A stretch of 40,468 bases of DNA, from the NCBI GenBank assembly GCA_011364925.1, contig RDOA01000032.1:1-40468 (forward strand), in the 5' to 3' direction. Position 1 is the first letter of the stretch; each line of letters starts with the position of its first letter. The translations under genes and the position numbers were made by a program. Source of the stretch: Promethearchaeota archaeon. Its GTDB lineage: Archaea; Asgardarchaeota; Lokiarchaeia; Sigyniarchaeales; SOKP01. Positions 1-40,468 of the stretch are shown piece after piece. The notes under the pieces are model-generated. The model ran no database searches and had not been told where the DNA came from. It saw only the letters and a list, made by a program, of their open reading frames with translations.

Positions 1-498
1 ATATTTAGCCGTCCATGATTTAGCTTTTGCTTCAAACTTCTTTTGAGCCCTGAAATATTGCTCACCCGCCTCGTGGTTAAGAGGGTCTCCGGGGTTAAAG
101 AAGGGAGGTTCAACATGCATCATACCTTTTAGGGCTTCTATAATATTTGTTAAAGTTTTTGAAGGAGTCCAACCTGATGCACCCGTAGAAGCATCTACCT
201 TACCAACTAAGTCAGGATTAATCAAATCTAAACATATGTTAAGTTTTCCAGGAGGAATACTGCTATCGATATTAGGATGCCACATAAGTGTAACTGCGTA
301 GGCATAAGGCGGCGCAAATGGATAATTCTCAGGGAATTTGATCTCAAAAATGAACTTTCCTTTTGCGTATGGAGTTCCTTCCTTACCAATAATAGTTAGA
401 CGAAGGTGATCAATACTCCGACCCCAAGGTTCGATGATGACATTGCTATCATTTTTATACGCTTCAATGGCTTCAGTATAATCGGTTTCTTCTCTCAT
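1..498 (-). CDS. Ubiquitin-conjugating enzyme E2 (UBC fold), running off the left edge near its C-terminus
   Basis: Manual translation from ATG at 498: MREETDYTEAIEAYKKDSNVIIEPWGRSIDHLRLTIIGKEGTPYAKGKFIFEIKFPENYPFAPP...MWHPNIDSSIPPGKLNICLDLINP...GWTPSKTL...NPGDPLNHEAG...AKSWTAKY. Contains GTPY, YPFxPP, HPN, catalytic ICLD, WTP and PLNxEA motifs. Confidence 0.95.
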   Translation of the reverse strand, partial: MREETDYTEAIEAYKNDSNVIIEPWGRSIDHLRLTIIGKEGTPYAKGKFIFEIKFPENYPFAPPYAYAVTLMWHPNIDSSIPPGKLNICLDLINPDLVGKVDASTGASGWTPSKTLTNIIEALKGMMHVEPPFFNPGDPLNHEAGEQYFRAQKKFEAKAKSWTAKY

Positions 499-685
499 GA
501 GATTTCACATTAATTTTGAATTTTTTAAATTTTAATAAATATTAGTTAGGGTTTTCTTTAAAAAAATTTGTGCTATTTTAGATTTTTATTTTAAAAAGAA
601 CAAATTTGAAAATGTATCAAGATTGAAAAGTATTGTTTTTAAAAATTATAAATATCTATAATTAGATTGACATCTAAAAGAAAAT

Positions 686-701
686 CGAAAAAATTATATT
701 A
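686..701 (+). promoter_or_regulatory. Putative BRE/TATA promoter of tRNA-Tyr
   Basis: CGAAAAAA-TTATATTA about 33-40 nt upstream of the mature tRNA 5' end. Confidence 0.5.
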
Positions 702-733
702 CTACAATAATTAAAAAAATATATTAAGTCCCA

Positions 734-881
734 CCCCCCTTAGCTCAGTTGGTCAGAGCGCGCGGCTGTAGATATCGCGTACTAAGGTGCTTACCTATGA
801 AGTATTGTCAGCCGATACCGTGAGGTCCTCGGCTCAAATGAGTTTTCCGTTTCGGAAATAATGGGTCTCCGAGAGGGGGGA
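734..881 (+). tRNA. tRNA-Tyr(GTA) with two introns (772-816 at position 37/38; 839-867 at position 59/60)
   Basis: Acceptor stem CCCCCCT/AGGGGGG plus discriminator A (C1:G72, A73, the archaeal Tyr identity). D stem GCTC/GAGC. Anticodon stem CGCGG/CCGTG with GTA at 768-770. T stem CTCGG/CCGAG. Removing both inserts gives a standard cloverleaf with 7-nt anticodon and T loops. Confidence 0.93.
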
Positions 882-1105
882 CTAATTTTTTCTATTTCGT
901 GCTAATCTTTTTCCAATTTTGAAAAGCTACGATAAAACTAATTTAAGTTATATTACAATATTTTTCTTCATTTATTGGAATCAACTATTATCAGAATTTA
1001 CAAGCAATATAAATTGATAAGTGTTATTGACTGATCTCTTTATCTTAATAAAATTATTATTTTGACCATTATTATTTTCCTATATAAATTGTATGATTGA
1101 GTGAA

Positions 1106-2023
1106 ATGAAAAAGAAGCGAACGGCTGTTATCGGTGCAGGTTGGTTTGGTAGGGCTCATATAAGAAATTTTAATGAGCTTTCTGAGCTTGTTGGTATTTG
1201 TGATACAAATGAGTTCAAATTAAAACAAATATCTGAGGAGTATGAAGGTGTTAACATCTATAATGATGTAGACGACTTAATAAATAACGAAAATATCGAC
1301 GCAGTAAGTATAGTAACCCCCCCAAAATACATCCCGAATATAGCAAAAAAATTTGCACGAGCTGGAATAGATATACTAATGGAGAAACCAATGGCTTTAA
1401 AATTGGAGGATTTGATTTCATTTAAAGAATTTGATAATATTAGAATAATGCCTGGTTTTATTGAGTTGTTCAATCCTGTAGTAGAAAAAGTTCTAAGCTA
1501 TATTGAACAAATTGGAGAAATTATCTCAGTTGCTTCAAAACGCGTTGGATTATACCCTAAGAGAGATTGGGACATGGGTGTTATACTAGATTTGTCTATA
1601 CATGATATTTATTTACAAGAGAAAATTTTTGGAGATATTGAGATTAAAAACGCGTATGGTGTGAAAAAATGCTACAAAGACTCTATCCATGCGGATGCTG
1701 CATTCATTATATTAGATTTTGGAAAAGCTATTGGCCAGATCGAATCAAATTGGCTTACTCCCTCAAAATTTAGAAGAATATATGTTAATGGGGAATTTGG
1801 AGGAATTTCTGCTGACTTTATTACCCAACAGATAAATATTCGAACTGGCATTGATTTACAAGGTGATCATCCAATAACAAAAGATACGATTTTTACGCCA
1901 TTAAAAGGCGATGAGCCTTTAAAGAGAGAGATCCATAATTTTCTCTATGATAAAGAGCAAAGTGTTACTTTAGATGACGGAATAAGAGCACTTGAAATTG
2001 CTTTAAAAATAGTAAATTCTTAA
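1106..2023 (+). CDS. Gfo/Idh/MocA family NAD-dependent oxidoreductase (UDP-N-acetylglucosamine 3-dehydrogenase-like)
   Basis: VIGAGWFG Rossmann motif, EKP motif, GVILDLSIHDI. ATG at 1106 preferred over TTG at 1097. Confidence 0.9.
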   Translation: MKKKRTAVIGAGWFGRAHIRNFNELSELVGICDTNEFKLKQISEEYEGVNIYNDVDDLINNENIDAVSIVTPPKYIPNIAKKFARAGIDILMEKPMALKLEDLISFKEFDNIRIMPGFIELFNPVVEKVLSYIEQIGEIISVASKRVGLYPKRDWDMGVILDLSIHDIYLQEKIFGDIEIKNAYGVKKCYKDSIHADAAFIILDFGKAIGQIESNWLTPSKFRRIYVNGEFGGISADFITQQINIRTGIDLQGDHPITKDTIFTPLKGDEPLKREIHNFLYDKEQSVTLDDGIRALEIALKIVNS

Positions 2024-2055
2024 TTTCAAGGAATATTACCAAGGATGAGGTTTTA

Positions 2056-2487
2056 GTGATGAATGAAGATAATAACGATAGCGAACAACACGAACTAGAG
2101 AAGCTGCGATTAAAAAAAATGAAAGCTTTAATGGACGCTCAAAAAAGACAACAAACTACACAAGAACGAGTAGTTTCCATAACTGACAAAGTTCTTTACG
2201 TTTTAAGAGTAGTTTTGACTCCAGATGCTTTTTCTTACTTCGAAAAGATTAGATCAAGCGAACCAATGGTATATCAGGCAATATATAGCGAATTAGTTAG
2301 TCCTGATGTAATTCAAAATATAGATTACTTAATTGCGATTATCAATCGACAAGGGGGTGTGCCTAGAAAGATCCCTATAGACGCAATTGTTTACTTAGAA
2401 CGTAAAGTTAAAGGAGTAAAAAGTAAGATACAGGTGAAAAAAGGGGATGGCGAAATGATGGATCTAAGTTCATTCTTGACTAAATAG
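2056..2487 (+). CDS. PDCD5/TFAR19-like DNA-binding protein
   Basis: ELEKLRLKKMKAL N-terminal helix, LRVVLTPDA (cf. LxxILTPEA) and a basic C-terminal KIQVKK. Confidence 0.7.
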   Translation: MMNEDNNDSEQHELEKLRLKKMKALMDAQKRQQTTQERVVSITDKVLYVLRVVLTPDAFSYFEKIRSSEPMVYQAIYSELVSPDVIQNIDYLIAIINRQGGVPRKIPIDAIVYLERKVKGVKSKIQVKKGDGEMMDLSSFLTK

Positions 2488-2495
2488 GATATAGT

Positions 2496-2516
2496 ATCTC
2501 CTGTTTAAGAGGAGAT
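2496..2516. terminator. Short hairpin between convergent genes
   Basis: ATCTCCT-GTTTAAG-AGGAGAT inverted repeat between the stops at 2487 and 2517. Confidence 0.4.
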
Positions 2517-3071
2517 TTATTGCTCTCTTGCTGATATTATAGCGTTAACTTCCCATTCTCCATTATTCAATAAGCTAGCGTCAATACTAGAAAATTGAAA
2601 AGCAAATGGTCGTTTAAAAATTTGTTGAATCATTGGACTAAAAGAACTTACTGCAAAGATAAGAAGTCTTTTTAATATGCTTTCTACTTTTGTTTCTATA
2701 TTCAAAGTATTAATTGTTTCTTTAATTACATCAATTTCTGCTAAATTATAATGATAATTGTAAATTAATTTGAAATCTACGGGTGTTGGAGCTTCCGGAT
2801 GCGATAAAGTTAAACCTCTTTTTCTGAATGGAAAAAGTGTGTTTAGGTAAAAATTAAAGATTTCTTCGTAATGATCCTTAAGTAAATAGGAAATTCGGGA
2901 ACCATCCTTATATTTTGGCCAATAAGATTGCATTAGTTCGAGTAACCGAGGATAATTTTTGAATTTGTTTTCACTCTCTTTTTGTAAATAGTTTAAAAGC
3001 TTGTTCTTTAAAGGTTTGAATTCATTGTCTTTAGCAACGCGTTCGACAAATTTCCTAAATCTTTGGCTCAT
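2517..3071 (-). CDS. Hypothetical protein
   Basis: 184-aa ORF filling the space between genes; no motif recognised. Confidence 0.75.
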   Translation of the reverse strand: MSQRFRKFVERVAKDNEFKPLKNKLLNYLQKESENKFKNYPRLLELMQSYWPKYKDGSRISYLLKDHYEEIFNFYLNTLFPFRKRGLTLSHPEAPTPVDFKLIYNYHYNLAEIDVIKETINTLNIETKVESILKRLLIFAVSSFSPMIQQIFKRPFAFQFSSIDASLLNNGEWEVNAIISAREQ

Positions 3072-3249
3072 TTTATGAAGAAGAGGAATAATTTACTTGG
3101 TACATTACACTAATACCTATAATTCTTAATATGATACTCCGATAATATATTTTATGGTGTTCTAAGGGTTATTCCAAGTATAAATTTAATAGATCAATTT
3201 ATAAAATATCTTTAGTAAAAATAAAAAGATGATTTAATTTATTTATATC

Positions 3250-4440
3250 ATGCGAGACAAGGTTGCTTTAATTTATACTGATAAATACCAAGATTACAAT
3301 TTTGGTCCAGATCATCCTCTACGTCCTCTTAGGTTAGAATTGACGTACGATCTTATGAAAAAACTAAATCTTCTAAATCATAAAAGGATTGAATTAAAAG
3401 AACCCTCCTCAGCTACCAGAGAGCAAATTGAACGCGTCCATGATCCGGAATATGTAAATATTGTTAAAAAGTTAAGTGATAATCCAAACGATAGCTCGAT
3501 TCACCCATATGAATATGGTTTAGGTCCAGGGGATAACCCAATATTTAAAGGAATGTATGAAGCATCTGCGTTAGTCTGTGGAGCAAGTATATTAGCTGCA
3601 GATTTAGTTTGGAATAATGAGGATACCATGGTTGGTTTTAATCCCGCAGGGGGTTTACACCACGCGGGCAAGAGAAGAGCTTCAGGATTTTGTATATTCA
3701 ATGATATTGCAGTTGCTATGCATCACTTAAAACAACTGAAAAAAGATATAAGAATTGCTTATGTAGATATAGACTGTCATCACGGAGATGGAGTACAATG
3801 GCTGTTTTACGACGATCCTAATGTTCTAACCATATCCTTTCATGAAAGTGGAAATTTTCTTTTCCCGGGTACAGGACATTCCAACGAAATTGGTGAGGGA
3901 GCGGGAAAAGGTTATTCCATAAACTTTCCCCTACTTCCAAATACTAGTGATAGAATGCTAGTTAAATTATTTAGATATTGCGTACCAAGGCTTTTGGATG
4001 CTTATGATCCTGATATTCTATTTACTCAACTTGGAGTAGATATGCATTATAACGACCCACTCACTCAGATGGGGGTTTCTATATCCGCATACAGAGACAT
4101 TGCTCAAACAATTTATACAAGTACTCATGATTATTGTAAAAACAAATGGGTTGCTGTCGGAGGTGGTGGGTATTTAATGACTGTCGTACCCCGAGCATGG
4201 TCCATTTTTCTTGCTCGAATGTTAGATGTTGATTTAAAGAATGAACTTCCTCCTGAATGGATAGAAAAAGTAAAAAAAGATGTTCCTGGAGAGGAAGTTC
4301 CTTATTTATTGTGGGATCGGGACGATAGAACCGAAGTTCAACTCCTCTCCCATCCAGAATTAACAAAAAAGATGATTGATTACAACAATAGCTTAAAATC
4401 TCTCTGTGATAACGAATTCGTGCCAAATATCTCTAGATAA
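3250..4440 (+). CDS. acuC: Zn-dependent histone deacetylase family protein (AcuC / class I HDAC-like)
   Basis: HPLRPLR, GGLHHA, ASGFCIFND, DIDCHHGDGVQ, SFHE, GVDMHxxDPL, GGGGY. Confidence 0.95.
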   Translation: MRDKVALIYTDKYQDYNFGPDHPLRPLRLELTYDLMKKLNLLNHKRIELKEPSSATREQIERVHDPEYVNIVKKLSDNPNDSSIHPYEYGLGPGDNPIFKGMYEASALVCGASILAADLVWNNEDTMVGFNPAGGLHHAGKRRASGFCIFNDIAVAMHHLKQLKKDIRIAYVDIDCHHGDGVQWLFYDDPNVLTISFHESGNFLFPGTGHSNEIGEGAGKGYSINFPLLPNTSDRMLVKLFRYCVPRLLDAYDPDILFTQLGVDMHYNDPLTQMGVSISAYRDIAQTIYTSTHDYCKNKWVAVGGGGYLMTVVPRAWSIFLARMLDVDLKNELPPEWIEKVKKDVPGEEVPYLLWDRDDRTEVQLLSHPELTKKMIDYNNSLKSLCDNEFVPNISR

Positions 4441-4622
4441 CTATAGAGATTACTATTAATACTTTCAAAATTCAAATTCAATTAAGCCTATAGGATATTA
4501 TTATTGTAACATAAAGGAATATAGGTAAGTTGACATTTTTTAAAGGGGATAAAAATAAATTTTGGTATTTTATTATGAATTTAAAAAGATCCGTTTAGTT
4601 AAACCATGTTTTTAATTTGAAA

Positions 4623-5897
4623 ATGCGTGAACTTAAAACTTTTTTTGCATATGAATTAGAGGACACAGGAGAACGCAGGGAGTTGGATTTTTCTGAGAGC
4701 GAGATAGAACAAAATCTTCATCCAGAACAAGTTCTGGTACTTGTTCGAGAAGATTTAAGGAGAATATTCATATGGAAAGGAGCTAAATCTCCCGTGAAAA
4801 GACGATTTATAAGTTCTAAAGTAGCACAGGAAATTCAGGTAGATCTAATGAAGGATTCTCGTTTCCATCAATGCAAAATTGTATCTGTTGATCAAGGAGA
4901 CGAGATTCAAGAATTTCTTGATGCATTTAATATGGAACCAATGAAAGTGAAAGAAAAATTACCCGATATGAGGTATATTCGTAACAGTGAAAAACCCCGT
5001 TTTAAAAAAACAAGAGTTTTTTCCGTTTTTCACGATAAATTCTTACAAGAATTCAATGATAGAACGCTTAATCGAAAAGCAGATGAATTTTGTGAAGAAC
5101 AAGAATTTAGAATAAGTGAACACCTCACTTTAAAATTAATAAACGGACACACAATTATACATATAGACAATGAACCATTCCGTCAATGCAAGTACCTACT
5201 TTTGAACCTCACTTCAAAAGATTTTGCCAAATTTGAACATATTGATTCGATTGATGAGGCTTTTGAGATTTATAACAGAATGGATAAAAAGCATGAAGAA
5301 GATCATGATTTAATTGATCCAGTATCTGAATTTGTTGGGCATTGTTCTAATCTTCAAGCGTGGTATGAAAATGATTACGATCTTAGAATTCTACATAGCA
5401 GTTTGTCCATTCCTTTACTGAAAAAACTTGCCTTTTTAGGGGATAAAATGGCTGCTATTCGGCTTAAAGAGAGCATTGCAACTAGAATTGCTTCTAAAAA
5501 TTACAATACAATCATTTTTTATCTAAACGAAAAATACTTAAAACTATTTTCAAACGAAGAGTTAGAAGGAATGTTTGAAGATTGGCTAGATCAGGACATT
5601 AAATTCACCTTGATGGAGAAAAGGAGATTATGGTATCCCCTGCTTAAAGAATTGATTGAAAGGGGAATATCTAAAGCGCAAAAAGTAATCAAAGATGAAA
5701 TTAAATATTATCTAAAAGAAGACAATTTTGATGCGTATCGGTATCTATTAAATAAAGATTTTTTTAAACATCTTACTATAGAAGATCTGGAAGAAATTTA
5801 TGAATTCGTTCCAAAGAAAGATAAAGTCGCTCTACAACGTATTGAATCGTCAATCCTTAAAGCCACTCTTAAAAAGAGAAGAAATTCAGAAGTTTAA
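4623..5897 (+). CDS. Single gelsolin-like domain fused to a Lokiarchaeia-type HCSNLQxW domain
   Basis: N-terminal LHPEQVLVL...RIFIWKGAKS...RFISSKVA...VDQGDEIQEFLDAF resembles a gelsolin repeat. The C-terminal part has EFRISEHLTLKL...FRQCKYLLLNL...IDSIDEA...EFVGHCSNLQAWYENDYDLRILH. Confidence 0.75.
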   Translation: MRELKTFFAYELEDTGERRELDFSESEIEQNLHPEQVLVLVREDLRRIFIWKGAKSPVKRRFISSKVAQEIQVDLMKDSRFHQCKIVSVDQGDEIQEFLDAFNMEPMKVKEKLPDMRYIRNSEKPRFKKTRVFSVFHDKFLQEFNDRTLNRKADEFCEEQEFRISEHLTLKLINGHTIIHIDNEPFRQCKYLLLNLTSKDFAKFEHIDSIDEAFEIYNRMDKKHEEDHDLIDPVSEFVGHCSNLQAWYENDYDLRILHSSLSIPLLKKLAFLGDKMAAIRLKESIATRIASKNYNTIIFYLNEKYLKLFSNEELEGMFEDWLDQDIKFTLMEKRRLWYPLLKELIERGISKAQKVIKDEIKYYLKEDNFDAYRYLLNKDFFKHLTIEDLEEIYEFVPKKDKVALQRIESSILKATLKKRRNSEV

Positions 5898-5928
5898 AGA
5901 ACATAGAAAAGATTTAAAATTCATTCTA

Positions 5929-6642
5929 TTAGCTCTCAAGAATACTATTCTTTTTTAATATCCAATTATCAATCATGAAATTTTGGGAAATATTATTAAT
6001 AGAATTATAATTGGAACGAATTAGTGATTTTGGAATCCAGATTTCTTTTTTATCTCCAAACTGGATAAGCAAAGCTTTTTCAGTTTCTCCTTCAATAACA
6101 CCATTAATGTTTGTGATTTCGTTTTCATTATGCTCTACAGATTCTTTAACAGATGGAAGCTCGTTTGAATTTTGTAATTTCTTGGTTATCTTCTTATGTT
6201 TCGGATTTTCTATAGCTATTTTAGAAGGCACCAAATTTGGAACTGTAGCAAACTCAATTTTTTCTTTAATCAAATGGTTTATTAACCGCCTAAAGATTTC
6301 AATTTGGGCAAAATTTAGCATTTTAGAATAATTACCAATATATACTAAAAGTTTATTTTTCTTTTGGTCTTCCCACTTAAATGAAATTTGTGTCTTTACA
6401 TCATTAAAATTATGAAAACTTGACCAAGATTCTAGATTTCTCTCCAAAACTTCAAAAATCATCACAATTTCGTCTAGATTGCATTTAATCGTTTTTCCTT
6501 CCCCTAAAGACGGTTTTTCCCATGATCCATCAGGTTTCCTCTTGATACACTTTAAAAATATATGAGGTTCTGATTTTGAAGAACTAATTATTGTTAGCCC
6601 TGTTGATTGCCCAAAAAAACTTTGACTATGCTTATCTACCAT
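5929..6642 (-). CDS. Hypothetical two-domain protein; possible Whirly/PC4-like ssDNA-binding N-domain plus a small ETEKA...WIPKS domain
   Basis: Beta-rich N-domain with DGSWEK...KTIKCNLDEIVMIFEVL...SFH, a basic linker, and C-terminal GETEKALLIQF...WIPKSLI...IDNWILKK. ATG at 6642 follows a GTGA SD-like site. The CDS is secure; the function is inferred. Confidence 0.65.
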   Translation of the reverse strand: MVDKHSQSFFGQSTGLTIISSSKSEPHIFLKCIKRKPDGSWEKPSLGEGKTIKCNLDEIVMIFEVLERNLESWSSFHNFNDVKTQISFKWEDQKKNKLLVYIGNYSKMLNFAQIEIFRRLINHLIKEKIEFATVPNLVPSKIAIENPKHKKITKKLQNSNELPSVKESVEHNENEITNINGVIEGETEKALLIQFGDKKEIWIPKSLIRSNYNSINNISQNFMIDNWILKKNSILES

Positions 6643-6828
6643 TTTTATCACGAATTAATAGTAAAATTCACTTTTTTATTGTATACAGTTAAATGAATTT
6701 TTAATACACTAATCTTATTTAAAGAAAAAATTGGGCTAAAATTCAAGAATTTGCCAAACTGTTTTCATATATTAATTATTTGAAACTACAGCTAAAAATA
6801 GAATATTTTCATCCAAATTTTTGGCGAC

Positions 6829-7650
6829 ATGAAAGAAATCTCACTAATTAGCACTCCCGCAGAATCTTATTCACATAAGGCAATTAAACTCTTTTTGTAT
6901 AAATATATCTATGAAAATGATAAACAAGTTGAAGTAAGATCTCTTGAAAAGTTCTTTGGTAATCGATTTGCCGATGTTTATTTTCGACTTAAGGATGGCC
7001 AAGAAATAGCGGTAGAAGTTCAGAACTCTAAAATTTCACCAAAAGAAATCATTAATAGGTTTAACGATTATAACAAACTAGGAGTGTATGTCCTTTGGAT
7101 TTTGTACGGGGAGGGAAAATGCGTTGCTTCACATAAATACCCAAATAACGCTAAACTTGTGAAGATTAGTTTAGCAGAAAAAACTCTTCACCACATTTAT
7201 GGTGGTCGCGTTTATTATGTTAATCTCGATTTTCGTGATAATAAAATTTCTCTTCAACACCCTTTTGCTCTTCATTTTTCAAAGCCCTTCCAAAAAAAAT
7301 TCAGGGGTATTTTTAAAGCTCGCTACGACAGCTATTTTTACCGAGATTCTATCTTTACTATGATCCCAAATTGGAATTTGATGTGCACGAAATTTTCCGG
7401 ATATAAAATTGCTCGGTTTTATGATAAAAATCTAAAAATAGTGTTAAAAGAAAAGGTGAAAAAAATTTACGATGGAGAGAAAACGAAGAGTAGAAACGAT
7501 AAAAAAATACTTCAGGTTTTGTTAGATACTTTCGAGAAAAATTATGGACGATATATGGTTTTTTATGTGATATTTGAATTATTAAATGAAAATAAAATCG
7601 AATTTTGTAGAAAAGTTCAAGTAAGAATAAGAAAAAAAATCTTTAAGTAA
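6829..7650 (+). CDS. CoiA-like PD-(D/E)XK nuclease domain protein
   Basis: ESYSHKAIK...RFADVY...IAVEVQNSKIS...RFNDYNKLGVYVLWI. Confidence 0.75.
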   Translation: MKEISLISTPAESYSHKAIKLFLYKYIYENDKQVEVRSLEKFFGNRFADVYFRLKDGQEIAVEVQNSKISPKEIINRFNDYNKLGVYVLWILYGEGKCVASHKYPNNAKLVKISLAEKTLHHIYGGRVYYVNLDFRDNKISLQHPFALHFSKPFQKKFRGIFKARYDSYFYRDSIFTMIPNWNLMCTKFSGYKIARFYDKNLKIVLKEKVKKIYDGEKTKSRNDKKILQVLLDTFEKNYGRYMVFYVIFELLNENKIEFCRKVQVRIRKKIFK

Positions 7651-7830
7651 TTTGCGTCAAATTTTTTTTTGTATTCTATAATTTTTCATACTTTCAAGAA
7701 ATTTTTAACAAAATACTTTAAAATTTCGATTAAAAAAATAGTAGTGAACACGATTTAGATTTTCCTTTTTGTCATGTGAAAATATAGATATCTTTAAATA
7801 GTTATGCAATCAATATTAAACTAGTAAAAA

Positions 7831-7999
7831 AAAAATTGGAGACCACGATTACATAATATATTCTTATACCTAAAGAGTCTAAGGACTCAATACCTCAACC
7901 CTTAAAAAAGTTCGGATTTACCGATTTTCGAGGAACCCTGTTATTAGATAAATACGTCTCCTCTTTTTATATTTTTGAACATCGTGGCTTCCGATTTTT
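7831..7999 (+). ncRNA. Candidate structured non-coding RNA (unassigned)
   Basis: 7831-7849 pairs with 7981-7999 (19 positions, two G-U pairs, one mismatch). Internal hairpins at 7875-7888 and 7912-7924. Upstream TTTAAATA (7793-7800) and a downstream U-rich tract. No long ORF. Confidence 0.5.
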
Positions 8000-8210
8000 C
8001 CTCCTTTTTTAACAATCATAAGGTTTTAGTAAAATTATTCAACATTAGAGCCTTTCTGAATCTCTAGATAACTAGGTATTTTTTAGGATTAGACTCAAAA
8101 ATCAGAATTCTTATACAATTAAATCGTTTATTTAAATGCACTTTTTAAAGTCTAATAAAATTTATAAAAAAATAGTCTATTAATATATAAGAAGCAAAAT
8201 AATTATTGAG

Positions 8211-8669
8211 ATGAGGTTAGGATTGGTCAAAGAAGTAAAATTAAGGAATGGAACTGTTGTTGAATTTGACGAACATGAACCCGATACTCTTTATGAGACG
8301 ATAATTCGTGAAGTGTTAATACCAAGATATCAGGAGAATAATGATTGGAACTTAACGATAAATATTATTATAGAGGAAATGAACGAACTCATAACTAAAT
8401 ATGAATTGGATCCAAAATTAAAACTAGGATTGTTAAATCAAGTAGAAGTGCATTTAGATAAAGAGATTGAAGAGTTAACAGGATGCGATAAAATTGAAAT
8501 TCTTTTCTTGAACATGGATGATTATGTTGAAGACATTGAGAGATTAATTTCTTCCGGGAAAGATAAACAAGAGTTAAGGAACGATATGGCTAATCTAATA
8601 TTTCCTCTCACCGTTTTTGAGTTAGGCGAGCTTTTTATCTATTTAGGGAGAAGAGCTTTTTTAAAATAA
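8211..8669 (+). CDS. Hypothetical acidic, helical protein
   Basis: 152-aa ORF; it may start at TTG 8223 after a GAGGT SD-like site. Confidence 0.75.
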   Translation: MRLGLVKEVKLRNGTVVEFDEHEPDTLYETIIREVLIPRYQENNDWNLTINIIIEEMNELITKYELDPKLKLGLLNQVEVHLDKEIEELTGCDKIEILFLNMDDYVEDIERLISSGKDKQELRNDMANLIFPLTVFELGELFIYLGRRAFLK

Positions 8670-8737
8670 TACGATTTAGTCACATTGTAGACCGTTAAAT
8701 TCAAAAAATTTTATCTTTATATAATTTTTAAAATATT

Positions 8738-10741
8738 ATGCCACGAAATTTTGATCCTAAAGAAATAAGGATCGGTTTGAAATTACCAATTTTAATAGCT
8801 CCTCTGAATTCGATTTTCATTAGGATGTCATTTTTAGTAGATTACATAGGTTCTCCTTTATTTAAAATATTTAAGCTTATAGGACGCGTTACTCGGCTTC
8901 GTAGAATTAATTTTCTTCCCGAAAACGATGTGAGAAGAGTAAAAGAAGTTTTAATTGAATTAGAAGATGGTGGCAAATTAGCTACTGATGTTTATCTCCC
9001 TAAATATATTTACGATAAAAAAGGCAAAGAAGCAACGATTCTATTGAGATTACCGTACTGGAAAAATCGACTTAGCATCTTAGGTTATTTCTTGGCATCT
9101 AAGGGTTATGTTGCTGTTATTCAAGACATTCGAGGATGCGCTAGCTCGAGCGACTATGGCACTAATTCGCTTTACATATATGAACGAAAAGATGGATTAG
9201 ACACTTTAAGGTGGATAACAAAACGATTTTGGTACAATGGAAAAATCGGAATGTGGGGATTGTCATATTTAGGGATAACACAGTTAGCTGTATCTTGGGA
9301 TAATGATAATCTAATTACGTGTTTAAATCCTATTCATAGTTCTTTTTCAAATGTGTTTTGGCATCCTAAAGGATTATATCCAATTGGACTATCTGGCGCA
9401 GTTTATTTGATAATGCTCTCGACTGCTACGATGAAAAACTTATCGTCTATGGATTTTGATAAATGGGATAAGAATGGACTTTATAAAAAACTGATTTTTA
9501 ATCCTTCAAATAGCTTTTATAACGAACCACTTAAGATTAAAAAACCTAAATTATCAGATTTGGCAAGCATTGAAAGTCCTAAATACATAATAAAATTGAT
9601 GAATAGTGTTTATAAAACTAATGTTGATGTATCAAAAAAGGATCAAGGCTCATTTTTAAGTCTCATAAAGAAAATCTTTTATGACAGGGAACTCCTTCAA
9701 AACTATGATTTATCTCCTTACGTTTTTGGGTTGGATTACAAATTTAATTCTCCTATGCTATTTATTGGAGGGTGGTATGATATGTTCATAGAGCATATGA
9801 TGCGAGATGTGATGCTAATTCAAGAAACCGCCCCCAATTTTTTTAAGGATAAATTTAAAATGATTATAGGCCCTTGGTCCCATATAAACATGGAAAAGTT
9901 GTTTATTAAGCCTTTAAAATATTCGAATCTAAAAGATGATTTTACTTTCTTCAAAACAATACTCCCTTTTTGGTGGTACGATTCGTGTCTAAAAGGAGAA
10001 TCGTCAAAATTGCCAGAAACACCTCCAATTAAAGCTTTTATATTAAATAAAAATGTGTGGAGACCATTTACCAAATGGCCACCTTCTTCAGCAAATTTGA
10101 ACTTATATATGCACTCAAACGGTAAAGGTAACAGTTCACTAGGTGACGGAGTACTCTCAAAAAACTTGCCAGAACAAGAAGCCTCCGATATTTTCCAATT
10201 CGACCCTTCTGATCCCGTAATAACTAAAGGTGGGAGAAATTTATTCTTACTAAGCGGTCCGCAAGATCAGACGACTATCGAAAAAAGGGACGATGTTTTA
10301 GTATATACTACGAAATCTCTCGAAAAAGGATTAGAAATTATAGGGGAAGTTAAAATCATTCTATTTGCATCAACCACCGCAGAAGATACAGACTTTATGG
10401 TAAAATTAGTTGATGTTTATCCAAATGATAAAAAAGCTATAAATATATTAGATTCTGGAATTAGAACTCGTTATCTCAATGGAGACTTAGATAATCCTTC
10501 GTTCATTACACCATACAAAATATATAAATATGAAATAGCTATAGGAACAACTGCTATTTATTTTCCTAAGAAGCATAAAATTCGTGTGGAAATCTCATCT
10601 AGTAACTTCCCTCGGTTTGATGTAAATTCCAATCTTGCTGGGAAGAAGAGCGAGAAAAAGTATGAAATTGCAACTCAAACGATTTATCACGATAAGGAAT
10701 ATCCCTCTCATTTAATCCTTCCCATATTTAGCGAAGAATAA
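8738..10741 (+). CDS. CocE/NonD family serine hydrolase (S15/X-Pro dipeptidyl-peptidase-like)
   Basis: LATDVYLP, QDIRG, GLSYLG nucleophile elbow, GGWYD, IGPWSH, C-terminal RDDVLVY...DTDFMVKLVDV...SSSNFPRFDVN. Confidence 0.95.
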   Translation: MPRNFDPKEIRIGLKLPILIAPLNSIFIRMSFLVDYIGSPLFKIFKLIGRVTRLRRINFLPENDVRRVKEVLIELEDGGKLATDVYLPKYIYDKKGKEATILLRLPYWKNRLSILGYFLASKGYVAVIQDIRGCASSSDYGTNSLYIYERKDGLDTLRWITKRFWYNGKIGMWGLSYLGITQLAVSWDNDNLITCLNPIHSSFSNVFWHPKGLYPIGLSGAVYLIMLSTATMKNLSSMDFDKWDKNGLYKKLIFNPSNSFYNEPLKIKKPKLSDLASIESPKYIIKLMNSVYKTNVDVSKKDQGSFLSLIKKIFYDRELLQNYDLSPYVFGLDYKFNSPMLFIGGWYDMFIEHMMRDVMLIQETAPNFFKDKFKMIIGPWSHINMEKLFIKPLKYSNLKDDFTFFKTILPFWWYDSCLKGESSKLPETPPIKAFILNKNVWRPFTKWPPSSANLNLYMHSNGKGNSSLGDGVLSKNLPEQEASDIFQFDPSDPVITKGGRNLFLLSGPQDQTTIEKRDDVLVYTTKSLEKGLEIIGEVKIILFASTTAEDTDFMVKLVDVYPNDKKAINILDSGIRTRYLNGDLDNPSFITPYKIYKYEIAIGTTAIYFPKKHKIRVEISSSNFPRFDVNSNLAGKKSEKKYEIATQTIYHDKEYPSHLILPIFSEE

Positions 10742-10770
10742 TTACATTAGCTAACAGTTTAACATTTTTT

Positions 10771-11568
10771 CTACTTTAATTCTACAAGTTTAGCTGTTTT
10801 ATAAAGATAATTGAAGTAATAATTGCTAGCCGGCCCAAAAGCGATGTGATCTGTATCCACACCAAAATAACTCATTCCCTTAAAAATTTCCTGAGTTAAA
10901 ATAATAAACGCTTCTTCCCCTTCATCCATTACGATACTAGTTCCAAAAACTTGGTCGCGGGAGCAAACCTCACAAACTTGAGAGTATTTTCGAATGATTT
11001 CCTTAAATTTATCGTCTTCTAACGCATGTTCCTCGATTAACAATTTAATATCTATTACTCCACGAGCTCTAGCTTTTTTAATATCGTCATAAAAAATCTC
11101 TAAAAATTCATAATAGGGCGCTACAATATAAAGAGAATTTTTAGCGTGTTCAATAATCTTCAAACTTCTGTTTATACATACATCTCTTCCACGATGAATG
11201 TATAATGCTACTTTTATTGGTGTGTCGTGCGATTCATAAATAGGTGTTAAACTTCTAATAATATCATTGCTATGCTTGTCAAATTGGACGTTGTATTGTT
11301 TTTTAGCAATAATCAATGCCTCATCTGGACTTTTGGCAAAATATCTGCTAGGACGGGATTCCTCTTCCTTGATAATCCACTTCTTCTCTTTTTCTAATTG
11401 GGTTAAAATATTGTATATTCTTGAGTAAGGCACAGCACTGGTATCAGATAACTCCCTTGCGTCCATAGGTCCTTTTGAGATCAGAGTTAAGTAAATAGCA
11501 ATCTCATAATCGGTGAGTCCTATGGCTCGTAAAGCATCCTTAACATTATCGGGAGTTTCATTCGACAT
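10771..11568 (-). CDS. TrmB family transcriptional regulator
   Basis: LRAIGLTDYEIAIYLTL...ELSDTSAVPYSRIYNILTQLE...RPSRYFAKSP wHTH, followed by an effector domain. Confidence 0.92.
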   Translation of the reverse strand: MSNETPDNVKDALRAIGLTDYEIAIYLTLISKGPMDARELSDTSAVPYSRIYNILTQLEKEKKWIIKEEESRPSRYFAKSPDEALIIAKKQYNVQFDKHSNDIIRSLTPIYESHDTPIKVALYIHRGRDVCINRSLKIIEHAKNSLYIVAPYYEFLEIFYDDIKKARARGVIDIKLLIEEHALEDDKFKEIIRKYSQVCEVCSRDQVFGTSIVMDEGEEAFIILTQEIFKGMSYFGVDTDHIAFGPASNYYFNYLYKTAKLVELK

Positions 11569-11701
11569 AATTAAGTGATTACAATCAAAATAATGTAATT
11601 AAAGAGGTTTTAAACACTTATAAGAATTTTGTTAATTAATATACTAGATAATGCTACATACTATATATATTATTATTAGTATTAATTTTATTAACCCTTG
11701 C

Positions 11702-11748
11702 AAGGTTAGTCATCTTGCGGCTAAGATTTTTCCGCAAAAATCATCCTT
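11702..11748 (-). promoter_or_regulatory. Putative eukaryote/Lokiarchaeia-type SECIS element (kink-turn hairpin)
   Basis: Minus strand reads AAGG-AUGAU-UUUUGCGG-AAAAAUCUUAG-CCGCAAGA-UGAC-UAA-CCUU: AUGA/GA core, 8-bp upper helix, unpaired apical adenosines. It starts 2 nt after the UAA of an ORF that contains an in-frame UGA. Confidence 0.75.
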
Positions 11749-11750
11749 TT

Positions 11751-11936
11751 TTACTTCAAATATAAACTTACCATAATATTGCATATATTAGGTCATCCTC
11801 CTCCTGTGTCTTCGAGCGATACATAATAATAGATAATCAGTGATATCAATATGGCAGAAGTAATAATCAGCGCAGTGAGCACGATATAGAGGATGATTCT
11901 ATTTACTTTCCTATTTTCAACTACTTTTAACGGCAT
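11751..11936 (-). CDS. Small single-pass membrane protein, candidate selenoprotein (61 aa, Sec48)
   Basis: MPLKVVENRKVNRIILYIVLTALIITSAILISLIIYYYVSLEDTGGG-U(TGA 11793-11795)-PNICNIMVSLYLK-TAA. A TATA-like TTAATATATAT lies about 25-30 nt upstream and a SECIS-like hairpin follows the TAA. Confidence 0.7.
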
Positions 11937-12049
11937 AAGAAAAGTCTTATTTTATTTTTTATATATATTAATCTCAGAGATATTTATAGCTTTTTCAAAT
12001 ATTAAGATTAGATTATATTCTCAAAATAGTAGAGTGTTGAAAGATTAAA

Positions 12050-12865
12050 ATGAAGACTACCCTTCGAGAGGCTAAAAGCATTATTACAAAGAGTAATATT
12101 CCCGAAATTGATTTTGTTATAAATCCGTATATTGGCTGCCAACATGGGTGCATCTATTGCTACGCTGAATTTATGATAAGATTTACAGGACATAAGGGAG
12201 ATAAATGGGGGCATTTCTTAGATATCAAAACATTTGATTTCAGTAAAATTAAACCTCAGAAATATGATAATACGAGAATATTATTGAGTTCAGTAACAGA
12301 TCCTTATATTCCATTAGAATTGAAATATAAAAATACTCGAAAAATCTTAGAAAATCTAGTGGGGACTAAAGCTCACATCTCAATTTTAACAAAATCAAAA
12401 TTTGTTGTGAGAGACATAGATTTATTTAAAAAATTTGATAATCTTGAAGTTGGGATATCCATTAATACTTTAGACGATGAATTCGCACAAATTATTGAAA
12501 GAGGTGCTTCTAAACCCACTGAAAGATTAAAAGCGCTTAAAGAGGTTTACGATAATGGGATCAAGACATATACATTTATATCTCCCTTTTTCCCAAAAAT
12601 AACAGATTATAAAGCCATTATACAAGAAACTCTAGACTATACTGACTCATATATGTTAGAAAATTTAAATTTTAGGCCGCATAATGCGCCAAGAATCTTT
12701 AAGGTTATTAAAGACTCTTATCCTAAATTATTACCTGTTTATGAAAAGTTTAAGAGAGATCACACTGAATGGAATTTAATAGCACTTCAGATAAAAAGCT
12801 ACTGTGATGATTTAAAGCTCAATTATAAAATCGAGTTTCATCACGGTGGATTTTCAAAAAGTTAA
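12050..12865 (+). CDS. Radical SAM protein, SplB-like / DNA-repair photolyase-related family
   Basis: INPYIGCQHGCIYCYA (CxxxCxxC), SSVTDPY, ILTKS...RDIDL. Confidence 0.9.
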   Translation: MKTTLREAKSIITKSNIPEIDFVINPYIGCQHGCIYCYAEFMIRFTGHKGDKWGHFLDIKTFDFSKIKPQKYDNTRILLSSVTDPYIPLELKYKNTRKILENLVGTKAHISILTKSKFVVRDIDLFKKFDNLEVGISINTLDDEFAQIIERGASKPTERLKALKEVYDNGIKTYTFISPFFPKITDYKAIIQETLDYTDSYMLENLNFRPHNAPRIFKVIKDSYPKLLPVYEKFKRDHTEWNLIALQIKSYCDDLKLNYKIEFHHGGFSKS

Positions 12866-12889
12866 GCGATAATTTGTCACTCTACATTT

Positions 12890-13378
12890 TTAATAGATTT
12901 CATTAATTTGAGCTTTTAATTGTTCGATATTATCAAAATAAAACAAACTAGAATCTTCTTTGAAAAACGGTGTTAACAATCCTCCTCTGTTCAAGACCTC
13001 GGTAATTTCCACATCTTTTCGTACAAAAACCTTTGTTTTTTTGTAATATTCCCTAAACGCGAGGATGATACCCATTTCAATCATATGACCTCCTTTATCG
13101 TGCTCTATTACCATTATTATTTCATCAGAAAATTTGGCAATAAGATCAAACTTTAAAATAAGGTTCTCGAGATGGGTGCGCCTAAATTCCTTTTCGAAAA
13201 ATCCTAAATTATTTGGATTTTCATTTATTATTTTTTGTACCTCCTGGAGATTAGGATAAGTTTCATCGCTGTATGAACCACATATGAAGATTTTATGTTT
13301 TAAAATATCGAACACTGAAAAAACGCTAATGAATTCGTCTAAAAATTCATCCCAGGCATTGTGATGAGAAATCTCCAT
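12890..13378 (-). CDS. Nucleoside 2-deoxyribosyltransferase (NDT)-like fold protein
   Basis: KIFICGSY...AKFSDEIIMVIE...GGHMIEMG pattern. ATG at 13378 follows an AGGGGG SD-like site. Confidence 0.55.
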   Translation of the reverse strand: MEISHHNAWDEFLDEFISVFSVFDILKHKIFICGSYSDETYPNLQEVQKIINENPNNLGFFEKEFRRTHLENLILKFDLIAKFSDEIIMVIEHDKGGHMIEMGIILAFREYYKKTKVFVRKDVEITEVLNRGGLLTPFFKEDSSLFYFDNIEQLKAQINEIY

Positions 13379-13551
13379 ATAATTCCCCCTAAACGATACC
13401 AAACATATTAGAGATTCATTTATGCTATAAATTATTATATGTCAATAATAATTGACTCTATTAGATTTGAGTTAGATTTAAATATGAAATAACACATATT
13501 TACTTTGGAATTAAAAGAAGAATCAATTATAAATAAGAGGAGAGAGCTGAT

Positions 13552-13905
13552 TTGAAGCTTTCATCAAAATTTGAGAATAAACGAAGAGATTTAGAATTTA
13601 TATCGGAAAAAACCCGTTATAAAATATTGCTAACTTTATTGGCTGAAGACAGTCTTTCTTTTATGCAGTTAAGAGATCTCCTATCTTCAATCCCAGAAAA
13701 TAATTTAAATTATCATATAAAAATCTTGAAAGAAAATGGTTATATTAAGAACAAAAAGGTTCAAGATTATAAACGCTCTGAACCAAGATCGTTTTATTCA
13801 TTAAGTAAACATTCTATTGAACTTCTTGAAGATTTAGGACTGACTGACATAAAACCAGAATTACACGCTTTACTACATTCAACAACTGATGAAATAGGAG
13901 AATAA
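13552..13905 (+). CDS. ArsR/HxlR-like winged-helix transcriptional regulator
   Basis: TRYKILLTLL...LSFMQLRDLL...LNYHIKILKENGYI...YSLS. Confidence 0.85.
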   Translation: MKLSSKFENKRRDLEFISEKTRYKILLTLLAEDSLSFMQLRDLLSSIPENNLNYHIKILKENGYIKNKKVQDYKRSEPRSFYSLSKHSIELLEDLGLTDIKPELHALLHSTTDEIGE

Positions 13906-13906
13906 A
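13888..13906 (+). repeat. 19-bp direct repeat, copy 1
   Basis: GATGAAATAGGAGAATAAA, identical to 14290-14308. Confidence 0.9.
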
Positions 13907-13909
13907 ATC

Positions 13910-14242
13910 TTAAATAAACTCATCCAATCTTTCTACTTTGAAATAAACAGGTCTAAACCAATCAGAACAACCGGTAATAGCTACTCCTTTTTCTTTCATG
14001 GCTAAAATATTTCCTCCTGAAGCAATTAGATTGATATCATCTCGGATGTCTGCCCAAGCCCATTCACAAAATCCTTCAGGAACAGAGGCTAAATTATGAT
14101 TAATAACAAATTCTTGGCCAATTTCAAACTTATCACAAGCCTTCATTCCCTTGTATTCTTCTACAAGAAATTCATCTATTAAATCTTTGTTAAGCGTTTT
14201 TTTTACAATTGTAATTTTAATTTTCGGTAATTTCATTCTCAA
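13910..14242 (-). CDS. TIGR04076-like small Cys-containing protein
   Basis: KIKITIVK...CDKFEIGQEF...PEGFCEWAWADI...GCSDWFRPVYFKVER. Confidence 0.8.
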   Translation of the reverse strand: MRMKLPKIKITIVKKTLNKDLIDEFLVEEYKGMKACDKFEIGQEFVINHNLASVPEGFCEWAWADIRDDINLIASGGNILAMKEKGVAITGCSDWFRPVYFKVERLDEFI

Positions 14243-14289
14243 TCACCCGTAATTATTATTAAATTTTTATTTCCTCTGTTAATTTATCA

Positions 14290-14308
14290 GATGAAATAGG
14301 AGAATAAA
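14290..14308 (+). repeat. 19-bp direct repeat, copy 2
   Basis: GATGAAATAGGAGAATAAA, identical to 13888-13906. Confidence 0.9.
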
Positions 14309-14324
14309 TCTTTTCTTTCAATAA

Positions 14325-15323
14325 CTATAACCTCATAGTGTTTAAGAATTTATCTGGTATTTCTACGGAGAACCTACATTCGAAATCTCCATTAAGAGCA
14401 GTTTTTATAGGTAAGACTTTTACTGGCTGCTCAAAAACCTGGTCCCAGTATAATTTATACCAACCAGCACTACAATGACAGAAAGAATTTGATATAGAAT
14501 CATCAGTCCCTTCTTTTAAGGCTCCTCTAACCCAAGGGCAATAACAAAGATAGAATCTTTTCAATTTATCATCCTTAGAGTTTAAAAATTTCTTGGTTTG
14601 ATAGGGAATTTTGCTAATATAAATGAAATTTCCATTTCTTATTCCAGCACCATATATTTGGTTACTTCTTATAAGATCGATTACTTCGTCAGTTACTCTC
14701 TGTGCAAATTCTAAAGTGCCTTCATCTCTGTGTTTCTCAAGTCGCTTTATTATATCTTGGTATTTTTTAAGCAAAAAACCATCAATTCCTAATTCAGCTA
14801 GCAGTTTTTTATCCCCTTCGATATCATCAGGAGGACGCCCGTGAAGGCAAGGGGAAAGAAGCTCGATGAGGGATTCTTGACCAAGTTTATCTTCTATTCT
14901 TCTCAAAATGGTTTTAGTAAAATCAGGTTTTTTTTCTGGATGCACTCCTAACGGAGGAATCTCTAAATCTTTAAAGATCTCATCCCTAGTTTGTACTCCA
15001 TGAACCTCTGCGATTCTCGAAGATAAATTATCCATAGCATCATAGGACTCTACAATATTTATTGTTTCAGTGATGAATTCATCCATCTTGGCGTATCTCG
15101 CATAACTTAAAATGGCTCGAAGAAAATTAATTACAGAATTTCTATCTGTAGAGACTAAGTATTCGGTATATTCCACTAATTTATTAGGATTAACTGTGTT
15201 AAGAGTCAAGTTTTCATTTTTTAGATAAGCATTGTAATCTCTCAGTTTTGAAAGAAAGAGTTTTATTACATTTGTTTCAAGTTTGTTCTCTTTCAAAAAT
15301 TTTTGAAAATTCCTTTCATTCAT
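14325..15323 (-). CDS. Cys-rich DUF6144-like protein (V4R/metal-binding-like C-terminus)
   Basis: YLCYCPWVR...FCHCSAGWYKLYW...FEQPVKV...TALNGDFECRF. Confidence 0.65.
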   Translation of the reverse strand: MNERNFQKFLKENKLETNVIKLFLSKLRDYNAYLKNENLTLNTVNPNKLVEYTEYLVSTDRNSVINFLRAILSYARYAKMDEFITETINIVESYDAMDNLSSRIAEVHGVQTRDEIFKDLEIPPLGVHPEKKPDFTKTILRRIEDKLGQESLIELLSPCLHGRPPDDIEGDKKLLAELGIDGFLLKKYQDIIKRLEKHRDEGTLEFAQRVTDEVIDLIRSNQIYGAGIRNGNFIYISKIPYQTKKFLNSKDDKLKRFYLCYCPWVRGALKEGTDDSISNSFCHCSAGWYKLYWDQVFEQPVKVLPIKTALNGDFECRFSVEIPDKFLNTMRL

Positions 15324-15482
15324 TCTCTAAAGATATCATTGTATCCTAATAAGGTTTTTTCCATGAATGCAAACCTAAGCTCAATAAATCCATCATTGAG
15401 TAATTGATTTCTAAATTAAAAACAGTTAAGTTAAAAGGAATAATTCTATTATTTTATAAAAAACATACTAGTTGGATTTAGC

Positions 15483-15968
15483 ATGGCTATAAAGATCGGC
15501 GATATCATTAAGGTTGAATACGAAGGACGATTAGAGGATAGAACTATATTCGATTCAACTGAACTTCAAGGAGGGGAGCCCTTAAAGTTTGAAGTTGGAG
15601 CTAGAATGCTGATTCGAGGATTTGATGATTCTGTCATTGGTAAAGAAGTAGGAGATGAGTACGAAATTACTTTAACCCCTTCTGAAGCTTATGGTGAGAT
15701 TGATCCTCTCTTAGTTCAAACTGTTAGCTCAGATCAATTACCAGAAGATTTAGATCCCGAAGTCGGAATGATGCTTGGAGTCGGGGACGCTAACGGGACC
15801 CACTCAATGGCTTGGGTAAAAGAAGTTGATGATGAATTTATCACTATTGATATGAACCATCCTCTAGCGGGAAAGACGCTTCATTTCAAAATTAAAATTT
15901 TAGAAACTGGTTGCGAACCAGATCCACCAGATGTTCATGAGTGTGGATGTGGTTGTAATGATCATTAA
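15483..15968 (+). CDS. slyD: FKBP-type peptidyl-prolyl isomerase, SlyD family
   Basis: VEYEGRL...IFDST...PLKFEVG...PSEAYG...DMNHPLAGKTLHF, with a His/Cys metal-binding tail HECGCGCNDH. Confidence 0.95.
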   Translation: MAIKIGDIIKVEYEGRLEDRTIFDSTELQGGEPLKFEVGARMLIRGFDDSVIGKEVGDEYEITLTPSEAYGEIDPLLVQTVSSDQLPEDLDPEVGMMLGVGDANGTHSMAWVKEVDDEFITIDMNHPLAGKTLHFKIKILETGCEPDPPDVHECGCGCNDH

Positions 15969-16061
15969 ATAAGATTGTATCGTTAATAATCATTTTTTTA
16001 TTTCTCTTTGTATGATATGAAAAATTGAATTTATTTATCTTAAATTATTATAGAACTAGAT

Positions 16062-17387
16062 ATGAGCTATAAATTTACAAAAGAAGAATTAGAGGAACTT
16101 CTAATAGATTATAATAAGATCGGAATAAAAGAGCAAAAACTTGACGTACCATCAGAAGTTTGTATCTGGGACGAAACTTTAAGGGATGGTGAGCAATCTC
16201 CTACGGTTTATCTTACTTTGGATGAGAAAATCCATTTGGCAAAATTACTTGATGAAATCGGAGTAAAAATGATAGCTGTTGGTTTTCCTGCCGTCTCGAA
16301 AACAGAAAAAAAAATTGTTAAGACCATTGTAAACGAAAATTTCAATAATACAATCATCCTAGGTATTGCTCGCCCAAGAAAAGAAGATATTGATGAGTGT
16401 ATCGATGCGGATCTTAAAGAGATTGTAATTTTTATGCCAATATCTCCTATTTTTAGGAAGACTCTGAAACAAAAACCGGAAGAACAACTGGATATGATGA
16501 GAGAGGGTATTCATTACGCAATTGAAAATGGTTTTAAAGTGAATTGGGTCTCTGAAGATGGCACAAGATGTGATTTCCAGCACTTATCGAACGTTTTTAA
16601 AACTGCAATTGAAGCTGGAGCAGAAAGAATTGTTCTTGGAGATACTGTAGGTGTTTTAACACCACTCTCTACATCACACCTAATCAGACGAATTAAGAAT
16701 GAAGTGATTACTCCGCTTAATAAGAAAGTCCCAATGGGAATTCATACTCACAACGATTTCGGTTTAGCAGTTGCTAACACAATTACAGGGGTATTTGAAG
16801 GTTGTACGTATCCTCACACTTGCGTAAACGGATATGGCGAAAGAGCAGGAAATGCAGCTTTAGAAGAAGTGGCAACAAATTTAGAACGCATTGGTATAAA
16901 AACCGGTATAGATTTAACAAGATTACCAGAAATTAGTGAAGTATGTGAAAAGTACTTTAACCAACCTTTAGCGTTAAACAAGGCTATTGTAGGAAAACAC
17001 GCTTTTGCACACGAGAGTGGGTTACATATTGCAGCTATACTTGCTCATCCATTGACATACGAGCCAATTAACCCGCATATGGTTGGAAGAAGAAGAAAAT
17101 TCTATTTGGGTAAGTTTTCTGGTTCAAAATCAGTATTACATGCGCTACAGAAAAAGATTAAAATCTTAGATTTAGATATTCCTAAAGATGTTATTAAAAA
17201 AATTGTATCCGAAGTGAAGGAGGTGCACGGGGAAGCTTCAAAAAAGGAATTAAGAAAATCGTTCAATAAAATTAAAGAGGAATTAGATAAAATCTCGATG
17301 GGAGTTGGTGATAAAGAGTTCTTCAAAATCGTAAATAAATATGCTCAACCATATGTTCCTGACGATTTTAAACCAAAAAAAGAGTAA
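16062..17387 (+). CDS. DRE-TIM metallolyase, homocitrate/isopropylmalate/citramalate synthase family
   Basis: DETLRDGEQ, DTVG, HTHNDFGLA, GERAGNAALEE, AFAHESGLH. No LeuA regulatory domain is apparent. Confidence 0.92.
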   Translation: MSYKFTKEELEELLIDYNKIGIKEQKLDVPSEVCIWDETLRDGEQSPTVYLTLDEKIHLAKLLDEIGVKMIAVGFPAVSKTEKKIVKTIVNENFNNTIILGIARPRKEDIDECIDADLKEIVIFMPISPIFRKTLKQKPEEQLDMMREGIHYAIENGFKVNWVSEDGTRCDFQHLSNVFKTAIEAGAERIVLGDTVGVLTPLSTSHLIRRIKNEVITPLNKKVPMGIHTHNDFGLAVANTITGVFEGCTYPHTCVNGYGERAGNAALEEVATNLERIGIKTGIDLTRLPEISEVCEKYFNQPLALNKAIVGKHAFAHESGLHIAAILAHPLTYEPINPHMVGRRRKFYLGKFSGSKSVLHALQKKIKILDLDIPKDVIKKIVSEVKEVHGEASKKELRKSFNKIKEELDKISMGVGDKEFFKIVNKYAQPYVPDDFKPKKE

Positions 17388-18755
17388 TTATAGCTGCTTA
17401 TCGATTTCATCTATTTTGTCTTGAGTGGTTTTTAGATCGCTTTTTAATTGACTTATGCGCTTTTCGTATGATTTCTTATCCATTTGTTCCGATGAATATT
17501 TTTTCTCTATAAATTCAATTAAATTTCTAACTGAATTAAGTTTACTCTCTAACGCATTTTTGTGCTCTATTAATTCACTCTTTTTCGATTTTTTACCAGA
17601 TTTTGGTTTTGGGAGGGGTGCTAGTTTTTCTTCCGAATCGAGTTTCGGTAGTCCTATAAGATCTTCTTTCTTCTTTAAACTATCGGGTTTAGGTGGTAAC
17701 TCTGACAAATCTTCAGGAGGAGCTAACAACTCATCAAATCCGTCTGCTATGGAAGACTTTGGTTTTTTTGATGAACTATTGCTTGGATTTTTCCCTAAGC
17801 TCTTTGATGTAGTAGAACTTATCTCAGAAGATGTAGCTGTTTTCACGAGTTTATCAATAGTAGTTTTAATCATTTCAATTTGACTTTGGAAGATTTTTAG
17901 TAATTCTACTAACTCACTTTGCTTTGATATATTCATAGAAAAGTTAATATCGACTTTTTGGCCACTTTCGGAGCCAGATTGAGAAGTGGATGGAATATAA
18001 TCTGAAGATTGATGAACTTCTGATTCTACTTGAGGTGTGATTGCCGGAATTGCCCCTCTTGAATGCAATTCCATTCTATATTCTGAAATTAACCACGAAA
18101 AAACATTAAACGCAAAATTGGGATGCTCGTCATTACTAAATCCACCACCTACTCTATCCCTAAACAGCTCATAGCTTCCTATCGCGCAAATTCTCCCATT
18201 ATCGGGTTCAGATACACAAACTAGTGCCGAGGAGAATGGTTCGGAAGTTTCATTAGATGATACGATTGATATTGCACTTCCTAAAACACTTAGAGAGCAA
18301 CCAGAACGATAACATAGGGAACTAATACCATTTGTAATTGGATGTGGTGGTATGAATGCTGTAATAATCGGCATATTCTCCATACCTAAATTGTAGGTTG
18401 TGTCTAAAACTTGATCATTTTCGAAAACAATACCAAAATTTTGACTAAGTTCGCTTAAATTACTATTTCGTCCTCGATCTCCACCAGCATGGGACAAAAG
18501 CAATAAACCTCCTCCATCTTGTCTAACCCAGTTATTTATTTCGGTCATCTCCATTGTAGTAATTCTAGCAAAATCAGGACAAACAAATACTAAGATATCA
18601 AAAGGTTTCAATGAATTTTGAGTAATCGGCGTTTCTAAGAAGTTATAACAAAGAAAATCGTTTGAATTTAAGAAATCTCTTAATTCCGTGAGATTCTCAT
18701 CTATTTTTCCACGAGGTTTATGTGCTACATCAAACGCGATATTATATTTTGGCAT
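17388..18755 (-). CDS. GIFT/DUF4350 (IFT52/GldG-like) domain protein with a Ser/Pro-rich linker and C-terminal coiled coil
   Basis: IAFDVAH...GGGLLLLSHAGG...NLSELSQNFGIVFENDQVLD...HPITNGI...YRSGCSL...GRICAIGSYELF...NVFSWL. Confidence 0.75.
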   Translation of the reverse strand: MPKYNIAFDVAHKPRGKIDENLTELRDFLNSNDFLCYNFLETPITQNSLKPFDILVFVCPDFARITTMEMTEINNWVRQDGGGLLLLSHAGGDRGRNSNLSELSQNFGIVFENDQVLDTTYNLGMENMPIITAFIPPHPITNGISSLCYRSGCSLSVLGSAISIVSSNETSEPFSSALVCVSEPDNGRICAIGSYELFRDRVGGGFSNDEHPNFAFNVFSWLISEYRMELHSRGAIPAITPQVESEVHQSSDYIPSTSQSGSESGQKVDINFSMNISKQSELVELLKIFQSQIEMIKTTIDKLVKTATSSEISSTTSKSLGKNPSNSSSKKPKSSIADGFDELLAPPEDLSELPPKPDSLKKKEDLIGLPKLDSEEKLAPLPKPKSGKKSKKSELIEHKNALESKLNSVRNLIEFIEKKYSSEQMDKKSYEKRISQLKSDLKTTQDKIDEIDKQL

Positions 18756-18869
18756 AAAATCACAAAATCTCTTTATAATTAATATTATTTTAACTAAAAT
18801 ATATTTTACGACATTAATTAAAATTTCTTAATATCTCTTAAATATCCTCAGCCAAATAAATAATCGTGA

Positions 18870-19967
18870 TTAGAAAATACTTTTGTCTCCTATAATTAAG
18901 TTATTTTTGATAATATTTTCAACTTTTACATTACTACCGATTATAGATTTCTCAGAAATTACATTTTTCAAGTTTGTATTACTTTCAATAACACAATCTT
19001 CTAAAATACAATTTTCTATAATAGAATCAGCTCCAATCGAGGCGAAAGGTCCCACTACCGAATTGATTATTTTAGAATTTTCTCCAATAAACACTGGGTT
19101 TTTTATGTAGGATTTTTCTGTTGTTATGTTTAATTCCTTAAAGTCTTCAACTTTAAGAGAATGTTGTTCTAATAAATACTTGTTTCCCTTTAAAACTTCA
19201 GAGGGTCGACCAAAATCCAGTATCCCTTTTTTCAGATTAATAGCTGCAATTTTGAAGCCATTATTGATTAAATCTTGCAAACTCTCTGTTAAATAGATTT
19301 CTTTAGAATCTTCCGCTCTCTTATCTAAATAGCCCTTAATTATCTCAAAAAGTGCTTTAGTTGCAGAGTTAGAGAATGCGTAAATTCCTGCAATAGCTAA
19401 ATTGGAGACGAATTCTCTAGGTTTTTCAATCAAGTTTTGAATTATTGAATTCTCATCAACAACAACTACACCATAGGAGCTTGCATCCTCATTAGGTACT
19501 TCCATCACAGTTATGATTCCATCAACATCAGATTCATAATAACGATACATTAAATAGGAATATTCTTCAATTGGTATCATATCAGCTAAGAATATTAAAG
19601 ATCCATCACGCTTATCTGCTTCATTATTTGGATAACTTATTTCTTCAAATCTCGTATTAGCTAAGTAGACTGCTTCTCCTAATCCCCAATAAAAAGGGAC
19701 ATCATCATTGTACCCACGAGGTTCTTGCTCAATGAAAGTCAATTTAAATTTATCACTATACTTTTTTTTGACGAATTCTGTAATTTGCCTTTTCCTATAT
19801 CCTACAATTAGAATCAATTCTGTATCTGAGTCAAATGTATCACTGAATTTATTTAAAATATGTTCTAGGACTGTCTTGCCAGCAATATTGATAAAAGTTT
19901 TAGGCTTACTCAATGTAAATGGGCGTAATCTCGACCCTATACCAGCACATGGACCTATAATTTTCAT
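18870..19967 (-). CDS. Sugar-phosphate nucleotidyltransferase (glucose-1-phosphate thymidylyltransferase long-form-like)
   Basis: AGIGSRLRPFTLSKPK, EQEP, YGVV...EKP, DFG, and C-terminal hexapeptide repeats. Confidence 0.92.
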   Translation of the reverse strand: MKIIGPCAGIGSRLRPFTLSKPKTFINIAGKTVLEHILNKFSDTFDSDTELILIVGYRKRQITEFVKKKYSDKFKLTFIEQEPRGYNDDVPFYWGLGEAVYLANTRFEEISYPNNEADKRDGSLIFLADMIPIEEYSYLMYRYYESDVDGIITVMEVPNEDASSYGVVVVDENSIIQNLIEKPREFVSNLAIAGIYAFSNSATKALFEIIKGYLDKRAEDSKEIYLTESLQDLINNGFKIAAINLKKGILDFGRPSEVLKGNKYLLEQHSLKVEDFKELNITTEKSYIKNPVFIGENSKIINSVVGPFASIGADSIIENCILEDCVIESNTNLKNVISEKSIIGSNVKVENIIKNNLIIGDKSIF

Positions 19968-20021
19968 GTTTTATTAAAAATTAACATTATATAACCTATT
20001 TTGATATATAAATTCACTAAC

Positions 20022-20798
20022 TCAATAAAACTTTGACTTATCTGAATCGAATAATCTTTGCATATAGCCAAACAAGAGATCTAATCCTTGTTCTTCTTTT
20101 ATTGAACAGGGGATCAATTCAGAAGTAGAGCCTAATTGACTGAATACTTCTGATATGAGCATAGACAATTCTCTAATAAGCCCACTTTCCCTTTCATTGG
20201 TAGAGTCTTCTAAAGCCTTAAAATCTTGGCTCCAATTAACGATCATTTCAATTTGTTCTTCGTTTAGTAAGTCTACTTTTGACAATACATTAATTTGCGA
20301 TATATTTCTAAATCTAAATTGCACTGAAGCAGCAAGTAGGAGCGTTGAGATAAAACCGTTTGGTCTAAGCACGAAATTTGCATCAAAAAGGAAAGCTACA
20401 GCCCGTTGGATTGTTCCAAATCCTAACGTACTAGCTATCAACGGTCCTGTCTCTCTAAAAGCGAATAGTTCGAGTTGTCCTGCAGTATCCACAAAAACCC
20501 AATCGGGATTAAATTCATCGATTTCATCCTTTATATCATCCAAATAATTAACCATTAAATCAGACGCTAAGATCATTCCTCCATTAGGCCCTAATCCGTA
20601 TTCTGTCATCACTTCTTCGAGAACTATAAAGTCTCTTATATCTATATCAGGAGCATACGGTAAAATTTTGACACCAGGATCCAAGTTTAATGTAATAGCG
20701 GATATCTCTGGATCTCGATCTGTAACATAGTCTTTAAACAATCCTGTTAAAGAACTCTTGCCACTTCCAGCTGTTCCTATAAAATAACATAATAAAAT
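20022..20798 (-). CDS. GPN-loop GTPase; probable ATT start at 20798
   Basis: NLDPG, GLGPNGG, DTAGQLELF, SKVD. The P-loop GTAGSGKS is in frame upstream of the track's start at 20741. Start position is inferred. Confidence 0.93.
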   Translation of the reverse strand: MLLCYFIGTAGSGKSSLTGLFKDYVTDRDPEISAITLNLDPGVKILPYAPDIDIRDFIVLEEVMTEYGLGPNGGMILASDLMVNYLDDIKDEIDEFNPDWVFVDTAGQLELFAFRETGPLIASTLGFGTIQRAVAFLFDANFVLRPNGFISTLLLAASVQFRFRNISQINVLSKVDLLNEEQIEMIVNWSQDFKALEDSTNERESGLIRELSMLISEVFSQLGSTSELIPCSIKEEQGLDLLFGYMQRLFDSDKSKFY

Positions 20799-20905
20799 GA
20801 TTATATCAACTCTAATGAGTTTAATGTCCTCATTTATATCTTAATTTTTAAAGCTAATTAAAGATTTATGCTAAGGCAACAATAAAAACTAGAAAGAAGA
20901 TACGA

Positions 20906-21886
20906 TTATTGTGGTGCTTTTAATTTTTCTAATTCAATTTTTTCTTCTTGTTGCTTTTTAAATCGCTTAATTTGATTAGCAATTGCCACTTCCTCCTTTT
21001 TTACGAGTTCTTCATCGCATAATGTGATTGCTTGAAGTTCCTTTTCATCCATTGGTTTTAAGATATCTTTAATGCTAAAACCATTATTTTTTTCAGTTGT
21101 TTCTCTGAAAATAGTTTTCATTTCCTTTATTACGAGAAGCTTAGCCGAGGATCCTGAACCTGGCATCATTGACTGCATTTCTTGGCTTCTAATTCTTTCA
21201 ATAGATGGACCGGGAATTCTCTGAGGAACACCAGAGGGTGGAGCATAAGAAATTGGATTAGTAGGCATATTCTGCAATGTCAATGCAAGGTTTGCTAAAT
21301 GTTTTTCAATATTTTTTAAAGTTTTATTACTCTCGTTCATCATTGCAATTACAGAATGATCCATTGGAATGCTTTCTATGCTACTTTTCTCGTATATGAC
21401 AGTTTTCTCTTCTTTTTTTTGATTGAAATCAGTTTTTGTTGCTTGAACTACTCTCTCTTGAGTAACCTTTTTTCTCTGATTTTTAGGTGATCTTAAATCA
21501 ATAAATTGAAAACCTGCGTAACAATCGTCATTCACCCATATATCAGAGACATTGAATTTCTCTGAAAAAGAATATTCAATTCTCTCACCAGAATAAAGAT
21601 AAATCGTTAACATTAATATTTTAATCTGAATATCAGAATATCCGTGAATCTCATCTAATTCAATTGTAAAACCCAAATATTCGGTTGAGTGGTATATTTT
21701 TTTAATTGAGAGCAAAGAGGGAGATTGCTTGTAGTATATCTCGTGTTTAACAATTTTCGAAAGTTCAAACTGGATATTTAAGCGGTTTATCCTCTCAGGA
21801 AGAAATAGAACTTGCTCTTCCTCGTCTTTTTTGAATTCTAAAAAAAGTTTCTTTTGATCGTCCCAAGACACTTGGAACAATTCCAT
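20906..21886 (-). CDS. Hypothetical protein with a short coiled coil, a Pro-rich segment and a charged helical C-terminus
   Basis: 326-aa ORF: NKTLKNIEKHLANL, PTNPISYAPPSGVPQRIPGP, AKLLVIKEMKTIF. Confidence 0.75.
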   Translation of the reverse strand: MELFQVSWDDQKKLFLEFKKDEEEQVLFLPERINRLNIQFELSKIVKHEIYYKQSPSLLSIKKIYHSTEYLGFTIELDEIHGYSDIQIKILMLTIYLYSGERIEYSFSEKFNVSDIWVNDDCYAGFQFIDLRSPKNQRKKVTQERVVQATKTDFNQKKEEKTVIYEKSSIESIPMDHSVIAMMNESNKTLKNIEKHLANLALTLQNMPTNPISYAPPSGVPQRIPGPSIERIRSQEMQSMMPGSGSSAKLLVIKEMKTIFRETTEKNNGFSIKDILKPMDEKELQAITLCDEELVKKEEVAIANQIKRFKKQQEEKIELEKLKAPQ

Positions 21887-22043
21887 TTTGACTATATCCC
21901 GTGATATCGTTAAATTTCCAATTTATTGTATTATTATTAAAATCTGTTCTAGGCTTTAATAAATAACGACTTTACTAAATTAATGATTTTTAAGTCTTAA
22001 ATCATAATGTAATCAGCAGATTTTAACACAAAAAAACTAAAAA

Positions 22044-22430
22044 CTAAATCTTTCTTAATCCCGACAGGTAATATATAGGTTTATGTAAGTGAGATTCGAA
22101 ATGTTCAATTTCTTCTCTTGATTGTTTTCCAATATAGTTATCAACATCAAGGACTAATATTGCATCCTGATCCTTTAATTTTCGGATTGCAATCTCTTGA
22201 AGTTTATCCCATTCTTGATCATTAAACTTCTCTTTATTTAATAGTCCATCCACTGAGCAAACTCCAACAAGTTTTTTATAAATAATTTGTAATATTGACT
22301 CGATTTTAATGAAATGATCCTTAAAGCGAATAGAACCAACTAAGTAGATTTTTTCCTCTTTAATTTTCGAGAAATCGTAAGCTTCAAATTCATCCAAGAA
22401 ATTCTTATTTAACCTTTCTTTCTTCATCAT
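22044..22430 (-). CDS. Small NDT-like Rossmannoid protein
   Basis: KIYLVGSIRFKDHF...DAILVLDVDNYIGKQSREEIEH...KPIYY. Start taken at ATG 22430. Confidence 0.6.
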   Translation of the reverse strand: MMKKERLNKNFLDEFEAYDFSKIKEEKIYLVGSIRFKDHFIKIESILQIIYKKLVGVCSVDGLLNKEKFNDQEWDKLQEIAIRKLKDQDAILVLDVDNYIGKQSREEIEHFESHLHKPIYYLSGLRKI

Positions 22431-22465
22431 AATTGCAAAAATGTACATTCCTATATAATTCTCAT

Positions 22466-23266
22466 ATGAAATTAAACGCTGTCTATCTCGCAGACAACCT
22501 AGAATTTATGAGGAAATTGGATTCAGAAGTAATTGATCTTATCTATATCGATCCTCCTTTCTATAGTGGTGTTGATTATAAAGAATTCAATGATTTATGG
22601 AAAACACTAACAGATTATATGGACTTTATGAAGCCAAGGATAAGAGAGGCTCATCGGATCCTTAAGATAACAGGTAGTTTTTATCTACATTGTGACACTA
22701 ATGCAGTTTTTGATTTAAAACCGATATGCGATGATTATTTTGAAAGACAAAACTTTAGGAGAGAGATAATTTGGAATGTTGGGAGTGTTTCGGGTTTTAA
22801 AAGCCAAGTAAAAGGATGGGTTCGCCAACACGATACGATATTGTATTACACAAAATCAGATAATTTTACATATAATAAACAATATATACCCTATCGAGAA
22901 GATTATATTAATAAAATGTTTCGATATAAAGATGAAGATGGGCGCATTTATAGAAAAAGAAGAAATGGAAAGCAATATCTCGATGAAAGTCCCGGTACTT
23001 TAGTTGGCGATGTTTGGAACGATATCTATTCATATCAAACTATAACGAGAGCAAAAGAATACCACGGATACCCAACCGAAAAACCTGAAAAATTATTAAG
23101 AAGGATTATATTAGCATCATCTAAAGAGGGTGAAATTGTAGCAGATTTTTTCTGTGGATCGGGGACAACATTATCCGCTGCTCAAAAACTAAAAAGAAAA
23201 TGGCTTGGAGTGGATAATAATCCTAAAGCAATAGAGATGTGTAAGAAAAGGTTGAGAATAAGTTAA
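22466..23266 (+). CDS. Site-specific DNA amino-methyltransferase (N6-A/N4-C, beta class)
   Basis: DLIYIDPPF (motif IV) precedes YPTEKP and DFFCGSGTT (motif I). ATG at 22466. Confidence 0.95.
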   Translation: MKLNAVYLADNLEFMRKLDSEVIDLIYIDPPFYSGVDYKEFNDLWKTLTDYMDFMKPRIREAHRILKITGSFYLHCDTNAVFDLKPICDDYFERQNFRREIIWNVGSVSGFKSQVKGWVRQHDTILYYTKSDNFTYNKQYIPYREDYINKMFRYKDEDGRIYRKRRNGKQYLDESPGTLVGDVWNDIYSYQTITRAKEYHGYPTEKPEKLLRRIILASSKEGEIVADFFCGSGTTLSAAQKLKRKWLGVDNNPKAIEMCKKRLRIS

Positions 23267-23283
23267 AATCAAATTGGCAACTT

Positions 23284-25257
23284 ATGTTTGAGGGCTATTT
23301 TGGCAAAATATTGTGGATTGACTTATCAAGTGAAAAGATTTCAGTTCAGGAAATTTCTGAAGAGATGATAAGGCAATACATTGGTGGCTATGGATTGGCT
23401 TGTAGGTTAATTTACGAAAACAATCGTCCTAAAAAGGATGCTCTTAGCCCCGATTCTCTTTTAGGATTTTTTCCAGGGTTGTTAACAGCTACACCCGCAC
23501 CTCTCTCGGGAAGATATATGGTTGCTGGTAAATCTCCTTTAACGAATACATGGGGGGACGCAAATAGTGGAGGTACTTTTGGTCCGGAGATAAAGAAATG
23601 TGGTTTTGATGGTATTTTAATCAAAGGTACTGCTCAATCTCCTAAATATATCTCAATTTTTGACAACAATATCGAAATTTCAGATGCTTCTAAATTATGG
23701 GGTCTTGATATAATTGAAGCTGAGAATAAACTCAAAACGCAGCATGGAATTTTCATCAAAACAGCTGGTATTGGAAAAGCTGGAGAAAAATTATCCAGAA
23801 TTTCTGGTATTGCTAATGACAGAGGAAGAATTGCTGCTAGATCAGGACTAGGAGCAATCATGGGTGCAAAAAAGCTAAAAATGCTTGTACTGAAAGGAAA
23901 AAACCAAGTAAAATATCATGATAAAGAATTATTTTTAAACTTGGTGAAAGAATACTATAAGGAAAACAATCCTAAAAACATTTCCAGTTTTGAAAAGCAA
24001 TTTTTTGGTAAGTTTATGAACATGGTGAAAACTTTAAGAAGACTTAAAATCGGAATGAACGCATCTGCTAAAATAAAAAGAGGTATAAGTAGAAACTTTG
24101 GGACGTGTAGTGGGAATACCTATTGTGCGGAAGTAGGAGATTCTCCAATAAAGAATTGGTCAGGTATTGGTATGTACGATTTTAATTATGATCGGACTAG
24201 AGATATTTCTGCTTTTGAAATAAATAAATTTAAAATACGAGAATATGGGTGTTTTAGTTGCCCTGTTCAATGTGGTGCAATCCTTAAAATTCCTGAATTA
24301 AATTTGGAAGAAACTCATTTACCTGAATATGAGACTTGTAGTGCATTTGGTTCATTATTAATGAATTCTGATCTCTTGTCCATTATCGAAATTAATGAAA
24401 TGTGTAATCGGGCTGCAATTGATACAATCTCAACTGGATCAACAGTAGCTTTTGCTATTGAATGTTTTGAAAAGAATTTAATTACAAAGGATGATACTAA
24501 TGGATTAGAACTACAATGGGGAAATTCTAAAGCTATAGTTGAACTAGTTAAGATGATTATAGAAAGAAGGGGTATAGGGGATATCCTTGCTGATGGTTCC
24601 AAAAAAGCGTCAGAACTAATAGGTAAAAACAGCAAACAGTATGCGATTACATCTCTTGGTTCAGAATTACCAATGCATAATCCAAAATTTATTAATTCGC
24701 TGGGTTTCTCATATGCTTACGATCCAACGCCAGGAAGACATACGACTGCTAGCATAGATTATATGGAAGCAGGTCCATTTGATGATTTTGAGAAAAAACT
24801 AATGTTCCCTAAAAAAAGAAAGAGTGATTATCATCAGAAAATTAAGTCCCAGATAATAGCTACAGGATTTCACCAAGTTTTATGTGCCTCAGGTCTATGC
24901 ATGATGGCACCCCAATTTGGATATTACCCATTTTTAGATCTTATAAACGCACTAACTGGATGGGAGATGGATATTGATGAATGCATCAAGATAGGTATAA
25001 GGATCCAAACATTAAGACAAGCATTCACATTAAGGGAAGGCGTTGATATCGCTAAAAATGTCTTACCGGGAAGATCTATTGGGGATCCCATTGATGAGAG
25101 AGGCCCTACTAAAGGTGTTAAGGTAAAATATGAACAATTTTATAAGGACTACTGTAAAGAGATTGGGTGGAATCCTGACAATGGATACCCATTAGAAAGA
25201 ACTTTGAAAAACTTGGATCTCGATTTTGTTAGAAAGGATCTTTACGGAGAGAATTGA
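23284..25257 (+). CDS. aor: Tungsten-dependent aldehyde:ferredoxin oxidoreductase family protein
   Basis: YIGGYGL, KSPLT, NSGG, AARSGLGAIMGAKKLK, CFSCPVQC, PEYET, DTISTG. Confidence 0.95.
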   Translation: MFEGYFGKILWIDLSSEKISVQEISEEMIRQYIGGYGLACRLIYENNRPKKDALSPDSLLGFFPGLLTATPAPLSGRYMVAGKSPLTNTWGDANSGGTFGPEIKKCGFDGILIKGTAQSPKYISIFDNNIEISDASKLWGLDIIEAENKLKTQHGIFIKTAGIGKAGEKLSRISGIANDRGRIAARSGLGAIMGAKKLKMLVLKGKNQVKYHDKELFLNLVKEYYKENNPKNISSFEKQFFGKFMNMVKTLRRLKIGMNASAKIKRGISRNFGTCSGNTYCAEVGDSPIKNWSGIGMYDFNYDRTRDISAFEINKFKIREYGCFSCPVQCGAILKIPELNLEETHLPEYETCSAFGSLLMNSDLLSIIEINEMCNRAAIDTISTGSTVAFAIECFEKNLITKDDTNGLELQWGNSKAIVELVKMIIERRGIGDILADGSKKASELIGKNSKQYAITSLGSELPMHNPKFINSLGFSYAYDPTPGRHTTASIDYMEAGPFDDFEKKLMFPKKRKSDYHQKIKSQIIATGFHQVLCASGLCMMAPQFGYYPFLDLINALTGWEMDIDECIKIGIRIQTLRQAFTLREGVDIAKNVLPGRSIGDPIDERGPTKGVKVKYEQFYKDYCKEIGWNPDNGYPLERTLKNLDLDFVRKDLYGEN

Positions 25258-25288
25258 GATTATTATTTATTTCAATCGAAATTTCCTT

Positions 25289-26383
25289 TTAATATCTGTT
25301 ATCAATCAGATTAAGAACTTGAATTATTTCTTCTTCTTTCTGCATAAGCGTTAAGAAAAATTGACTAAATTTATTTCGACCATTTTGTGTTTGCATTAGC
25401 TCATAAAGTGGAATTTGATTATCCTTAATCCATAATAGATTAGTCTTGTATTTCTCAGCCTCCTCGAGAAATATAAGTTTCAGATTACTTTCAAAGTAGG
25501 TGGTAAATTCATTGTAGATTCTACTGGCTTGGGTAAGATATTTGGCTATATCCAGTGAAACGAATTTTATACATTCTGCAAGATAATATTGGGCATATAA
25601 TCTTGCTTGATAGAGTACTTCTAGTTGCCAAAATATAAAATGTTCTTTGAGTGAATATAATTCGTCGGTAGGGTGAAGTGATTTCACCATTTCTGCGTGT
25701 AATTTATAAGCCTTTACTCCACAAACCCATTTTTCTTCTTCTTGTGGAGCATCGATTATTCCCTTGATTAACAGTTCCGTTGCGTTAGTGATACTATTTC
25801 TAACTGCTTGTTCCATTGGCAATGGATTTGATAATTTGTTTCCGATAACCACAGCATAATGCAATTCATTAGGGTGGATTATAACATAATCTTCCACTTC
25901 TGTAAAATCATAAATTCGTCCATAAAAAACATTTTGAGAAGTATCATAACCTGTAATTATGACATTATGACCTCGTCTTTCAATTGGAAACCATTCTACA
26001 GCAAAAACTGGTACATTTTTATCAATAGATCCTATAATTTCTTCTTTGAACCCTTCTTCGGCTTGACGGATGATTTTTGTTTCTCGACCAAGAGTATTGA
26101 ATAAATTTTTTATCCCCGGCTCATCTTTTCTTGGAAATTGATAAATAGAGCCTCCCATACCCGATAAAAGAGTCTCAGCATTCCATCCAATAAAAAAAGC
26201 TGCGCCAGAAAGACCAGCAATAAAGATTTTTGAAAGATGATTCTCCTTTTCAATGTAATCGAATATAATCTTCATCGTTGGCACAATATTCAGATCATCG
26301 GTGACTTGATCATTTGTCACCAATTCTCTGCCAATTCCCATCCAAATCAGAGGTTTTACATTAGGTAAATTTTTGTCTACCAT
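25289..26383 (-). CDS. Hypothetical protein with a BtrH/C39-like papain-fold N-terminal region
   Basis: AGLSGAAF...IIGSIDKNVPV...GHNVIITGYD, followed by a helical C-terminal half. Confidence 0.55.
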   Translation of the reverse strand: MVDKNLPNVKPLIWMGIGRELVTNDQVTDDLNIVPTMKIIFDYIEKENHLSKIFIAGLSGAAFFIGWNAETLLSGMGGSIYQFPRKDEPGIKNLFNTLGRETKIIRQAEEGFKEEIIGSIDKNVPVFAVEWFPIERRGHNVIITGYDTSQNVFYGRIYDFTEVEDYVIIHPNELHYAVVIGNKLSNPLPMEQAVRNSITNATELLIKGIIDAPQEEEKWVCGVKAYKLHAEMVKSLHPTDELYSLKEHFIFWQLEVLYQARLYAQYYLAECIKFVSLDIAKYLTQASRIYNEFTTYFESNLKLIFLEEAEKYKTNLLWIKDNQIPLYELMQTQNGRNKFSQFFLTLMQKEEEIIQVLNLIDNRY

Positions 26384-26462
26384 TAGAAATCTATAGAAAT
26401 ATTAATTTGAAAAACATGGATTTTAATTTTGTAATAGATGATTTTTATTTAGAGTTTTAAGA

Positions 26463-26849
26463 CTAATCCTTCTTGAAAATTACTTTTTCTATACCAACCC
26501 ATTCTTTCGCTTCTTCTAAACTAGAGACAATTTTCCTTTTTGGAGATTTGGCACGATTTATGAGATATTGAAATTCTTCATCTAAAGGGGGATTTTTTGA
26601 AATGATGAAAGCCGATCTAAACAATCTTTCGTTGTTTCTCCTTAAGAGGTCAAGGATTATTTCAATTGAATCAATGTTTAAAAGAATAGCGTCAGTAATG
26701 TCGACGATTACACTCATTTTCTCATGGACATCTTTGGTTAATTCACCAAACTCTTTTATAAATCTTTCAGCTACTGGTGGAGGAAACGTACCCGTCGCTT
26801 TTATATAAAAACTGGTCTCGTTAAGCTTTTCAATTTGGTACATACACAA
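26463..26849 (-). CDS. STAS/SpoIIAA-like small protein
   Basis: YIKATGTF...VIVDITDA...RSAFII...VSSLEEAKEWV. Confidence 0.6.
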   Translation of the reverse strand: MCMYQIEKLNETSFYIKATGTFPPPVAERFIKEFGELTKDVHEKMSVIVDITDAILLNIDSIEIILDLLRRNNERLFRSAFIISKNPPLDEEFQYLINRAKSPKRKIVSSLEEAKEWVGIEKVIFKKD

Positions 26850-26989
26850 TTCATACCTTCAATTATAAATTTAATTTATTCACTTTGTTCATATTAACTT
26901 TTTTATTCTGATGGTATCACGACTCTATTTCCATCAAAAACTTTTTTTAGAAAAAAAACGATTTAAGGCTTGTTCTATTTAAAAATTTA

Positions 26990-28240
26990 ATGAGTACTGA
27001 AGAGAAAATATCAAAAGGATTACCCATACTGGATAAAACAAATCATGTTAAAATGAGAAATCTCATTGCTCAAATTTTTATGAACTTAATTCACGGATTT
27101 GGGCTTGGAACATTTAACGTCGTTTTCACGCCTTTCCTTAAAGATTTTACTGGGTCCCTCTTCTACACTGGAGTTATTATTTCTTTTTCAAGTATAATGC
27201 AATTTATACCGATGCCATTAATCGGTAAGTTATCAGATAGATTTGGCATCAAGAAAGTTTGGTTATTCGGTCCTCCATTGTATGCTTTAGGTTTAATAAT
27301 TTTATTTTTCTCGAGTACTATCCCTATACTTATCTTGGGTGTGATAGTGTATATCTTAGGGATGATAACAAATAGCATGAATTTTCAATTGTTTGTTGCT
27401 GAAAACAGTGGTGATTCTAAAAAGGGAATAATGTATGGTCTGGTTTTCTTCGCATTCTTTGGCGGAAGTATTGGAGGAGCCTCTTTTGTCATGCTCAATC
27501 CAAATTTTACCTCACAATTCTATTTTCTATTCTTTACTATAATTTTAATTGTGGAATGGCTTATATTGGCTCTCATAATTAGAACTCCAATATCAAAGAG
27601 TGATACACAACCACTAGAATTACAAACTTTGGAAAAAGACGACAAAATCAAACGCCCAAAACTCTTTCAAAATCCCAAAATAAAAGTAGCGACAATATTC
27701 TTCGCATTAGACGTTTTCGTGTGGGGTATATCCTTGTCAATATTCAATGCGGGATTGTCATCATACTATAATTTTACAGATTCAGAAATTGCTTCTGTAG
27801 TTGTCTGGTTTCACGTTTCAAATATGGTTACCCAAATCCCAGCAGGTAGAATCGCAGATAAGATTGGGAAAAAAAAATGTTTGATAATAAGTCAGTACTT
27901 TGGGATGGTGTTCTTTTCCATGAATATATTAGTTTCGATTTTATGGTCAAATGGGATTACAGTCTTCTTATTTCCGGGTTTAATTATTGGGCAAATCTTT
28001 TATGCAATTGCTGTAACCACCTTCATTCCATCTGAACAGATGACATTGACTAACCTAGGTAATAATAGAAAAGCCGAATCTTATGGGATTGTACTTTTTT
28101 TCAGAAGCGTTGGATTGATGCCTACCGGTGCAATTGCTGGTTTTCTTGCTGAAAATGTGCATTATATGGCGCCATTTGTTGTTAGTTTTGTGGGACTATT
28201 TGTTGAAATATGGTTTTTAAGGAGATATTTTAAAGATTAA
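26990..28240 (+). CDS. MFS transporter
   Basis: About 12 hydrophobic segments; GKLSDRFGIKK and GRIADKIGKKK motif A. Confidence 0.93.
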   Translation: MSTEEKISKGLPILDKTNHVKMRNLIAQIFMNLIHGFGLGTFNVVFTPFLKDFTGSLFYTGVIISFSSIMQFIPMPLIGKLSDRFGIKKVWLFGPPLYALGLIILFFSSTIPILILGVIVYILGMITNSMNFQLFVAENSGDSKKGIMYGLVFFAFFGGSIGGASFVMLNPNFTSQFYFLFFTIILIVEWLILALIIRTPISKSDTQPLELQTLEKDDKIKRPKLFQNPKIKVATIFFALDVFVWGISLSIFNAGLSSYYNFTDSEIASVVVWFHVSNMVTQIPAGRIADKIGKKKCLIISQYFGMVFFSMNILVSILWSNGITVFLFPGLIIGQIFYAIAVTTFIPSEQMTLTNLGNNRKAESYGIVLFFRSVGLMPTGAIAGFLAENVHYMAPFVVSFVGLFVEIWFLRRYFKD

Positions 28241-28263
28241 TTTCAGGCAAGAAATTCCAATAT

Positions 28264-29127
28264 TCATAATTTCTTCCACTCTCGATAAGATTGTATTAAT
28301 TTTATTACTTTTTCTCGTTCGATATTATCCTCAGCAAATCGCTTTTCTTCGCCTTCGATGGGATTCATCCCTAAAAATAGAACTTTAAGTTTTTCAAACT
28401 TTTCAAACTTTTCCAAGTTTTTTAAACTGGTTAACTTATTTGTATCCAGATAAAGAGTATCAAGGTTAATTAACGATTCCAGATTTTTTATTTCTTTAAT
28501 ATTGTTATTGTTGAGATATAACACTGTAAGTTTACTCAATGCATCCAAGTCTTTGATTTCCTCAATTTGGTTGTATGCAAGAAACAACCGCTCAAGGTTA
28601 GTTAAATTGCTCAAATTTTTGATTTCTGTTATTTGGTTGCGATTAAGGTCCAAGGTTACAAGATTAGAGAGGTTTTTTAAACCACGTATTTCTGTTATTT
28701 GATTTCCGGTAAGGGTTAGCTTTATAAGATTAGTTAACGAGTCTAATCCTTTAATTTCAGAAATCTTATTTTTATTAAGCTCTAGCCATTGAAGGTTGGT
28801 TAGGGAATCAAATCCTTTTAACTCACGAATCTGATTTCCATTAAGGAAGATACGATCGAGTTTAGTTAAATTATCAAGCCCTTCTATCACCTGGAACTCA
28901 TTATTACTAAGATGCAATTGCTTAAGGTTCGGTAGTTCCTCCAACCCTCTAAAATCTGTAATTTTATTGTTTGATAAATCTAAGGCTTCCACATTTTTTA
29001 ACTTATTAAGCCCTTTTAATTCTGAGATTTCTACTATATCCATATCGTTTACACTTAAGCGAATTAGGCCGAGTGCTTCTTTCACATTAAATTTTTTCCC
29101 TTTAACCTTTACTGATCCTAACCCCAT
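28264..29127 (-). CDS. Leucine-rich repeat protein (SDS22/internalin-like, 22-aa repeats)
   Basis: About 10 repeats of LxxLxLxxNxIxEIKGLDxLTN. Confidence 0.95.
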   Translation of the reverse strand: MGLGSVKVKGKKFNVKEALGLIRLSVNDMDIVEISELKGLNKLKNVEALDLSNNKITDFRGLEELPNLKQLHLSNNEFQVIEGLDNLTKLDRIFLNGNQIRELKGFDSLTNLQWLELNKNKISEIKGLDSLTNLIKLTLTGNQITEIRGLKNLSNLVTLDLNRNQITEIKNLSNLTNLERLFLAYNQIEEIKDLDALSKLTVLYLNNNNIKEIKNLESLINLDTLYLDTNKLTSLKNLEKFEKFEKLKVLFLGMNPIEGEEKRFAEDNIEREKVIKLIQSYREWKKL

Positions 29128-29302
29128 TCTAATATTCCTACTATTGGTTAAAATTTTTTTGATTAGTATATTTGTACCCTAATTTAGTAATAAATCTTCT
29201 TTATTGGAAACTGAATCACTCTGATGTGATAACTTTTTTTAACATTTTTTTGCAAACATTTAAATAGTAAAATGTCCATATTTAAAATTGACGTTAGCAA
29301 TA

Positions 29303-29320
29303 ATTATTGACGTCAATAAT
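29303..29320. promoter_or_regulatory. Perfect 18-bp palindrome, putative operator
   Basis: ATTATTGACGTCAATAAT, with a related site ATTGACGTTA at 29287-29296. Confidence 0.55.
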
Positions 29321-29322
29321 AA

Positions 29323-30189
29323 ATGAGATGGAGGATGAAAATGAGTTCAAAATCCCATCCTTTTAAAGATAAGGAAATAAATGATTTAAAAACATATCTA
29401 CAGAAGATAGAAGTGCCTGTTGAGAACATTTCAAAAGATATTGATATTGAAGAACTCTCTTCTCAAATAAGTAAGAAATATGAAAAAACAATCAGTCCAG
29501 GGCAAGTTGAAGCAATTTTGCACCGAGTAATGGGAATTACTCTTACAGCTAAACAACGAACCCAATTATACGATTTACGGAAAAAAATTCAGAGATATGA
29601 AAAGTTCTTAGCTAATTTTAGAGAATGGGGAAAAAAGTATGATAATCAGCTAAAAATGATAATTCTTGGCTTAACAGAAGAGCAATCTGATTACCTCTCG
29701 CAGGTTTTAACTAAACCATTTATAGCTCCTGATAGGAATATAATAGGTGTTAATTTTATGACAAAATCAATTGAAAGTTTTGGCAAATTCTTGCCACAAC
29801 TTCAAATCTGGGATATCACCAATCAAGAGCGATTTGCGTTTATAAGACCTCAATTTTATAGAGGGGCTGCAGCAGCATTTCTGGTGTTTAATAAAGAAAG
29901 CCGCTCATCTTTTAATACGGTCAAGAATTATAGTAATGAAGTCAGGGAGGAAACAGGATTAAAATTTAAACTTAAAATCAAACATAAAACTCAGAAAGAG
30001 ATTTCTTTGCCTATAGGACTTATAGCTACTGGAAGAAACAATGTGATACCATATGAAGAAATCTTATCTCTCACCAAGGACATAGGAGCCAGCTACTATG
30101 AACTTGAAACTATAGAAGATGAACGTTTTCAGGAGATACTCATTGGTACAGCTATGGCAGTATTAGTAAGACTTCAAAATAGTTCCTAA
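29323..30189 (+). CDS. Rab-like small GTPase domain protein with a degenerate P-loop and N-terminal helical extension
   Basis: IIGVNF, LQIWDITNQERFAFIRPQFYRGAAAAFLVFN. G1 is replaced by LGLTEEQSDY and there is no NKxD. Confidence 0.8.
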   Translation: MRWRMKMSSKSHPFKDKEINDLKTYLQKIEVPVENISKDIDIEELSSQISKKYEKTISPGQVEAILHRVMGITLTAKQRTQLYDLRKKIQRYEKFLANFREWGKKYDNQLKMIILGLTEEQSDYLSQVLTKPFIAPDRNIIGVNFMTKSIESFGKFLPQLQIWDITNQERFAFIRPQFYRGAAAAFLVFNKESRSSFNTVKNYSNEVREETGLKFKLKIKHKTQKEISLPIGLIATGRNNVIPYEEILSLTKDIGASYYELETIEDERFQEILIGTAMAVLVRLQNSS

Positions 30190-30201
30190 ATAATCTTTTT
30201 T

Positions 30202-30954
30202 TTAATTGTTCTCAAGTGTATTTAAATTTAGTTCAAAAAGTTTATCTTGAATTTTATTCTTTAACTCTTTAGCAAAATTGTTTGTAACTTCGTCTGGAAC
30301 ATAATTTAGGTACTCATTGATTTCATTTTGAATTATCTTGTCTAGCTCATCCATTAATTCTTCGGTTGTTTCGTGACTCCTTAAATAAAGATTCTTATAG
30401 GTATGAATATACCTTGTATTGAATTTTTTTAACCATTTTTTACCAACTTGCTCAAGCAGATTTAGAGTTGTTCTAGAACTAGGATCGTTAAAGTTCGCAA
30501 ACTCATATTCGTACTTAATTAGTCTCTCTTCGCAATATTTGACTACTTGGGCTTTTTGCTTTGAATTTAAATCTGTGTTGGCATTAAGAAATATGATAAC
30601 CATAAATTTTTCGAGTAAGAAATAGATTTGAACTTTAATATTTGAACCGTAAATTTCCAAGTTAGATAGGTTCTTAATGTTAGCTTGCCCTGCGAAGACT
30701 TTAAACGAGCTCAAATACATTGAGACAAGGTCAATCTCTAGAAAATTCTGTTGATCTTTCGACAGATAAGACTTTATTGACCCATATTTATCGTCTTCTA
30801 CTGAATCATACTCAAAGACCGTGATTGTGTTCCCATACTGATCTGCGATAATGATTCCAATAATCGGAGGGATCACATTAAAATTATTTGAGCGATAAGC
30901 GGTTTCGGTTAATCTTTGTTCAACGAAATCATCGCCTTTTCCCGCTTCAAGCAT
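30202..30954 (-). CDS. Hypothetical protein with a longin/roadblock-like domain
   Basis: IIGIIIADQYGNTI, helix LVSMYLSSFKVFA, then three beta strands and a helical C-terminus. Confidence 0.55.
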   Translation of the reverse strand: MLEAGKGDDFVEQRLTETAYRSNNFNVIPPIIGIIIADQYGNTITVFEYDSVEDDKYGSIKSYLSKDQQNFLEIDLVSMYLSSFKVFAGQANIKNLSNLEIYGSNIKVQIYFLLEKFMVIIFLNANTDLNSKQKAQVVKYCEERLIKYEYEFANFNDPSSRTTLNLLEQVGKKWLKKFNTRYIHTYKNLYLRSHETTEELMDELDKIIQNEINEYLNYVPDEVTNNFAKELKNKIQDKLFELNLNTLENN

Positions 30955-31097
30955 AAATCTAAATTAACATAAACACTATAAATTAAAGAGGGTGTGCTGA
31001 TTTTTAAGAAAAGTTAGTAATTTTATGCGATTTATGATCGTGAAACATAAAATCGTGAAAAAATTTGGTTTTAACAATTGGTTTTAGGTAGGAAAGT

Positions 31098-32348
31098 TCA
31101 AATTTCTACTAAGACTTCATCTACAGGAATAATTTCTTTTGAAAAGCGTTTTATTGTTACTCGCTGTAATAATAAAAAACCTAAGATTGATAATATCGAA
31201 AGAATCCCAGCAAAATACCATACCCAGTTTGGTCCAATATATTCCATTACTAAACCCGCAACTAAAACCCCAAATAGATTTGGAATTGCCCATTGAAATT
31301 GAAAAACTGCCATATAACGACCTCGTTTATCTTCAGGAGCAAAAGATGCGGCTGCAACTTGTCCGATTGGAAACCAAATCATTTCTCCGACTGTTATGAT
31401 TGCCATCGCGATGAAAAACAAATATGGTTCAGATATAAAACCATACATGCTAAAGCCAACCATAAGAAATACCGCTCCAAATGCCATCATCTTCATGGGA
31501 GCATATTTAGAAACCCTCTTTGTTATCCAGAATTGAAGGAAAACTACCATAATAGCATTCATACTCAACAACCAACCAAAACCTTGCTCGGAGAATCCAT
31601 GTACATCTCGCAAGAATACTGACAGAGTGCTATTCATTTGCATGTAAACTAGCACTATTATAGCTGATAACAATAAGAATAGCACAAATACCCAATCCTT
31701 TAACACATCCTTATATCCTATTAAGGTTTTAGCAATGGATTCTTCGGGTTCATCACCTAACCGTTGAGGTTTTGTTTCAGGTATGACGAGATATACAATG
31801 AGAGCTGTAATTATGCTACTTACAGCATCTATAATAAACAATAACAGATAGGATCGAGTAGCTACAAAACCACCAAGAAGAGGACCTACAACTGCTGAAA
31901 GATTAAGTGCCACTCGCAGGATTCCAAATCCTTCAGCTCTTTGTTCTTTCGGAAGTAAATCTGCTACCATTGCTTGTCTTGCAGGACCTCCAAAATTCCC
32001 TACCAGTCCTGAAAATGCGCCAATTATGTAAAAAAGATTTAGATCATTCACTAATCCCATAAAGACATTTGATATTCCGCTAACAACCAAACCAAAGAGG
32101 ATCATAACGCGACGACCGTACTTATCCGCTAAAGCTCCTCCGAGCGTCCCACCAAAAATATTTCCTAAAGAAAAAATTGAAAAAAGGATTCCCACTTCAA
32201 CCATCCCAACCCCAAAATGCCATGTAATGTACAGAGAATAAAAAGGAAATAATATAAAAGCTCCTAATCTGTCAATGAAAGTAGCTAAGACTAAGACTTT
32301 AAATGCATTTGGATATTCCTTGTATGCGCTTTTAATTCTTGTAAACAT
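31098..32348 (-). CDS. MFS transporter (multidrug-resistance-like)
   Basis: GGALADKYGRR, PARQAMVADL, PEDKRGRY; about 12 TM segments. Confidence 0.93.
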   Translation of the reverse strand: MFTRIKSAYKEYPNAFKVLVLATFIDRLGAFILFPFYSLYITWHFGVGMVEVGILFSIFSLGNIFGGTLGGALADKYGRRVMILFGLVVSGISNVFMGLVNDLNLFYIIGAFSGLVGNFGGPARQAMVADLLPKEQRAEGFGILRVALNLSAVVGPLLGGFVATRSYLLLFIIDAVSSIITALIVYLVIPETKPQRLGDEPEESIAKTLIGYKDVLKDWVFVLFLLLSAIIVLVYMQMNSTLSVFLRDVHGFSEQGFGWLLSMNAIMVVFLQFWITKRVSKYAPMKMMAFGAVFLMVGFSMYGFISEPYLFFIAMAIITVGEMIWFPIGQVAAASFAPEDKRGRYMAVFQFQWAIPNLFGVLVAGLVMEYIGPNWVWYFAGILSILSILGFLLLQRVTIKRFSKEIIPVDEVLVEI

Positions 32349-32524
32349 GTATGCAACCTCGAAGTGAGAGATTGAAACTAGTCGATATAAAACAATAATT
32401 TTCAGAGATATATTAATAGTGAAAAATAATCATAAATCTCCTAATAGGTGTTTAAAACAATGAGTATTTGTATTTATAGTTTAAAGAACCGAACTTTCAC
32501 CGAACTTCGAACTTGAAAATTAGA

Positions 32525-33943
32525 TCAGCCACTAATATTTCCTTTTAAATAATTTCGTTTTTGAAGTAATATTTGAATTTGTTCCTCTAAACGAGCTAAA
32601 TCCATTCTTTCCGCGATTTTTCCTCCACTTTTTCTCAACTTCTGCCACTTGATAAAATCTTTTGATAATTCAGTTTGTTCATCTTCAACTCGTTTAGCTA
32701 CTAAATTTAAGCCGTGTATATATGCTAAATTTAAAGCTTGGGTTAATAATTCTTTCGCCTCCTTAAATTCAAAGGAAACCAACTTCAATTTAGCTTGGAA
32801 TAAACACATCTCAGCGAGAAGGGAGTATACTCCATTATTTTCAGCAATAAACCGTATTTTATTAATATACGGTTGAATTTTATCCAATTCGTTTAAATTA
32901 CAGGTTTCTTTTAATCTTGTCAGATAAAGATCGCATATATTTACCAACGCAATAATTTTAAATTCTATAAATAAAGTCTCCTTATCAGCTACTTCCTTAA
33001 AGATTTTTTCTGCCTTCGTACGAGAGATTTCATCGGGTTTTCTTTTTAATAATTCTGCTTCTTGAAGACGATACGCAACCTCGTTAAACTTATAAGTTCC
33101 TTGCTTAACCAGATTACCCATTCGATCGTGACATTGTAGTGCTCGATCAAGACAATTACCTTTTAAATAAGCGTGAAAAAGAGAGCTACTTACAATAAAA
33201 GTTTTCCAACTGTTAATTTTGTAACATAGCGATAGACCCTTTTCTAAATGTTTTATGGCTTCATTAAGTTCACCTTTTTCAGTAAATATTATACCTAAAG
33301 TGTCATGAGCCCCAATAATTTCTTGTACGTCATTTAGTTCGATGGCTAATTCTAAATATCGTTTTTTGTACTCTAAAGCACGATTATGTTCACCTCTAAC
33401 ATCATATGTAATACCTAACCATTTGGAGATTTGAACAATTAGGTTTTTATCATTTATCTCATAAGCGAGTTGGGAAGCTTCACTTAAAAAACTTAAACAG
33501 TGGTTAAGATCGCCTATACCACAATAATAACGTCCCTTATTCAATAAAACATGTCCCTTCATCAATTTGAATTCTTGCGAGAATTTTGGATTAATTCTGG
33601 TTAAGATCTCTTCAGCTTCATTAATCATTTCTAGTTGATTATTTGGTTCAAGTAAACTTGCAAAAATATAACACTTCAATAAGAGAATTCTTATAGTATC
33701 ATAATCTGAATTTAACTCTTTGATTTCTTTATACGCCAGATCAGCGAATTTCGCCGCTTCTTTAGAATTAAGATTATCAACTAGAATTGAGGCTTTTAAG
33801 AAATAAAACTGAAATCGTTCTTGGGTTGTAAACTCTTCTCTATTAGTGAGATTATCCAAAATTTTGAGAGCTTCTTTGAGTTTCCAATTATTTTTAAGGT
33901 ATTCTGCGTGTTTTAACTCTTGATTGTTGATAGTAGGTATCAT
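32525..33943 (-). CDS. Tetratricopeptide repeat protein
   Basis: Repeats such as LGITYDVRGEHNRALEY and LGIIFTEKGELNEAIKHLEKGL. ATG at 33943 follows a GAGGA SD-like site. Confidence 0.85.
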   Translation of the reverse strand: MIPTINNQELKHAEYLKNNWKLKEALKILDNLTNREEFTTQERFQFYFLKASILVDNLNSKEAAKFADLAYKEIKELNSDYDTIRILLLKCYIFASLLEPNNQLEMINEAEEILTRINPKFSQEFKLMKGHVLLNKGRYYCGIGDLNHCLSFLSEASQLAYEINDKNLIVQISKWLGITYDVRGEHNRALEYKKRYLELAIELNDVQEIIGAHDTLGIIFTEKGELNEAIKHLEKGLSLCYKINSWKTFIVSSSLFHAYLKGNCLDRALQCHDRMGNLVKQGTYKFNEVAYRLQEAELLKRKPDEISRTKAEKIFKEVADKETLFIEFKIIALVNICDLYLTRLKETCNLNELDKIQPYINKIRFIAENNGVYSLLAEMCLFQAKLKLVSFEFKEAKELLTQALNLAYIHGLNLVAKRVEDEQTELSKDFIKWQKLRKSGGKIAERMDLARLEEQIQILLQKRNYLKGNISG

Positions 33944-34011
33944 AGATAACCAAATCCTCAATTTTGGAATCAAATTTTGATATTATTTCTTTAGTTAAGG
34001 ACCTCTCTTAA

Positions 34012-34662
34012 CTATTTCGCCATCTTTATCTTTTTTTTTAATTCAAATAGAGCTGCAAGAGGCAGAGAGATGTCAAAATAAACAAAAGCCTCCTCTGTAT
34101 TTAAATCTTCTTCCATTGCCAACTTCTGTAACTTCAAAATGTATTCGGCATGGAGATCCATCAGTGCTTCAGCTCGCTTTTTATCAAGATAAAACACAAC
34201 AGGTGCAGGAATAAAGGATAAAAATTCGTCATAGATTTCTTTAGATCTTTCAGGGTCATCTAGTTCACTTTCAAGAAGATTTAGTAGCGGGTCTAGATAG
34301 CTTAACAATTTACTTATGTTATATCCCGCTTTACGATAATGATTTATTACTCTTTTGTAAAAATTCTCCTCTTCCTCCTCTTCTTTTTTGAATTTCGGGT
34401 TGATTCTATAGATTTTTGGCGGGATTCTGCCTTTTATTACGCTTTTAGGTGTTTTACATAGAAGAAGCCCGTCCTTTTCCATGAGTTTTAGGTGCCTAGC
34501 AACGGTTGTTTTCCCTTGTTCAACATAATGAGAAATCTGAGTAACATTTAATTCAGTATGAAGTTCAAGGAGAGCCCATATATCAGATCTTACTTTATGT
34601 TTATTTATTAGTTGGTCCCATTCTTCTTCGAATCCATAAACTTTTTTGACATCTGACGAAAT
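34012..34662 (-). CDS. ArsR-like winged-helix regulator; probable ATT start at 34662
   Basis: The frame is open upstream of 34482 and encodes KVRSDIWALLELHTELNVTQISHYVEQGKTTVARHLKLMEKDGLL. GAGGGT lies 6 nt before the ATT. Confidence 0.8.
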   Translation of the reverse strand: MSSDVKKVYGFEEEWDQLINKHKVRSDIWALLELHTELNVTQISHYVEQGKTTVARHLKLMEKDGLLLCKTPKSVIKGRIPPKIYRINPKFKKEEEEEENFYKRVINHYRKAGYNISKLLSYLDPLLNLLESELDDPERSKEIYDEFLSFIPAPVVFYLDKKRAEALMDLHAEYILKLQKLAMEEDLNTEEAFVYFDISLPLAALFELKKKIKMAK

Positions 34663-34921
34663 TTTTATACCCTCTTTATTATTTAGTTTTAATTCTTAAT
34701 TATATTCCCACTAAATTTTTAATGTTGGGATTATTTGTAATTCTAGCAAGCATTTTACAAGATTTCCATTAAGGAATGATATTATTATTTAAATCTTTAA
34801 TTAATATATTGATTTTAAGTATAAAAAATTGATCGAAAAGTTTATATAGGAAACGTTCTATTTTCCCCAATAATGGCACGATAACAAAATTGTGCTAATC
34901 TATAAGAAAAAGCGAAATTAG

Positions 34922-35560
34922 ATGAGTCGAACAAAATTAAAAACGAAAATATATATAATCCTTGTGATAGCACTCTTTTTCTTGGGCATTGCTTCAGTTG
35001 GAACAGCATGGAGCCCTCGAAGGAGCGTAACTTATAGACCCATAGGTGAATGGGTAGAGAGCAACCCAGTGGTCGTTTATGGCTTTACTACCAATTGGGA
35101 TCTCCTCCCAGAGGGATATATCCTAAGACCTGCTATAAATGATCCCAGTCAATACTCTGGTTATATCAAAGAAGAAGTTTTAGATGATGGGCGAGCAGAA
35201 CTTACAGTTGTTGTTTTTGGAAGAGGATTCCCAATACATTTATTCGGATTAAAAGATGCTTTTAATGGAATATGGGAAGATATAATGATAGACACTGCCT
35301 TCTATTGCATTTATGTAGAGAAATTTATTCTTCCCGAAGCTGGTATGGAGATACCTGAATTATGGGATATTTTTGATGGTATAGTAGGTGAAATGGTATC
35401 GGGTTATTCAATTGGATTTGGTTATGGAACTTTTACCGATTATGCAGAAACCTTAGGGTTCGCTTCAGGTGAGACAGGGAGAATTTTCCTTCACCAGGAA
35501 TTCTATTTCGACGAGGAAGGAAACGAAATATGGCCATACGAAACAATAAATATATTTTAG
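34922..35560 (+). CDS. Secreted or membrane-anchored acidic hypothetical protein
   Basis: Basic N-region, hydrophobic helix and ASVGTA (signal-peptide-like), then an acidic/aromatic beta-rich body. Confidence 0.75.
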   Translation: MSRTKLKTKIYIILVIALFFLGIASVGTAWSPRRSVTYRPIGEWVESNPVVVYGFTTNWDLLPEGYILRPAINDPSQYSGYIKEEVLDDGRAELTVVVFGRGFPIHLFGLKDAFNGIWEDIMIDTAFYCIYVEKFILPEAGMEIPELWDIFDGIVGEMVSGYSIGFGYGTFTDYAETLGFASGETGRIFLHQEFYFDEEGNEIWPYETINIF

Positions 35561-35711
35561 TGTTAAGAGAGAAGGAGAGTTTAATTGAGGGTTGAAATCT
35601 TAAATAATAGTATAGAATGGGGGAATCCATTTCTGTACACTTTTTTTTTCCTTGATTGATATGTCTGATTAATATATTTGGAAGGGCAAATAGTATTCTA
35701 ATTATTTCTTT

Positions 35712-36980
35712 TTATTCAGCATGTTCACTTTTTTTAAATCTTCTTTTCAAGCGTAAAACTTCGAAAGCTAAAGGAAAGGCTAGTTTTGGCATAAAGAAAT
35801 TTATTTTCTTTTTCGAGCCAGTCATAATTTTACCCCATTCAACCATAAATTTATCCCCTTTTTTTAAACTCATAGAAGCAAAAGCGTCAAGAAAAATAGG
35901 GTGTTTTGCGCAAAAACGCGCCATTCTAATAGACCATTTAAAATCTTTTCCAAACGATTTCATCCATTGTTTATGGTATCGCTTGAGAAAATTCTTTGTA
36001 AAATCGCTATTTTGAAAAGCTTCAGAAATAGTATCAGCTGCGATTTCAGCAGCATCCATTGCATATTGTAATCCCTCTCCTGTTAAGGGATCGATCATCC
36101 CCGCAGCGTCTCCAACAATGAGTAAATGATCGTCATAACTTTGATTGATCCCACCAAAACGAATCGGAGCTGCTTTCATCTGCTCTAATTCTGCATTTGG
36201 ACCTATAGCTTCGCTAATAAAAGGGTCATTTTTAATTAAGTCGTGATGGAGATGATACAAATTTTCAGTTTTTGCTTCGCCAAATGGTATTATATAGCAA
36301 CAAAAAACTAAATCGTTATCAGCTTCTCGCATAAAAGCACAATACCCCGGAACAATTTTCATCGGGATAATAGTTAATCCATCGTATTTAAAATTGTAAG
36401 TTCCTGCTTTAATGTAAGCCCTACTACAAACTGCTTGGGGAGGTTCCTTTATATATCCTAGAGACTGTGCTATGCTAGAAGAAGATCCATCTGCTACAAC
36501 GAGGATCTTTGCGTGATATTCCTCTTGGTCTATTTGCTTAGATTTGATAATCCAATTTCCCTGATTACTGTCAAATCTAACCTCCTTGACGGAATAATTT
36601 TCTACCAATTCTGAACCTGCGGAGACTGCCGTTCTGACCAGCATTTCGTCCATAATTTTTCGCTTGACAGCAATAACCAAATGGGATCCAGTTTCAGCAT
36701 ACGAATCACCAATGTAAGTAATTCCGCTAGGGCTAACTAATCCTCCTACTGCTGTCCAGTGTCCTTTATTTTCATCAACTAATTTTTGCATTATCCCCAT
36801 TCGTTCTAAATGGGTATGACATCTTTGAGTAAACGCATCACCGCATATTTTGTCCCTAGGAAATTCTTTTTTCTCGAGAATTAAAGGCTTAAATCCTTTT
36901 TGAGTCAAGTAAAAAGCACAAGTCGAACCTGCAGGTCCAGCACCGATAATACAGACATCGTAAATTTTCTTGTCTACCAT
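35712..36980 (-). CDS. Geranylgeranyl reductase family FAD-dependent oxidoreductase
   Basis: IIGAGPAGS, FPRDKICGDA, VADG, VGDAAGMIDPLTGEGL. Confidence 0.93.
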   Translation of the reverse strand: MVDKKIYDVCIIGAGPAGSTCAFYLTQKGFKPLILEKKEFPRDKICGDAFTQRCHTHLERMGIMQKLVDENKGHWTAVGGLVSPSGITYIGDSYAETGSHLVIAVKRKIMDEMLVRTAVSAGSELVENYSVKEVRFDSNQGNWIIKSKQIDQEEYHAKILVVADGSSSSIAQSLGYIKEPPQAVCSRAYIKAGTYNFKYDGLTIIPMKIVPGYCAFMREADNDLVFCCYIIPFGEAKTENLYHLHHDLIKNDPFISEAIGPNAELEQMKAAPIRFGGINQSYDDHLLIVGDAAGMIDPLTGEGLQYAMDAAEIAADTISEAFQNSDFTKNFLKRYHKQWMKSFGKDFKWSIRMARFCAKHPIFLDAFASMSLKKGDKFMVEWGKIMTGSKKKINFFMPKLAFPLAFEVLRLKRRFKKSEHAE

Positions 36981-37079
36981 TTGCGAACACTATTAATAAT
37001 ATATCTCTTAGGTTTTAAAGATTAAGATTAAAAAAAAAAAAAAATTATTTTTAGTATTATTGACCAATGGTGAAGAAGA

Positions 37080-37808
37080 ATTTCCAAAAAAATAGAGTTG
37101 GTTGCTCATCGTGGCGCGAGTGATCAAGTTCCAGAGAATACGCTTCGAGCATTTGAGAAAGCGATCGAGCTTGGAGCTGATTACATTGAATTTGATGTTC
37201 GAAAGACTAAGGATAATGAGCTGATAATTATCCATGATCCTCTCACGCTCCGGACAACGAAATACTTAGGTTTTGTTAACAAAATGACGCTTGAAAAAAT
37301 AAAGACTCTAAAAATTAAAATCAATCAAGAAATACCAACACTGAGAGAATTGATAGAACTTTCAGGAAATAAGATAAGATTACTATGTGAAGTTAAAGTA
37401 AGAGGTATCGCAAAATTATTATTAAAAATTCTTGAGGAAATGAGTGTAACTAAGTCCACTCTCATCATATCGTTCAAACACGATGTGCTACATAGAATAC
37501 AAAAATTAAATAATGACATCCAAGTCGGATATCTTGAACCTAGGGGCCTTGGATGGTTATTTGAACCTCTTTTTACCAAACAAATCATAAAAAAAGCAAA
37601 ATTACACAAGATTAATTTAATTAATATTCAAAAATGGTATTTAAAAAAAAGTATGGTCGAGCGCGCTCATCAAAATGGCATAAGAGTATTCACGTGGACA
37701 ATAAATTCTGAAAGACAGCTAAAACAAGCCTTAAATAAAGGTGTGGATGGTGTGCTGACTAATAACATTAATAAAATCCAAGCGTTACTTAAGAATTATA
37801 GATCGTGA
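37080..37808 (+). CDS. Glycerophosphodiester phosphodiesterase (GDPD); probable ATT start at 37080
   Basis: VAHRGAS...PENTLRAF...IEFDV...IIIHD...IPTLRE...WTIN...GVDGVLTN. GGTGA lies 6 nt before the ATT. Confidence 0.93.
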   Translation: MSKKIELVAHRGASDQVPENTLRAFEKAIELGADYIEFDVRKTKDNELIIIHDPLTLRTTKYLGFVNKMTLEKIKTLKIKINQEIPTLRELIELSGNKIRLLCEVKVRGIAKLLLKILEEMSVTKSTLIISFKHDVLHRIQKLNNDIQVGYLEPRGLGWLFEPLFTKQIIKKAKLHKINLINIQKWYLKKSMVERAHQNGIRVFTWTINSERQLKQALNKGVDGVLTNNINKIQALLKNYRS

Positions 37809-37825
37809 AACAAGTCTTTCACGAT
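37802..37825. terminator. Hairpin at the GDPD stop, between convergent genes
   Basis: ATCGTGAAA-CAAGTC-TTTCACGAT perfect 9-bp stem followed by T-rich sequence. Confidence 0.5.
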
Positions 37826-37929
37826 GATTTTTACATCAATACTAATTTTTTTAAAAGTTTATTTTTAACGCAAGAGTAGTATATAAAAAAGGGAGAAAAA
37901 AGGAGGTTATCAAACATCATTTTGATAAT

Positions 37930-38721
37930 TTAGATCTTTTTTATAGTTGCAAGCCATATCAACGCGTCTCCTATAGCTCCCTCTAATCCCCGTTTCTCTA
38001 TAGAATCAATTGACCACCCATCAGAAAAAAATTCATTAATCTCTCTTTGTGATACTCTCTGGGGACAAAATGTTTCAGGCATTAAGCTACTAAAACATAG
38101 CAAATAAAATACTCCTTTTTTGTTTAACAATTGGCTTAAAATTTTCACATAACTTTCTTTAAGATTCTCAGTTAAGCCATGAAACAATCCACAATCAATA
38201 ATTGTATCAAAAGTCCCAATATATGATGTAATATTAAAAACATCTTCTTCTAAGAATTTTAACTCAAGTTTTTTATCTTTGATTTTTTCTTTTGCTTTTT
38301 TAATCGCTAATGTTGAAAAGTCAATTCCTACTACTTCAAAACCTTTTAAAGCAAGAAATATTGCATCATTTCCTGTACCACACCCCATATCTAAAACTCT
38401 GCCATTTATCCCTTTTTTTTGAACTAATTCTTTAATTACTGTGTGTGGTTTATTATAATCCCAAGGAGCAATTCCACTATATCGTCTATCAAAATATGAC
38501 TGTTTGTAGATTGGGGGATTTAGAGTTCCATCTTTATTGACTTTTAGCTTAAAGTTTAGAAGGTTGTATATATTAATATAAATTGTCTCAAGAATTGGAT
38601 TATTTTCCTTTACTGAATCAATTTTCGTTAAAATAGCTTCTAAATCCCCAACTAATTCTCTAAATATGGAACTATTAAAAATCTTACCAAAATCCGGCTT
38701 TTTTGTTTCCTGTTGAAGCAT
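37930..38721 (-). CDS. Class I SAM-dependent methyltransferase (TPMT/TehB-like)
   Basis: APWD, RVLDMGCGTGNDAIFLA, GIDFS, FDTIIDCGLFH. Confidence 0.92.
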   Translation of the reverse strand: MLQQETKKPDFGKIFNSSIFRELVGDLEAILTKIDSVKENNPILETIYINIYNLLNFKLKVNKDGTLNPPIYKQSYFDRRYSGIAPWDYNKPHTVIKELVQKKGINGRVLDMGCGTGNDAIFLALKGFEVVGIDFSTLAIKKAKEKIKDKKLELKFLEEDVFNITSYIGTFDTIIDCGLFHGLTENLKESYVKILSQLLNKKGVFYLLCFSSLMPETFCPQRVSQREINEFFSDGWSIDSIEKRGLEGAIGDALIWLATIKKI

Positions 38722-38913
38722 TATTCACCCTCATTTATTTGACATTATACATATTTGTCATCATTATTATGTAATACCTTTTACTAAGTGGGTTTTATAT
38801 TTAAAGATTATCTTTAAAAAATCACCAAAATACCATCTTTTAAGGCACAATTTTGAGTGACTTTTAAAAAATTATCAAGAAGGTAAAAAATAAAGAAAAT
38901 ATAGAATATAAGT

Positions 38914-39738
38914 TTAAGTTTTTAATAGCTTTAACTTTTTCAGAAGTTGATTTATTCGCTTAATTAGGTAATCTACCTCTTCAGATATATCTTCAGTTAA
39001 GCGAACTGCACAAATTATAATTTCCCAGGCACTAATTTCATTCTTTGAGACTTTAATTATCTTTTTATAATTTTTATAATATGAGCTATAAAAAAGCTTT
39101 CTAAAAAATTTCGCTACTGCTTTATATACAACGGAGCGGGGAGGAGCATTTGGATCTGTGCCTCTCTTTAATAAATAGATAGTCCTCGCGATATCAGCGT
39201 GATGATTTCCAATTGTTAGATTGCTCCAATCTATTACGAATGCTTTATTATCTGTTATTAGAACATTATCAGGATGTAAATCTCCATGACATAGAGCATC
39301 TTCATCTTCTAGACTATAAAGATACTCAATTATTACTTCTTTTTGTTTGTTTGTTAGGAACGATGTATCTCGAATTCTCTGTTCAAAATAGGGTTTTTGA
39401 GGCCGCATTTTATTTACTTTTTGTTTATGCATTTTAGCGTGTAAATATCCTAAACACTTACCAAATGACCGAATCTTTAAAAGTTGTTTCGATAAATTTT
39501 CATTCATTGTTGCTCCATCGATGAGTTCATAAAGAATGCCCTCTCTATCATCTAACCTAATTTTACCGAAAACTTTTGGGGCATATTGATAATGCGTTTG
39601 AACCAACTCGCTAATCTTATATTCAAGATCTATTCTCTCTGCTGATACTTTCGATCTGAATAATTTAAGGACTTGATTTTCGCCCCATAGAAATACTTCC
39701 GCCTCTCTGCCTTCCCCTATTAAAGCTCCTTTTTTCAT
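38914..39738 (-). CDS. Aminoglycoside phosphotransferase (APH)-family kinase
   Basis: IGEGREAEV, VLKLF, CHGDLHPDNVL, IDW. Confidence 0.92.
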   Translation of the reverse strand: MKKGALIGEGREAEVFLWGENQVLKLFRSKVSAERIDLEYKISELVQTHYQYAPKVFGKIRLDDREGILYELIDGATMNENLSKQLLKIRSFGKCLGYLHAKMHKQKVNKMRPQKPYFEQRIRDTSFLTNKQKEVIIEYLYSLEDEDALCHGDLHPDNVLITDNKAFVIDWSNLTIGNHHADIARTIYLLKRGTDPNAPPRSVVYKAVAKFFRKLFYSSYYKNYKKIIKVSKNEISAWEIIICAVRLTEDISEEVDYLIKRINQLLKKLKLLKT

Positions 39739-39953
39739 AATAGTTTTTCTACAAGATTTTTAAGATAAGTGATCTACATAATAATAATTATTTTTCAATA
39801 AGAATAAAGGATTTGAATTCTAATATAAAAAATATAAAAAATTTGTAAAAATGAAAACCTACATTTTTTTATTTATTGCTTTTCCTCCTCTTCGAACTTC
39901 TGTGAAAGTTTCACAGTAAAAACCATATAACGAAGTCTATCGTTATAAAATAT

Positions 39954-40468
39954 ATGTTTGGAGTAAAAAAATATGATTTCACAAATAATAGCTTCTTGAA
40001 TAATGGTATCATACCTGGATCACCTTATTCATTTAAAGAGAACTTTGTTTGGTTAAAACGTCTTCTTACTGGTCCAAATACAAATAATGATAATAATGTT
40101 GATTATATCTCAAAACAATCTGTATTAAATAAAATCACGCCAAAATATACTATCTCTTTTATCGGGGATATATTGGATGTGAATTCGAGAGATTTATTAA
40201 TAGGCAAGAATGTTAAAAATTTTGTTAAGGGTTCGGATTTCCTAGTTGGGAATTTTGAAGCAACGATTACAGATAAAAACCTATTCAATGGTAAGCGTCA
40301 TAAACCACAGATTATGGATGCTCTTGCTGATCTCTTTAACCCAACAAAAACTTATTTATCAACAGCAAATAATCACAGTGGTGATTTCGGTGAGATCGAT
40401 TTCTTTAATTCTGTAAGTCAACTCAAAAGTCGTGGATTTCATGTATTTGGTACCGAAGAAACTCCTTT
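39954..40468 (+). CDS. CapA/PGA_cap family metallophosphoesterase, truncated by the window edge
   Basis: Manual translation: MFGVKKYDFTNN...TISFIGDILD...SDFLVGNFEATIT...STANNHSGDFG...GFHVFG. Confidence 0.85.
   Translation, partial: MFGVKKYDFTNNSFLNNGIIPGSPYSFKENFVWLKRLLTGPNTNNDNNVDYISKQSVLNKITPKYTISFIGDILDVNSRDLLIGKNVKNFVKGSDFLVGNFEATITDKNLFNGKRHKPQIMDALADLFNPTKTYLSTANNHSGDFGEIDFFNSVSQLKSRGFHVFGTEETP

Follow-up and report, generated by a model that had tools for sequence, protein, structure and literature searches.

The window, by which we mean the whole 40,468-nucleotide stretch of DNA that was analysed, carries a short minus-strand ORF flanked by a divergent radical SAM gene on one side and a co-oriented trmB gene on the other (Table 1). 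The ORF is present in no standard ORF call. Read through an in-frame TGA at codon 48, it encodes a product that ends GGG-U-PNIC..., a UxxxC arrangement in which U48 is followed by a 13-residue tail containing Cys52. Five of residues 4-13 are lysine or arginine, and residues 14-39 form a 26-residue uncharged, hydrophobic stretch. An earlier note on this DNA had described a basic start, a hydrophobic helix, GGG-TGA and a 61-residue UxxxC product, and each of these was confirmed at 11936-11751 (-). TATA-like boxes upstream, recognised by consensus match alone, are compatible with the ORF having its own, nearly leaderless transcript.

The window protein has no Pfam match, and Pfam and NCBIfam together returned nothing specific, only generic signal-anchor matches with no consistent NCBIfam match. 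Its AlphaFold model contains two helices (pLDDT 74), and a Foldseek search of this model against the PDB gave no match at E<=0.001.

Table 1. Coordinates of the putative micro-selenoprotein gene and its surroundings in the window.
Feature	Position	Strand	Remark
Micro-selenoprotein ORF, UGA read as Sec	11751..11936	-	61 aa (47 aa if UGA is a stop); ATG at 11936, TAA at 11753-11751
Basic N-terminal segment, residues 4-13	11898..11927	-	Predicted cytoplasmic anchor, positive-inside rule
Single transmembrane helix (predicted), residues 14-39	11820..11897	-	Conserved small-residue stripe at 20, 22/23, 25/26
Acidic/Gly-rich linker, residues 40-47, ends GGG	11796..11819	-	Homologue charge and Gly pattern
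In-frame UGA, inferred selenocysteine 48	11793..11795	-	TGA in 99/99 homologues vs 14% TGA stop usage
Tail after Sec	11754..11792	-	Cys52 at 11783-11781; hydrophobic/amphipathic end
Loki-type SECIS core (eukaryote-like type I)	11710..11744	-	
Short second hairpin, just 3' of SECIS	11693..11707	-	Also behind the genome's other SECIS elements
TATA-like boxes	11956..11989	-	~53 and 31 nt upstream of ATG; consensus match only
trmB-family regulator	10771..11568	-	Downstream; neighbour only within genus g1, outside the unit

Homologues and the coding signal after the UGA

Iterated searches of the order and the phylum, with inspection of the loci, recovered 99 homologous loci from nine genera in two Lokiarchaeia families: 96 belong to six genera within the window's own family, and the remaining three to another family of the class, where the SECIS loop differs. 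Within the largest Lokiarchaeia family most genomes carry a member, and the micro-selenoprotein family also occurs in this second one. Its proteins are roughly 45-80 amino acids long, and several genomes encode two paralogues, one of which has a poly-Asp linker and a Cys before the Sec.

The earlier note had proposed to check its reading by looking across homologues for a conserved TGA, a co-conserved SECIS, coding conservation past the TGA and exchange between TGA and TGY, and by confirming Sec machinery in the genome. At the aligned site TGA is present in all 99 homologues, and each TGA is followed, at a distance of 34-122 nt, by a SECIS that shows compensatory changes, with three loci passing the SECIS criterion only at 6 of 8 pairs. 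Neither TAA nor TAG occurs at this site in any of the 99, and all 24 readable loci among 25 recovered from metagenomes likewise have TGA. As a stop codon, TGA is used by 323 of 2243 long ORFs in the genome (14%) and by 1 of 25 neighbouring trmB genes.

Coding conservation past the UGA was assessed in 42 representatives below 55% identity. A Cys lies within the first four post-UGA codons of 30 of the 42 in frame, versus 2 and 9 in the other frames. The density of stop codons between UGA and SECIS is 0.041 per codon in frame versus 0.129 and 0.069 off frame, and shuffled sequence gave 0.089+/-0.009, with a minimum of 0.066 in 1000 shuffles. All four proline and all four glycine codons occur at position +1, both cysteine codons are used, the interval from Sec to Cys varies by whole codons (UC, UxC, UxxC, UxxxC), and the tail exceeds shuffled sequence in hydrophobicity. 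The conserved Cys, synonymous codons, in-frame indels and depleted stops thus point to the coding conservation that the note had proposed to look for, with the caveat that loci were retained if they showed the architecture, search profiles partly included post-UGA columns and the genomes are related, so that the post-UGA and conservation statistics overstate independence. Beyond the first few codons the tail drifts, varying from 1 to more than 40 residues, and constraint on the predicted tail is therefore limited to its start and its openness.

The UxxxC arrangement of the window protein did not hold up as a family motif, as UxC is the commonest form and UC, CxU, CxxU and Cys-free forms also occur. 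A Cys is found within positions -5 to +4 of the Sec in 89 of the 99 members, and about 10% have no partner Cys. No clean Cys homologue was found in an exhaustive profile search of 1.84 billion representatives, in a second search or in a metagenome scan whose pattern would also have caught a Cys version. The profile search returned only family members cut at the UGA and three unrelated repeat proteins, and the second search agreed. In the sole orthologue that lacks the TGA (L121), a 33-nt duplication covers the site and the SECIS is retained. The proposed TGA/TGY exchange was thus absent among the homologues; such exchange is an aid to classification and is not required. NCBI entries for the family are truncated at the UGA and named as hypothetical proteins of Candidatus Lokiarchaeota or Promethearchaeota, which assigns the genome to the Lokiarchaeia.

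Profile, SECIS-model and pattern queries, which left few candidates to be scored, did not find the family in sampled non-Loki Asgard genomes or in two single-contig genomes of family f3 (G143 and G148), whose SECIS elements differ. Weak profile matches at L023, L103, L106, L109, L129-L131 and L146-L148 were dropped as being without the architecture or a SECIS. The L129 locus (G240, family f18) encodes a protein with one helix, whose N-terminus is likewise first basic and then hydrophobic and leads into a Cys/Ser-rich repeat; it has no UGA or SECIS and is possibly an analogue of the micro-selenoprotein family.

The SECIS element and the Sec machinery

The SECIS core of the window gene lies 48 nt downstream of the UGA, 6 nt beyond the TAA, and reads AUGA, 9 nt, an 11-nt loop that starts AAAAA and ends AG, 9 nt and GA. 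It agrees in all features with the lokiSECIS as published (PMC4989117). The earlier note's distance of about 50 nt from the TGA is accurate; its placement of the hairpin 2 nt after the TAA includes a putative lower helix, which we rejected as unsupported because the 5' flank is not conserved. Among 29 close homologues, 98% of stem cells are paired and there are 22 double-sided changes, far more than in shuffled and slid controls. In a broader set, to which SECIS elements of other genes also belong, compensation occurs in all 8 pairs.

A strict SECIS scan of the 3.9-Mb genome found 11 matches (shuffled genomes gave 0-5) and speaks against the window element being a chance match. Ten of these stand behind genes with an in-frame UGA or a known selenoprotein gene, namely four VhuD genes, VhuU, a Prx-like gene, two tandem-UGA ORFs, a zinc-ribbon ORF and the window gene, and one is an apparent chance match. 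The SECIS of a fifth VhuD gene has a 10-nt loop and was added after the strict scan. A covariance model, the training set of which includes the window SECIS itself, likewise gave 11 matches at E<0.003, with the next only at E~5. By folding energy alone the window hairpin is marginal (z about -2), and Rfam has nothing relevant at the locus.

Eukaryotic SECIS elements need a distance of about 50 nt or more from the UGA. The spacing in the window (48 nt), and in some family members (34 nt), is shorter than this, so read-through may be inefficient. The shortest spacing seen, 34-36 nt, occurs at family f5 loci L110-L112, where the SECIS loop starts with a sequence other than AAAAA. Divergent SECIS elements with 7-nt arms and an 8-nt loop, then a second GAUGA and a GNRA hairpin, follow VhuD genes of family f3 (L167, L181 and L182; G143, G148 and G147). 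Almost every Loki SECIS examined, including divergent ones and those of other families, is followed 3-7 nt after the GA by a short hairpin, often with GC in its loop. This hairpin may belong to the Asgard SECIS without having been recognised as such, and it was not seen in the available text of PMC4989117 or PMC11227280.

The Sec machinery listed in the earlier note was found in full. SepSecS (E 6e-113) and an EFSec-like factor (228 bits, just under the bacterial SelB cut-off) are encoded on contig C64, a PSTK-like kinase on C20 (E 2e-49, under cut-off), and two selD genes, which lie in tandem and each contain an in-frame UGA, at C94:2995-5290 (-). The tRNA-Sec gene lies between EFSec and SepSecS at C64:6532-6682 (+) and was located by BLAST with a relative's tRNA. 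It was missed by RF01852 and by ARAGORN on the unspliced sequence because it has two introns, one after the anticodon and one in the T loop; with these removed, ARAGORN calls tRNA-SeC(tca). An intact Rfam tRNA-Sec match is present in 16 of the 42 genomes of the window's genus, and close relatives in the genus that also have no intact match may share the split gene.

Other ORFs with SECIS elements came to light in this work. Two paralogous ORFs that end in tandem UGA codons, at C32:33569 (+) and C39:19285 (-) (L151 and L154), have a strict SECIS ~130 nt downstream and are candidates for further new selenoproteins. A small zinc-ribbon-like ORF at C24:22109 (+) (L150) ends in TGA-TAA with a strict SECIS ~44 nt downstream. 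In genome G137, a HesB-like-looking ORF (L162:1141-1470 (+)) has an in-frame UGA (SSUCG) with a lokiSECIS directly downstream.

The invariant UGA, SECIS, coding tail, Sec machinery and absence from published family lists support the earlier note's proposal of an undescribed selenoprotein class, and none of the three outcomes that the note had named as refuting it was observed. Judged from sequence, the window gene almost certainly belongs to a real and apparently undescribed family of Lokiarchaeia micro-selenoproteins.

Topology, proposed mechanism and competing explanations

Across the 99 homologues, the mean net charge is +3.1 before the helix and -1.8 between the helix and the Sec. Lysine or arginine occupies positions 10, 12 and 13 in about 80% of homologues, and the linker (median 13 residues) has a net charge <=0 in all 99, with Gly at -1, -2 and -3 from the Sec in about 70%. 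From this charge bias and the median length of the uncharged run (27 residues), we infer that the helix is likely an uncleaved N-in/C-out (type II) anchor with the Sec on the outside. The earlier note had cautioned that the Sec might face outward, and the charges before and after the helix predict this orientation. The conserved stripe of small residues along the helix suggests a packing partner or a homodimer.

We propose a mechanism in which the 3' SECIS very probably recodes the UGA as Sec via EFSec and tRNA-Sec, so that only a 47-residue stub would be made without selenium. The basic N-terminus would likely remain cytoplasmic, with the helix as an uncleaved signal anchor and the Gly/acidic linker holding the Sec on the outer face. 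These two steps together, with the window gene as founding member of a Lokiarchaeia-specific family, form our best explanation and are jointly probable. The most likely role of the Sec, at roughly even odds, is that of a tethered redox arm. It would switch between the selenolate form and a selenenylsulfide made with the Cys close by, or else enter a diselenide or mixed bond with a partner packed against the helix, and would thereby act on thiols of surface and membrane proteins, either reducing or protecting them. A Sec-Cys distance that varies between members is easier to reconcile with a flexible arm than with a rigid thioredoxin-type site, and SELENOS uses a selenenylsulfide bond in a disordered tail (PMC10650576). 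In one genus a CxxU-type paralogue adjoins a DsbD/CcdA-like gene. Coupling to DsbD/CcdA was rejected as a general explanation because this neighbour is convergent and DsbD_TM is matched in only 24 of 135 family genomes; the window's genome has no match, and a general way of returning an external Sec to its reduced state is therefore not evident.

Instead of a redox arm, the Sec, Cys and acidic linker might form a metal or selenium ligand, making the protein a soft-metal surface trap, a selenium sink or a mini-subunit that donates Sec to a membrane metalloprotein. The linker is acidic and often poly-Asp, CxU, CxxU and UxC arrangements vary, a general DsbD-type reductant is missing, and there is a precedent in VhuU, which donates Sec to the nickel site of hydrogenase. 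However, at the loci inspected no gene for metal transport or for a metalloenzyme is a conserved neighbour, and ligands of a single defined centre should stand at a constant Sec-Cys spacing, leaving this idea doubtful. Cleavage of a signal peptide or double-glycine leader to free a short secreted selenopeptide starting at or near the Sec is improbable: although GG directly precedes the Sec in about 70% of members and the N-terminus is basic and then hydrophobic, the uncharged run ends without a conserved small-residue cleavage pattern, CxxU paralogues have no GG, no peptidase or exporter is a conserved neighbour, and some members would release only 2-3 residues.

The invariant TGA, the covarying SECIS, the coding signal beyond the UGA and the genes found in front of ten of the 11 strict SECIS matches all argue against the UGA being a true stop, which would yield a 47-residue membrane peptide ending in GGG and leave the SECIS-like RNA as a relic or stability element. 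Such termination is how all database proteins are annotated and would accord with the drifting tail and the short UGA-SECIS spacing, but we consider it very improbable. Control of trmB in cis by the ORF acting as a selenium-sensing leader would explain why the two are co-oriented and syntenic at most loci of genus g1. This synteny is confined to g1, as other genera have a different gene downstream, which frequently runs in the opposite direction, and at one g1 locus (L018) another gene is inserted between the ORF and trmB, making a leader role extremely improbable. Neighbours change and the SECIS stays, and the signal therefore belongs to the micro-selenoprotein ORF. A reading of this family as remotely homologous to eukaryotic SELENOK/SELENOS, or as their forerunner, with a cytoplasmic Sec, is quite improbable. 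One N-terminal helix and a Gly-rich stretch are shared, the Sec is second or third from the end in 10 of 99 members (GGGUG, GGGUC, GTGUGG), and the SELENOK/SELENOS family is itself defined by architecture and not by sequence (PMC10650576). Nevertheless, PF10961 touches no family locus in 42 genomes even at E<=1, the linker is of a different kind, the charge bias predicts type II and not type III topology, and the queries used did not find the family outside Lokiarchaeia.

Comparison with known selenoproteins

We favour a membrane-anchored selenoprotein with an outward-facing Sec. The family is fairly probably an ancestral, Lokiarchaeia-wide, Sec-only membrane microprotein by which a selenol is displayed at the cell surface. 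If so, archaea would have their first membrane-anchored micro-selenoprotein, and the small eukaryotic membrane selenoproteins with GG-U tails would have an Asgard counterpart, whether through convergence or through deep ancestry. A survey of >400 Asgard genomes gives seven selenoprotein families, all found by homology and none eukaryote-specific (PMC11227280). The known Asgard selenoproteins are SelD, FrhA/VhuU, HdrA, FrhD/VhuD, Prx-like, AhpF-N and DsbA-like proteins (PMC11227280, PMC4989117), and a 2026 review puts the archaeal total at 11 families (PMC13188914). A membrane microprotein is absent from the seven-family list and from the 11 archaeal families, and a literature search that reached few subscription papers found no such archaeal family.

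In the window family and the known Asgard selenoproteins alike, the recoding signal is a type I lokiSECIS that sits near the stop codon or overlaps it, with arms of 9 nt and an A-rich loop of 11 nt. Those proteins were found by homology and have Cys homologues. The window family, in contrast, consists of single-pass microproteins in which no domain can be detected and for which no clean Cys version turned up, and homology-led surveys would therefore overlook it. It adds an orphan selenoprotein family that is mis-annotated as a truncated hypothetical protein wherever it is called, and it would extend selenium chemistry to the archaeal cell surface. If our reading is true, searching for SECIS elements first exposes a part of the Asgard selenoproteome that had stayed hidden. 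With 99 natural pairs of UGA and SECIS, the family also offers a direct handle on minimal recoding spacing in a system without SBP2.

Like the VhuU selenopeptide of [NiFeSe] hydrogenase, the window gene encodes a very small archaeal selenoprotein that presents one Sec. VhuU is soluble, encoded in a hydrogenase operon and homologous to the C-terminus of the large subunit, whereas the window gene has a predicted membrane anchor and no stable operon. MYXO-CTERM and GlyGly-CTERM are C-terminal sorting signals with Gly/Cys motifs. They resemble the window family in having GG-(C/U)-x-C on the outer side of a helix and basic residues inside, but the family has the reverse chain order and is a standalone ORF without a passenger domain.

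SELENOK and SELENOS (PF10961 and PF06936) are also small, with one hydrophobic helix near the N-terminus, a Gly-rich flexible segment and a Sec in a GG-U context, which is penultimate in some window-family members. Their post-helix segment is defined as rich in Gly, Pro and positively charged residues (PMC10650576), forming a long, basic, Pro-rich linker unlike the short, acidic one here. Their Sec is second or third from the C-terminus, whereas that of the window gene is 14th from the end and that of the family usually 11-35, and they are type III proteins with a cytosolic Sec. Neither PF10961 nor PF06936 is among the 25 families listed for 43 members. The earlier note had warned that homology to these proteins was not shown, and the likeness is indeed architectural only, making convergence the safer reading. 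Asgard archaea are the closest prokaryotic relatives of eukaryotes, and in the literature searched a protein of this kind had not been reported in archaea. The family thus makes it testable whether the eukaryotic design of a small GG-U membrane selenoprotein has Asgard roots or arose twice.
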